Shown here: one piece after another, positions 1 to 64,000 of the stretch
Numbering within the stretch: the first letter of the stretch is position 1
Layout: each line of letters starts with the position of its first letter
Assembly: GCA_963740355.1 (NCBI GenBank)
Contig: CAVUDW010000002.1
Span: 896,001 to 960,000, forward strand
Direction: 5' to 3'
Source of the DNA: an uncultured Gemmatimonadaceae bacterium
Lineage (GTDB): Bacteria > Gemmatimonadota > Gemmatimonadetes > Gemmatimonadales > Gemmatimonadaceae
DNA length: 64,000 nucleotides
Position numbers and translations under genes: made by a program
The notes under the pieces: generated by a model
What the model saw: the letters and a program-made list of their open reading frames with translations, nothing else
Told to the model about the DNA's origin: nothing
Databases searched by the model: none

Positions 1-812
1 CCGATGTCAGTGACCTCCCCTTCGGTGCGTTCGAGGACCGGTCGGTACATGTGCTCGACGTGGCGAACCTCGAGGAGGATGCGCAAGGATTGATCTTTGC
101 GCGCGTCGTGAGCAAACTGCGCGAGCACCTGGAGCGGCGCGACCTGGGCGTCAATCATGTCATCGTCTTCGTCGACGAGTTGAACAAGTACGCCCCCAGT
201 GACGGCCCCGAGACATACGTGCGGCGCATGCTGCTGGACATCGCGGAGCGGGGGCGCTACCTGGGCATGGTCCTCTTCTCGGCCCAGCAGTTTCGCAGCC
301 AGGTCCACAAGCGCGTGGTCGGAAATGCGGGCACCGCGCTCTATGGCCGCATGGATGGCGACGAATTGGCGACACCGGGGTATGCCGTGCTGAGTCCTGC
401 CGTCCGGACGAAGTTGTCCACTCTCGACAAGGGTCAGTTGATGGTTCGTCACCCCCATTTCACCCAGCCGGTGTTCGTCCGCTTCCCGCGGCCGAGTGTG
501 CTGACCGGCCGGCTCGGCGTCGAGCGGTTCCCGGCCGCCCCGATCGAGGACTTCGATGCCGCCATGCTGCGCCGCCTGCGCCGCTTCGACAGCAGCCTCA
601 CGGTCGACTGGCTGCGGTCCGTGATTGCGCTCGCCGAGGAGGCCGACGTGATCCGTGCGGTGCGGGCGACCGAGCGGGAACAACCCCGCGATGCCAAGGG
701 GTATTTCGCCGCACAATTCCGACGACAGGTTGCGCCGCGTGACCTCGCGGCGCCGCAAGCGTTGGTGCAACCCCTGGCCCTTCCTGTTGGCGATGATCCG
801 TACGGGTTTTGA
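1..812 (+). CDS. HerA/FtsK-superfamily ATPase (HerA-like), C-terminal part; 5' truncated by window edge
   Basis: Frame open from window start; Walker B-like IVFVDELNKYAP; HerA-type IAERGRYLGMVLFSAQQ motif; upstream of sbcD/sbcC. Confidence 0.75.
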   Translation, partial: DVSDLPFGAFEDRSVHVLDVANLEEDAQGLIFARVVSKLREHLERRDLGVNHVIVFVDELNKYAPSDGPETYVRRMLLDIAERGRYLGMVLFSAQQFRSQVHKRVVGNAGTALYGRMDGDELATPGYAVLSPAVRTKLSTLDKGQLMVRHPHFTQPVFVRFPRPSVLTGRLGVERFPAAPIEDFDAAMLRRLRRFDSSLTVDWLRSVIALAEEADVIRAVRATEREQPRDAKGYFAAQFRRQVAPRDLAAPQALVQPLALPVGDDPYGF

Positions 813-813
813 C

Positions 814-1650
814 GTGACGCGGGTGGTAGTCGGATTCGTCGCGCTGATGGCGGGCGCGTGCGCGTCGCTCGAGGCGCAGCGGCCGAAGAAGTCGGCCGAT
901 GCGCGGGTCGCGCTCACATTGCGGCCGTTCCCTGGCGACATGATCCGCCAACTCGTCGAGCATGATGTCGATGAGCAGGGCACCATCACGATGCCCAGCG
1001 GCGACTCGACGGTCCGCGTGAGCACGCGCACCACGGTCATCCTGCGCTCACGGGTCGACGCGGTGGATTCGCTTGGCTCGGTGGTCACGTCACAGGTCGA
1101 GAGCGTGACGGTTCGTGCGACCGGCGGAAGGGAAGAGAGTAGGCGCGCGCGCATCGCCACCGGCATGGCGCTGCAGGGCCGGACGCTACGAATGAAGCTC
1201 GCCCCCGACGGCGAGTTGATCGTGCTGGACGACGCGTCGGCGCAGTCAGCGGCGACGATCGCCACCCTCGCCGCGCTGGTAGATCGGGTACCGGCGGCGC
1301 TGCCGTCACTGCCCGTCCACGAGCATGAAAAGTGGACCCGCCACATGGTGCTGGCCGGCGCCCCGGGCGATGGCATCGACGCCGAGTTCACGCTCGACTC
1401 GCTCACCCGGTACGGCGACTTCGCGTGGGTCTCGGTCAAGGGCGTGATGCGCGACGCCGGGGCCGATGCCGGTGCCAGCGTGGTGGGATGGGTCCTGCTC
1501 GATCGCCGGCGCGGCTGGATCACGAAGTCGCGCATGATCATGACGATGCGCGCGGTGACCGGCGCTCAGGGCGGCATGCCCCCGATGCGGTTCGTGATGC
1601 GGGTGGAGCAGCGGGTTGGGGAAGTGGCGGAGCTGCGGGTGCGGCGGTAG
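814..1650 (+). CDS. Hypothetical exported protein, possibly a lipoprotein
   Basis: GTG at 814 directly after the HerA stop; hydrophobic N-terminus with lipobox-like AGAC; beta-rich body. Confidence 0.6.
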   Translation: MTRVVVGFVALMAGACASLEAQRPKKSADARVALTLRPFPGDMIRQLVEHDVDEQGTITMPSGDSTVRVSTRTTVILRSRVDAVDSLGSVVTSQVESVTVRATGGREESRRARIATGMALQGRTLRMKLAPDGELIVLDDASAQSAATIATLAALVDRVPAALPSLPVHEHEKWTRHMVLAGAPGDGIDAEFTLDSLTRYGDFAWVSVKGVMRDAGADAGASVVGWVLLDRRRGWITKSRMIMTMRAVTGAQGGMPPMRFVMRVEQRVGEVAELRVRR

Positions 1651-1722
1651 CCCCTCAGCCAGTTGTTGTCACGTGGTTGAGTGCTCGCGCTCGCCAGTTC
1701 GTTCGAACGGTAGATTTCCCCC

Positions 1723-2949
1723 ATGCGCATCGCTCACCTCGCCGATCTCCACTTGGGTTTCCGTCAGTACCAGCGGCTGAGCTCGGCAGGTAACAACCAG
1801 CGCGAAGCCGACGTCGCCCGAGCCACCCGGCACGCCATCGACGCGGTCATCGCGCAGGCGCCGGACCTCGTCCTCATCGCGGGCGACGTCTTCCACCAGG
1901 TGCGCCCATCCAACCCGATGATCCTGTTCGCGTTGCGCGAGCTGACGCGCTTGCGCGCGGCGCTGCCCGGCACGCCAGTGGTCATGATCGCAGGCAACCA
2001 CGATTTGCCTCGCGCAGCGGAAACCGGCTGCATCCTGGCGCTCTTTCGCACTGTTGGTGTCACGGTCATCGAAAGCGCCGCCGAACGGGTGCGCATCCGC
2101 GAGCTCGACCTCTCGATCTTCGCCGTGCCTGACACCCTCGGCCAACCGTTGCCGGCGCTCACAACCGATGTCGAGGCGCGCTGGAACGTCCTGCTGCTCC
2201 ATGGGGAAGTGAAGGGCGTGCTCCCCGATCGCGCGGTGTCGGTGGATCGGAGCCCGAGCGAGATCACTGTCGAGGAGTTGCAGCAGGCACCGTGGGACTA
2301 CGTAGCACTTGGGCACTATCACGTGCATCGGCAGGTGGCCTCGCGCGCCTGGTACGCCGGATCGCTCGACTATGTGAGCAGCAATGCCTGGGGCGAGCTC
2401 GCTGAGCAACACCAGCATGGCGTGCCCGGGAAGGGGTTTGCGATGCACGACCTGGCGACCGGCATCCACAGCTTCGTGCAGGTCCCGATGGAGCGGCGTT
2501 TCGTCGACCTCGAGCCGGTGGATGCCCATTCGCTTGCGCCGGCCGATGTCGACGCCCTCGTTGCTGATCGTGTCGCGCAAGTGCCAGGCGGGCTTGAAGA
2601 CGCGGTGGTGCGCCTCGTGGTTCGCGAGATACCGCGCCACGTTGCGCGTGACCTCGATCACAAGGCGATCCGCGAGTACAAGCGTCGTGCGCTGCACTTC
2701 CAGCTCGACACACGGAAGCCGGAACTGGTCCGCACTCGTACCGGGTCCGGCGCCGGCGGCGCGCGCCCGTCGCTGCCGATGCTGGTCCGCGAAAAACTCG
2801 AGGGCCGTCCCCTCACCGCAGACGTGGATCGCGAGTCGTTCGTATCGCTGGGCCTCGACTACCTGCAACGTGTGAGTGAGCCGACGACCGTCGCGACGGA
2901 GCAAGGGGCGGAGGCGGACTTCATGCTCGCATCACCAGACGCGCCATGA
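1723..2949 (+). CDS. sbcD: SbcD/Mre11 DNA repair nuclease (metallophosphoesterase)
   Basis: Motifs DLHLG, AGDVFH, GNHD, LGHYH, YAGS; overlaps the sbcC start (ATGA). Confidence 0.92.
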   Translation: MRIAHLADLHLGFRQYQRLSSAGNNQREADVARATRHAIDAVIAQAPDLVLIAGDVFHQVRPSNPMILFALRELTRLRAALPGTPVVMIAGNHDLPRAAETGCILALFRTVGVTVIESAAERVRIRELDLSIFAVPDTLGQPLPALTTDVEARWNVLLLHGEVKGVLPDRAVSVDRSPSEITVEELQQAPWDYVALGHYHVHRQVASRAWYAGSLDYVSSNAWGELAEQHQHGVPGKGFAMHDLATGIHSFVQVPMERRFVDLEPVDAHSLAPADVDALVADRVAQVPGGLEDAVVRLVVREIPRHVARDLDHKAIREYKRRALHFQLDTRKPELVRTRTGSGAGGARPSLPMLVREKLEGRPLTADVDRESFVSLGLDYLQRVSEPTTVATEQGAEADFMLASPDAP

Positions 2950-5387
2950 GGCTGCGCGCGCTTCGCCTGCAGAACTTCCGCCAGCACGTCGACACGCTGA
3001 TCGAGTTCGAGAATGGCCTGACCGGCATCATCGGTCCCAATGGTGCCGGCAAGTCGACGATTCTCGAAGGCATCGCGTGGGCGCTCTACGGCAACACGGC
3101 GGCCAGGGGCACGCGCGAATCGATCAAGTTTCACGGCGCGCAGCCGCGGGCGTCCGTTCGTGCAGAACTGGACTTCGAGCTCGGTCCGCACCGATATCGC
3201 GTGGTGCGCGGGCTGACCTCGGCGGAACTGTTCGTGGATGGCGGCTCGGCGCCCGTTGCCAACAGCATCGGGAGCGTCGGCCAGCTGATCGAACAGCGGC
3301 TTGGCATGACCAGCCGCGAGTTCTTCACCACCTACTTCACCGGCCAGAAGGACCTCGCGGCGATGGCGGCCATGGGACCGGCCGATCGCGGACGATTCCT
3401 GTCGCGTGTGCTCGGGTATGATCGCCTGCAGAAGGCGCAGGAACTGGCCAGGCAGAAGCGCGGTGAAGTGATCGCCGCGATCCGTGCGCTGTCGCAGTCG
3501 ATGGCCGATGCCGACATGCTGGCCGCCGAAGTGAAGGAGGCGCAGTTGCTGGTGCGCGCCTCCGAGCAGGCGCTGGCGAGCGCATCGCGCGCGTTGATCG
3601 AGATGGAACAGTTGGTGGCGCAGGCCGAGCCGCGCTGGCGTGAGTCGGAGCGCGCGCAGGCGAGGGACATGGAGTTGCAGACTGCGATCATCCGTGCGGA
3701 AGCCGCGATCGAGGCGGCGGAGCGCGAGGCGGAGCGGGCGGCGCACGCAGTCGCAGAGTCGGAAAGTGTCATCGCGGGCATCGCAACTGTGCTGGCCGAG
3801 CTGGCGCCGCTGGCGGCGCTTCGCGCGGAACTTCAGGGGCTCGAGGAACGCTCGCGACAGGCGGCGCGGCGACAGGCCTTGACGGAAGAGATCGCGCGGC
3901 TCACCACCGGCGTCGACACGGCTGCGGCGCGCCTTGCACAGCTCTCCACCGCACCCACGCTTCGCATCGAGGTGCAGGAGGCGCTGGTCGAGGCGCGAGC
4001 AGCAGCGACGGCGGCCACTGATGCGGCCACTGCGCGTCGCACTGACTGGGTGCGCGACCGGCAGGAAGTGGAGACGCGTCGGCAGCAGAAGCGCGATGAA
4101 TACACCGACATCAAGACGCAGCACGAGAAGCTGAAGGAGCTGGGGCCGGATGCCCCATGCCCCACCTGCCTGCGGCCCCTTGGCGCGAGCCATGCGGCGC
4201 TGCTCGAGGAGCTTGGCGACAAGCTCGAGCTGCTCCGCGTCGAGGGGCTGTACTTCAAGCAGCGTACCGAGCAGCTGCACGCCGAACCTGAGGACTTGCG
4301 CGCGCTCGATGCCGCTCGTGTGGAGAAGGACGCTGTGGTGCGTCAGCTCGAACGAAAGGAGCTGAAGATCGAGCAGGCATTGAAGGAACAGGCCGAAAAG
4401 GCCCGAGAACTGGCGCTGCTCACCGCACAGCGCGACGAACGGGTGCAGGCCATCGCGCAGCTGGCATCGGAGTACGACGCGGCGCACCACGCCGCGGTGC
4501 AGCAATCGGTTGCGGCACTCAGTGCGCTCGAGGTTCGTCACGCCGCGGCGAAGGGAATTGCCGATGAGCTGCCGCAGCGTCTCATCCGGCGGACCGATGC
4601 AGTGGTCGCACGGGCCGCGGCGCGTGCCGGCGTGGCCGCAGCGCGTGAGGCGCGTCTGGTACACGGCTTCAGCCCCGAGGCGCACGCTGCGGCACTGCGC
4701 GACTGGGAACTGGCCACGCAACGGCGGCAGGACGCTGCCGTGGTGCGGGCAGGCGCCGAGAGTGATGCAGGCAACGCCGCTGGCGCGCTCGCGCGGGCGC
4801 TCACGGCGGCCGAGCAGGCTGCCAAGGTGCGGGAACAACAGCGCCAGCTCGAGATGGAGCGGCGGGTGCATGATGAGTTGGACGCGGCGTATGGCGAGCT
4901 GCGGGCCGAATTGAATGCCCGATTGCGACCGGAGCTGGGTGAAATTGCCGGCTCGTTCCTGACCGACCTCACGGACGACCGCTACAACGAGTTCGAACTC
5001 GATGAGAACTACGACATCATTCTCATCGGGGGTGGGGTACCACGGCAGGTGATTTCCGGGGGCGAGGAGGACCTCGCCAACCTGGTCCTGCGTTTAGCCG
5101 TGTCGCAGCTCATCGCCGAACGCAGTGGGCAGCCGTTCTCCCTCCTGGTGCTGGACGAGGTCTTCGGCTCGCTGGACGACCAGCGCCGGGCGAATGTCGT
5201 GGAGTTGTTGCGGCGGTTGCAGGATAGGTTCGAGCAGGTGATTGTGATCACCCATATTGACGGCGTCCGAGACGGTCTCGACCGCGTACTCGAAGTGAGC
5301 ATCGACGAGCAGACCGGTCGTGCGATCGTCGAGCAGCGCGATGGTGGGCGACTGACTGACGAAACCTTGGTGGGGCTGGAGGTCTGA
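2946..5387 (+). CDS. sbcC: SbcC/Rad50 SMC-family ATPase
   Basis: Walker A GPNGAGKS, long coiled coil with CPTC zinc hook, signature ISGGE, Walker B LLVLDE, H-loop VITH. Confidence 0.92.
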   Translation: MRLRALRLQNFRQHVDTLIEFENGLTGIIGPNGAGKSTILEGIAWALYGNTAARGTRESIKFHGAQPRASVRAELDFELGPHRYRVVRGLTSAELFVDGGSAPVANSIGSVGQLIEQRLGMTSREFFTTYFTGQKDLAAMAAMGPADRGRFLSRVLGYDRLQKAQELARQKRGEVIAAIRALSQSMADADMLAAEVKEAQLLVRASEQALASASRALIEMEQLVAQAEPRWRESERAQARDMELQTAIIRAEAAIEAAEREAERAAHAVAESESVIAGIATVLAELAPLAALRAELQGLEERSRQAARRQALTEEIARLTTGVDTAAARLAQLSTAPTLRIEVQEALVEARAAATAATDAATARRTDWVRDRQEVETRRQQKRDEYTDIKTQHEKLKELGPDAPCPTCLRPLGASHAALLEELGDKLELLRVEGLYFKQRTEQLHAEPEDLRALDAARVEKDAVVRQLERKELKIEQALKEQAEKARELALLTAQRDERVQAIAQLASEYDAAHHAAVQQSVAALSALEVRHAAAKGIADELPQRLIRRTDAVVARAAARAGVAAAREARLVHGFSPEAHAAALRDWELATQRRQDAAVVRAGAESDAGNAAGALARALTAAEQAAKVREQQRQLEMERRVHDELDAAYGELRAELNARLRPELGEIAGSFLTDLTDDRYNEFELDENYDIILIGGGVPRQVISGGEEDLANLVLRLAVSQLIAERSGQPFSLLVLDEVFGSLDDQRRANVVELLRRLQDRFEQVIVITHIDGVRDGLDRVLEVSIDEQTGRAIVEQRDGGRLTDETLVGLEV

Positions 5388-5389
5388 CG

Positions 5390-6367
5390 GTGGCGAGTTT
5401 GCGCACGTGGCGTTCCGAGCCGGCGGTGACCGGCCCTGAATTGATTCAGCCGGCGGACATTCCGGCCTTGAACACCGTTTTCAGCGACGCGTTCTCCGAG
5501 CGCTATCGCAAGGACGGGCTGGTTGGCGTGCGCGTTCCGTTCCTCAACCCGTTGATCTGGCGTTATGCGATCGAGGGGGCTGGCGCCGGTGCCGTGCTCT
5601 GGCGCACCGATCGTGGCGCAGTCGCGGCCTTCAACATTGCGCATCGCAGCGGCGTGGAAGGCTGGATGGGGCCACTGGCGGTGATGCCGGAACTGCAGTC
5701 GCGCGGCCTTGGCCGAACGATCGTCTCCTTCGGCGTGGAGCATCTGCGCACACTGGGGTGTCGCGTGATCGGGCTGGAAACGATGCCGCGCACGATGGAC
5801 AACATCGGTTTCTATTCGCAACTCGGATTCGTGCCGGGCCCGCTCACCATCACGGTCACCCTCGACGCGGCCACCGCCGATTCCCCGATCACGTTGCTCG
5901 GCCGGTTGTCGGCACTGGAGCGCGATGACGCGGTGCTCGAGTGTGCCGCGTTGGCCGCCTCGATACGCGACGGCTATGACTTCACGCGCGAGATCCGCAT
6001 CACCGATGCGCTCGCGATCGGAGAGACGGTGCTGATTCGGCGCGGTGGTGTGGTGGTGGCGTTTGCCATCTGCCACTCCGCACCGCTGGTCGAGGGGCGG
6101 GCGCGTGACGAAGTGCGCGTGTTGAAGCTGGTGGCGGCGACCGATGCCGACGCGGCCCTGCTCGTGACACACCTGACCGAATATGCGCTGCGCTGCGGCA
6201 CGCGTCGGGTTGCCATTCGTGTACAAGGCGACGCGACGCGACTGTATGCCGCATTGATGGCGCGTGGTGGGCGCGTGCGATGGACCGACCTGCGCATGAC
6301 GATGGCGTCGTACGGAGAACCACCACAGCCGGCCGATGGCGTGATGCTGTCGAACTGGGAAATCTGA
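5390..6367 (+). CDS. GNAT-family N-acetyltransferase (probably tandem GNAT)
   Basis: Acetyl-CoA motif QSRGLGR and NIGFYSQLGF; start may instead be GTG 5426. Confidence 0.75.
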   Translation: MASLRTWRSEPAVTGPELIQPADIPALNTVFSDAFSERYRKDGLVGVRVPFLNPLIWRYAIEGAGAGAVLWRTDRGAVAAFNIAHRSGVEGWMGPLAVMPELQSRGLGRTIVSFGVEHLRTLGCRVIGLETMPRTMDNIGFYSQLGFVPGPLTITVTLDAATADSPITLLGRLSALERDDAVLECAALAASIRDGYDFTREIRITDALAIGETVLIRRGGVVVAFAICHSAPLVEGRARDEVRVLKLVAATDADAALLVTHLTEYALRCGTRRVAIRVQGDATRLYAALMARGGRVRWTDLRMTMASYGEPPQPADGVMLSNWEI

Positions 6368-6452
6368 GGGCGGTTCGTCGACGAGTGACGCGCGCGCGTG
6401 GCATGTCTGTCGGCGCTGCCGATGTTGCGACGTGTCCTGTCCAACCGTCCAG

Positions 6453-6482
6453 TTGACGAAGGTCTGCACAGACACCTACCTT
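6453..6482 (+). promoter_or_regulatory. Putative sigma70 promoter for the downstream ncRNA
   Basis: TTGACG (6453-6458), 18-bp spacer, TACCTT (6477-6482). Confidence 0.5.
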
Positions 6483-6488
6483 CTGCGC

Positions 6489-6657
6489 AGCAAAAGATCA
6501 GGAACGGGAAGGCATAATTTTTGAGCCGATAAGTCTGCCGGTGAAGTCCGATAAATCGTGCTGACGTCATGCCCCAGTGCGGGGAAGGCGGAAGGCTGCG
6601 GGTGAGGGCTGTAGCGTATCGACGGGCTTCAAAAACCCCTTCTCGTTCCACTCTGGT
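6489..6657 (+). ncRNA. Rod-shaped non-coding RNA, 6S RNA (SsrS)-like candidate
   Basis: GGAACGGGAAGG (6501-6512) pairs with CCTTCTCGTTCC (6638-6649); TTTTTGAGCC (6518-6527) pairs with GGGCTTCAAAAA (6624-6635); central poorly paired region; apical CCCC/GGGG hairpin; flanked by a promoter and a terminator; ends approximate. Confidence 0.55.
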
Positions 6658-6700
6658 GAATATGGGCGTCCCCTGATCGGGGGCGCCCATATTCGTTTTC
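6658..6700 (+). terminator. Intrinsic terminator
   Basis: GAATATGGGCGTCCCC-TGATC-GGGGGCGCCCATATTC stem followed by GTTTT. Confidence 0.75.
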
Positions 6701-6879
6701 CGGCCGTGCGCTCCGCATGCGGCGGGAACGCTCCGGGGGGATAGTTTCTTAATCTCTGGCGGAGGCTGTCCGGATGTGCCGGGCGCCGCCGCGCGGTGCG
6801 GCGCGATCGTCGTGTGTTGTTGCCGCCGTGACCCTTTGGCCGATACCCTGGCACACTGCATGGGTATCACCGAGTTCCG

Positions 6880-7293
6880 ATGCCGATCGTGACTGCCACG
6901 CGACGCCTGCGTTTCAACGCTGCGCATCGCATTCACAACCCTGCACTGTCCGACGCAGAAAACCTTCGCCTCTTCGGGAAGTGCAACAATCCGAACTGGC
7001 ACGGGCACAATTACACGCTTGAAGTGTCCGTCATCGGTGAGATCGACCCGATCACGGGCTACGTGATGGATCTCGGCCTGCTGCGCGGGATCGTGGAACG
7101 TGAAGTGATCGACGCGATGGACCATCGTAACCTGAACCTCGAAGTCGAGATTCTGCGCGGGATCAATCCGACCGCGGAAAACATCGTGGTGGCCTGCTGG
7201 AACGCGATCGCGCCGCACGTGGCGCCGGCAACGTTGAGCAGGCTCCGGCTCTGGGAGACCGAGAATAATTATGTCGAGTATGCAGGTTCTTAG
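6880..7293 (+). CDS. 6-pyruvoyl-tetrahydropterin synthase family, PTPS-II (CX5HGH) type
   Basis: [14 protein letters not shown] active-site motif, DH and T(A)EN motifs, C-terminal WETENN. Confidence 0.9.
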
Positions 7294-7909
7294 GCCGGTC
7301 GACGCGGACGACGCGTTCGACAGTGTACGGCCCGCTGTCTCGGGATCCGCGCTGGCGGAGTACGAGTCGCTGGTGCGTCGTCAGCTGGAACTGCTGGGTG
7401 AGGACGCCGAGCGTGATGGCCTTGCGAAGACGCCCAGCCGTGTCGCGAAGGCGATGGCGTGGCTCACGCGCGGCTACGAGATGGACGCCGCCTCGGTCAT
7501 CGGTGACGCACTGTTCGAGGAAAATGCCGATGGCATGGTGATGGTGCGTGACATCGAGTTGTACTCGATGTGTGAGCACCACATGCTGCCCTTCTTCGGC
7601 AAGGCACACATCGCGTATATCCCTGATGGACGCGTGGTCGGGCTCTCGAAACTGGCGCGCGTGGTCGAGGTGTTCGCACGCCGCCTGCAGGTGCAGGAGC
7701 GGATGACGGAGCAGATCGCGCACGCGCTGGCCGACGTCCTCAAGCCGAAGGGCGTTGGCGTCGTGATCGAGTGTGCACACATGTGCATGGCCATGCGTGG
7801 CGTCGAGAAGCAGAACTCGAAGACGATCACGTCAGCCCTGATCGGCAATTTCCGCAGCGATGCGAAGACCCGCGAGGAGTTCCTCCGCCTGGCGCACTCC
7901 CCGCGCTGA
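7271..7909 (+). CDS. folE: GTP cyclohydrolase I
   Basis: [33 protein letters not shown] motifs. Confidence 0.96.
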
Positions 7910-7996
7910 GCATCGCCTCGGCGATCACGACGATTGCGTGAACGATTTTCCTGCCGCCGGCCGATCTGATCGCGCCGGCGGCAATACATTTCCGGC

Positions 7997-8707
7997 ATGA
8001 CCCCACGCCGCACCGCCGTCATCACAGGCGCCTCGAAAGGCATTGGCGCCGCACTCGCCCGCCGTTGCGCTGCCGATGGCGTGCAGGTGGCACTGATCGC
8101 GCGCACACGGGCGCCGCTCGAGGCCCTCGCCACCGAACTCGGTCCGCTGGCCAGCGCGCACCCCTGCGACCTCACCAACGCCGATGCCGTCGGCGAGGTG
8201 GCTCATGAGGTGGTGGCGACGTTCGGAGGTGCGCCGGACATTCTGGTGAACAATGCGGGGCTGTTCCAGCTCGCCACGGTTGAATCGATGTCGCCAGCCG
8301 ACTTCAGCGCCGTGGTGCAGACAAACCTCATCGCCCCCTTCCTGCTCACGCGCGCGCTGCTGCCGGCAATGCGCGAACGCGGCAGCGGTTCTATCGTGAC
8401 GCTCGGTTCGATTGCAGATCGAGCCGTGTTCCCTGAAAACGGCGCCTACGCGGCCAGCAAATACGGGCTGCGCGCACTGCATGAAGCGATGCGGATGGAA
8501 TTGCGGGGGAGTGGTGTCCGTGCAACGCTGGTGTCGCCGGGCCCGGTAGATACGCCGCTGTGGGATGCCGTGAATCCCGATGAACGCGCCGGCTTCACCC
8601 CGCGTGCGGCCATGCTGACTGCGGAGGATGTCGCCGACGCGATCTGGTTCGCGCTCTCCCGCCCCGCCAGCGTGAACATCGACGAGCTACGCCTGTCGCG
8701 GAGCTGA
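7997..8707 (+). CDS. Short-chain dehydrogenase/reductase (candidate sepiapterin reductase-like)
   Basis: TGASKGIG, NNAG, catalytic YAASK. Confidence 0.88.
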   Translation: MTPRRTAVITGASKGIGAALARRCAADGVQVALIARTRAPLEALATELGPLASAHPCDLTNADAVGEVAHEVVATFGGAPDILVNNAGLFQLATVESMSPADFSAVVQTNLIAPFLLTRALLPAMRERGSGSIVTLGSIADRAVFPENGAYAASKYGLRALHEAMRMELRGSGVRATLVSPGPVDTPLWDAVNPDERAGFTPRAAMLTAEDVADAIWFALSRPASVNIDELRLSRS

Positions 8708-8713
8708 TGGCTC

Positions 8714-9370
8714 GTGTTCACCGAATTGATCGACACGCTGCGCTGTCCGAATGCTCACGAGGATAGCTGGCTGGTGGCCACCAGCACGCGCAATGAGGGT
8801 CGACACATCGTCGAGGGCCGACTTGGCTGCCCGGTCTGTCGGGCGACGTTTCTCATCGTGGGTGGCGAAGTCCAGTTCGGCGACGCCTTAGGCGCGCCGA
8901 CGCTCGATGTGTTCGACGATGACGCGGCCTTCCGCCTCGCCGCGCAGTTGTATCTGCTGGAGGCGCCGGCCCCGGTGATGCTGGTGGGCCGCTGGTCCGC
9001 CGCGCTGACGCCGCTGCTTCGCCTGCTACCGACGGTGAAGTTCTTCGTCGGCGATGCGCGGCTACCGATCCCGCTCGACGATCGTGTCAGCGGCCTGCGA
9101 TTGCCGTCTGAGCGTTTCCCGTTGGCGGCAACCTCGCTGCGCGCGATGGCAATCGATCAGGAACACGCCACGCCTGCACTGGTCCTCGATGCCTCGCGCG
9201 TCCTGCGCACCGCCGCACGCCTGGTGGTGCCGGTCGGAACACCACTCGACCCCGCGTTCTGGAAGCCGATGGCCAGCGATGCCGAGGTGCAGGTCGCCGA
9301 ACGCCTCCCCATCGCCAGCGCCCCCATCCAACTCAAGCGCGCCCCCTCACATCCACTCTTCGAGGTGTGA
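8714..9370 (+). CDS. Hypothetical protein with Trm112-like N-terminus and degenerate methyltransferase-like C-terminus
   Basis: LRCP...GRLGCPVC N-terminal pattern; RVLR motif; 6 bp after the SDR gene. Confidence 0.55.
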   Translation: MFTELIDTLRCPNAHEDSWLVATSTRNEGRHIVEGRLGCPVCRATFLIVGGEVQFGDALGAPTLDVFDDDAAFRLAAQLYLLEAPAPVMLVGRWSAALTPLLRLLPTVKFFVGDARLPIPLDDRVSGLRLPSERFPLAATSLRAMAIDQEHATPALVLDASRVLRTAARLVVPVGTPLDPAFWKPMASDAEVQVAERLPIASAPIQLKRAPSHPLFEV

Positions 9371-9377
9371 GCGCAAC

Positions 9378-11258
9378 TCACTCCGTGGTGTTCGGATCGT
9401 CGTAGAGCGCATCGATCACGCCCTTGTACTTCTCGTTGATCACGCGACGCTTCACCTTCAGCGACGGCGTGAGCTCGCCGCCGTCGATGGTGAACTCATG
9501 CTCGAGCAACGCGATCTTCTTCGGGGACTCGAACTTCGCCAGCCCGGTCATCTCGCTGCGCACCTCGCGGTCGAGCTTCTCGATCACCTGCGGATTGACC
9601 AGCATCGCCGCGCGGTTCGAGGTGTCGATCCCCTTGTGCGTGGCCCAGCGCTCGACCTGGTCCCACGACGGCACCACCAGCATCACCGGGAACTTGCGCT
9701 TGTCGCCGATCATCACGGCCTGGCTCACGAACGCGTTGGTGACCACGGTGTTCTCGATCGGCTGCGGTGCGATGTTCTTGCCGCCGGCCGTGACGATGAT
9801 GTCCTTCTTGCGATCGGTGATGCGAAGGAAACCGTCCTGCATCGCACCGATGTCACCGGTGTGAAACCAGCCATCGGCATCGATCGCTTCGCGGGTCGCT
9901 TCCGGGTTGCGATAGTACCCCTTCATCACACTTGGCCCGCGCGTCAGGATCTCGCCATCGGCGGCGATCGCGACTTCGACACCTGCGATCAGTTCACCCA
10001 CCGTGCCGACACGGATGTTGTTCAACCGGTTGACCGAGATCACGGGGCTCGTCTCCGTCAGGCCGTATCCCTCGACCAGTGTCAGGCCGGCCGCAACGAA
10101 GAACTTGTTGATGGTCGAGGCCAGCGGCGCACCGCCACTGCACGCAACACGCAGCCGCCCACCGAGTCGCGCCTTGATCTTGCTGAACACCAGCTTCTGC
10201 GCCACGGAGTACTTCCAGGCCAGCAACGCTCCCGGATCGCGCTTCGCGAGATACGCATCAGCCCACGCGTCGGCCACGCCCAGCGACCAGTGAAAGATCG
10301 ACTTCTTGAGGCCGGAGCCCGAGTTGCCCCCTTCCATGATCCGGGCATACAACTTCTCGTAAATCCGCGGCACTGAACTGAGGATCGTCGGCCGAACCTC
10401 GCCGAGATTGGCGGCCACCGCATCGATCGACTCGGCGTACGCAATGGTGCACCCGCCGGCAAACAGCATGTAATGACCCGCCATGCGCTCGAAGATGTGC
10501 GACAGGGGCAGGAAGCTCAGCGCCACGTCGTCGTCCTTCGGGTCGAGCACCTGCAGCGACGCGAACACATTGCTGTACAGGTTGTCGTGCGAAAGCATCA
10601 CACCTTTCGGCAGGCCCGTCGTGCCACTGGTGTAGATCAGCGTGGCCAGGTCATCGGGCTGTGTGCCGAGGGCCGCTGCCTTCCAGCTTGCGGCGCGTTC
10701 CGCGAAGTCCACCTTCGCACCCTGCGCGATGAAGTCACTCATCGTGATGTCGCAACCCACGGGCGCTGGCGTACAGAAGCTGATGACGGTCTTGAGCGCG
10801 GGCACATCCGGTCGAATGCGTGCGACCTTTGCCGCCTGATCAGGAGACGAGACGAACATCGCCACCGCGCCGCTGTCGTTCAGGATGTGCACCATCTGCT
10901 CGGCCGGCAGCGTGGGGTAGATCGGCACATCGGCGAGGCCAGCGGTGAGGCAGGCGTAGTCGGCGATCGCCCACTCTGGCCGATTCTCCGACAGGATTGC
11001 GACCCGATCTCCGCGAGACAGTCCCAGTTCCTGCAATGCCAGCGAGGTACGGCGCACGCGCTCCAGCATTTCGGCGTGCGAGATGTCGACCCAGGCGCCG
11101 CCTTGCTTGTGCCGCAGCGCCGCTGGCTTCGAAAACCTGGCCGTCGCGTCGAAGAAGAGCTTCGTCAGCGTGCCCGGTTCCGGGCGCGCGGGGCCGCGAT
11201 GCACCACGAGCGTGCCAGATGCTTCGCTGGTCTGCGGAGCGGTCGAGGAGACTGCCAT
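9378..11258 (-). CDS. Long-chain fatty-acid--CoA ligase (AMP-dependent synthetase)
   Basis: YTSGTTGLPKG, EGYGLTET, GWFHTGD, DRKKD, ELTPSLKVKR; GGAGG RBS before ATG 11258. Confidence 0.9.
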   Translation of the reverse strand: MAVSSTAPQTSEASGTLVVHRGPARPEPGTLTKLFFDATARFSKPAALRHKQGGAWVDISHAEMLERVRRTSLALQELGLSRGDRVAILSENRPEWAIADYACLTAGLADVPIYPTLPAEQMVHILNDSGAVAMFVSSPDQAAKVARIRPDVPALKTVISFCTPAPVGCDITMSDFIAQGAKVDFAERAASWKAAALGTQPDDLATLIYTSGTTGLPKGVMLSHDNLYSNVFASLQVLDPKDDDVALSFLPLSHIFERMAGHYMLFAGGCTIAYAESIDAVAANLGEVRPTILSSVPRIYEKLYARIMEGGNSGSGLKKSIFHWSLGVADAWADAYLAKRDPGALLAWKYSVAQKLVFSKIKARLGGRLRVACSGGAPLASTINKFFVAAGLTLVEGYGLTETSPVISVNRLNNIRVGTVGELIAGVEVAIAADGEILTRGPSVMKGYYRNPEATREAIDADGWFHTGDIGAMQDGFLRITDRKKDIIVTAGGKNIAPQPIENTVVTNAFVSQAVMIGDKRKFPVMLVVPSWDQVERWATHKGIDTSNRAAMLVNPQVIEKLDREVRSEMTGLAKFESPKKIALLEHEFTIDGGELTPSLKVKRRVINEKYKGVIDALYDDPNTTE

Positions 11259-11412
11259 ACGTCCTCCGGGCTGCAAGTCCGTCACATACGAGCTGGTTTG
11301 GCGAGCCCGTCCACTGATGTCAGGGCGCTGCCGAGCGGAGGCTAGGGCACTGCGCGGGGCCGCGCCAGCGGTGTGCTACCGTCGAACGCGCGCCGCTGAC
11401 ATCGAACACTGA

Positions 11413-12201
11413 CTACGGCGTGAGGCTGAACTGAACGAGGCGCACGGGGATCTGGAGCGGGCTGCCGGGGATAGGCGCACCGAAGGCGCTGTAGGTCGCC
11501 TCGACCACGATCGTCCCGGTCCCGGTGGCTCCCTGCTTCGGGTACGCCTTCACCCGCACGGCCGCGACGTTACTGGCAATGATCGCAGACGCGATGTTTC
11601 GGCCGCCGCTCGGTGAGATGAGTCGCACCGAGTCGAGAATGGTGGTCGAAAAACTCGCCACCCGGAACGCGACGCGCAGTCCGTTCAGCGGCACGGCGGC
11701 GCTATCGCCACCCTTGTGCAGGATGCTTGCCTTCACGTCGCTGAATCGTGTCGTCGAATCGGTGAAGTCGTACACGATCGAATCACGAATCGTGTCGCCT
11801 TTCACGAGGCTCGTCGGACGCGGGACGACAGCGAAGGTTTGCGTCTGGCTCTGGAGCGACCCGGCCTGCGCCACCACCCGGACGGCGGCGGCTTCGACCT
11901 TCCCGAGCAACTGCAGCCCGCCGATCACGCTGAATGCCTTCGTCGAAATCGTATCGATGCCGACCAGCTTGATCTGCGAATCGCTGACGGTGCTGCCGTT
12001 GCTGTTGAAGGCGCGGACGGCCACCCGCGCCGGCAGCAGGTCTCCACCGCGCATGGTGTCACCAACGACGATGGCCAGTGCAGGCAGCGAGTCGAATTGC
12101 AGCGACAGCGGCACCTGGGGGTCGGTGCTGACTTCGGTGCATCCCGCCACGGCTGCGACCAGCAGCAGCGCGGCAACCGTGCCACGCTGGGCACGCATCA
12201 C
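11413..12201 (-). CDS. Hypothetical lipoprotein
   Basis: Signal peptide with lipobox VAGC; beta-rich body; overlaps the ParA stop. Confidence 0.7.
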   Translation of the reverse strand: MMRAQRGTVAALLLVAAVAGCTEVSTDPQVPLSLQFDSLPALAIVVGDTMRGGDLLPARVAVRAFNSNGSTVSDSQIKLVGIDTISTKAFSVIGGLQLLGKVEAAAVRVVAQAGSLQSQTQTFAVVPRPTSLVKGDTIRDSIVYDFTDSTTRFSDVKASILHKGGDSAAVPLNGLRVAFRVASFSTTILDSVRLISPSGGRNIASAIIASNVAAVRVKAYPKQGATGTGTIVVEATYSAFGAPIPGSPLQIPVRLVQFSLTP

Positions 12202-12983
12202 GCGAAGTGCTCCGCCAGTCGAGCCGCCAGGTTCGTGTACGCGAGTGCGGCGGGGTCGGTGGGATTGCGGAGCACCACGGGCAGGCCGGCGGCGAAGGCG
12301 TCGGCAGCGGCGGGGGAGCGCGGGATGGCGATGTCGTACACGAGGGTCGGGGGCAGGTGCTGACGGATGTATTGTGCGGTGCGCTCGCTCGAGGCGTTGC
12401 CCGCCTGGTACATGGTCAACAATACCCCTTCCAGCGCCAATTGGTCGTTCGCCTGTAGCGCGTCCTGAATCCCGCGCAGAATCTGCGGCGTGGTCTGGAG
12501 CGCAAGCGGCTCACACTGCAGCGGAACGATGACATGCTGGCTCAGGCCGAGCACGGCGCGTACGATGCCGCCCAACCCTGGGGGGGTATCGACGACCACC
12601 ACATGGCAGCGCTCGCGCGCAACCCGAAGCAGCTGCGCCAACTGGGCGCTGTCGGTGGCGCGTCGGGTGTAATCCTCGTGCTCGGCGGCATCATTCACGC
12701 TGCCAACCAGCATGGCACGGAGCCACGGCAGCTGGGTCGGGAGGATGATGTCGCGGAGGGAGACCGTGCCGCGCAGAAAGTCGGCAAACCCGACTGTGGG
12801 ATGCCCTTTCCGCAGCCCAACGCCGTAGCGGACCGCGCCCTGGGGATCCACATCGACGATCAGCGTCTTCAGCCCGCGTCGTGCGAACGCGGCGGCCAGG
12901 TTCACCGCCGTTGTGGTCTTGCCAACTCCGCCCTTCTGACTGACGACCGCGAGCACGCGGCCGAGTGGTTGTTCAGACGTCAT
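12198..12983 (-). CDS. ParA/Soj-family ATPase (orphan)
   Basis: Deviant Walker A KGGVGKTT, DVDPQG, DTPP; no parB adjacent. Confidence 0.9.
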   Translation of the reverse strand: MTSEQPLGRVLAVVSQKGGVGKTTTAVNLAAAFARRGLKTLIVDVDPQGAVRYGVGLRKGHPTVGFADFLRGTVSLRDIILPTQLPWLRAMLVGSVNDAAEHEDYTRRATDSAQLAQLLRVARERCHVVVVDTPPGLGGIVRAVLGLSQHVIVPLQCEPLALQTTPQILRGIQDALQANDQLALEGVLLTMYQAGNASSERTAQYIRQHLPPTLVYDIAIPRSPAAADAFAAGLPVVLRNPTDPAALAYTNLAARLAEHFA

Positions 12984-13584
12984 TCCCGTGACGGAGTCCG
13001 TCGGTGCCGGTGGCCTTCAGGCCGGGTAGATCGCCCTGCGCAAAATCTGACTGCATCCCGCGCACGGCCGCATGTCGCACCGGAGTATCGACCGGTTCTC
13101 TGGCGACGGCGTCGTCGGCAGTCTCTGTCACTTCTGGTTCGCCCCGCAAGCTACGCAATGTGGCTCGAGCATGGCCGATCCATCGGGCGCCGTCTGTTCC
13201 TGATGGGCCCGCTACCAGGAAGGTCTCCAGATGCTGGATCGCGCCGTCCACGTCACCCTTCTTCGCCAGCAGGAACGCCACGCCGTAGTTGGCACCGGGG
13301 TGGGTCGGCGCCGACTCCAGAATCTTGCGATAGGCGCGGATCGCCTCGTCGTTGCGGCCCGACTTGGTGAAGACGATCGCCATGTTGAGCAGGATCTTCG
13401 GATCGTCCGGGCTCGTTCGCAGCGCAAGGCGATACGACGTCAACGCACCGTCGAGGTCGTTTGCCTTCTCCAGCGACAGCCCTTCTGCGACGAAATCGGG
13501 ACGACTCGCTCCCAGATCGCGTGCGGAAGGCTGCCCACCAAGCAGGCGCGACACGCCATCGGAGACACGGCGCAAGAAGGTCAT
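12973..13584 (-). CDS. Tetratricopeptide-repeat protein
   Basis: About three TPR-like helical repeats (ALTSYRLALRTSPDD, AIRAYRKILESAPTH); start taken at ATG 13584. Confidence 0.75.
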   Translation of the reverse strand: MTFLRRVSDGVSRLLGGQPSARDLGASRPDFVAEGLSLEKANDLDGALTSYRLALRTSPDDPKILLNMAIVFTKSGRNDEAIRAYRKILESAPTHPGANYGVAFLLAKKGDVDGAIQHLETFLVAGPSGTDGARWIGHARATLRSLRGEPEVTETADDAVAREPVDTPVRHAAVRGMQSDFAQGDLPGLKATGTDGLRHGNDV

Positions 13585-13799
13585 GGATCCAAGGCCAAGG
13601 GGAAAACGTCGCAAATCCGTGCATAGGCGCACCGACGCACGGACTCGTGATTCTGCACAAGCTACGTGCTGGGTACCACCTCCGGCAATGATGCATGCGC
13701 TGCAGCGCGAACCATTCCGAGCTACCTTCGCCAGGAGCACGAACGCGATCACTTCGATTGCGTCGCGGTTCAGGTCGCCCTGATCACGGAGAAATGGTG

Positions 13800-14330
13800 A
13801 TGCCCCCGCGCCGCACGTCGGTAGACCCGTCCAAGGGTGTGCTGGAAGTTGAATGGCAGCTCTTCGGTGAACTCTCGCGCGCCCTCGCACTCAAGGTCTC
13901 GCGGGAGTTCGATCCGGAACTGGTCATCGGCATCGCCAATGCTGGCGTGATCCCGGGAGCCACGATCGCGTCGATTCTGGATCGCCCGTTCGTATCGATG
14001 ACGGTCAGCCGTCGCTATCGCCCCGACGAGCAGGTGCGCGAGACGCCGGCAATTTTTGGTGAAGCGCCGGCGGCCGCACGGGGCAAGCGTGTCCTGCTGG
14101 TGGATGAGACGTGCGATTCCGGCGACACGATCCGGCTCGCCAAGGCCGCCATCATCAACCTCGGTGCGGAAGCGGTGAAGACGGCGGTCAGCTTCAAGAC
14201 CGGCCCCTTCGTGCCCGACTTCGCCGCCATCGCGACGGAGGCCGCCATCATCCTGCCGTGGGACAGAGAGCTGCTGATCAATGGTGAGTTGGTGCTGAAT
14301 CCGGCCTACGCCGCATACCGAAGCGCGTAG
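13800..14330 (+). CDS. Phosphoribosyltransferase (type I PRTase)
   Basis: PRPP-binding VLLVDETCDSGDT; GGAG RBS at 13788. Confidence 0.85.
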   Translation: MPPRRTSVDPSKGVLEVEWQLFGELSRALALKVSREFDPELVIGIANAGVIPGATIASILDRPFVSMTVSRRYRPDEQVRETPAIFGEAPAAARGKRVLLVDETCDSGDTIRLAKAAIINLGAEAVKTAVSFKTGPFVPDFAAIATEAAIILPWDRELLINGELVLNPAYAAYRSA

Positions 14331-14347
14331 CGTCGGCACACCTCTGA

Positions 14348-16433
<2,086 letters not shown>

Positions 16434-16544
16434 CTACCGATTGGTCAGCGCCACCGAAAACCGTGCTCCGCCAAGAGGGCACCGAATCGTCCCGGGTGGG
16501 TATCCTTGATAGGTGAACCTGACACTGAATCTGGGAGCGTGTGC

Positions 16545-16841
16545 ATGATCTACGAGGATGAAGAGACCATCGAAGACACCGCTGACGAAGTGCATTCGTC
16601 GCGTGAGGCTGGGACTGGAACCGTTGCCCTTGCCGTGCTGGCTGGTGCCGCGATCGGTGCCGCCGTCGCCCTGATGCTCGCGCCGCGTTCGGGACGTGAA
16701 ATGCGTCGAGTGATCCGCAAGCGCGCTGATGGACTGCGTGAGACTGCCGGCGACGTGCTCGACGACACCACGAACCAGCTGGCCCGGGAACTCCGTCGTC
16801 GCAGCCGCCAGGTTCGGCGCAAGCTCGATCGGATGGCCTGA
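16545..16841 (+). CDS. YtxH-domain protein
   Basis: GAAIGAAVALMLAPRSGREMR signature; GGAG RBS. Confidence 0.8.
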   Translation: MIYEDEETIEDTADEVHSSREAGTGTVALAVLAGAAIGAAVALMLAPRSGREMRRVIRKRADGLRETAGDVLDDTTNQLARELRRRSRQVRRKLDRMA

Positions 16842-16902
16842 CGGGTTGGCTCGCTCGGCAGGAGTCTTGCAGGGGTGAATGGGCAGGCAGTACGGCATGG
16901 CG

Positions 16903-16943
16903 CGACAACGGCGAGTCACCCTTGGGGTCACTCGCCGTTGTCG
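16903..16943. terminator. Long inverted repeat between convergent genes (bidirectional terminator candidate)
   Basis: CGACAACGGCGAGT...ACTCGCCGTTGTCG 14-bp stem plus inner ACCC/GGGT pair. Confidence 0.6.
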
Positions 16944-17002
16944 TATTCGTGGTGCTCGTGCTGTACCGTGCTGCTGCGGTGCGCGCTCTCGCGGTGCCGA
17001 AG

Positions 17003-17782
17003 CTACCTGAGCTTCGCGATCAACTGTTCGCAGCTCTGCTTGTAACGACGATCGTTGAATTCCACCGCTGGCATCCGGAGCGCAGCGTCACAGGTCTCGC
17101 GCGCCTTGGCCTTCGCGCCCGTGTCTGCGTAGATCAGTGCCAGATCGAGGCGATGCGTGATGCGGCCCGGGTCCGCGGCCACCGCGGCTTCCATGTAGCG
17201 CACGGCCTCGGCCCAACTGGCTTGGTCGAACACCTTCCCCCCAAGGAAATTCCGGGCGGCGAATCGGGAAAAGCTGTTCAGTCGCATCACCTCGGCATTC
17301 CACACGCCCAACACATGCAGCGCCCCGGCATGCCTGGCGTCGAGGCGCACTGCGGTCAGTGCCTCGCTGTGGATTTCCGCAGCGAAGCGCACCCGCTCCC
17401 GTGAGCCGAGCGTCATCGCGGTGCGGCCCAGCGCGACGGCCAGCATGAAGTGGCCGTCGGCACCGCTGCCGTTGGCGGTAACCGCGCGCCGCGCGTAGCC
17501 TTCGCCCTTCTTGTAGTAGTCAGCACGCTTGGTCGCGTCTGTCGAGGCTTCGCCGAGGTCCACCGACTCGCGCGCCGCACGCCAGAGCAGGTCGTAGCTG
17601 GTTGGTGCCCCGGTGAGCGCCGTCTCGTATCGACCAAGCGCACTGGTGGCGTTGAATGCAGCGCGATCACGATCGGCGAGTTCGATCACGGCGTTTGCGT
17701 CCTGCCCGCGTGACTGAGGCGCGAGGAGGAGGCTGGCGACCATGGCCGCAAGCAATCGTCGATGCAGGTGCACTGAAGACAT
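17003..17782 (-). CDS. Exported TPR-like helical-repeat protein
   Basis: Signal peptide followed by TPR-like repeats (ADGHFMLAVALGR, ALHVLGVW, HRLDLALIY). Confidence 0.7.
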   Translation of the reverse strand: MSSVHLHRRLLAAMVASLLLAPQSRGQDANAVIELADRDRAAFNATSALGRYETALTGAPTSYDLLWRAARESVDLGEASTDATKRADYYKKGEGYARRAVTANGSGADGHFMLAVALGRTAMTLGSRERVRFAAEIHSEALTAVRLDARHAGALHVLGVWNAEVMRLNSFSRFAARNFLGGKVFDQASWAEAVRYMEAAVAADPGRITHRLDLALIYADTGAKAKARETCDAALRMPAVEFNDRRYKQSCEQLIAKLR

Positions 17783-17865
17783 TTTCGCTCTATTCGAGGA
17801 CCAGCCGTGGCACAGAGATACAGACCTCCCTGCGATACACCGAGGCAGCATGGGTGGTTCGTCGC

Positions 17866-19191
17866 ATGATCCTGCGAGACCTGATCGCACGCAAGCGCGA
17901 CGATGGCCGCCTCTCTGCGGCTGATTGGCGCGACATCGCCGAGGCCGCAGCCACGGGATCGGTTCCCGACTACCAGCTTGCCGCGCTGCTGATGGCGATC
18001 TTCTGGCGTGGACTGGACGCCGCAGAGACGAGTGCGTTGACGACCGCCATGCTGGCCACCGGCAGTTCGCTCCAGCGGCCCGCTGGCGCACGACCGTGGA
18101 TCGACAAGCACTCCACTGGCGGGGTTGGCGACAAGACGTCGTTGATCCTCGCGCCGCTGCTGGCGGCGGTCGGTGTCACCGTGCCGATGATGTCGGGGCG
18201 TGGGCTGGGGCACACCGGTGGCACCCTCGACAAGCTGGAAAGCATTCCCAGCTTCCGCACCGACCTGTCGCTCGCGCGGGCGGCGGCGCAGTTGGAGGAG
18301 ATCGGTTGTGCGTTGATTGGGCAGACGGCGGAGATCGCGCCGGCCGATCGTCGTCTGTATGCGCTGCGCGACGCGACGGCCACGGTCGAGTGCATCCAGT
18401 TGATCGCGGCGAGCATCATGAGCAAGAAGCTGGCAGAGGGGCTCACGGGCCTCGTGCTGGACGTGAAGCGTGGCAGCGGTGCGTTTCTGCCCGAACTCGA
18501 TCGCGGCCTGCAACTGGCGCAGACGATGATCCGGCTCGGACAGGATGCCGGCGTCCCGGTCGTGACGCTCATCACGGCGATGGATCGCCCGCTCGGCGAC
18601 GCGTGCGGGAATGCGCTGGAAGTGCGCGAGTGTCTCGACACGTTGCGCGGTGGTGGGCCAGCTGATCTCTGGACCGTCACGGAAGCCCTCGCAATCGAGA
18701 TGCTCCGCCTCGCGCGGCCGGAGGTGTCGAGTGCCGAGGCGCGGCTCACACTGCGCGGCGCCATCACCAGTGGTGCCGCGCTGAACAAGTTCCGCGAGAT
18801 CGTGGCGGCGCAGGGCGGTGACGTGCGCGCGATCGACGACCCCGCTCGCTTGCCGCAGGCACCAGAAATCGGAGAGGTGTTGGCCGATCGCAGCGGCGTG
18901 GTGCATGAGCTGCCCCCCAGGCCGATCGGTCATGCGATCATCGCGCTTGGCGGCGGACGGACGACGCAGGAAGCGCGGGTGGACCCGTCCGTTGGGATCG
19001 TGTTTCAGGTTCGGGTCGGAGACGCGGTACGTGTGGGCCAGCCGATCGCCACGGTGCATGCGTCCACGCCCGCTGGCTTGGCGGAGGCGAGGGCGCGGCT
19101 CGTCGGGATCGTCTCCATCGGTGATGGACCGGCGGCGGCCCTGCCGTGGGTCAGCCACCGGGTCACGACGGCCGGTATCGAAGTGCTCTAG
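17866..19191 (+). CDS. pdp: Pyrimidine-nucleoside/thymidine phosphorylase
   Basis: DKHSTGGVGDK, SGRGLGHTGGTLDKLES, LYALRDAT, SIMSKK. Confidence 0.93.
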   Translation: MILRDLIARKRDDGRLSAADWRDIAEAAATGSVPDYQLAALLMAIFWRGLDAAETSALTTAMLATGSSLQRPAGARPWIDKHSTGGVGDKTSLILAPLLAAVGVTVPMMSGRGLGHTGGTLDKLESIPSFRTDLSLARAAAQLEEIGCALIGQTAEIAPADRRLYALRDATATVECIQLIAASIMSKKLAEGLTGLVLDVKRGSGAFLPELDRGLQLAQTMIRLGQDAGVPVVTLITAMDRPLGDACGNALEVRECLDTLRGGGPADLWTVTEALAIEMLRLARPEVSSAEARLTLRGAITSGAALNKFREIVAAQGGDVRAIDDPARLPQAPEIGEVLADRSGVVHELPPRPIGHAIIALGGGRTTQEARVDPSVGIVFQVRVGDAVRVGQPIATVHASTPAGLAEARARLVGIVSIGDGPAAALPWVSHRVTTAGIEVL

Positions 19192-19340
19192 CCTCGCGGG
19201 ATATCGCCCACGGCCGTCGGAAGATCTCGCCACCGGGCTCCGCCTCTGGTGTCGGCCCGTCAGTCCGGCGATCTTTCCAGTGCCCGGCGCGGGGCCACCC
19301 GTCACGTGCCGCAGTTCCGAACGCTCACACTGCCTCTCTC

Positions 19341-19574
19341 ATGCTCAAGCTTCAGGCCTTCGCGGCACTGGGTGTCGCCATTCTCGCTGCGGCCTTCTAT
19401 TTCGGCTGGTACTTCGCCGTCATGACGCCGGTGACACCGGAAACCGCTGGACTGGACATCGGCGCGTCGAACATTTCGCGACTCGCTGTCGGCGTGATCT
19501 TTGCCGCCATCATCGCGGTCGGCATTGCGTTCTTCCGTCAACTCTGGAACGGCGCCAAGAACGAAAAGCGGTAG
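19341..19574 (+). CDS. Small membrane protein with two transmembrane segments
   Basis: Two hydrophobic segments; abuts the M1 peptidase gene. Confidence 0.55.
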   Translation: MLKLQAFAALGVAILAAAFYFGWYFAVMTPVTPETAGLDIGASNISRLAVGVIFAAIIAVGIAFFRQLWNGAKNEKR

Positions 19575-21527
19575 TTGCCGTTGCACGCGCGCTGGCTGTT
19601 GGTTGCTGGCGCGTGTGTTGCCGTTTCGAGTGGCGCGGCACAACGCGCCCCCGCACTGACGGACGGCGAACGCGTCGTCCGTCGCGTCGACTCGCTCTGG
19701 TCCGCTGCTGCGAGCCGACAGACGCGCTCTGACAGTGGATTGCCTGGGCCCCGCTACTGGGTGCAGGGCGCGCGATACGAACTGCGCGCCACGCTCGACC
19801 CGGGCACGCGGACGCTGTTTGGCGAAGGGCTGCTGCGCTATCGCAACCGATCGCCAGACACCCTGCGAACGTTGGCGCTGAGCCTCGCGCAGAATCTCTT
19901 TCGCGCCGGTGCACCTCATGACGAGGCGGTACCCGTCACTGGTGGGATCATCCTCGAGCGGTTCTGCGTCGCGCGTGAGTCGCGCGCACCAGGCGGACGG
20001 TTGTGTGGCGGCGAGAGCACGAGCGCCGTGTCACCGGCGCTCCGAGTCGACAACACCATCGCATGGCTGACGTTGCCAGTGCCCCTGGCCCCTGGTGATT
20101 CCGTCGATGTGCGCGCCAACTGGCGTTTCGTGATTCCGCCGCGCGATGCGCCGCGGATGGGGACGGATGGCAGTGTCACGATGGTCGGATACTGGTATCC
20201 CCAATTCTGCGTCTACGACGACGTGGCCGGGTGGGAGACGGATCCCTACCTCGCCACCGGCGAGTTCTACATGGATCACGCCGACTACGATGTGCAGGTC
20301 ACCGTGCCGGGTGGGTTCCTCGTCGCGGCGACCGGCGTGCTGCAGAACCCGGCCGAGGTATTGTCGCCGTCCGCCCGCGAGCGACTGCAGCATGCGGCGC
20401 GCAGTTTCGCCGCCGTCACCATCGTCAATGACAGCCTGCGTCGCGCGCACGCTGCGACGACACCGGGCACCGTCGCGACCTGGCATTTCGTGGCCAATGA
20501 CGTGCGGGATTTTGCCTTCTACACCTCGCGTGAGGTCGTGTGGGATGCGATGGCGGCCGTCGTGCCGCGCGCCGGTGCACCGGCCGTGTCCGACACCATC
20601 CTGGTGCACGCGTTCTATCGACCGCGCGAAGCGAGTTGGCGGCGCGCCGCAGACTACGGGCGCCAGAGTGTCGAGGCCTTCTCGCATCTGCTCTGGCCCT
20701 ATCCGTGGCCCCAGCTGACGCTGGTGGAGGGCATCGTGGATGGCGGCATGGAGTACCCGATGCTGACGGTGGTGTCGGTGGGCAGCGACGGTCGCGAATT
20801 GCTGTCGACGATAGCCCATGAAACCGGACATATGTGGTACCCGATGCAGGTCGGCAGTGACGAGCGCCGATTTGCATGGATGGATGAAGGCATCGCAAGC
20901 TGGCTGGAACGTGTGCTGCTGCGCGCCAGCTCTGGTCATGATGACGATGAGGAGGCGGTGCCCGATCTCTATCGCACCGTGACGGGCATGCGCGCCGAAC
21001 AACCGATGCTCACGCACGCGGATCACTACAACGGAGCGCTCACCTATACCGCCGCGAGCTACGACAAGCTGGTGGTGGTTTTCCGGGCGTTCAGTGCCGA
21101 GTATGGTGATTCAGCGCTGGTGCAGGGGCTGCGGGCGTACGGTGCCGCATGGACCGGGCGACATCCGTATCCACCGGACTTCTTCCGGATGGTGTTCGCG
21201 CGCGCTGGCGCGGATCGCGATGTATTCGTGCGCGAATGGATGCGGGGGACGGGACACTTCGATGCGCGCATCGACGATGTGGTGCGCCTGCGTGACACGC
21301 TCACCGTGACGATCCGATCGAGTGGCGGTGCACATCTTTCGGTGCCCGTGGTGGTGAGTCGTGATGGTGAGGCGAGTGAACGGGTCGTCATTCCGGCCGC
21401 CGACTTTCGCAGGGATTCGGTGCAGGTGGTCCGGATTGCAGGAGCGCGGTCGGTCCGATCCATCGTGCTCGATCCTGATCACACGAGGCCCGATGTGAAT
21501 ACCGCCAACCAACGCTGGGCACCATGA
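19575..21527 (+). CDS. M1-family metallopeptidase, exported
   Basis: GGMEYP and HETGH...WMDEG zinc motifs; signal peptide. Confidence 0.88.
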   Translation: MPLHARWLLVAGACVAVSSGAAQRAPALTDGERVVRRVDSLWSAAASRQTRSDSGLPGPRYWVQGARYELRATLDPGTRTLFGEGLLRYRNRSPDTLRTLALSLAQNLFRAGAPHDEAVPVTGGIILERFCVARESRAPGGRLCGGESTSAVSPALRVDNTIAWLTLPVPLAPGDSVDVRANWRFVIPPRDAPRMGTDGSVTMVGYWYPQFCVYDDVAGWETDPYLATGEFYMDHADYDVQVTVPGGFLVAATGVLQNPAEVLSPSARERLQHAARSFAAVTIVNDSLRRAHAATTPGTVATWHFVANDVRDFAFYTSREVVWDAMAAVVPRAGAPAVSDTILVHAFYRPREASWRRAADYGRQSVEAFSHLLWPYPWPQLTLVEGIVDGGMEYPMLTVVSVGSDGRELLSTIAHETGHMWYPMQVGSDERRFAWMDEGIASWLERVLLRASSGHDDDEEAVPDLYRTVTGMRAEQPMLTHADHYNGALTYTAASYDKLVVVFRAFSAEYGDSALVQGLRAYGAAWTGRHPYPPDFFRMVFARAGADRDVFVREWMRGTGHFDARIDDVVRLRDTLTVTIRSSGGAHLSVPVVVSRDGEASERVVIPAADFRRDSVQVVRIAGARSVRSIVLDPDHTRPDVNTANQRWAP

Positions 21528-22570
21528 GCGCGGGCGCACTGCGATCGCGTACGATCGAGCGCCCGCTGGCGCGCCCTCGGTATCGCGAAGTGGTGGCGGC
21601 AACGCGCGCTGCCGTGCGTGCACTCGTGGCCTGCCTGCTGTGCGTGGCACTCGATCCACAGCGCGCTGTGGCGCAGCCGTCGCCGCCGCGTGCGGGGTGG
21701 CGGCTGGTGTGGCAGGATGAGTTCAACGGCACCGCGATCGACACCACCAAGTGGAGCTTCGACCTCGGCAACGGCTTCACGACCGACAGTGGCGCAACGT
21801 TCGTCAGCGGCTGGGGCAACAACGAGCTGCAGTGCTACACGCGCGATACCGCGAACGCGTTCGTGTCCGCGGGCCGATTGCACATTCGCGCGCTCCGCTC
21901 GACTGGCGAGGGATGTCCATTCACGTCGGCGCGGCTCACGACGCGTGGTGCAAATGGGCGCGCGCTGTTTGCACAGCGATACGGGCGGTTCGAGTTTCGC
22001 GCTCGCCTTCCGCTCGGTCGCGGCCTCTGGCCTGGGCTCTGGATGCTGCCGCAGGACAACGCGTATGGCACGTGGGCGGCATCTGGTGAAATCGATGTCA
22101 TGGAGGCGCGCGGTCAAACACCCTCGACCGTGCTTGGCACGCTGCACTATGGCGCGCGCTATCCGCACAACGCCTTCACCAGCGCGGATTACGTCCTGCC
22201 GCGCGGTGGCAGCATTGCGGACTTCCACCTGTATGCCGTGGAATGGGAGCCGGGCCGGATTCGATGGTCGGTGGATGGCGTGCTGTACCAGACGCAGTCG
22301 TTTTGGTGGAGCAGCAGTGCTGAAGCAGGGCGGCAGGGTGTGCTGCCCACGTCGGAGGCGTCGCTGAATGCGTGGCCGGCGCCGTTCGACAAGCCGTTCT
22401 ACCTGCTGATGAATCTTGCGGTCGGCGGCAACTTCCTCGGGGCGCCGGACGCGACGACGCCATTCCCGGCCGCGATGGAAGTGGATTTCGTGCGGGTCTG
22501 GACGCGCCGGCGCGACGCGACGGATCTGGCTCCGCGTGGGGCAGGGATTCTGCCGTGGCAGCGGAAGTAA
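21524..22570 (+). CDS. Glycoside hydrolase family 16 (laminarinase-like beta-glucanase)
   Basis: GEIDVME catalytic motif, WGNNELQ, WPGLWM, PFDKPFYLLMNLAVGG. Confidence 0.9.
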   Translation: MSAGALRSRTIERPLARPRYREVVAATRAAVRALVACLLCVALDPQRAVAQPSPPRAGWRLVWQDEFNGTAIDTTKWSFDLGNGFTTDSGATFVSGWGNNELQCYTRDTANAFVSAGRLHIRALRSTGEGCPFTSARLTTRGANGRALFAQRYGRFEFRARLPLGRGLWPGLWMLPQDNAYGTWAASGEIDVMEARGQTPSTVLGTLHYGARYPHNAFTSADYVLPRGGSIADFHLYAVEWEPGRIRWSVDGVLYQTQSFWWSSSAEAGRQGVLPTSEASLNAWPAPFDKPFYLLMNLAVGGNFLGAPDATTPFPAAMEVDFVRVWTRRRDATDLAPRGAGILPWQRK

Positions 22571-22740
22571 TCGCGGCCCTTTTCGCTGAAAAACCGTAGA
22601 AACTCCGACGAAAGAGTTTTTAAGCGGTTACAGCGTATGTGTTCGAGGCTTGATTCGGGCTTCAGTAACCCAAAGCCAGTGGTGTCAGTGGTTTACGGGC
22701 GATGTCCGGTACATCGAGGGGTGGTGCCGGCCGGCGTAAC

Positions 22741-22784
22741 TGTCAATAAAAGTTGACACTCGAAGTTGACAACAAAGCTTGACA
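22741..22784. promoter_or_regulatory. Tandem PpsR/CrtJ operator sites in the puc promoter
   Basis: TGT-CAATAAAAGTTG-ACA (22741-22758, perfect TGT-N12-ACA), 8-bp gap, TGA-CAACAAAGCTTG-ACA (22767-22784, one mismatch). Confidence 0.8.
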
Positions 22785-22806
22785 CCAACGATCCCGGGCG
22801 CAGAAT
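22779..22806 (+). promoter_or_regulatory. Putative sigma70 promoter of pucBAC
   Basis: TTGACA (22779-22784), 16-bp spacer, CAGAAT (22801-22806); overlaps the second PpsR box. Confidence 0.45.
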
Positions 22807-22936
22807 AGGTCTGTGATTCCGAGTTGCAGAAACACGAGCTAAGCGGAGATCACGTAGCACGGTGCATGGCTACTCGAGCCATGGTCCCCCAACGTGCGGG
22901 TCAAGCACGGTTGTTCATTGCTCCAGGAGAATCGTT

Positions 22937-23095
22937 ATGGCTGATAACGATCCAAACCGCGTCTGGCCGTCAGGCCTGACCACGCGGGAAGCTGAGGAGT
23001 TGCACGACGGTTTGAAGCAGGGCACGCGCATCTTCGGTGCGATCGCGATTGTGGCTCACATCCTCGCGTTCATCAATACTCCCTGGCTTCACTAG
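22937..23095 (+). CDS. pucB: Light-harvesting complex LH2 beta polypeptide (52 aa)
   Basis: MADNDPNRVWPSGLTTREAEELH...GTRIFGAIAIVAHILAFINTPWLH; BChl His41, Arg at -10, PWL end; AGGAGA RBS. Confidence 0.93.
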   Translation: MADNDPNRVWPSGLTTREAEELHDGLKQGTRIFGAIAIVAHILAFINTPWLH

Positions 23096-23107
23096 AGGGC
23101 TACACAC

Positions 23108-23341
23108 ATGAACGAAGGAAAAATCTGGACCGTCGTGAAGCCGTCCGTTGGCGTGCCGCTGTTCCTTGGTGGCGTGACGGTGATTGCACTGCTCGTCCAC
23201 GGTGCACTGTTGCTGAAGACTGACTGGTTCGGCGCCTACTGGAACGGTGGCCCGAAGGCTGTGGCAACCGCCACGGTATCGGCACCGGTGCAGACGGCAC
23301 CTGCGGCCGCGACTCCGACTGCGGCGCCAACCACGCCGTAA
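23108..23341 (+). CDS. pucA: Light-harvesting complex LH2 alpha polypeptide (77 aa)
   Basis: [17 protein letters not shown]...H31...W40..Y44W45 followed by an Ala/Pro/Thr-rich tail. Confidence 0.93.
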
Positions 23342-23367
23342 TGGCGTTGCTGGTCCGCGAGTCTTGC

Positions 23368-23397
23368 TAGGGGCCGGGATACCAATCCCGGCCCCTA
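23368..23397 (+). terminator. pucA-pucC intercistronic stem-loop (attenuator or mRNA stability element)
   Basis: Perfect 13-bp stem TAGGGGCCGGGAT-ACCA-ATCCCGGCCCCTA, no U-tract. Confidence 0.7.
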
Positions 23398-23466
23398 CGT
23401 CGCTGGCGGCGAGCACAACGCGGGACAAGTTTGGTCCACGCACTTCGCCCCCCATGCCCTGACCCG

Positions 23467-24870
23467 ATGAATCTCAACCGGAAGCTCGTACAGACGTGGG
23501 CCGAACTGGGGCCGCGCTTCCTGCCGTTTGCCGATGTCGCCACCAAGGAGTTGCCGCTCTCGCGCCTCCTCCGCCTGTCGTTGTTTCAGGTGTCGGTCGG
23601 CATGGCGTCGGTGCTCCTCATCGGTACGCTCAATCGCGTCATGATCGTCGAGCTTGGCGTGCCGGCGTCGCTGGTGGCGATCATGATCTCGTTGCCGTTG
23701 ATCGCGGCGCCCTTTCGCGCGCTGATCGGGTTCCGCTCCGACACCCATGTCTCGGCGCTGGGCTGGCGGCGCGTGCCGTACATCTGGAAGGGCACGATGC
23801 TGCAGTTCGGCGGCCTCGCGATCATGCCGTTCGCGCTCCTCGTCGTCTCGGGCGGGAACGGCCTTGGCGCTCCGGACTGGATTGGCCAACTGGGTGCCGG
23901 CCTCGCCTTCCTGCTGGTGGGCGCTGGACTGCACACGGTGCAAACCGTTGGCCTCGCGCTGGCGACGGACCTGGTGGCGGAAGAGCAGCAGCCGAAAATC
24001 GTCGGACTGATGTACGTCATGCTGCTCGTGGGCATGATTGCCAGTGCGATCATCTTTGGCGCCCTGCTCTCGAACTTCACGCCGGCCAAGCTGATTCAGG
24101 TGATTCAGGGCGCTGCCGTGGTCACCATCGCGCTCAACATCATTGCGATGTGGAAGCAGGAGGCGCGCGATCCGAACAAGACGCGCGAAGGGCGCGAGGA
24201 ACCGAGCTTCCGCGAATCATGGGACAACTTCACGCAGGGTGAGGGCGCCATTCGACGGTTGATCGCCGTCGGTGTTGGCACGATGGCGTTCAGCATGCAG
24301 GACGTGTTGCTGGAGCCGTACGGCGGTCAAGTGCTGAACCTGACTGTCGCGTCGACCACGCGCCTGACGGCCACCTTGTCGCTCGGTGGGCTGATCGGTT
24401 TCCTGCTCGCGTCGCGTGTGCTGGGTCGGGGCGGCGATCCATTCAAGATGGCGTCGTACGGCGCGCTGGCGGGAATCCCCGGCTTCTCGTTCGTGATCTT
24501 CGCCGGGCCGCTGCATTCGGCACTAATCTTTTTCGCGGGTACCTTCCTGATCGGCTTCGGCGGCGGTCTGCTCAGCCACGGCACGCTGACGGCGACGATG
24601 AACCACGCGCCGGAGAAGCAGCGCGGGCTGGCGCTGGGCGCCTGGGGGGCCGTGCAGGCGTCGGCAGCGGGCATCGCTGTCGCCTTCGGCGGAATCGCCC
24701 GCGACGTGGTGAACGGCATGAGCGCACGCGACGTGTTCGGGCACGCGCTCTCCGGTCCTGCGACCGGCTATACGCTCGTCTACAGCCTCGAAGTCGTGCT
24801 GCTGGTGGTGACGCTGGCCGCGATGTTCCCGCTGATTCGCCGTCCAGTGACGGAACGCGTCACGGCCTGA
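23467..24870 (+). CDS. pucC: PucC / BCD-family MFS protein for light-harvesting complex assembly
   Basis: LPFADVAT...RLLRLSLFQVSVGM, TLNRVMIVEL, QDVLLEPYGG, GAWGAVQA; directly downstream of pucBA. Confidence 0.9.
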   Translation: MNLNRKLVQTWAELGPRFLPFADVATKELPLSRLLRLSLFQVSVGMASVLLIGTLNRVMIVELGVPASLVAIMISLPLIAAPFRALIGFRSDTHVSALGWRRVPYIWKGTMLQFGGLAIMPFALLVVSGGNGLGAPDWIGQLGAGLAFLLVGAGLHTVQTVGLALATDLVAEEQQPKIVGLMYVMLLVGMIASAIIFGALLSNFTPAKLIQVIQGAAVVTIALNIIAMWKQEARDPNKTREGREEPSFRESWDNFTQGEGAIRRLIAVGVGTMAFSMQDVLLEPYGGQVLNLTVASTTRLTATLSLGGLIGFLLASRVLGRGGDPFKMASYGALAGIPGFSFVIFAGPLHSALIFFAGTFLIGFGGGLLSHGTLTATMNHAPEKQRGLALGAWGAVQASAAGIAVAFGGIARDVVNGMSARDVFGHALSGPATGYTLVYSLEVVLLVVTLAAMFPLIRRPVTERVTA

Positions 24871-24939
24871 CGCCTCGCGCAGCGAAGGCGACTCGCCCGA
24901 GCCGTGATCGACCGCGTGCGCGCAGGGTGCAGGACAAGA

Positions 24940-24971
24940 ATCGGGCGGCCACCAGTGGGTGACCGCCCGAT
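24940..24971. terminator. Hairpin between convergent pucC and gyrB
   Basis: ATCGGGCGG...CCGCCCGAT stem with inner CACC/GGTG. Confidence 0.5.
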
Positions 24972-25000
24972 CAGGTTACAGCCGGCTGGCTCGCGTCAGG

Positions 25001-27025
<2,025 letters not shown>

Positions 27026-27311
27026 TCAAAAACCGCGGCACAAGCCAGTGCCGATACAGGCGCATAAGTCGTTGCTGTACAACGCTTTATGGAATGTGTC
27101 CGGCCGAGTAGCCGCGCGGCGGAATTCGATGATGCTGGCGCGACAATGGCTTGATAATTCTGGTCGCTCCGAGCCCGCTGCGTCGCTGGCGGCGTTGCCG
27201 CATGCCGGCCAGCCAGCTGACCGGTAGCGCGGCAGCAGCCGTTTCCGACCCGCGCTGCACCGGCCTTTGGGCTCAACTCTCCCGGTCGGTACGCCGACCC
27301 TCACAGGGACA

Positions 27312-30104
27312 ATGGCTCTCCCACCCACGCCCCCGTGGTCGGCGTCCGATGTCGCTCCCATCAGCCCACCCGCGATGGCGTGCGATGCCGACCCCGACCA
27401 GAGCAACGCGTTCGTTCGTCGACTGACCGCAGCGGTTGGAATGGCGGGCGTCGCGGGCGTGGGGATGGCCCTCGCCGCCGGCGCGGCGCCGCTGCCCGAG
27501 GCCGGAGGACGGGTCCTCGCGCTGACGGCCGTCGCGCTCTGCATCGCCGCCGCCGCCGTGCCGGTCGGCCTGCTGATTCAGGATCTCCGCGTGGATGCGG
27601 GCGTTCGGAGCTCGTGGCTGTTGATCGCAATCGGCGTCATGCTGCTGGCGCTGGGCCACCTGGCAGGCATGCAGCGACTCGGATCGGCCAACCCGATGGC
27701 GGCGCCACTCGATCTCGCGTTCCACCCCGTCCTGTTTCTCGCGATCGCAACCCTGCCGTGCGGGATGCGGACGGCGAGTGAGCGGTTCCGGGTCTTGCTC
27801 GACGTCTTCATCACCGCCGGTGCCGCCACGGCGCTGACCGTGGCCCTGCTCGCCGGCGGATTTCACACCGCGGAGGCCGTCGCCCCCGGCGTGCAGCCGA
27901 TCGTGGCCATCGTGGCCGACGCGGTCCTCGTCGCAGCGGTCGCAATGCTCTGGCTGCGCGGCATGGTGTCGACGTGGCGTGATCCGCTCGCACCGCTGGC
28001 GGCCGCGTGTCTCCTGCACCTCGCGCTGCAACTGGCGTCCGGACTGTCGGAGGCGGCGTCGGTGCAGCAGGCGATTCAGGCGTTGGCCCTGCTGCCGTTT
28101 CCACTCATCGGCCTGGCCGCGATTCGCCAGCGCGCGAGACTGCGCACAGGCCAGCTGTTCTGCGGGCGCCCGCGTCGGTTGTCGCTGCTCCCCACGCTGG
28201 CTGCGGCCGCGCTCCTGCTGGTGCTCCTGCTGGGCGTGATGGTGGGACGCGGCATGGGAGCAGGGGTGCTCGTGGCCGCTGCGCTGGTCAGCCTTGGCGC
28301 GCTATTGCGGCAGGTGCTTGGCATTCGCGACGAAATCGGTGCACGCGAACAGAGTGCACTCGAACAGGCGGATCGCCGGCTCGCGGCGCTGGTGCGGCAG
28401 GGCAGCGACATGCTGACGATCCTCGACGCCAACACCGAAGTGCGGTACGCCAGTCCATCGCATCTGCAGGTCATGGGCATTCCACCAGAGATGCTCGTAG
28501 GGCGGCGCATGGCGGACCAGATCCATCGCGATGACTTCCCCGCGGCGGAGCAGGGGTTTGCGCGGCTGCTGAGCGGAGACTCGATGCGCGAGGCACTGGT
28601 GGTGCGACTGCGCGACTCCACCGGAGCATGGCGCTGGGTGGAAGCCGTGGGGACGAATCTCTTCAATGAGCCGACGGTTGGTGGGCTGGTGCTCAACAGT
28701 CGCGACATCACGGATCGCAAGCAGCTCGAGGCACAGCTGATCGAGCAAGCGCTGCGGGATCCGCTGACGGGGCTTGGGAATCGGCGGCTGTTCGCGGATC
28801 GTGTTTCGCACGCCCTCGATCGACGGCTCCGTCGCAGGACGCAGGTCGCGCTGCTGCTGCTCGACCTCGACCACTTCAAGTTCGTGAACGACACGCTCGG
28901 CCACGCCAAGGGGGATGCGTTGCTGGTGGGTGTCTCCGAGCGCTTGCTGGCCGTGCTGCGAACTGGCGACACGGTGGCGCGGCTTGGCGGTGACGAGTTC
29001 GCCGTGCTGCTCGAGGATCTCGCCTGTGACGAGGAGGCCGATGCCACCGCACTGCGCATCCAGCACGCCCTCGAACGGCCGTTCCGCCTCGACGAACGTG
29101 AAGTGTTCGTGCGCGCCAGCATCGGCATTGCCTGGGCGACGGACGGGCAGGATGTCGATTCGTTGCTCACCGACGCTGACGTGGCGATGTATGGCGCAAA
29201 GAATTCCGGGCGCGGTCGCGTGGAGCGTTATTCGAGCGAGATGCGTGCCCGCGTCGCCGAGCGGCTCGATCTCGAGGCCGACCTGCGCTTCGCCCTCGAA
29301 CGTGGTGAGCTCGATCTCGTCTACCAGCCCGTCGTCGACCTGCGCACAGGGTGCGTGAGCGGGGCTGAGGCACTGATCCGGTGGACACATCCGGAACACG
29401 GCATGATCCTGCCAGGCCGCTTCATTCCAGTGGCGGAGGAGTCGGAGCTGATCATCGACATCGGCCGGTTCGTGATCAGGCGCGCGGCCATGGACGCGGC
29501 ACGGTTCCGAGCGGCTTGCCCGATGACGGCACGGTTGCGTGTCGCCGTCAACCTCTCGGCGCGTCACCTGTTGTCGCCGGACCTCGTTGACGACGTCACG
29601 AAGGCGATGGACGCGGCGGGCATCGTCGGCTCGGCGATGGCCGTGGAATTGACAGAGTCGGTGCTGGCGTCGAATGAGCCCGTGGTGGCCGGCCGCCTGC
29701 AGGGCCTGCGCGATCTTGGGCTGCGGATTGCGCTCGACGATTTCGGCACCGGGTACTCATCGCTCGCGTACTTGCGTCGCTTCCCGATCGATGTCCTCAA
29801 GGTGGACCGAAGCTTCGTGTCGTTCGGCCAGAGCGACTCGGCGAACGACGGCGTGACGAAGGCGATCGTGTCGATCGGGCAGAGCCTCGGCATGCGTACC
29901 ATTGCGGAGGGTGTCGAGACGCACGAACAGCTGGAGCGATTGTGGAACATCGGCTGCTCACTCGGGCAGGGCTATCTCTTCTCGCGTCCCGTAGATCGGG
30001 AAACGTTTGCGGCGCTGATGGTGGCCTGGGATCCGAGCGAGTACTGCGCCGACCCGACGCGCGATCGCCGCGAGAATGCGTCGAGCGTGGAAGCGGTGAC
30101 CTGA
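27312..30104 (+). CDS. Membrane-bound PAS-GGDEF-EAL diguanylate cyclase/phosphodiesterase
   Basis: Multi-TM N-terminus, PAS ending RDIT, RTGD I-site, GGDEF, EAL, DDFGTGYSS. Confidence 0.92.
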   Translation: MALPPTPPWSASDVAPISPPAMACDADPDQSNAFVRRLTAAVGMAGVAGVGMALAAGAAPLPEAGGRVLALTAVALCIAAAAVPVGLLIQDLRVDAGVRSSWLLIAIGVMLLALGHLAGMQRLGSANPMAAPLDLAFHPVLFLAIATLPCGMRTASERFRVLLDVFITAGAATALTVALLAGGFHTAEAVAPGVQPIVAIVADAVLVAAVAMLWLRGMVSTWRDPLAPLAAACLLHLALQLASGLSEAASVQQAIQALALLPFPLIGLAAIRQRARLRTGQLFCGRPRRLSLLPTLAAAALLLVLLLGVMVGRGMGAGVLVAAALVSLGALLRQVLGIRDEIGAREQSALEQADRRLAALVRQGSDMLTILDANTEVRYASPSHLQVMGIPPEMLVGRRMADQIHRDDFPAAEQGFARLLSGDSMREALVVRLRDSTGAWRWVEAVGTNLFNEPTVGGLVLNSRDITDRKQLEAQLIEQALRDPLTGLGNRRLFADRVSHALDRRLRRRTQVALLLLDLDHFKFVNDTLGHAKGDALLVGVSERLLAVLRTGDTVARLGGDEFAVLLEDLACDEEADATALRIQHALERPFRLDEREVFVRASIGIAWATDGQDVDSLLTDADVAMYGAKNSGRGRVERYSSEMRARVAERLDLEADLRFALERGELDLVYQPVVDLRTGCVSGAEALIRWTHPEHGMILPGRFIPVAEESELIIDIGRFVIRRAAMDAARFRAACPMTARLRVAVNLSARHLLSPDLVDDVTKAMDAAGIVGSAMAVELTESVLASNEPVVAGRLQGLRDLGLRIALDDFGTGYSSLAYLRRFPIDVLKVDRSFVSFGQSDSANDGVTKAIVSIGQSLGMRTIAEGVETHEQLERLWNIGCSLGQGYLFSRPVDRETFAALMVAWDPSEYCADPTRDRRENASSVEAVT

Positions 30105-30120
30105 CGGTCGCCTGTCGGAT

Positions 30121-30615
30121 TCAGCGCGACTGGTCCATCACCAGCGTGAGTTCCATGTAGACGTCGGCAGTCACATAGCCGAAGCCCTCCGGACAGGGCC
30201 GGTCCTCGAACCCGAGGCTACGATAAAGCGTGAGGGCTGGGACGAGTCGCGAGTTCGACGTCAGCACGACCTTGCTGGCACCGTGAGCGCGGGCATAGTC
30301 GATCACGCACACCGCCAGTCGTCGGCCCAACCCGCGACCCTTCGCGTCCGGCGACACACCAACTTTCGCCAGCTCGAACACCTCGGCGTCGAGCCGGATC
30401 GCAGCGGCAGTGCCCAGAACCCGCCCATTCTCGATGGCGAAGAAGATTTCGCCTCCCGGATCGACGATCGTCGCGCGCGGCGCGACCAGATAGGTCTCAT
30501 CCGCGGGTTCCAGAAAACCACCTTCCACGAGCCAAGCACGATTGAGCTGGTCGAAGGCGCCGGCGAGGTCGTCCTGAAATGGGGCGATCCGGAGGGAGTT
30601 GGCGGGTGTCGTCAC
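30121..30615 (-). CDS. GNAT-family acetyltransferase
   Basis: ELAKVGV, KGRGLGR, ALTLYRSLGF. Confidence 0.85.
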   Translation of the reverse strand: MTTPANSLRIAPFQDDLAGAFDQLNRAWLVEGGFLEPADETYLVAPRATIVDPGGEIFFAIENGRVLGTAAAIRLDAEVFELAKVGVSPDAKGRGLGRRLAVCVIDYARAHGASKVVLTSNSRLVPALTLYRSLGFEDRPCPEGFGYVTADVYMELTLVMDQSR

Positions 30616-30633
30616 ACGCGCAGAGATAACGCA

Positions 30634-30670
30634 ACGGGCCCGGTCGCGCAGGAAACGCGACCGGGCCCGT
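30634..30670 (-). terminator. Stem-loop downstream of the YidB-like gene
   Basis: Perfect 15-bp stem ACGGGCCCGGTCGCG-CAGGAAA-CGCGACCGGGCCCGT. Confidence 0.65.
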
Positions 30671-30687
30671 GAACGATGCTGTGCTGA

Positions 30688-31044
30688 CTACTTCGCCGGC
30701 GGCAACGTGCCGTCAGGCGTGGCCGCGTCGATGGCCTGCGGCAGCATCGCCGCCAACTTGTCGGCCGCGTGCGCGGGATCGATGCCAAGCTTGGTCGCGA
30801 TGGCCGTCACATGTTCGTTGCCAAGCGCCGCCCGCACCTGGTCGGCCGTGATCGGCAGATTCTTCGTGCCCGCCGCGATCCACGAGTTCACCGTCTCGGC
30901 CATGCCACTGGCGCGGAACTTGTCCACCACGCCCTGCAACCCGCCGTGCTCTGGATCGTTGATCGCTCCCATCGCCTTGTCGACATATCCGTCAGCGGCG
31001 TCGGGGAGGATGTCCTTCAGTGACTTTGCCAGGCCTTCGAGCAT
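30688..31044 (-). CDS. YidB/DUF937-family protein
   Basis: GGLQGVVDKF...VNSWI..G.NLPIT..Q...ALG...LPQAID..TPDG pattern; GAGG RBS. Confidence 0.85.
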   Translation of the reverse strand: MLEGLAKSLKDILPDAADGYVDKAMGAINDPEHGGLQGVVDKFRASGMAETVNSWIAAGTKNLPITADQVRAALGNEHVTAIATKLGIDPAHAADKLAAMLPQAIDAATPDGTLPPAK

Positions 31045-31144
31045 GATGGAATTCCTCGTGAAAGTGGGAGCCGCGGCGGTGCGCACTAGAAAATTCTAAT
31101 CTAGTCGGTGTGGGTTGCAGACGCACACGGGGACTGAACGGTGC

Positions 31145-31603
31145 TTAATGCCAGGTCTTTACGCCACCGTGCCGCGCACAGGCGCCGCCGCGCTGGGCAC
31201 CTTTCCACTCTGATCCATCCGTACAGGTGGCTGAAACACCGGCGGCTGGTGCTGCAGCGCGGGCGATGAAGCGCCCGCGGGCATCACGTGCCGGGGCTGG
31301 CTTGGCCGTCGGCGCGGCGGCCTTGGCGACGGTAGCCGGCGGGGTCACCGCGGCGGGACGGGTGGCTGCGGCCGCGGCGGTAGCCGGAGCGACGATGGCG
31401 GGAGCAGCGGGCTTGGCCGCCGTCGCCGTCGCCGGCGTCGTGATGGCGTGCGTCGCGGGGGCCGGCTTGGTGACCGGCTTCGCTGCAGCGTGGGTGGCTG
31501 GGGCGTGCGTTGCCGGGGCGGCCGTCGCCTGAGCGTGCGCGCCGAGTGGCACCAACAACAGGGCGGCAAACGTGGAGAGCCTGCGGGTGATGGAGCGATA
31601 CAT
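31145..31603 (-). CDS. Secreted Ala/Pro/Thr-rich protein with C-terminal DUF3761-like domain
   Basis: Signal peptide (AHA-Q), low-complexity linker, C-terminal ATCTDG...GACARHGGV. Confidence 0.7.
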   Translation of the reverse strand: MYRSITRRLSTFAALLLVPLGAHAQATAAPATHAPATHAAAKPVTKPAPATHAITTPATATAAKPAAPAIVAPATAAAAATRPAAVTPPATVAKAAAPTAKPAPARDARGRFIARAAAPAAGVSATCTDGSEWKGAQRGGACARHGGVKTWH

Positions 31604-31801
31604 GTGAACTCCCGTGTGTGTGGTATCGACTGCCGGTTGCGCCGACGTCTCGTCGGGCGCGCGCTGATACACGTGGAAACGCACTGCGTTCAGCGCGTCG
31701 GACCCTTTGTCAATGTGCTATCGTGATGTGAAGAAAGCAGTCGCATCAACGTCATTTCACGATGCTGCGTGATCGTGATCACCTTCGCTTTGGAGCTGTT
31801 C

Positions 31802-32098
31802 ATGTTCGTCCATGCCGTCTATTTCTCGTTGCGCGCCGACTTGCCCGCCGCCGATCTCGCAACCTTTCTTGCGTGGCAGCCGAAGCTCTGTGCGTTGCCG
31901 AGTGTGCACGCCGGGTATCACGGTGTGCCGGCAGCGACGGATCGTCCAGTCATCGACCGTGCGTACACACACGCGCTCGTGTTGCTGTTCGCGGACGCGG
32001 CGGCAGAGGAGGCGTATCAGGTGCATCCGGAACACGACAAGTTTCGCGCCGAGTGCGGCACGTTCTGGGACCGCGTCCGGATTTTCGACTCCGTCTGA
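31802..32098 (+). CDS. Dabb-family (stress-responsive A/B barrel) protein
   Basis: MFVHAVYF start after GGAG RBS; YQVHPEH motif. Confidence 0.8.
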   Translation: MFVHAVYFSLRADLPAADLATFLAWQPKLCALPSVHAGYHGVPAATDRPVIDRAYTHALVLLFADAAAEEAYQVHPEHDKFRAECGTFWDRVRIFDSV

Positions 32099-32111
32099 CA
32101 GTGCGGTCGAA

Positions 32112-34253
32112 CTAGGCGAGCTGCGGAACGGTCGCACGCGTTTCGCCGCGAGCCTTCGCGACGGATGCGGCCAGCTGCCGTGAATCGCTGGCGTCGGCAA
32201 TGGCTTCGATCCGACCCGCGTGTACTGCGTCGAGGAAGGCGCGGACGATACGCGGGTCGAAGTGCGCGCCGGATCCCATCTGGATGATGGCGCACGCTTC
32301 CGCAGTCGTCATGCCGGCACGATACGGGCGATCACTGGCCAACGCATCAAAGACGTCGGCCACTGCCAACACCCGCGCGAGGTACGGGATCTGGTCACCG
32401 TAGAGTTGATCGGGATACCCCGTGCCGTCCATCCGCTCATGGTGTGATCGCACGATCGGCAGCGCGTCGGCGAAGGCCGGAATGGGGGAGAGAATCTCAC
32501 AGCCCACGATGGGGTGTCGCCGCATCACGGCCCATTCGTCGTCGGTCAGCTTGCCCGCCTTGTCGAGCACCGCTGGTGGTACCGCAATCTTGCCGATGTC
32601 GTGCAGCAGTCCGCCACGCTCCAAGGTGTCGAGCTGCTGGGCTGACAGCCCGAGTTCGCGCGCGATCTCAATGGCGATGTGCGTCACACGCTCGGAGTGA
32701 CCGGCCGTCCAGGGCGAATTCGCATCGATGGCGCGCGCGAACGCCAGCACGGTGCCGGCGGAGAGCGCATCCAGTCGGGTCAACAATTGGACGTTGCTGA
32801 GCGCAAGGGCGACGCGATCCGCGATGCGGCGTGCTTCGGCCAACGCGATCTCATTGGCGGGTTGCACACGCAGCCGGATCGCGATCACACCAAGCAGGGC
32901 GCCGTCATGCACCAGTGGCAAGACCAGTGACGGGCTGAGGCTGTAGGTGACGTCGACGCGCGGCATGTAGCTGCGTTGTGCAGCACCTGCCTCGAGCGAC
33001 AGCTGCCGTGGATGCGCGAGCAACTCGGTGCGATCGGTGTCGCTGAGCTGCTTGGTGGTCGTGCGACGTTCGCCGCTGATCGTGTGCCGAGAGGTCGCGT
33101 CGAGTGCGGTGGGATCGTCGGGCCGGACGATCGCCACGGTGACCGTGATGCAGTCGAGTGACGCGGCAATGCAGGCGAGGGTCTCGTCAACCACTGCGCT
33201 GCTGTTGTGTGTACCGAGTGCCGATTGATCGACGGCATCGAGATTGTGCATCAGGGTGATCTGCCGATGAAGCGTCGACGCCATGCCGTTGAACGAACGC
33301 GCCACCTCCGAGTATTCGTCGTCACCCTCGACGATCACTGGCGTGCCAAAGTCGCCCGACTGCAGCCGTCGAGTGCCATCCTTGAGTTGCGCCAGGGGCT
33401 CGGTCGTGCGACGGATCTGTGCATGGCTGACGGCAAAGATCAGGACGACCACCGCGGCGATCAGCAGGAGAAATGTGTTACGAAATGTGGCGGCGGCGGC
33501 AAACGATACACTCTGTGGCTGCAGGACAACCGTGCGCCACTCTGCCGATCCGTACTCGTGTCGGAGGTAGATGTCCCTGGCAGAGACGAAGAATCCTGGC
33601 GTCGTGAGTGTGTCAGCATCGCTGCCTCCGCCTCGCGCTCGGTGTTGCGCCACATCGAGCGCGGTCCGATCAAGCTGCGTGGAGCAGGTGATCCGCGCGA
33701 GCGTCGGCATGGCGAAGACGCAGAAGAGCGCATCTTCACCTTCGATCGCCTCATCGGATTCACCGAAGAGCGCGTCGCGGCGCACGCGGCCCCAGACGAT
33801 CGCGCGAGACGCGCCCGCCCATGGCAGGAGGGCTCGGCCCATCACGATGCGCGCCTCATCGTGCGTAGTGGGCGACGCGGTGAGCAGGAGCAGCGATCGC
33901 CCATCGCCGAGCTGTCGCACTTCCTCAGTCGTGAGCGGGCGCGAAAGTACGCCGAGTGACGCGGGGGCGCCGAGCGTCGCATCCAACCGGATGACGGAAT
34001 CGAACGGTGCTGCCGGCGCGCTGTCGACGAGGGCCGATTGGAGCTTGAAAGAAGCAGCCGTGAGATACGAGAGCGTCCCGATTCCGAGGGACTTGCTCAG
34101 TCGGCCGACGCGCTCCTCGGCCTGGTCGCGCAGTTCCGCACGAACCGTTGCGAATGAGATAGCGGCGATGACGGCGACCGGCGCCAGGGCCGTCAACATG
34201 TTGACGGCCAGAAACCGCCGGCCCACCCGTGTCGTGAGGAACCCCAGCGTCAC
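32112..34253 (-). CDS. Membrane sensor HAMP-GAF-HD-GYP cyclic-dinucleotide phosphodiesterase
   Basis: Two TMs with periplasmic domain, HAMP, GAF-like region, HSERV, HDIGK, HHERMDGTGYP. Confidence 0.88.
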   Translation of the reverse strand: MTLGFLTTRVGRRFLAVNMLTALAPVAVIAAISFATVRAELRDQAEERVGRLSKSLGIGTLSYLTAASFKLQSALVDSAPAAPFDSVIRLDATLGAPASLGVLSRPLTTEEVRQLGDGRSLLLLTASPTTHDEARIVMGRALLPWAGASRAIVWGRVRRDALFGESDEAIEGEDALFCVFAMPTLARITCSTQLDRTALDVAQHRARGGGSDADTLTTPGFFVSARDIYLRHEYGSAEWRTVVLQPQSVSFAAAATFRNTFLLLIAAVVVLIFAVSHAQIRRTTEPLAQLKDGTRRLQSGDFGTPVIVEGDDEYSEVARSFNGMASTLHRQITLMHNLDAVDQSALGTHNSSAVVDETLACIAASLDCITVTVAIVRPDDPTALDATSRHTISGERRTTTKQLSDTDRTELLAHPRQLSLEAGAAQRSYMPRVDVTYSLSPSLVLPLVHDGALLGVIAIRLRVQPANEIALAEARRIADRVALALSNVQLLTRLDALSAGTVLAFARAIDANSPWTAGHSERVTHIAIEIARELGLSAQQLDTLERGGLLHDIGKIAVPPAVLDKAGKLTDDEWAVMRRHPIVGCEILSPIPAFADALPIVRSHHERMDGTGYPDQLYGDQIPYLARVLAVADVFDALASDRPYRAGMTTAEACAIIQMGSGAHFDPRIVRAFLDAVHAGRIEAIADASDSRQLAASVAKARGETRATVPQLA

Positions 34254-34259
34254 GAGAGA

Positions 34260-34727
34260 TCAGTAGCCGGAGGCAATGCCGACGTACTTCCCATCGTTTG
34301 CGACGATGATGTCGTCTCGCGACGGACCGGACGTCAGCGGCAAGTTGCTCGCCCCATCCGGCCCTTTCGAGTAGAGGTCGAACATGCTGTTCAGCGGATG
34401 CAGGCTGCGATCCTTGCGCGCCCCCGGCGGGTCGCCGCCGCCCGAGAGATCGAAGCGCAGGTATTCGTAAGGGTTGCCCCACGGGTCCTTGAGGTCGCCG
34501 CGCCCGATGTCCGCCAGGGACGCAGGAAGCGGATCCATCATGGTCAACTGCAGGTTGATGGCCTGCAACTGCATGATCGCCGAGCTGATCTTCACCTTCT
34601 GGATGTGTTGCTTGTATTTCACCGTCGCGACGGTGGCAAGAATGCCAATCACCACGACGGTGGCGAGAAGTTCGATGATCGTGAATGCCGGGCGTTCGCA
34701 TCGGCGGGTTGCTGCAGCGTCGGGCAT
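34260..34727 (-). CDS. Type IV pilin / GspG-like prepilin
   Basis: RPA|FTIIELLATVVVIGILA N-methylation motif (E5), DPWGNPY, DLYSKGPDG...DDI. Confidence 0.82.
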   Translation of the reverse strand: MPDAAATRRCERPAFTIIELLATVVVIGILATVATVKYKQHIQKVKISSAIMQLQAINLQLTMMDPLPASLADIGRGDLKDPWGNPYEYLRFDLSGGGDPPGARKDRSLHPLNSMFDLYSKGPDGASNLPLTSGPSRDDIIVANDGKYVGIASGY

Positions 34728-34934
34728 GATCCTCAATGATTGGCGGCCAGCGACCGTATGGCCGGCTCCGGACTCGGGTATGAGATGTCTATGTCCTTAG
34801 TATCGGAACGATGACGATCCCACCCAACCGTGACGACCATGCCTGATTCGCGGCACGTCATCTGTTTCATTTGTTTGCAGCCCGGTCCACCCGACTCTCC
34901 TGCCCGAACTGCATGACCGACCGTCCGGCCGCGC

Positions 34935-35369
34935 ATGGCTGAAATCACGCACGACCTCCCGATTGCAGCGTCTGCGGGCGCCGTCTACGCCGCAGTGACC
35001 TCCCCTTCATGCCTTGACGCCTGGTGGACGCTGCACTGTGAAGGGATCCCCGTAGAGGGTACGCCCTACTTGTTGTACTTCGGAGAGGGGTACGACTGGC
35101 GCGCTCGGGTCGTCCGCGCCGATACGGATCGAGAGTTTGCGCTCGAGATCACGGTTGCCAGCGGGGACTGGGTCGGAACCACTGTGAGCTTTCGGCTCGA
35201 ACCGGGCGAAGGTGGCATGACCTGGCTCCGGTTCCGGCATTCGGGCTGGGCCGACGCCTCCGATCACTTTCGGATCACATCATACTGCTGGGCACTGTAC
35301 CTCCGTCTGCTGCGCCGCTGGGTCGAGCGGGCCGAGGTCGTGCCCTACGAGCATCGGCTCGACGCCTGA
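34935..35369 (+). CDS. SRPBCC/AHSA1-like domain protein
   Basis: VYAAVT...LDAWW, TWLRFRHSGW, C-terminal W..YL..L helix. Confidence 0.8.
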   Translation: MAEITHDLPIAASAGAVYAAVTSPSCLDAWWTLHCEGIPVEGTPYLLYFGEGYDWRARVVRADTDREFALEITVASGDWVGTTVSFRLEPGEGGMTWLRFRHSGWADASDHFRITSYCWALYLRLLRRWVERAEVVPYEHRLDA

Positions 35370-35605
35370 GGCAGCCGCCGCGCCTGGGCGCGCGACGGCC
35401 CGTGCGAGCGATGGCCGCGACCGGCCTCGCGTCTGGATGAGTCTGGTAGTCCATTGCCCCCCGTTTCGCGCCATCCGGGAGACTGAGACAGGCTGAACAT
35501 TAGAACCGTTTGCTCTTGGGATAGGGAAATCGTCATACTCCGCCAAGTGGATCGAATGTCGATCGACCGCGGCTTTGTGCACTTCCGGACCAAACCGACA
35601 CGACC

Positions 35606-42232
<6,627 letters not shown>

Positions 42233-42415
42233 CGAACGAGGCCATTCACCAGGCGAGCTCGAGAAGTCCGCTCGCTGCGTAGGGAACAGATGTTGTGACG
42301 CCGGCATCAGCCGCGCGTCCCATCTGCGAAGGATCTGCGAGCACCGGCGTTTGCGAGAGTTGTCAGCTCGCGACCCGGTGCTCGCTAGTTGTGGGACCTG
42401 CGTCGTCGCGCGACG

Positions 42416-42733
42416 CTAATTCCTGCCGAGTCGGAAGCGCAGTTGCTTCACGGGCGCGCGACCCGGCACGGCGTTCAGGCGTTCGAGCAGCGTGGGGGCC
42501 AGCAGGCTCAGTTCATTCATCCACGCCGCAGTCGTCACGCGCACCCACAACACACCATCCGCGGTGACCGACAGCGGTTCGGTGACGGCCGCGATCTGCG
42601 CTCCGACGGCAGCGGACCAGTCGTCCATCGCGCCGACCTGTGCCACGCGTTCCGTCATGCCCTTTTGCGCCAGCACCTGGGCCATGACATCGGCGATGCT
42701 CACGGGCTGGCCCTTCTTCTTTGGCCCGGTCAT
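42416..42733 (-). CDS. dciA: DUF721 / DciA-family replicative helicase loader
   Basis: W...VG.QIA..TEP...GVLWVRV..AAWMNEL pattern; overlaps the recF stop. Confidence 0.82.
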   Translation of the reverse strand: MTGPKKKGQPVSIADVMAQVLAQKGMTERVAQVGAMDDWSAAVGAQIAAVTEPLSVTADGVLWVRVTTAAWMNELSLLAPTLLERLNAVPGRAPVKQLRFRLGRN

Positions 42734-43914
42734 GCGTCCGGGGTGAGCGTGCCATGCAAGACACGCACGGTCTGAAGCCCTGTCAGCGCGCGTGGAATGT
42801 CCTCGACACGCGGGACGGCCAGCACCACCTGTCCCAATCCGCGACTGCCGAGCAATCCGAGAATCCGTGCGCTGCGATCGGCGTCCAGTTCCGCGAAGGG
42901 GTCGTCGAGCAACAGCAGCGGCGCGGTGCCGAGGGATGCCTGCAGCGTTCGCGCCTCGAGCATGCGCAGCGCAATCGCGGCGCTGCGCTGCTGTCCGTTG
43001 CTGCCGAAGTTGCGCAGGTCGCGTCCATCGAGCAGCAGCTGCAACTCGTCGCGATGCGGGCCGGTGTGCGTCGTGCCGCGTCGCACGTCGTGGGCACGTT
43101 GTGTCGCGAGGGTCGTACGGAGCCATTCGCGCAGTTCCGCCACGTCGGTTCGTGCGCCACCGCCGCGCTTGAGCGTAAGCGAGACGCTGGTGCGCTCACC
43201 GATGGCATCCAGCACCTCGGCGTAGGCGGGGGCGGCATCGAGTGTCCAGGCATGTCGGCGGGCGAGCATGCTGGCACCGGCATCGGCGAGTGCGGGCTCG
43301 AATGCTTCGACCGCGTCCATCTGTTCGGCGTCCCGCGTCTGTCCATTCATGCTGCGCAAGGCTGCATTCCGCTGCGCGAGCGCATGCCGGTACAGCTGCA
43401 GTGCCAACAGGTACGAGCGGTCGGCGAGTGCCAGCATCACATCGAGGAAGCGGCGTCGCTCGGCGGGAGCCCCGCGAACCAGTGCCGCGTCCGCCGGTGA
43501 GAACAACACCGCCGGCGCGGCACCGATGGCATCACTGAGCCGCGTGACTTCAACGCCATCGATCGAGACCTTCTTCTTCTGTGTGTTGGCGTCGAATCCA
43601 GCAGACACACTGAGGGCGCCGCGCGGCGAGTTCTCGAGCGTGGCCGCGACGTGGAAGCCACCGTCACCGAATCGTACCAGATCCTTGTCGCGTGCACCGC
43701 GCGCGCTGCGGAACAACTCGAGGTAGTAGATCGCCTCGAGCAGGTTCGTCTTGCCATGGCCGTTGTCACCGAGCAACGCCACACCGTCGGGCGGCAGCGT
43801 CAACGTGGCACGGTCGTAGTTGCGAAAGCTGGTGAGCGTGAGCTGCACCACGCGCACCGCCGGCACCACCACTGTGCCAGCGGTCGGTGCTTCCGCAACC
43901 ACGGTCGTGCTCAC
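42730..43914 (-). CDS. recF: DNA replication and repair protein RecF
   Basis: FRNY, GDNGHGKTNLLEAI, ERRRFLD, GPHRDE, GSNGQQRS, LLLDDPFAELD. Confidence 0.95.
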   Translation of the reverse strand: MSTTVVAEAPTAGTVVVPAVRVVQLTLTSFRNYDRATLTLPPDGVALLGDNGHGKTNLLEAIYYLELFRSARGARDKDLVRFGDGGFHVAATLENSPRGALSVSAGFDANTQKKKVSIDGVEVTRLSDAIGAAPAVLFSPADAALVRGAPAERRRFLDVMLALADRSYLLALQLYRHALAQRNAALRSMNGQTRDAEQMDAVEAFEPALADAGASMLARRHAWTLDAAPAYAEVLDAIGERTSVSLTLKRGGGARTDVAELREWLRTTLATQRAHDVRRGTTHTGPHRDELQLLLDGRDLRNFGSNGQQRSAAIALRMLEARTLQASLGTAPLLLLDDPFAELDADRSARILGLLGSRGLGQVVLAVPRVEDIPRALTGLQTVRVLHGTLTPDA

Positions 43915-43938
43915 GTCACCCCACTCGCGTCAGGCTGG

Positions 43939-44718
43939 TCACGCGCCAGTGAACGATGCTGGTCGCTTCTCGAGGAAGGCCTGCATGCCTTCCTTCATGT
44001 CGGTCGTTGACGACAGGGTGCCGAAGTGTGCCGCCTCGTACGCGAGCGCGTCGCCGAGCGACATGTCCTGACCGCGCACGACGGCGTCGATGCAAGCCCG
44101 CACGGCCAGTGGCCCGTTGGCGAGCATCTGCGTCAACATCGCGGTCGTGGTTGCGATCAGCTGATCGTTTGGCACGACCTTGTTCGCGAGCCCGATCCGC
44201 ACGGCTTCGTTGGCGTCGATCACCTCGGCGGTCATCAGCAGTTGCAACGCGCGACCCGTGCCTACCAGGCGCGGGAGACGCTGCGTGCCGCCATAGCCGG
44301 GCAGGATACCGAGCTTCACTTCAGGCTGTCCGAACTTCGCCGACTCCGCCGCAATCCGAAGATGACAGCACATCGCGAGTTCACAGCCGCCGCCGAGAGC
44401 GAAGCCATTCACCGCGGCGATGGTCGGCTTCGGGCTGCGCTCGAAGCGGCCGAAGATCTCCTGGCCGCGGCGGGCGCGGGCGACGGCACTCATGGGCGTC
44501 TGGCCGGCGAGCTCGCTGATGTCGGCGCCGGCGATGAAGGCACGGCCGGCGCCGGTGAGGATGATGCCCCCCACCGCGTCATCGGCGATGGCCTGGTCGA
44601 TGGCGACCCCCAGCTCACCGATCAGGGCGGCACTGAGGGCGTTGAGCTTGTCGGGGCGGTTGACGGTGATCGTCGCGATCCGGTCGGCCACCGAATACAG
44701 CAGGAAGTTGAAGGACAT
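43939..44718 (-). CDS. Enoyl-CoA hydratase/isomerase (crotonase family)
   Basis: NRPDKLNAL, AGADI, GFALGGGCEL, GQPEVKLG, PGYGGTQRL. Confidence 0.92.
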   Translation of the reverse strand: MSFNFLLYSVADRIATITVNRPDKLNALSAALIGELGVAIDQAIADDAVGGIILTGAGRAFIAGADISELAGQTPMSAVARARRGQEIFGRFERSPKPTIAAVNGFALGGGCELAMCCHLRIAAESAKFGQPEVKLGILPGYGGTQRLPRLVGTGRALQLLMTAEVIDANEAVRIGLANKVVPNDQLIATTTAMLTQMLANGPLAVRACIDAVVRGQDMSLGDALAYEAAHFGTLSSTTDMKEGMQAFLEKRPASFTGA

Positions 44719-44958
44719 GCGAGGCAGGGTCTGCAGGTGGGGCGGTACGCGGTGAAGGGGACGGCCGCGAGCGGCTTCGGGCGAAAGATACCGCCACTCG
44801 CATCCCTTCTCGGGCTGGTCGTCCCGCGCCGGGGCGAGACGGTCCCGGTGAGTGTCTTCGACACACTGGCCGAGACGTGCACCGTCCCCGATACTGGTAA
44901 TATCTCAGCAGGGGCCGAGGAGCGGGTTTTCCCGGCCACCAATCAGGAGAGAAGGTTT

Positions 44959-45699
44959 ATGCCCTTTCGACATGCTGCGCGGCACCTCTCAGTCCGCAGC
45001 CGGATGGCCCACCGTCGCATCCGGCAGGTTCTCGAGCGCACGACCGCACCGAAACTGCTTGGCCCGGCGACGCTCTGGTTCGGCTCATTCAGCCTTGTCT
45101 CGCACGCGGTGGTGACATGGGGAGTGATCGCGTTTGCGCCAGCGCCGCTGCCGGATGCGATGAACGATCCGCTGGTCGCGTCGCGGTTTCTCTATCCGCT
45201 GATGCAGCAGCAGCCGCGCCCATCACAAGAACATGTCAGCTACGTAGGCATGCTGGGGCGCCACACGCAAAGTGCTCCAGCGATGGCCAAGGGCGGGGTG
45301 ATACCCGGACCGTCACCGGAGATCGAGCTGGCTGTTGCTCCCGCGCCGCCGCCACCGCCGCCAGTCGAATCGGAGGCGTCGGAGGCCTTCAGCGAGTTGG
45401 AAGTCGACGTGACGGCCGAGCGCGACCCGGAGAGCGAAGGGCCCACCTACCCCGACTCGCTGCTCGAGAAGAAGATCGAGGGCGAAGCGCGGGTGCGATT
45501 CGTGATCGATTCGACCGGGCACGCTGACGAGACATCATTCGCGGTGCTGGAGACGAATCAGAGCGCCTTCGCCGAAGCGGTCCGGATGGCGCTGCCGCGG
45601 ATGAAGTTCAAGCCGGCCTCGATCGGGAAGAAGCCGGTCTCGCAGCGTGTCGAGCAGACGTTCCTGTTCCGCATCACAAGGACTCCACTCATTCCCTGA
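44959..45699 (+). CDS. TonB-family energy transducer (TonB C-terminal domain)
   Basis: TM with SLVSH, Pro-rich linker, YP...IEGEARVRFVIDSTG, FKPA....PV; start uncertain. Confidence 0.75.
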   Translation: MPFRHAARHLSVRSRMAHRRIRQVLERTTAPKLLGPATLWFGSFSLVSHAVVTWGVIAFAPAPLPDAMNDPLVASRFLYPLMQQQPRPSQEHVSYVGMLGRHTQSAPAMAKGGVIPGPSPEIELAVAPAPPPPPPVESEASEAFSELEVDVTAERDPESEGPTYPDSLLEKKIEGEARVRFVIDSTGHADETSFAVLETNQSAFAEAVRMALPRMKFKPASIGKKPVSQRVEQTFLFRITRTPLIP

Positions 45700-45802
45700 A
45701 GCGCGGCCCTGCCTCGCGCGGGTTTGCGGCTAAGTTCCGGCGTCGACTGCCGTGCCCGGGTTCGGGCGCGTGCCCTCTCCGCTGCACTTCAGTCCCCGAG
45801 CC

Positions 45803-47683
45803 GTGCTTCGTCTCTCGCCGATCGTTTCCGTCATCACTGTTGGTGCGTTCGCGGCGACGCTGGCCGCACCGGATTTTGCCGCTGCGCAGTCGGCACGACG
45901 CGCTGGCCCGTCGGGCCGCTCCGCAGCGCCGGCCACCGTCTGGCCCGACGAGGGCCCGCGCACCTGGGCGCCGCGACCGACATCGTCGGCCATCACGGCC
46001 AACGACCTGCGCACGCGACTCTATCAGTTTGCCGATGACTCGATGCAAGGCCGCCGTATCGGCGAGATCGGCAACCAGAAAGGCACCGACTACATCGCGC
46101 GCGAGTTCAAGCGCCTCGGCTTGAAGCCTGCCGGCGATAGCGGGACGTATTTCCAGGTGCTGCCGTTCGGGGCGCAGGCGTTCGATCCCGCCGCATCACG
46201 CTTGAGTGTCCGCAGTGCAGCGCTACAGCCCAAGCGTGACTGGGTGCCGATGACGCCCTCCATGCCGGCGAAGATCGCCGCGCAGGCGACCCTGGAAAAC
46301 GTGCCGACCGTGTTCGCCGGACGGTGGGGCGACACCAGCGTGGTGCTGGATGCTGCCGCATTGCGTGGCAAGGTGGCGGTGTTCCGCGCCGCACCGACGC
46401 AGCCGGCGGCACCCGGCGCGTCGGGTGCGCCAGCGTCCTTCCTCAGTTGCGATGCACGTCCCGACATGTTCGGCGCGGCGGCCGTGATCGCCGCCGAGGC
46501 GTCGGGACGAGCGCCCGCACGTCGCGCGGTCGGCGGTGGCGGCGTGCGTGACACGCGCGCGCAGGATGCGGGCGCAGCGGGAATCCTGATCATCGGGTTG
46601 GACGGCATGTCGCCAGCGGCGGTGGCAGCGGCATTCGCTCCGCGTGTGGGCATGCAGCAGCCGATGCAGAAGGTCGGTGTCGGCGTGGCCACGATCAGTG
46701 CCGCAGTCGCGTCGCAGCTGTTCAGCGGCAACCTCGAGCAACTCCAGGTCGGCGCGACCGGCGCACCGGTGTCGGCCAGCTGGTCGTATGAGTTCAAGCC
46801 GTCCGCGGCACTGGCTCGCAACGTCATCGCGGTCCTGCCGGGCTCCGATCCTGTGCTGGCATCTGAGTACGTGCTGGTCGGCGCACACAATGACCACGTC
46901 GGAACGAGTCCGGTGGCGCTCGACCACGATTCGCTGCGCGCCGTCAACACCGTCACGCGACCGCAGGGCGCGAACGACGCGCCGTGTGCGCCCACCGCCG
47001 CGCAGCAGCAGAAGATCGACTCGATGATCGCCGCCGCGCGCCGCGTGCGACCGGCACGCCGCGACTCGATCTTCAACGGCGCCGATGACGATGGCTCTGG
47101 CACGGTCGTGCTGCTCGAAATTGCGGAGCAGTTCGCGGCAGAGAAGCCGAAGCGCTCGATCATCTTCGTGTCGCATCAGGGCGAGGAAGGTGGTCTGCTT
47201 GGTTCCAGCTGGTTCGTGGATCACCCGACGGTGCCGCTGGCGCAGGTCGTCGCCGCGCACAACATGGACATGCTGGGCAAGGGGCGCGTGGACCAGGTGA
47301 AGTTCGGTGGCCCGGCCTCGGTGCAGATGCTCGGCGCCCGCCGACTCTCGCGCGAGTTCGGCGACATCATCGACTCGGTCAATGCCACCCGAGCGGAAGT
47401 GATGGCAATCGACAAGTCATGGGACGTGACAGCGAACCCGCTCAATCGCTTCTGCCGCAGCGACCAGGTGAACTACGTCCGCAAGGACATTCCCGTCACC
47501 TACTTCTCGCTCGGCTACGCGCAGGACTATCACCAGCTCACCGACGAGCCGCAGTACATCGAGTACGAGCACTCGGCGCGACTCGGCCGCTTCATTCACG
47601 ACGTGATGATGGCGATCGCAACGCGTGCCGACCGACCGAAGATTGTCGGTGCCGATCCGTCGTATCCGCAGTGCTTCCGCTGA
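45803..47683 (+). CDS. M28-family peptidase with PA insert, exported
   Basis: GAHNDH, NGADDDGSG, GEEGGLLGS, NMDM, RSDQ, DYHQ. Confidence 0.85.
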   Translation: MLRLSPIVSVITVGAFAATLAAPDFAAAQSARRAGPSGRSAAPATVWPDEGPRTWAPRPTSSAITANDLRTRLYQFADDSMQGRRIGEIGNQKGTDYIAREFKRLGLKPAGDSGTYFQVLPFGAQAFDPAASRLSVRSAALQPKRDWVPMTPSMPAKIAAQATLENVPTVFAGRWGDTSVVLDAAALRGKVAVFRAAPTQPAAPGASGAPASFLSCDARPDMFGAAAVIAAEASGRAPARRAVGGGGVRDTRAQDAGAAGILIIGLDGMSPAAVAAAFAPRVGMQQPMQKVGVGVATISAAVASQLFSGNLEQLQVGATGAPVSASWSYEFKPSAALARNVIAVLPGSDPVLASEYVLVGAHNDHVGTSPVALDHDSLRAVNTVTRPQGANDAPCAPTAAQQQKIDSMIAAARRVRPARRDSIFNGADDDGSGTVVLLEIAEQFAAEKPKRSIIFVSHQGEEGGLLGSSWFVDHPTVPLAQVVAAHNMDMLGKGRVDQVKFGGPASVQMLGARRLSREFGDIIDSVNATRAEVMAIDKSWDVTANPLNRFCRSDQVNYVRKDIPVTYFSLGYAQDYHQLTDEPQYIEYEHSARLGRFIHDVMMAIATRADRPKIVGADPSYPQCFR

Positions 47684-47713
47684 GCGGCTTACCAACCGAC
47701 GCCACCCCTGCAC

Positions 47714-48751
47714 GTGTCGAACACACCGCCGCTGGCCGCCGTTCAGTTCGCGGCTGACACATCGGAGTTGCGCATCATCGACCAGACGCGCCTGCCCGGC
47801 GCGCTGGTCGAGCTGGCGCTGACGGAATTGCCGGAGATGGTGGAAGCGATTCAATCGCTTCGGGTGCGCGGGGCGCCGGCAATCGGTGTGGCGGGCGCGG
47901 TTGGCCTGGCCGTGCTGGCGGAGCGCGCGGCGCTCGAAAATCCCGCCACGTTCGATGCCGAGATCACGATCGCAGCGGCGGCATTGCGCTCCGCACGACC
48001 CACTGCCGTGAATCTCGCGTGGGCCGTGGATCGTGTGCTGGCGGCAGGGCAGGTGGGTGGTGCGTCACCGGCGATTCGCGCCACGGCGATGCGTGCCGAA
48101 GCCACTGCCATCCTCGAAGAAGACATCGCGATGTGCGCGCGAATCGGGGAGAATGGTGCGACGCTGCTTCGGTCCGGCATGACGGTGCTCACACACTGCA
48201 ACGCGGGTGCGCTGGCCACGGCCGGTATCGGCACCGCACTGGCGCCGATCTATACGATGCTGGCACGCGGGCAGGAGATTCGTGTCTTCGCCGATGAAAC
48301 GCGTCCGTTGCTGCAAGGCGCGCGTCTGACGGCCTGGGAACTCGATCGTGCCGGCGTCCCAGTGACGCTGGTCACCGACAACATGGCCGCGAGTGTGATG
48401 CGCAGCGGCCAGATCGATGCCGTGCTGGTGGGCGCGGATCGCATCGCGGCCAACGGTGACGTCGCCAACAAGATCGGGACCTATGGCGTGGCGGTGTTGG
48501 CGCGGCATCACGGCATTCCGTTCTACGTGCTGGCACCGTCGTCCACGCTCGATCCGCTGACTCCGGACGGCGACTCGATGCACATCGAGATGCGCGACGG
48601 TGACGAGGTGCGATCGATGGGCGGTGTCTTCACGGCGCCCGGTGGTGTCGTCGTGCACAACCCCGCCTTCGATGTGACACCGGCGGCGCTGGTGACGGCG
48701 ATCGTGACTGATACAGGCGTCTTTCTTCCACCATTCCACTTCACACTCTGA
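47714..48751 (+). CDS. mtnA: S-methyl-5-thioribose-1-phosphate isomerase
   Basis: VRGAPAIG, RPTAVNL, THCNAGALAT, ETRPLLQGARLT, ANKIGTY, NPAFDVTP. Confidence 0.93.
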   Translation: MSNTPPLAAVQFAADTSELRIIDQTRLPGALVELALTELPEMVEAIQSLRVRGAPAIGVAGAVGLAVLAERAALENPATFDAEITIAAAALRSARPTAVNLAWAVDRVLAAGQVGGASPAIRATAMRAEATAILEEDIAMCARIGENGATLLRSGMTVLTHCNAGALATAGIGTALAPIYTMLARGQEIRVFADETRPLLQGARLTAWELDRAGVPVTLVTDNMAASVMRSGQIDAVLVGADRIAANGDVANKIGTYGVAVLARHHGIPFYVLAPSSTLDPLTPDGDSMHIEMRDGDEVRSMGGVFTAPGGVVVHNPAFDVTPAALVTAIVTDTGVFLPPFHFTL

Positions 48752-50238
48752 TGCGCTCCGTTCTCGCGCTCGACCAGGGCACCACCGGATCGACAGCACT
48801 CGTGATCTCGGCCGACGGCCGTGTGCTCGGTCGCGGCTATCGTGAGTTCGCGCAGCATTTCCCGCAGCCGGGCTGGGTGGAACACGAACCCGCCGACTTG
48901 CTGCGCGCCACGCTCGATGCCGCGCGCGAGGCCCTCGCCGCGGCATCGGTGACGCCGGAATGCATAGGTATCACCAATCAGCGGGAGACGGTGGTGGTGT
49001 GGGACAAGGCGACCGGTGTGCCCGTGCATCGCGCAATCGTCTGGCAGGACCGTCGCACGGCCGATCGCTGTGTTGCACTGGCTGGCTCGAAGGACTTCAT
49101 CGCGCAACGCACCGGGCTGGTGCTGGACGCGTATTTCAGCGCCACCAAGATCGAATGGCTGCTGCGAAGCAACGGTGGCCTGATGAAGCGCGCGATCAAT
49201 GGCGAACTGCTGGCGGGCACGGTGGACAGCTGGCTCATCTGGCAGCTGACCGATGGCGCGGTGCACGCCACCGATCCCACCAATGCCAGCCGCACGATGT
49301 TGTACGACATCGACAAACACGCGTGGAGTGACGAACTCTGCGAGTTGTTCGGCGTACCGAAGCAGATGCTGCCCGAGGTGCGCACGTCGCGCGGCGACTT
49401 CGGTGTGGCCAGCGCTCGCCATCTTGGCGTGGCACTGCCGATCACCGGTGTGGCCGGCGATCAGCAATCGGCGTTGTTCGGGCAAGGATGCGTGGCGCCT
49501 GGTGAGGCCAAGAACACCTACGGCACCGGCGCGTTCATGCTGATGAACACAGGCACCAAGCGCCCCAGCCGTGGCGACGGACTGCTGACCACGATCGCCT
49601 GTGATGCCGATGGCGGTCCGTGCTACGCACTCGAGGCCGCGATCTTCATCGCCGGTGCGGCTGTGCAGTGGATTCGGGATGGACTGGGCCTGATCTCGAC
49701 GGCGGCCGAGACCGAGGCCATGGCCAGCGGCCTCTCCTCGAACGACGGCGTCTACTTCGTGCCTGCGCTGACCGGGCTGGGGGCGCCGCATTGGGAAGCT
49801 GAGGCGCGTGGCACGCTGCTTGGGCTGACGCGCGGGACCACCCGTGCGCACATCGTCCGGGCCGCACTGGAGGCGATGGCGTTCGGGACTGCCGACGTGA
49901 TGCAATCGATGCAGACCCGCAGCGGGGTCGTGCTCGACGCCCTCCGGGTCGACGGCGGGGCGGCCAACAACGGCTGGCTGATGCAGTTTCAGGCGGATGT
50001 GCTAGGGGTCCCAGTCGAGAAGCCGGCGATGGTGGAGACCACCGCGCTTGGCGCCGCGGGGCTGGCGGGCCTGCATACGGGCGTCTGGACCTCGGCGACC
50101 GAGTTCCGGGCGGCGCAGCGCGTGTCGGTGGTGACACCCGGTGCCGGCGCGGCCGATGCACGGACCGCCTACATCGGGTGGCACCGCGCCGTGCGCGCCG
50201 CGCTGGGCTGGGCGCGTGACGAGGCACGCGCCCAGTGA
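48751..50238 (+). CDS. glpK: Glycerol kinase
   Basis: DQGTTGS, ITNQRET, WQDRRT, TNASRTML, GDQQSALFGQ, KNTYGTG, VDGG. Confidence 0.92.
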   Translation: MRSVLALDQGTTGSTALVISADGRVLGRGYREFAQHFPQPGWVEHEPADLLRATLDAAREALAAASVTPECIGITNQRETVVVWDKATGVPVHRAIVWQDRRTADRCVALAGSKDFIAQRTGLVLDAYFSATKIEWLLRSNGGLMKRAINGELLAGTVDSWLIWQLTDGAVHATDPTNASRTMLYDIDKHAWSDELCELFGVPKQMLPEVRTSRGDFGVASARHLGVALPITGVAGDQQSALFGQGCVAPGEAKNTYGTGAFMLMNTGTKRPSRGDGLLTTIACDADGGPCYALEAAIFIAGAAVQWIRDGLGLISTAAETEAMASGLSSNDGVYFVPALTGLGAPHWEAEARGTLLGLTRGTTRAHIVRAALEAMAFGTADVMQSMQTRSGVVLDALRVDGGAANNGWLMQFQADVLGVPVEKPAMVETTALGAAGLAGLHTGVWTSATEFRAAQRVSVVTPGAGAADARTAYIGWHRAVRAALGWARDEARAQ

Positions 50239-50244
50239 CGATCG

Positions 50245-50604
50245 CTACGGCCTGACGTTGAAGCGGGCCTGATACACCGTCGTGTCGCTCGGACCGAATA
50301 CGACGCGACGGTTATCGCTTTGCTGGAACTCGAACTCGCCGTTCACCGTGAACTTCACTTCGGTCTGCAGGTAGCCGGTGTGGTACGTCACCGCCACGCG
50401 GAAGAGCGAATCCTTCATGACCTGCGTCATCGCGAGGTCCTGACTCCACTGCAGCGGCTTGTCGCCGCCGCGCACACCAACCGTGCGCACGTTCGGGATG
50501 CCGCTGACATCGATCATGTAGACGACGGTCTTGTCGTAGGCGGGCTGCACGCACGCGGTGAGCATGGAGAGCGCGGCGACAGGAACAAGGCAGCGGCGCA
50601 TCAC
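50245..50604 (-). CDS. Small lipoprotein, possibly CBM20-like beta-sandwich
   Basis: Lipobox LTAC; VRGG..PLQW...EVKF....FE....NR pattern; overlaps the DoxX stop. Confidence 0.6.
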   Translation of the reverse strand: MMRRCLVPVAALSMLTACVQPAYDKTVVYMIDVSGIPNVRTVGVRGGDKPLQWSQDLAMTQVMKDSLFRVAVTYHTGYLQTEVKFTVNGEFEFQQSDNRRVVFGPSDTTVYQARFNVRP

Positions 50605-51086
50605 CGGGCCCTCGAGGTCAGGAGGGCGTCAACGCTGAAGCGGCCCGCGCCAAGCACCAGTGAGTAAAGGCCGACCCACAGGAAACCGGTGGCCGGGAGC
50701 ATGCTCCACATGCCGTTATTCCACTGCTGCCCGAAGACGGCCACCAGCATGGTGCCGGCGATCAGCAGTCCGGTGATCCGGGTCTGGAAGCCGAGCATCA
50801 AGAGAATTCCGCCAATCCCTTCGCTGGCAGCACCGATCCACGCGAACGTCCCTGGCATCAGCGCGAACGGGCCGCCAAAGGCGCTGACGTCGTTCGGAAA
50901 CCAGTACGCGACCTCGAAAAGTCGAAGGTTGTTTTCCGGCGGAGACCAGGGGAGTCCGAACTTGGGAGCCCCGAATTCCTTGGTCAGCAGGTACCCGCAG
51001 ATCAGTCTCGGGATGAGGATCAGGATGTCGGCGGTCCAGTGCGGGAGCGGGGCGGGGCGGGTCAGGCGGGTCAGCCAGCGGGTCAC
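50601..51086 (-). CDS. DoxX-family membrane protein
   Basis: R..C...L, SEGIGGILLMLGFQTR, GAGRFSVD; start estimated at GTG 51086. Confidence 0.8.
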   Translation of the reverse strand: MTRWLTRLTRPAPLPHWTADILILIPRLICGYLLTKEFGAPKFGLPWSPPENNLRLFEVAYWFPNDVSAFGGPFALMPGTFAWIGAASEGIGGILLMLGFQTRITGLLIAGTMLVAVFGQQWNNGMWSMLPATGFLWVGLYSLVLGAGRFSVDALLTSRAR

Positions 51087-51321
51087 GTTCGGGGGGGTAG
51101 GGGCGGAGGCAGCTTGCCGACCTCTGGTCGAAGAGGCGATGAACGCATGAGTGTGCTGGTTGGTTCGGGCGTGCCCTTCGATTGGATGCACCGCTGGCGG
51201 CCCTGCGGTCGCTATCCGCGAGGGGAACGGCGCGTCCTGCGGCAACGGCGCCAACGTGTAACCGGCGTCCGCGCCGTTCGAGCGTCTCGCCGGAGGGGAG
51301 AACAGGGGTATATTCCCCGTA

Positions 51322-51582
51322 TTGGTCGGAACCCCGATCTACCGGCTCAGGTACACGGACGTCATTGGAGAACTGGTCATTTCGACACCCGAACAGGCTG
51401 GCGACCGGAGGGCGAATCTCGTCCTTCGTGCGCTCATCGACGAGATGCTGGAGCGGGTTCGCGGGTTGAACGCCAGCCCGTCCACGATGACCACCGATGA
51501 ACGGGCGCGCGCCGAAGCGGAGCTCGAATCCATCATGGCACGAGTACGCCGGTATGCGGCGTTGCGTGACCAGCAGCAGTAA
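51322..51582 (+). CDS. Small hypothetical helical protein upstream of ccmE
   Basis: Amphipathic helical ORF (LRALIDEMLERVR...ELESIMARVRR); GGAG at 51367 suggests a later start. Confidence 0.5.
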   Translation: MVGTPIYRLRYTDVIGELVISTPEQAGDRRANLVLRALIDEMLERVRGLNASPSTMTTDERARAEAELESIMARVRRYAALRDQQQ

Positions 51583-51654
51583 CGCCGGAACCTCACAGGG
51601 GCGAACACGCGCGACCCGCGCGACCAACCCCACTTCAGCACCTCGGTTGGCCTC

Positions 51655-52134
51655 ATGAATACGCGCTCGAAGTTTATGCTTGGCGGCTTGGTGATTCTCG
51701 GCACGGCCAGTTTCCTGGCCGCCAAGAGCACCGCCGCCACCGCGCAGTTCTACCTCACGCCGCATGAGTTGGCGGAGCGACTGAAGAAGGACGACTCGTT
51801 CCGCGAAAACGGAATGAAGGTCGGCGGTCGCGTGGTGCCGGGTACGATCGTCCGCGCGCCGGGCAACAAGGAAGTCCGCTTCGTCATGCGTGACACCATG
51901 CCCAACAGCGACGCCCGCTTCACCGTGGTCTACAAGGGCATCATTCCCGACACCTTCACCGATAGCGTGGATGTGGTGGTGGAAGGGAAGCTGGATGCCG
52001 GCAACACCTTCCAGGCCACCACGCTGCTGGCCAAGTGTGCGTCGCGGTATGAGAACGCGCCTGGCAAGCCTGGCGCCGCCGGCGAACATCCGGCTGGTGT
52101 TCCCAAGGGCCCGAGCGCGGCACCGCAGACGTGA
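51655..52134 (+). CDS. ccmE: Cytochrome c maturation heme chaperone CcmE, CxxxY variant
   Basis: N-terminal TM, VGGRVVPGT, VYKGIIPDTF, VVVEG, LLAKCASRY. Confidence 0.88.
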   Translation: MNTRSKFMLGGLVILGTASFLAAKSTAATAQFYLTPHELAERLKKDDSFRENGMKVGGRVVPGTIVRAPGNKEVRFVMRDTMPNSDARFTVVYKGIIPDTFTDSVDVVVEGKLDAGNTFQATTLLAKCASRYENAPGKPGAAGEHPAGVPKGPSAAPQT

Positions 52135-54170
52135 TTCTTCTCGGAGAGTTGTCGCTCTGGGTGGCGTTGTTGATGGCCATCTGGATGACGACGGTGAGCT
52201 ATGCGGGTGGAGGCACCCGCCGCAGTGAGTTGGTGATGAGCGGACAGCGCGCGACCTACGCAACGCTCTTCTTCGTCGTGATGGCCAGCATCGGCCTCTG
52301 GACCGCGCTGTTCACGCACGACTTCTCGCTCAAGTTCGTCGCCAGCTACACCAGTGCGAACCTGCCCAAGGTCTACCTGTTCAGCGCCTTCTGGGCCGGA
52401 CAATCGGGCTCGATGCTGTTCTGGGCCCTGATCCTCGCAAGTTTCAGTGCGATCGCAGTCTTCTCGAATCGTGCGAAGAATCGTGAGCTGATGCCGTGGG
52501 TGACGGGCACGCTGGGCGTGATCCTGATCTTCTTCATCGGCACCATCATCTTCGCCGCCAATCCCTACGAACGGCTGGATTGGGTGCCGCCTGATGGCCG
52601 CGGCATGAATCCGCAGTTGCAGAATCCCGGGATGGCCATTCACCCGCCGATGCTCTATCTCGGCTGGGTCGGAACCGCGATTCCGTTCGCCTTCGCGATC
52701 GGTGCGCTCGTCACCCGTCGCCTCGACACCGACTGGCTGGCGGCGATTCGTCGCTGGAGCCTGATCAGCTGGTTCTTCCTCACCATCGGGCTGGTGCTCG
52801 GCATGTGGTGGGCGTACGTGGAACTGGGCTGGGGCGGTTACTGGGCGTGGGATCCGGTCGAGAATGCACCGCTCACGTCATGGCTCTGCCAGACGGCATT
52901 CCTGCACTCGATCATGATCCAGGAAAAGCGCGGCATGCTGCGCAAGTGGAACGTCACGCTGGTGGTGGCGGCCTTCCTGCTCAGTATCCTCGGCACTTTC
53001 CTCACGCGCAGTGGTGTGATCGAGAGTGTGCACAGCTTTGCCCAAAGCCCGATCGGCAACTACTTCTCGACGTTCCTGATCCTGATCTTCGTGGTGACGA
53101 CCATCCTCGTGATGACGCGCCTCAAGGACATGGAAGCGAAGGCACAGCTCGAGAGCATGGTCAGTCGCGAGGCGGCGTTCCTCTACAACAATCTCGTCCT
53201 CGTCGGCATTGCGTTCAGTGTGCTCTGGGGCACGCTTTTCCCGATCATCAGCGAGGCGGTACGCGGCACGAAGATCACCGTCGGCCCACCGTTCTTCAAT
53301 TCGGTGAATGTGCCGCTCGGTCTCGGCCTGCTGGCGCTCACGGGCATCGGGCCACTGATCGCCTGGCGTCGCGCGAGCATCGAGAACGTACGTCGCCAGT
53401 TCTTCTTCCCGGTGATCGCCGGGTTGGTGACGGGTGGCGTGTTGATGGCGCTTGGGATGCGCTCGTTCTACCCGATCGTGGCTTACATCCTGGTCGGATT
53501 CGTGGTCGGCACGATCTCGCAGGAGTTCTTCAAGGGCACGCGCGCGCGGATGCGCATGTACGCCGAGAATGTCGTGCTGGCGTCGTTGCGCCTGATCGGC
53601 AACAATCGCCGACGCTACGGCGGCTACATCGTGCACCTCGGTGTGGCGATGATCTTCGCGGCGTTTGCCGGCTTCGCATTCAAGAAGGAATTCGACATTT
53701 CGCTGAAGTCGGGCGAGGTGTTCAAGGCCACCGATCCATTCGGCCACAACTGGACGTTCACCAGCCAGGGCGTGAGTGAGTTCAAGCGCCTCAATCGCTA
53801 CGTCACGGCCGTTGGCCTTGCAGTGACCCGCGATGGCAAGCCGATGCCGCTGCTGAGCAGCGAGAAGCGTCAGCACGTGGACAGCAACGACCAGCCGACG
53901 TTCGAGCCGAGCACTGAGGTCGGCTTGTACGAGACCGCGATGCAGGACACGTATCTCGTCTTCAGCGGCATGATCGGGCCGGACCAGGCAGAGATGCGCC
54001 TGAGCTTCAACCCGCTCGTCTGGTGGGTCTGGTACGGCGGCATGGTGATGGCCATCGGTGGCCTGATCGTGATGTGGCCACAGGCCGAGAAGAAGCGCCA
54101 GGGCGGCTACGTGACGGTGTTGACGCCCGGGGCAGAGACGCTCGCTCCGGCGGGCGTGGGAGCGCCGTGA
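52131..54170 (+). CDS. ccmF: Heme lyase CcmF
   Basis: HPPMLYLG, WWD motif WGGYWAWDPVEN, TRSGVIESVHSFA. Confidence 0.95.
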   Translation: MILLGELSLWVALLMAIWMTTVSYAGGGTRRSELVMSGQRATYATLFFVVMASIGLWTALFTHDFSLKFVASYTSANLPKVYLFSAFWAGQSGSMLFWALILASFSAIAVFSNRAKNRELMPWVTGTLGVILIFFIGTIIFAANPYERLDWVPPDGRGMNPQLQNPGMAIHPPMLYLGWVGTAIPFAFAIGALVTRRLDTDWLAAIRRWSLISWFFLTIGLVLGMWWAYVELGWGGYWAWDPVENAPLTSWLCQTAFLHSIMIQEKRGMLRKWNVTLVVAAFLLSILGTFLTRSGVIESVHSFAQSPIGNYFSTFLILIFVVTTILVMTRLKDMEAKAQLESMVSREAAFLYNNLVLVGIAFSVLWGTLFPIISEAVRGTKITVGPPFFNSVNVPLGLGLLALTGIGPLIAWRRASIENVRRQFFFPVIAGLVTGGVLMALGMRSFYPIVAYILVGFVVGTISQEFFKGTRARMRMYAENVVLASLRLIGNNRRRYGGYIVHLGVAMIFAAFAGFAFKKEFDISLKSGEVFKATDPFGHNWTFTSQGVSEFKRLNRYVTAVGLAVTRDGKPMPLLSSEKRQHVDSNDQPTFEPSTEVGLYETAMQDTYLVFSGMIGPDQAEMRLSFNPLVWWVWYGGMVMAIGGLIVMWPQAEKKRQGGYVTVLTPGAETLAPAGVGAP

Positions 54171-54802
54171 TGTCCGATCGTGCTACGCGCAGGGATTTCC
54201 TGCGCGCCGGTGGTGCGCTGGCTGCGAGTGTCATGCTCGCTCCGCGGCTCCGCGCGCAGGAGCAGCAGGCGGGACAAGCACAGGGTGCCGCGAACATCGA
54301 GATGCCGACCACGGCGTACAAGCCGGTGTCGTTGCCGAAGAAAGTCGGTGCCAAGCCTCTCGTGGCCCAGCTGCAGCGGGATGAGCTGGAACGTGGCCTC
54401 AAGTGTGCCTGTCCCTGCAAGCTGGATGTGTTCACCTGTCGCACCACCGACTTCCAGTGTGGCATCAGCCCAGCCATGCATTCGGATGTGGTGCGGTTGA
54501 TCGAAGGTGGGTACAGCGCTGACGAGATCGTGGCCGCGTTCACCACGGTGTACGGCGAACGGGTGTTGATGGCGCCAGTCAAGGAAGGCTTCAACATCGC
54601 GGGCTATGTGGTGCCGTTCATCACGCTCGGCATCGGCGCAACGATGCTGGTCGCGCTGCTGCGCCGCTGGAAGCGCGAGACGGACGCTGCTACTCCAGCC
54701 GTGGCCTCGAAGTCGGTACTCCCCATCGACGGCGGCGCGCCCGCCGCGACCGATGAAGAATTGCGGCGCCTTGAAGCCGCGGTGCGCGGCACGACTCGAT
54801 GA
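54170..54802 (+). CDS. ccmH: CcmH-like protein with twin-arginine signal
   Basis: TRRDFL Tat motif; LKCACPC...C......C; G.SADEIVAAF...YGERVLMAP; C-terminal TM. Confidence 0.72.
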   Translation: MSDRATRRDFLRAGGALAASVMLAPRLRAQEQQAGQAQGAANIEMPTTAYKPVSLPKKVGAKPLVAQLQRDELERGLKCACPCKLDVFTCRTTDFQCGISPAMHSDVVRLIEGGYSADEIVAAFTTVYGERVLMAPVKEGFNIAGYVVPFITLGIGATMLVALLRRWKRETDAATPAVASKSVLPIDGGAPAATDEELRRLEAAVRGTTR

Positions 54803-55344
54803 ACGAATTGCTTTCCAGCAGCAGCGCCCCGTTCATCGTCGGCATTGCGCTGGCCCTGATCGCACTCGCGATCGTGCTGGCGCCGATGTTCAGCGATGAA
54901 CCTCCGGCGGAAATTCGCGCGGAGCACCGCACCACGCCGAAGCTCGAGATCGATGACGAACCGGTGCCGGGCTCCGCGATTGAAGCCCTGCGCGAAATCG
55001 AGTTCGATCGCGCGACAGGCAAGTTGTCGGATGACGATTACGACGGCATGAAGGCGAAGTACACCGTGCAGGCGCTGGTCGAACTGCGCGAGCAGGACGC
55101 GGCCTCGGAGCGCGGCGGTACTGCGGTTGGTGTGGCCCCGGCGGATGTCGCTGAGCGCTTGGTGAAGAAGTACCGGCCAGGGTCGACCATCTGCCACACG
55201 CACGGCCTGCGGCCCGAATCGGACGCGTTGTTCTGTTCAGAGTGTGGCGCATTCCTGCCTGGGAAGTGCGAGCAGTGCGGCACCGCGGTAACTGCGGCTG
55301 GCGCCCATTTCTGCACCGGCTGCGGGCACGTGCTGGCTGCGTAG
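54799..55344 (+). CDS. CcmI-N-like membrane protein with C-terminal double zinc ribbon
   Basis: N-terminal TM, LREIEFDRATGKLSDDDY, CxxH/CxxC/CxxC/CxxC. Confidence 0.65.
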   Translation: MNELLSSSSAPFIVGIALALIALAIVLAPMFSDEPPAEIRAEHRTTPKLEIDDEPVPGSAIEALREIEFDRATGKLSDDDYDGMKAKYTVQALVELREQDAASERGGTAVGVAPADVAERLVKKYRPGSTICHTHGLRPESDALFCSECGAFLPGKCEQCGTAVTAAGAHFCTGCGHVLAA

Positions 55345-55361
55345 TTTCGGCCGCGCGGCCT

Positions 55362-56588
55362 TCAAGCGCGCAACGCAGCCGATTCGGCCTCGGGCAGTTG
55401 CACCGTCAGCCAGAGCAGTGCGGCCACGAACGCCACCGCTGCCCAGAACGTCAGTGTGCCGTTCCATCCCCACGCCGCTGACATCCGTGGCACCAGCCAG
55501 ATCGACAGCACACCACCGAGGTTGCCCATCAGGTTGAGCAACCCGGCTGATGCGCCAGGATTGGCGGCGCCGATCACCGTCGCCGTGGTAAAGAACGGCG
55601 CCTCGGCGCCATTTAGGCAGGCTGAAGAGAGGCTGAGGGCCGCGATCGCCAGGAATGCACTCGGCACCGCCGCGCCGGTGAGCGCGAAGACGGTTGACCC
55701 GAGCAGGCAGGCCATCGCCACGCGTCGACGTGCGACGGTGCCACCAACGCGTCGCCCAAGGCGGTCAGCCATCGCGCCGATGATCGGTGCGCAGACGAAA
55801 CCGGCAATGCTCGGCAGGCTTGCCCACACACCGCTCGCCAGTACGGTGAATCCACGTCCCTCCGTGAGGTAGCGGAAGAACCAGAACACGAACACGAAAT
55901 ACACGGCCGAGTGCAGCAGGTAGGCGAGCGAGAGCCGCCGCAGGTTCGATTCGCGCATCAGCAGCGCGGTGCTGCGCAGTTGTGCGGCGAAGGACGAAAC
56001 CGCGACGCCCGCTGCGGGTTTGGTCGGGCGCGGCATCAATGCCAGGCACGTGACTGCGGCGGTCGCACCAAGGATCCCACTCAGCACGAAGACCGCGCGC
56101 CACCCGAACTGCTCCATCACCGGCGCCATCATCAGCGGTGCGACGGCTGCGCCGAGCGACGCCGATGAGATGTAGAACGCGTTTGCGCGCACGCGGCTTT
56201 CACTTGCGACGTATTGGCTGACGGCCATCGCGGCGACAGGGAAGACCGCTGCTTGCGAAATGCCCAGCAAGATCCGTGTGGCGACGAGTATTGCGGACGC
56301 ACCCGACAACGGCATCAGGCCGGTGGTCAGTGACGCAATGCTGCAGCCGAGCAGTGCCAGCGCGAGGGTCGTGCGTGCACCGAAGCGTTCACCGAAAAGC
56401 CCGGCCGGTACCTGCAGCAGCGCGTAGCTGAGCTGAAACCCCCAGGCCGTGATGACGCCCATGTCGGCCATGGTGAGCCCGAGCGCGGGCGCCATGCGCT
56501 CCTGCGCCACTGCGACATCGGCTCGGACCAGGTACGCGACGCCGGACGCGAGACAAAGCAGGGCGACCACACGCCAGTTGTTCTTCAC
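55362..56588 (-). CDS. MFS transporter (anion:cation symporter-like)
   Basis: About 12 TMs; YALLQVPAGLFGERFGAR; GWRAVF. Confidence 0.85.
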   Translation of the reverse strand: MKNNWRVVALLCLASGVAYLVRADVAVAQERMAPALGLTMADMGVITAWGFQLSYALLQVPAGLFGERFGARTTLALALLGCSIASLTTGLMPLSGASAILVATRILLGISQAAVFPVAAMAVSQYVASESRVRANAFYISSASLGAAVAPLMMAPVMEQFGWRAVFVLSGILGATAAVTCLALMPRPTKPAAGVAVSSFAAQLRSTALLMRESNLRRLSLAYLLHSAVYFVFVFWFFRYLTEGRGFTVLASGVWASLPSIAGFVCAPIIGAMADRLGRRVGGTVARRRVAMACLLGSTVFALTGAAVPSAFLAIAALSLSSACLNGAEAPFFTTATVIGAANPGASAGLLNLMGNLGGVLSIWLVPRMSAAWGWNGTLTFWAAVAFVAALLWLTVQLPEAESAALRA

Positions 56589-56680
56589 GCAGTGTTGTGC
56601 CGTGGGATGGATGGCGGAGCCCGCTGGCGTGCCCGGGAAGAGTGCCGCGTGGGGCTGCGCAACGCCAGTAGCTTTCGTTC

Positions 56681-57205
56681 ATGACACTTCCTGCCGGCAC
56701 TTCAGAGCATCGCGACGCGGCCGCGCGCCGCGCACCAGTGCGCGTTGCCGTCGTCGTGGTCTCCGACAAGCGCACGCTCGCGACCGACGAATCGGGGCCG
56801 CTGGCGCGTCGGTTGCTGACCGAGGCGGGCCACGACGTGACTGATTTTGCGTTGCTGCCGAACGACGAAGGAAACACGCGTGCACATGTCGCACGCCTGC
56901 TCGCGCGTGAGGATGTCGATGCGGTGATCCTTTGCGGTGGTACGGGTCTGGGCGCGAAGGATCGTACGGTCGAAGCGGTGCGCCCGCTGATCGAGAAGGA
57001 ATTGCCCGGCTTTGGCGAGCTATTCCGAATGCTCTCGTACCAGCACCAGATCGGTACCTCGTCCATCCTCACGCGCGCGCTGGCGGGCGGCGTGAGTGGC
57101 AAGCTGATTGTCTCGCTTCCGGGATCGAAGGCGGCCGTCGACCTCGCGCTGAACATGGTGCTGCTGCCGGAGCTGCAGCACCTGATGCACGAGCTGCGAC
57201 GCTGA
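56681..57205 (+). CDS. moaB: MoaB/MogA molybdenum cofactor biosynthesis protein
   Basis: VSD, DESGP, GGTG....D.TVEA, PGFGELFR, SLPGS. Confidence 0.88.
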   Translation: MTLPAGTSEHRDAAARRAPVRVAVVVVSDKRTLATDESGPLARRLLTEAGHDVTDFALLPNDEGNTRAHVARLLAREDVDAVILCGGTGLGAKDRTVEAVRPLIEKELPGFGELFRMLSYQHQIGTSSILTRALAGGVSGKLIVSLPGSKAAVDLALNMVLLPELQHLMHELRR

Positions 57206-57273
57206 ACGTCGCGATGCAGTAGCACACACCCGAGTGCGCACGGCCAGCATCGTGCGCACTCGGGCAAGCGTCG

Positions 57274-59607
57274 CTAGATGCCCACGTTCACTCGCAGTTG
57301 CACACTGCGCGGCCGCCCAACCGACGCACCGCTGAAGAACGCACCCTTCAGCAGGTAGCGCGAATCGAACAGGTTGTCCACGAACAACTCTGGCCGCAGT
57401 GTCACGCCACCGCTGGTGAAGCTGTAGCCGGTGCTGAGGCCAGCGACGAAGTTCGGCTTCACCTTGATGCCCTTGTTGAACGCGAACAAGCCGGTGCCGA
57501 ACGAACAGCCGCAATCCGCCGGGTCGACGCCATTGGTCAGGCCGCTGCCGTAGGTGCCGGTGACGCTCGCAAAGAAGGCGCCCTTCGAGTAGACGGTGTT
57601 GCCGCTGATCGAGACGCGCTGGTCGTGATCGAGGTCGAATTTTCCGTCCGGTGAATCCGTCGGGAAGAAGCCGCCGGTGATGGTGCCGAATCCGTAGGCG
57701 TGATTGATCGCGAGATTGACGTTCGCCGTGAGTGGGCCCTTGGGCCGGATTTCCACCACAGCCTCGAGACCGGTGATGCGCACCTGCTCGATGTTCACCG
57801 CCGTCACGATTGCGGAGCCGGGCACGGTGTTGTCGTCGATGCCAGGAGAGCTCTCCTTGTAGTAGCCGGAAAGCTTGGTCACGACGCCGATCGGGAAGCG
57901 GTGGATGAAGCCCATCTCGTAGAAGTGATCACGCTCGGGCAGCGTCGGCAATGCGGTCACACCAGCCTGCGCCACGCTGGTGATGGCACGGAGGTCTTCC
58001 ACGTTGGTCGGCACGAACAGGCGACCGTAGAAGAGGTAAAGGGTGTTGGCTGCATCGAAGAACAGGTTCAGTCGCACGCGCGGGCTGACCTGCGACTGCG
58101 TCCCTGCGAACGGCGCCGTATGGGCATCGTACCGAATGCCCGTGCGCAGCTCCACATGTTCGTTCGGCGCCAGCGCTGTTTGCGCGTACACGCCTACGTC
58201 GCTGCCAGACAGGTTCGAGTTGGACGCCGGCCCGAACTGGCCCTGCGCATTCGAGGTCAGGAAGTCTTCCTGGCCGGTGGTGAACTGCGTCAACAGGCCG
58301 GTCCGGAATTCGACTTTCTCGCTGGTGCGCTTGGTGAAATCGATCTTCGCGCCGACCGACGTGAAGTTCCGATTCTCGCTCAGGTTGTAGCGATTCGTGT
58401 CGGGAAAGAAGACGAACTGCGGATCGTTGGTGAGCCCTGGGGCGTATTTCAGGCTGCCGTAGCGATAGAACGCCCCGGCGAAGAACTCACCGCCGTGGTG
58501 TGACTTGCCGTCCGCATCCGTGGTTGGCTCGAAGTGGTGCCGCCAGCCGAGGTTGAGGAAGGTGTTGACGTCCGTCTGGCGATCATCCGCGCTGTTGCCG
58601 CCGGCAGAATCGAATGGCACCTGGAACTTCGTTCGTGTCCAGTTGCCCTCGAGATTCACCACGTCCGTGCCCGACGGGTTCCACTGCACCTTGCCGAAGC
58701 CGAACAGGTCCTCGCCATGATTGTGGAAGTTGTACGGACGAAAGGTCACCGTATCGAAGGCCACGGGCTCGCGCCGCATGTCGCTCACCTGCCGCGAGAG
58801 CGCACCGAAGAAGCCGACGGTCCCCTTGTTCGCGCTCGCATTCAGCGACTGACCGCTGGTGTTGAAGCTGCCGCCGAATCCTGATGCATTGAGATGAAAG
58901 TCGCCGACCGGGATCTTGGTCGTGACTTCGATCACGGCGGCGTTCTTGTTGCCGAACTCCGCGTCCCAGCCACCGGTCTTGAAGTTGATCGAGTTCACGA
59001 TCGCGGGGTCGAACAGCTCGTTGAGACTGCCCGACACGCCACTTGGCACCGGCACTCCATCGAGGAAGTACGTGTACTCCGCATGTTGCCCGCGGATGTG
59101 CACTTCACCGGTCGGCGCCCGCACGGCGCCGGCCACCGATTGCTGGATCAGCTGTGACGAGGTTGTCGTGGGCGACGAGTGTGATCGATTCTGGTCGAAT
59201 GATTGCTCGCCGGTGCGCGTGTCGACGGCAATCGGTGCTCCTGCCGTCACCGAAACGCCGGTCAGCTCGAGTGCGACTGCCGCCAATCGCACTCGCAATT
59301 CGATGTCCCTGTCAGCCACGGGAATCGACCGCTCGAACGGGCGGAAGCCGAGCACGCGTACACGCACGGTGTACGTACCCGTCGGCAGGTGATGCGCACG
59401 AAAGTGTCCGAAGGCGTCGGTCAGCGTGCTGATCACGACGCGATCGCCACTCTGCACCGTGACCTGCGCCGACGCGATCGGTGCGCCACGCAAGCTGTCG
59501 GTGACGGTTCCAAACACGTCGCCGCTGACGACGGCAGACGCCGTGCTACTGGCCACGGCCAGCGCCAGCGCCACCGATGCCGCGCGGCAGATCGTGAAGA
59601 TTTTCAT
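57274..59607 (-). CDS. TonB-dependent outer-membrane receptor with N-terminal carboxypeptidase-regulatory-like domain
   Basis: Signal peptide, plug HIRG...LDGVP, GGWDAEFGN, beta-barrel, NLFD...GRPRSVQLRVNVGI end. Confidence 0.88.
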   Translation of the reverse strand: MKIFTICRAASVALALAVASSTASAVVSGDVFGTVTDSLRGAPIASAQVTVQSGDRVVISTLTDAFGHFRAHHLPTGTYTVRVRVLGFRPFERSIPVADRDIELRVRLAAVALELTGVSVTAGAPIAVDTRTGEQSFDQNRSHSSPTTTSSQLIQQSVAGAVRAPTGEVHIRGQHAEYTYFLDGVPVPSGVSGSLNELFDPAIVNSINFKTGGWDAEFGNKNAAVIEVTTKIPVGDFHLNASGFGGSFNTSGQSLNASANKGTVGFFGALSRQVSDMRREPVAFDTVTFRPYNFHNHGEDLFGFGKVQWNPSGTDVVNLEGNWTRTKFQVPFDSAGGNSADDRQTDVNTFLNLGWRHHFEPTTDADGKSHHGGEFFAGAFYRYGSLKYAPGLTNDPQFVFFPDTNRYNLSENRNFTSVGAKIDFTKRTSEKVEFRTGLLTQFTTGQEDFLTSNAQGQFGPASNSNLSGSDVGVYAQTALAPNEHVELRTGIRYDAHTAPFAGTQSQVSPRVRLNLFFDAANTLYLFYGRLFVPTNVEDLRAITSVAQAGVTALPTLPERDHFYEMGFIHRFPIGVVTKLSGYYKESSPGIDDNTVPGSAIVTAVNIEQVRITGLEAVVEIRPKGPLTANVNLAINHAYGFGTITGGFFPTDSPDGKFDLDHDQRVSISGNTVYSKGAFFASVTGTYGSGLTNGVDPADCGCSFGTGLFAFNKGIKVKPNFVAGLSTGYSFTSGGVTLRPELFVDNLFDSRYLLKGAFFSGASVGRPRSVQLRVNVGI

Positions 59608-59734
59608 GATGGGTGTGGTTACGACGCAGCCACGGCTCGGCGTCCCGCATGCTGGATGCGGGACATGGCGCGGGTGCTGCGAACTGGACGTCGATGCGTT
59701 ACGAGCAAAAGTGCGCGCAACGTCGTGCAACGAC

Positions 59735-60079
59735 TCAGCTCAGCGGTGGCCCGCGGGGTCGGGCGGTGACACTGACGATAGCACGAGATGCGCGTTCGAC
59801 GCTCGACGGCGTGATCGTGCCTGCCGCACGGAGCACATCCGCCGGCGCCGGTACATCGATTGTCGGCACACAGTGCGCTGCGAACTCGCACAGCGCACAC
59901 ATGTCGGGATGCACTGGAATGCAGTGCTCTTCCGAATGCGATTCAACGTGGACCGGCGTGCGAGCCTGCAGGTCCTGTGCGCGCCATGCATCCGCGACCG
60001 ACGCAATGCCTGGCATCGCCATCTGCAACATGGCGAAGAACAGGACGAGGCTGCGGTAGAGCCGGGAACGCGGTGCCAC
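59735..60079 (-). CDS. DUF2946/CruR-like leader protein (TM/signal, His-rich, CxxC, C-terminal RGPP)
   Basis: LVLFFAMLQMAMPG...HVESHSEEHC..H...CALC...RPRGPPLS-stop, 127 bp upstream of the TBDR; start estimated at GTG 60079. Confidence 0.75.
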   Translation of the reverse strand: MAPRSRLYRSLVLFFAMLQMAMPGIASVADAWRAQDLQARTPVHVESHSEEHCIPVHPDMCALCEFAAHCVPTIDVPAPADVLRAAGTITPSSVERASRAIVSVTARPRGPPLS

Positions 60080-60264
60080 GGAAATCAGGAAGTGGTCTGC
60101 GAGGAACGCGTCGGAACAGCCGGGCTTGGAGCGCGACGAGAGCGAGGCCGCGGGCGATACTGCCCGTCTCCATGCTAACGCGGGCCACAAGGAACCCGTT
60201 GGCCGGCGCCGCTCGTCATACCGGCCTGCCTTGCCTCCGACCGTCCCCCCTGAATGCCGCCCCG

Positions 60265-61972
60265 CTAGCCGTCCAGAGCCGCCACCCGCTTCTCGGCCTT
60301 GAGCAGCCAGAAGATCGTCAGGAAGCTGCACAGCCCAAGTCCAAACACCGCCCCGCGCAGGAACCGCCACCAGTTCAGTGGTTCGTGATACGCGATGCTC
60401 CGGGCATACCAGTACATCGCCGGCGCCATGGCCAGCGCCACCACCATCGTCAACATGCCCGCTGAGAGCAGGAAGAGGATGCCCTGCCAGGTGACGGTCT
60501 GGTTCACCGCCGTCTCGGCATCGAAGCGAGGGTCGATCGAGCCGATGTAGAGCGCCAGCGCTGCCTGCGCGAACATCAGCGATGCCACCGCCATCATCGA
60601 GAGCGCCGTCACGATCGGTGCCGTGCGCAACAGCAGCGAGGTGAGCCCAACGATGCCCACCGCCACCAGCGCCAGCGGCCCGGTGGCAGCCCAGTACTTG
60701 GCGAAGATGATGTCGCGGATGCGCACCGGTGCCGCACGCAGCAGCCACCACATCGTGCCCTCAGCCGCAATCGTCGGCAGCACCAGGCGCGACGTCACCG
60801 CGGCCAGCACCATGCCCGCCAGGCCAACGTTCACGACCGGCAGGATGCTCGTCACTAGCTGCGGCATCGCCCCACCACCCGTCGGCAACACGCTCACACC
60901 CACGACGTAGACCAGCACCAGCGGGATCAACAGCACGAACTGCGACCAGAGCGCGGCGTCGCGTCCCAGTAGGCGCATTTCCTTCAGCAGCAGCTCGCGA
61001 CGCGCGGGCGTCAAGCCGGCCAGCATCAGGTGGAAGGGCTTGGTGATGATCGACGGCGGATGATCGCTGCGGCCCGCGGATCGCACGGCGGAGATGCCCC
61101 GCGCGTAGAGCAGGCGGAAGCTGCCGTATGCGGTGCCCAGGGCGACTGTCGCCAGCAGCCAGAGCCACGCCAGGGGGGCCGGGTCCCAGAAGCCATCGAG
61201 CCAGTTCTTCAACACACGCGCGGCCCACTCGGTCGGCAGCCAGGGTGCCAGCGGCACGTCGAGCATCTTCACCACTTCGCCGATCGCTTTCGTGCCAAGC
61301 TGCGTCAAATGCGCAGGTTCTATCGCGCCGCATCACGTAGATCGCGCCGACACAGAGCCCAAGGCCGATGATGCGGAAGGCCAGCTGTGCACGGGTTGGC
61401 GGCACGAACGCGACCAGCAGGTACACGGCAATGCAGCCGAGCGACGTTGCGGTGAGCCAGAGCGGAAGCCAGGCCGCAAACGCCACCAGTGGCCAGAGAA
61501 TGCCTCCGCCAAAGGCGAAGCCGTACCCAGCCAGCAGCGGCACCACCAGCAGCATCGCAATCGCGCCGCCTTCCACCACGACCTGGAGAAATCGCGAGAT
61601 GAAGAAAGTCGATTGTGGAATCGGGGCCGCGGCGAGCAACTCGAGGTCGCGCGACAAGAAGAACGCCGGCAGCGCCGTCACGATGCAGCTGAGCACCAGC
61701 ACCGATCCAATGCTGAGCAACGACATCGCCAGCACGCGACCGGCAATCGCGGTGCCGATGGAGTCCACGCTCATCAGGTAGTTCAGCACCAGCAGTACGA
61801 TCACGGTGCCGCCTGCCCAAGTCACGCCAAGCGCCGTCAGGATGCCGAGCGGGCCCACTGCGCCTTGCACCTGCCGCTGTCGCCAGAGCGGCTTGAGCAG
61901 GGTGCTGAGTGAGACGGAGTGGAAAGACGAGGGCGGCACCGCGGCTTCCGGTGCGGCAAGAAACTCAGACAC
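60265..61972 (-). CDS. ABC transporter permease, split by a 1-bp frameshift near 61329
   Basis: Multi-TM halves in ORFs 60761-61972 and 60265-61308; removing one base joins ...YVMR to AIEPAHLTQLG... Confidence 0.75.
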
Positions 61973-62723
61973 TCAGCACCTCGGCCACATCGCGCGAGGC
62001 CGGTTCACCGGTCAGATGCAGGAAGAGCTGTTCCAGCGGCGCATCGGGCATGCGCAGCCAGGTGCGCAGCTCAGGCACCGTGCCGGACGCCACCAGCTTG
62101 CCACGCTTCATGATCCCGATGCGATCGCAGGTCCCTTCAACCGTTTCCAACGTGTGCGTGGACATCAGCACCGAGTTGCCGCGCGCAGCATAGGCGCGCA
62201 GCATGTCCTTCAGCACGCGAGCGCCTCGCGGATCGAGGCCCACCAACGGTTCGTCCACCATCAGGACTTTCGGTCGATGCAGCACCGCCGCTGACAGCAG
62301 CAGTTTCTGGCGCATGCCGTGGCTGTATTGCTCCACCAGCTCGTGCTGCCATGAGGTGAGCTCGAAGAGTTCAAGCAACTCGGCCGCGCGTGCCTCGACC
62401 GCCTTCCACTGCAGCCCGTAGAGTGAGGCCGAGAAGCGCAGGAATTCGGTGCCGGTGAGCTTGTCGTAGACGTAGGGACGGTCGGGCACGAAGGCGAGGT
62501 GCCGCTTGGCATCGACCGAGTGTGTGCGCATGTCGATACCGGCCACGCGGACCAGTCCCTTGTCGGCACGGAGGATCCCAGCCAGCATCTTCAGCGTGGT
62601 GGTCTTTCCGGCGCCGTTGGCTCCCAGAAATCCGAAGACCTCGCCCGCCTGCACGGTTAGGTCGAGCCCCTCGACGGCGGTGAAGTCGCCATATCGCTTC
62701 GTGACGCCCTGCAATTCGATCAT
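61965..62723 (-). CDS. ABC transporter ATP-binding protein
   Basis: GANGAGKTT, YSHGMRQK, VDEP, STH. Confidence 0.92.
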   Translation of the reverse strand: MIELQGVTKRYGDFTAVEGLDLTVQAGEVFGFLGANGAGKTTTLKMLAGILRADKGLVRVAGIDMRTHSVDAKRHLAFVPDRPYVYDKLTGTEFLRFSASLYGLQWKAVEARAAELLELFELTSWQHELVEQYSHGMRQKLLLSAAVLHRPKVLMVDEPLVGLDPRGARVLKDMLRAYAARGNSVLMSTHTLETVEGTCDRIGIMKRGKLVASGTVPELRTWLRMPDAPLEQLFLHLTGEPASRDVAEVLSV

Positions 62724-62992
62724 TCGACGGACTCGGATGAGATGGGTGGAACCCGCCGATCGAGCCGGATTCCGACGCGTGTCTTCAGACTGTTCAGTCG
62801 ACCCTGCGGTCACTTCATCGACGAGCCGACCGGCGGGCGGTTCTGTCCCTGCATCCGTTTGCGCGTCGACCCCGGACTCGGGTGAAAATGTCGTCCAGTT
62901 GTCGCTCGCACTGCGCTTGGACCGCCAGTCCGCGCTCCCGGCTGACCGGCTGGGTTGAATGCGCCGCCCGGACCGGCGACCTTCCCATGCTT

Positions 62993-64000
62993 ATGGCAGA
63001 AGATGCACTGATCATACGCGGGGCCCGGGAGCACAACCTCCGGAACATCGACGTCACGATCCCCCGGAACAAACTCACGGTCATCACTGGCCTGTCGGGC
63101 TCCGGGAAGTCGTCACTGGCGTTCGACACCATCTATGCCGAGGGCCAGCGACGCTACGTCGAAAGCCTCTCGGCCTATGCTCGACAGTTCCTCGGCCTGA
63201 TGGAGAAGCCGGACGTCGACTCGATCGAGGGGCTGAGCCCGGCAATCTCGATCGAGCAGAAGACGGCCGGCCACAACCCCCGCTCTACGGTCGGGACCGT
63301 CACCGAGGTCTACGACTACCTCCGCCTGCTCTGGGCGCGTGCCGGCGTGCCGCACTGCCCGAATTGTGGTCGGGCTGTCCAGCGTCAGAGCGCGGCCCAG
63401 ATCACCGATGTGGTGCTGCTGGGCAATCAGGGCACCAAGCTGGAGGTGCTGGCCCCGCTGGTTCGCGGCCGGAAGGGTGAGTTCCGCGAGCTGTTCGAGG
63501 CGGCCCGGAAGCAGGGCTTCGTGCGCGCCTGGGTGGACGGTGAGGTGATCGAGCTGGCCGACCCGCCGAAGCTCAATCGTCGCATGAATCACGACGTGAG
63601 TGTGATCGTCGATCGCCTGGTGCTCAAGGCCGACGACCGCGGCCGTCTCGCCGACTCGATCGAAACGGCGCTCAAGCTGGCCGACGGCATGGTCGAGGTG
63701 GTGTCGCTGGTGAGCGGTGCGCGCGAAAGTGCGATGTTCAGCGAGCGATATGGCTGCCCGCACTGCGGCATCTCGCTGCCGGAGATGGAGCCGCGTCACT
63801 TCTCGTTCAATTCGCCATTTGGCGCCTGCCCGACCTGCAGCGGCCTGGGCGTGAAGCGCATGGTGAACGAGGAACTGATCCTCGGCGACCCGTCGCTCAC
63901 GCTGCTGGAAGGTGTCGTGCTGCCGTGGGGCGAACCGGACGGCTACCTGCGCAAGGTGATCCTGCCGGGCCTCGCCGAGGCGCTGCAGTTCGACCTCAAG
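62993..64000 (+). CDS. uvrA: Excinuclease ABC subunit A, 3' truncated by window edge (not in the ORF track)
   Basis: [19 protein letters not shown]...[29 protein letters not shown]; zinc finger CPHCG...[13 protein letters not shown]. Confidence 0.96.

What the first reader, a model, noticed from the sequence alone, without database searches (positions are those of the whole stretch)
22937..24870. Complete purple-bacterial LH2 antenna operon (pucBAC) in an apparently non-proteobacterial, Gemmatimonadota-like chromosome
Seen: pucB, pucA and pucC are intact and form a compact unit between a GH16 gene and the 3' end of gyrB, with no other photosynthesis genes in the window. Alpha has His31, Trp40, Tyr44 and Trp45; beta has the BChl His and the Arg at -10. 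Known: these residues mark B800-850 LH2 (alpha Tyr44/Trp45 hydrogen bonds set B850; the beta Arg binds B800). From memory, the N-termini (VWPSGLTT, KPxVGVP) and the [12 protein letters not shown] segment closely resemble Rubrivivax gelatinosus LH2. The adjacent GyrB is the short form, unlike alpha/beta/gamma-proteobacteria. Characterised phototrophic Gemmatimonas use a double-ring RC-dLH complex, and I do not recall a classical LH2 in them. Inference: a phototrophic Gemmatimonadota lineage may have acquired a free peripheral LH2 antenna in a separate horizontal transfer, which would give a new photosystem architecture.
Basis: partly seen in the sequence, partly recalled or inferred. Interest (0 to 1): 0.92.

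Follow-up and report, generated by a model that had tools for sequence, protein, structure and literature searches.

The report
Purple-bacterial LH2 antenna operon in Gemmatimonadaceae
A bacterium of the phylum Gemmatimonadota carries an intact, well-conserved set of genes for the classical "LH2" light-harvesting ring of purple bacteria, an antenna that published phototrophs of this phylum are reported to lack.

Summary
pucB (22937-23095), pucA (23108-23341) and pucC (23467-24870) are intact and lie between a GH16 gene and the 3' end of gyrB. Their closest solved relatives are LH2 chains (E about 1e-19 to 1e-20). Gemmatimonas LH1/LHh chains match only weakly (E 0.005-0.17).

The host is a Gemmatimonadaceae genus (code g1). 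Named MAGs with 92-99% identical GyrB share the same gene order, so the locus is not a chimeric join. The genome has a full photosynthesis gene cluster 550 kb away: pufBALMC, the Gemmatimonadota-type split puhA, and ppsR. It has no pufA2, the gene for the outer LHh ring.

A PucC of at least 70% identity was found in 12 of 19 congeners. PucA-like genes were found in no other genus of 400 family genomes, apart from one weak hit. Five puc-less congeners have a clean empty site. The peptides group next to Rubrivivax-type Betaproteobacteria. Codon composition matches the host, and a tandem PpsR-type operator sits on the promoter.

The best reading is a functional B800-850 LH2 serving an RC-LH1 core. 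The acquisition is old, but whether it came with the gene cluster or separately is unresolved. I found no paper describing it.

The parts
22741..22784 (+). Tandem PpsR/CrtJ-type operator, (TGT-N12-ACA)-N8-(TGa-N12-ACA). The second palindrome overlaps the -35 hexamer.
   Evidence: One match in the 64-kb window against 0.01 expected. The second palindrome is kept in 8 of 8 aligned genus loci. The first is exact in 5 of 8 and has ACG or cGT variants in the other 3. The stricter TGTCA-N8-TGACA occurs 4 times in the 5.45-Mb genome: here, twice in the photosynthesis gene cluster, and once elsewhere. ppsR is present at 478.6 bits against a cut-off of 275.4. The same kinds of variant sites are footprinted by PpsR in R. 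gelatinosus (PMC4452267, passages). Binding was not tested here.
22779..22806 (+). Sigma-70-like promoter: TTGACA, 16 nt, CAGAAT.
   Evidence: 10 of 12 consensus matches. It is the only such site in 22500-25100; shuffles give a mean of 0.2. The -35 hexamer is invariant in the 8 aligned loci. The transcription start was not mapped.
22864..22936 (+). Highly conserved 5' leader ending in the ribosome-binding site AGGAG (22925-22929).
   Evidence: Nearly invariant across 8 genus loci whose gyrB DNA is only 88-91% identical. Folding gives no thermodynamic support (z = 0.28). No Rfam family matches. Its role is unknown.
22937..23095 (+). pucB, the LH2 beta polypeptide (52 aa): His41 is the BChl ligand and Arg31 lies at -10.
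   Evidence: Pfam LHC. The best solved relatives are LH2 beta chains: 7zdi_B E 5.3e-20 and 7ze3_B 6.7e-18. Gemmatimonas 7o0u_BA reaches only E 0.0052. It is 92-98% identical in 7 named Gemmatimonad MAG loci and 71% identical to R. gelatinosus.
23108..23341 (+). pucA, the LH2 alpha polypeptide (77 aa): Met1, His31, Tyr44-Trp45, and an Ala/Pro/Thr-rich C-terminal tail (about residues 49-77).
   Evidence: Pfam LHC. The best solved relatives are LH2 alpha chains: 7ze8_A E 8.6e-20, 7zdi_A 1e-19, 1kzu_A 6.5e-19. Gemmatimonas 7o0u_aa reaches only E 0.17. Codons 31-52 are closer to R. gelatinosus than to congeners.
23368..23397 (+). GC-rich hairpin between pucA and pucC (13-15 bp stem, 4-nt loop, no T run).
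   Evidence: Folding of 23335-23470 gives -63.2 kcal/mol, z = -3.37, and 0 of 200 shuffles fold as well. An equivalent hairpin is present in all 8 genus loci, with paired changes in one of them. A role in mRNA stability or attenuation is inferred from purple-bacterial puc operons.
23467..24870 (+). pucC, the MFS-like LH2 assembly factor (467 aa).
   Evidence: Pfam PUCC 510.1 bits over the whole profile. It is only 52% identical to the genome's own LhaA paralogue. It is 81-84% identical in 8 named Gemmatimonad MAG loci and at most 70% identical to any proteobacterial PucC found. It sits among PucC sequences in the tree rooted on LhaA.
24940..24971 (.). Inverted repeat between the convergent pucC and gyrB genes; a terminator-like hairpin without a T run.
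   Evidence: Seen in the sequence and in the fold of 24868-25003. That fold is not significant as a whole (z = -1.46). Its function is inferred only.

Best explanation
This is a functional pucBAC operon.

How it works:
- pucB and pucA encode the beta and alpha apoproteins of a classical purple-bacterial B800-850 LH2 antenna.
- pucC encodes the membrane factor that helps assemble them.
- The alpha-beta pairs bind bacteriochlorophyll a made by the genome's own photosynthesis gene cluster: a B850 pair on alpha His31 and beta His41, and a B800 at the alpha N-terminus and beta Arg31.
- The pairs oligomerise into free rings, probably nonamers.
- The rings pass excitation to an ordinary RC-LH1 core encoded 550 kb away by pufBALMC and puhA1/puhA2.
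- Transcription starts from a sigma-70-like promoter that carries a tandem PpsR operator. A hairpin after pucA probably keeps pucBA message in excess over pucC.

The host is a Gemmatimonadaceae genus without pufA2, so LH2 fills the outer-antenna role that the LHh ring fills in Gemmatimonas.

The cassette came from a purple bacterium whose antenna peptides resemble those of Rubrivivax-type Betaproteobacteria. It entered at or before the radiation of the genus. It is now present in some congeners and cleanly absent in others.

Shown here: gene identity, LH2-type sequence, host, synteny, distribution, conserved regulatory elements.
Inferred: expression, pigment binding, ring size, energy transfer, PpsR control, direction and timing of transfer.
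For: LH2 identity:
- LHC and PUCC domains.
- The best solved relatives are LH2 chains at E 1e-19 to 1e-20; Gemmatimonas LH1/LHh chains reach only E 0.005-0.17.
- The pigment-ligand residues are in place.

Under selection:
- PucB is 92-98% and PucC 81-84% identical across named MAG loci.
- The promoter, operator, leader and hairpin are conserved in 8 loci.

A working photosystem to serve:
- pufL/pufM and pufBA.
- bch, crt, lhaA and pufC, split puhA, ppsR.
- No third LHC gene in the puf operon.

Host and continuity:
- GyrB is 92-99% identical and the order M1-(GH16)-puc-gyrB is the same in MAGs titled Gemmatimonadaceae, Gemmatimonadales or Gemmatimonadota.

Distribution:
- A PucC of at least 70% identity in 12 of 19 congeners.
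- PucA-like genes in 2 of 77 genera of 401 family genomes; the second genus has one weak hit.

Age:
- GC3 of the puc genes is 0.72-0.85, against 0.75-0.87 in the neighbouring genes.
- The genus PucC and PucBA form their own clades outside the sampled proteobacterial clades.

Regulon link:
- 3 of the 4 genome-wide TGTCA-N8-TGACA sites lie at puc or in the photosynthesis gene cluster.
Against: - No expression data. No RNA run holds the stretch.
- No spectra, and no culture is known to me.
- NCBIfam's only hit for PucB is an 'LH1 beta' equivalog, above its cut-off (67.5 against 61 bits). PucA falls below the cut-off of the 'LH1 alpha' model. One curated library therefore labels the beta chain as LH1.
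- Ring size and free versus attached arrangement cannot be read from sequence.
- Seven congeners with a gyrB-side site lack the cassette there, so it is dispensable.
- The leader has no thermodynamic support for a structure.
- The PucC tree is unresolved at its base, and the PucBA tree rests on 100 columns with a quick search.
Confidence: 0.8

Rival explanations
1. The puc peptides do not form free LH2 rings. They form an outer ring or fixed co-complex around RC-LH1, a functional analogue of Gemmatimonas LHh or of the Halorhodospira LH1-LH2 co-complex.
For: Published phototrophic Gemmatimonadota use a concentric double ring (PMC8849296 passages; PMC12817894 sections 8-9). A double-ring LH1-LH2 co-complex exists in a purple bacterium (PMC11802735, abstract in the search listing). 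This genome's PufM carries an unusual periplasmic OmpA-like domain, so the core complex is not standard.
Against: The peptides are 60-70% identical over the aligned stretches to chains of free LH2 complexes (7zdi, 7ze8, 1kzu). The genome keeps a dedicated pucC, as LH2-forming purple bacteria do. No pufA2 is present.
Confidence: 0.1
2. Evolutionary rival A: pucBAC arrived in a separate, later horizontal transfer into the stem of this genus, after the photosynthesis gene cluster was already in Gemmatimonadaceae.
For: PucA-like genes are confined to this genus among 77 genera. Of the 50 PufM-positive genomes of other genera, only one has even a weak match. The cassette lies 550 kb from the gene cluster, in a housekeeping neighbourhood. 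PucBA is sister to Rubrivivax-type Betaproteobacteria (SH-aLRT 88). PufM of all Gemmatimonadaceae instead groups apart from the Beta clade and nearer a Chromatiaceae MAG.
Against: The divergence from Betaproteobacteria is alike for PucC (64-70% identity over the 12 Beta loci) and PufM (67-72%). The composition is fully ameliorated. The genus is the deepest PufM branch among the family's phototrophs. One loss in the sister clade would therefore explain the pattern equally well.
Confidence: 0.45
3. Evolutionary rival B: pucBAC came in together with the photosynthesis gene cluster in the founding transfer. It was kept only in this genus and lost in the ancestor of the other phototrophic genera. 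Some of those genera later evolved pufA2/LHh.
For: In 8 of 12 Betaproteobacteria loci, pufM lies within 6 kb of pucC, so a donor could pass both on one DNA segment. The split puhA is shared with Gemmatimonas (PMC8849296, PMC12817894). Monophyly of all 30 Gemmatimonadaceae PufM sequences is not rejected (AU p = 0.485). The genus branches outside the other 16 family sequences. pufA2 was seen only in one group of genera: 11 genomes of 8 genera. It was not seen in 7 fetched genomes of 6 genera, this genus included, nor in the window's own genome.
Against: There is no remnant of puc in any other genus searched. The cassette is not adjacent to the gene cluster here. PucBA and PufM show different nearest proteobacterial classes.
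Confidence: 0.4
4. The cassette is a silent relic or an assembly or binning artefact.
For: There is no RNA evidence. Seven congeners with a gyrB-side site lack it there. The public contigs laid on the stretch are short fragments.
Against: All three genes are intact in this genome, and PucC-type matches in 10 congeners are full-length or nearly so with no internal stop, plus 1 running to a contig end and 1 partial. The non-coding control elements are conserved. The same flanks occur in several independent MAGs. Exact-match contigs from other runs bridge the GH16 end into the promoter region (22537-22742) and pucB into pucA (22924-23307).
Confidence: 0.04

Closest known systems
pucBAC operon and LH2 of Rubrivivax gelatinosus (Betaproteobacteria)
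   Same: Same gene order B-A-C. The alpha chain has an Ala/Pro-rich C-terminal tail and the segment [12 protein letters not shown]. The beta N-terminus is MAD..VWPSGLTT. Identities to the DSM 1709 locus are PucB 71%, PucA 60% and PucC 67%. The pucB promoter carries tandem PpsR palindromes with ACG or TGa variants overlapping the promoter (PMC4452267 passages). pucC is needed for LH2 in that species (PMC4949548 introduction).
   Different: The host phylum differs. Here the palindromes are 8 nt apart; the R. gelatinosus pucB promoter has 9. Beta has His23 where Rubrivivax has Gln. The cassette sits between GH16 and gyrB. The paper on the alpha tail (Steunou 2004) is not held, so what I say of the tail's role is recalled.
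Solved LH2 complexes of Rhodopseudomonas palustris (7zdi, 7ze8, 7zcu, 7ze3) and Rhodoblastus acidophilus (1kzu/1nkz)
   Same: These are the best sequence matches in the PDB for both chains (E 1e-18 to 1e-20). The alignments run end to end and the ligand residues are conserved. 7zdi_A also has an Ala/Pro tail.
   Different: Roughly 60-70% identity over the aligned stretches. The organism names for these entries are partly recalled; the tool gives only molecule names. No structure was modelled here.
LHh outer ring of the Gemmatimonas phototrophica and G. groenlandica RC-dLH (pufA2 with the shared pufB; 7o0u, 9h19)
   Same: Same phylum and family. The same role is expected: an extra antenna feeding LH1. 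The gene cluster shares the split puhA.
   Different: LHh derives from LH1 genes inside the puf operon and shares the LH1 beta chain (PMC8849296, PMC12817894). Here the antenna has its own alpha, beta and PucC, is LH2 by sequence, and the genome has no pufA2. G. phototrophica is stated to lack LH2 (PMC8849296 passage).
LhaA, the LH1 assembly paralogue of PucC
   Same: Same Pfam family, PUCC. The genome has its own lhaA next to puhA (419 bits).
   Different: Only 52% identical to the window's PucC. It serves as the outgroup on a long branch in the PucC tree.

Membership tests
LH2 (puc-encoded B800-850 peripheral antenna) | Two small single-helix peptides with the antenna (LHC) domain, beta gene before alpha gene | tested here: met
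   Pfam LHC in both peptides; pucB comes first, then pucA.
LH2 (puc-encoded B800-850 peripheral antenna) | Sequence closer to LH2 than to LH1 or LHh chains | tested here: met
   For each chain the nine (beta) to eleven (alpha) best PDB matches are all LH2/LH3 chains; LH1 chains appear only below them. Gemmatimonas chains reach E 0.005-0.17. Against this, NCBIfam labels PucB with an LH1-beta model above its cut-off.
LH2 (puc-encoded B800-850 peripheral antenna) | BChl-ligating His in each helix (B850 pair) | tested here: met
   Alpha His31 and beta His41 align with the His of 1kzu and 7zdi.
LH2 (puc-encoded B800-850 peripheral antenna) | B800 site: alpha N-terminal Met1 and beta Arg at -10 from the His | tested here: met
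   Alpha starts MNEGKIW and beta has Arg31 before His41. The role of the N-terminal Met is stated in PMC12817894 (legend). The role of the Arg is recalled.
LH2 (puc-encoded B800-850 peripheral antenna) | Alpha Tyr44-Trp45 pair of the 850-nm form | tested here: met
   AYW at positions 43-45. The spectral meaning is recalled from mutagenesis literature and was not tested.
LH2 (puc-encoded B800-850 peripheral antenna) | Dedicated pucC next to pucBA | tested here: met
   PUCC 510 bits, 125 nt downstream on the same strand. Co-transcription was not tested.
LH2 (puc-encoded B800-850 peripheral antenna) | 800/850-nm absorption and free 8- or 9-mer rings | not testable with these tools
   Needs membranes or a purified complex.
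Gemmatimonas-type LHh (pufA2) | A second alpha gene inside the puf operon that shares pufB | tested here: not met
   The own puf operon holds only pufB and one pufA, with 115 nt to pufL. The same holds in the congener G083. A2-type genes were seen in 11 genomes of 8 other genera.
PucC (LH2 assembly factor, MFS-like) | Full-length PUCC domain, distinct from LhaA, clustering with PucC sequences | tested here: met
   The role in assembly is taken from PMC4949548 and was not tested.
PpsR/CrtJ regulon | Paired TGT-N12-ACA palindromes at the promoter and a ppsR gene in the genome | tested here: met
   Binding and repression were not tested.
Phototrophic Gemmatimonadota photosynthesis gene cluster | puhA split into a short membrane part and a cytoplasmic part | tested here: met
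   Two adjacent ORFs in L089: 13113-13475 (PRCH N-terminal domain) and 13479-14069. The feature is described in PMC8849296 and PMC12817894.

The most novel reading that the evidence does not exclude
This genus preserves the original antenna set that entered Gemmatimonadota with phototrophy: RC-LH1 plus a PpsR-controlled, free LH2, as in the purple-bacterial donor. The celebrated double-ring RC-dLH (pufA2/LHh) is then a later replacement, invented in one subclade after LH2 was lost. The phylum would hold a natural series with three states: LH2 kept, LH2 lost with LH1 only, and LH2 lost then replaced by LHh. Even within this one genus the cassette is switched in and out.
Probability: 0.3. Interest if true: 0.8.

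Novelty: new member of a known kind. Interest (0 to 1): 0.68.

Why it matters
Phototrophic Gemmatimonadota are the textbook case of a whole photosystem moved between phyla. Their double-ring RC-dLH is presented as the lineage's own solution for a larger antenna. G. phototrophica is stated to lack LH2, and pufA2 is said to predate the split into genera.

Three points here change that picture:
- One Gemmatimonadaceae genus instead carries the purple-bacterial LH2 with its own assembly factor and PpsR operator.
- That genus has no pufA2.
- Six genera, this one included, have plain pufBA operons.

So the family holds at least three antenna designs. As far as I recall, this would be the first LH2 outside Pseudomonadota.

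It also makes a question testable. What does a foreign host need to run a modular, regulated peripheral antenna? And why do close relatives differ by a clean presence or absence of a 2.4-kb cassette?

Tried and rejected
- Searches failed on my own coordinate slips (stop codon included, wrong frame for pucC). I corrected them.
- RNA evidence: no RNA holder is listed for 22600-25000.
- Read laying on four DNA runs gave only short, low-depth contigs. No single piece spans a junction into gyrB. It adds little beyond the synteny.
- Rfam: one sub-threshold chance hit and no family for the leader or hairpin.
- The leader fold is not better than shuffles. The fold of the pucC-gyrB spacer is not significant either.
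- My first AU test on the gyrB tree coded G374 as carrying puc at the gyrB site. One search showed that its gyrB site is empty, so I discard in favour.
- The 5.4 kb upstream of puc in the named MAG locus L039 shows no mobile-element genes and no M1/GH16: Rieske and polyketide-cyclase domains in 3 of 10 ORFs, nothing in the other 7. How the cassette reached that place is unexplained.
- The idea that this genus acquired its photosynthesis gene cluster independently arose because its PufM is only 69-73% identical to that of other genera. The shared split puhA and the AU test do not support it.
- The search of earlier findings found no notes on this genome and none on LH2 in this phylum.
- Steunou 2004 (PMC400626) is not held.
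- The 'pucC' full-text search was swamped by Puccinia and Puccinellia papers.
Full report
**1. The observation**

- pucB: 22937-23095, 52 aa.
- pucA: 23108-23341, 77 aa.
- pucC: 23467-24870, 467 aa from a conserved ATG.

Pfam finds the antenna LHC domain in both small peptides, at 39.4 and 51.1 bits. It finds the PUCC family over the whole of PucC, at 510.1 bits. The flanks are a GH16 gene and the convergent gyrB.

**2. LH2, not LH1 or LHh**

Against all PDB chains, PucA is closest to LH2 alpha chains: 7ze8_A E 8.6e-20, 7zdi_A 1e-19, 1kzu_A 6.5e-19. PucB is closest to LH2 beta chains: 7zdi_B 5.3e-20. The Gemmatimonas RC-dLH chains are far down the lists. For alpha, 7o0u_aa has E 0.17 and 9h19_Aa 0.036. 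For beta, 7o0u_BA has E 0.0052.

One result points the other way. NCBIfam's only hit for PucB is an 'LH1 beta' equivalog above its cut-off, 67.5 against 61 bits. I read that as a library without an LH2-specific model, but it is a curated label that disagrees.

The recalled likeness to Rubrivivax gelatinosus is confirmed on the DSM 1709 locus L036. PucB is 71% identical, PucA 60% and PucC 67%, and the alpha segment [12 protein letters not shown] is shared.

**3. Host and continuity**

A scan of one genome per species with PucC confirmed 128 relatives and kept the best 80.
- 8 are titled Gemmatimonadaceae, Gemmatimonadales or Gemmatimonadota, at 81-84% identity.
- The other 72 are Pseudomonadota apart from one Limisphaerales MAG. 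Their best is 70% (Rubrivivax rivuli).

Of those 8 loci:
- 7 show pucB and pucA upstream of pucC.
- 6 show the M1 peptidase and 4 the GH16 gene.
- 6 show gyrB downstream, with GyrB 92-99% identical to the window's.
- One, L039, shows none of the flanking genes.

So the host is a Gemmatimonadaceae bacterium, and the cassette's position is reproduced in independent assemblies. Five of these named loci are identical in gyrB to genus handles used below, so the two sets overlap and must not be added.

**4. The rest of the photosystem**

The genome (5.45 Mb, 5 contigs, 94.5% complete) has pufL and pufM on the same contig, 550 kb away. It has exactly four LHC genes over the Pfam cut-off: pufB and pufA there, and pucB and pucA here.

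Only 115 nt separate pufA from pufL, so there is no pufA2. PufA and PufB are ordinary LH1 chains, and PufB has a long C-terminus.

Around them lie crtI, hemA, hemF, tspO, bchP, bchG, bchH, bchL, bchM, bchX, bchY, bchZ, bchC, bchD, crtB, crtF, lhaA, pufC and a B12-binding regulator. My ORF picking was crude and missed some genes. ppsR is present at 478.6 bits against a cut-off of 275.4.

puhA is split into a short membrane ORF and a separate cytoplasmic ORF. The papers describe this split as specific to Gemmatimonadota (PMC8849296 passages; PMC12817894 section 8).

**5. Distribution**

| Sample | Query | Result |
|---|---|---|
| 401 family genomes incl. own, 77 genera | PucA | own + 7 of 14 sampled congeners; one weak hit in another genus (E 5.9e-4, 35% identity) |
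| Same 401 genomes | PufM | 64 genomes in 16 genera; 13 of 14 congeners at 90-97% identity; all other genera at 69-76% (full-length matches 69-73%) |
| 19 congeners | PucC | PucC of at least 70% identity in 12 (one partial, one divergent at 70%); LhaA only in 6; nothing in 1 (83% complete) |
| 401 phylum genomes incl. own, 12 families | PucA | the genus, plus one genome of another family (G669) |

In G669, pucBA and pucC lie on a 16-kb contig with 70% GC, while its puf locus has 64% GC. Whether that contig belongs to the bin is uncertain. All these are samples, not censuses.

**6. Presence and absence inside the genus**

All five puc-less congeners that I examined have M1 and/or GH16 directly beside gyrB. 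The spacer is 71-762 bp and holds no trace of puc. Similarity to the window stops near 22500 and resumes near 25000.

Two further congeners also have an empty gyrB site. G374 and G010 carry puc on other contigs, and G010's PucC is only 70% identical.

On a gyrB DNA tree rooted with five other genera, site occupancy needs 4 changes. A tree with all occupied genomes on one side is rejected (AU p = 0.003). I chose that grouping after seeing the tree, and gyrB is the cassette's own neighbour. The earliest-branching pair of the genus carries puc.

The PucC and gyrB trees disagree within the genus. That points to recombination between species. I therefore conclude only that the cassette was in the genus early and has since been lost or exchanged several times.

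**7. Origin**

PucB plus the N-terminal 50 residues of PucA give 74 rows and 100 columns (quick search). The 8 Gemmatimonad rows form one clade (SH-aLRT 97). It is sister to 7 Rubrivivax-type Betaproteobacteria (88). Both lie inside a Beta, Gamma and Gemmatimonad group (98) set apart from all Alphaproteobacteria.

The PucC tree has 41 rows and is rooted on LhaA. It gives separate Gemmatimonad (81), Beta (86), Gamma (100) and Alpha (94) groups on an unresolved base.

The PufM tree (56 rows, careful search) gives three results.
- The genus is a 100/100 clade on a long branch.
- It joins a Chromatiaceae MAG plus the other 16 Gemmatimonadaceae at 97/82.
- Holding all 30 Gemmatimonadaceae together costs 0.59 log-likelihood units (AU p = 0.485).

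With the shared split puhA, this fits one origin of the gene cluster in the family, with this genus as its deepest branch.

GC3 of the puc genes (0.72-0.85) matches that of the neighbours (0.75-0.87). In 8 of 12 Betaproteobacteria loci, pufM lies within 6 kb of pucC, so a single transfer of both is physically plausible. I cannot decide between co-transfer with later loss and a separate early transfer.

**8. Antenna-gene styles in the family**

I fetched the DNA upstream of pufL in 19 genomes of 16 genera.
- 11 genomes of 8 genera have pufB, an A2-type gene and an A1-type gene. This is the published Gemmatimonas arrangement, with a short beta. In two of them one gene was seen only.
- 7 genomes of 6 genera, this genus included, have only pufB (long form) and one pufA.
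- 1 genome was cut by a contig end.

The two styles match the two PufM clades. pufA2 is therefore not general in the family.

**9. Operon anatomy and control**

A sigma-70-like promoter (TTGACA, 16 nt, CAGAAT; 22779-22806) is the only one in 22500-25100.

It carries (TGT-N12-ACA)-N8-(TGa-N12-ACA) at 22741-22784. That pattern is unique in the window, against 0.01 expected by chance, and is conserved in 8 genus loci. The stricter TGTCA-N8-TGACA occurs 4 times in the genome, 3 of them at puc or in the gene cluster. PpsR of R. gelatinosus footprints tandem sites of just this kind, variants included, on its pucB promoter (PMC4452267 passages).

A 73-nt leader is almost invariant among the 8 loci, but it has no folding signal and no Rfam match.

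A strong hairpin follows pucA (z = -3.37). It is kept in all 8 loci, with paired changes in one.

**10. Literature**

I saw sections 8-9 and passages of PMC12817894, and passages of PMC8849296. G. phototrophica 'lacks LH2', and LHh comes from pufA2.

Full-text searches combining gemmatimonad* with pucB, LH2, pucC or peripheral-antenna terms gave no paper that, judged from the listed titles and abstract openings and the passages I read, reports puc or LH2 in the phylum. The listings showed the top 15 of 114 and of 115 matches for two of these searches. The main texts of four genomic papers contain no 'puc', and three of them no 'LH2' (PMC8547001 was not searched for that term): PMC8547001, PMC10581226, PMC9426454 and PMC7844134.

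A supplementary table of PMC10581226 has an automatic row 'LHII beta subunit A'. It is scored present in many MAGs, including GCA_000695095.2 and GCA_013004105.1, which I recall to be the two Gemmatimonas isolates. The row is therefore not diagnostic. A few MAGs score 2 and may be puc carriers. Some supplement files could not be read.

**11. Verdict**

This is a real, conserved, classical LH2 operon in a Gemmatimonadaceae genus that lacks LHh. It is a new host phylum for a known system, with an unresolved but old origin. No expression or spectral evidence exists yet.

Noticed in passing
L089:17870-19381 (-), = G000:C2:1467870-1469381, outside the window: The genome's PufM is 504 aa. A normal reaction-centre M domain is followed by a C-terminal OmpA-family (peptidoglycan-binding type) domain: PF00691, E 2.7e-19, residues 390-486. 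All 13 congener PufM frames are also long (505-577 aa), as are those of some other genera. Frames in the genus with complete genomes and the pufA2 arrangement are 371-409 aa. A reaction centre tethered to the cell wall would be unusual.
   Followed up: partly
L184:3513-4055 (-), = G164 (another genus of the family), just downstream of its gyrB: A 180-aa gene fuses an LH1-alpha-like antenna domain (Pfam LHC, residues 1-41) to an OmpA-family domain (residues 80-152). It sits in the same position relative to gyrB as the puc cassette does in the window's genus.
   Followed up: partly
Loci L194-L212 (upstream of pufL in 19 Gemmatimonadaceae genomes): There are two puf-operon styles. 11 genomes of 8 genera have pufB(short)-pufA2-pufA1. 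7 genomes of 6 genera have pufB(long)-pufA only. One genome has two beta genes. The LHh design is thus confined to part of the family.
   Followed up: yes
window 23198-23263 (pucA codons 31-52): The window's pucA looks mosaic. Codons 1-30 are 77-82% identical in DNA to congeners and 72% to R. gelatinosus. Codons 31-52 are 80% identical to R. gelatinosus and only 56-62% to congeners. This could be gene conversion from a Rubrivivax-like allele, retention of an old form, or convergence. The stretch is too short to decide.
   Followed up: partly
L154, L156 and L170 (G010); L166 (G374); L039: Two congeners have an empty gyrB-side site but carry puc on other contigs. One of them has a PucC only 70% identical, on a long unresolved branch. 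A named MAG locus (L039) likewise has puc without the usual flanks. The cassette has moved or been re-acquired at least once.
   Followed up: partly
L191 (G669:C271), another family of the phylum: pucB, pucA and pucC (63% identical to the window's PucC) lie on a 16-kb contig of 70% GC, in a genome whose puf locus has 64% GC. This is either a second LH2-bearing Gemmatimonadota lineage or a mis-binned contig.
   Followed up: partly
L039 and L191 (PucA alignments): In these two loci the alpha chain has Phe-Trp where the window has Tyr44-Trp45. From recalled mutagenesis work, this would blue-shift the 850-nm band by roughly 10 nm.
   Followed up: no
L062 and L150 (MAG titled Limisphaerales, Verrucomicrobiota): This MAG carries pucC, pucBA and a pufM with one in-frame TGA. 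All group with Alphaproteobacteria. Mis-binning is the likeliest explanation.
   Followed up: no
L013, L014, L017, L021, L025, L026, L027, L030: In 8 of 12 Rubrivivax-type or Betaproteobacteria loci, pufM lies within 6 kb upstream of pucC. There the puc genes are physically linked to the puf operon. R. gelatinosus DSM 1709 does not show this.
   Followed up: yes
PMC10581226, supplementary file 5, row 2230: [quoted passage not shown] It evidently mislabels pufB. A few MAGs score 2.
   Followed up: partly
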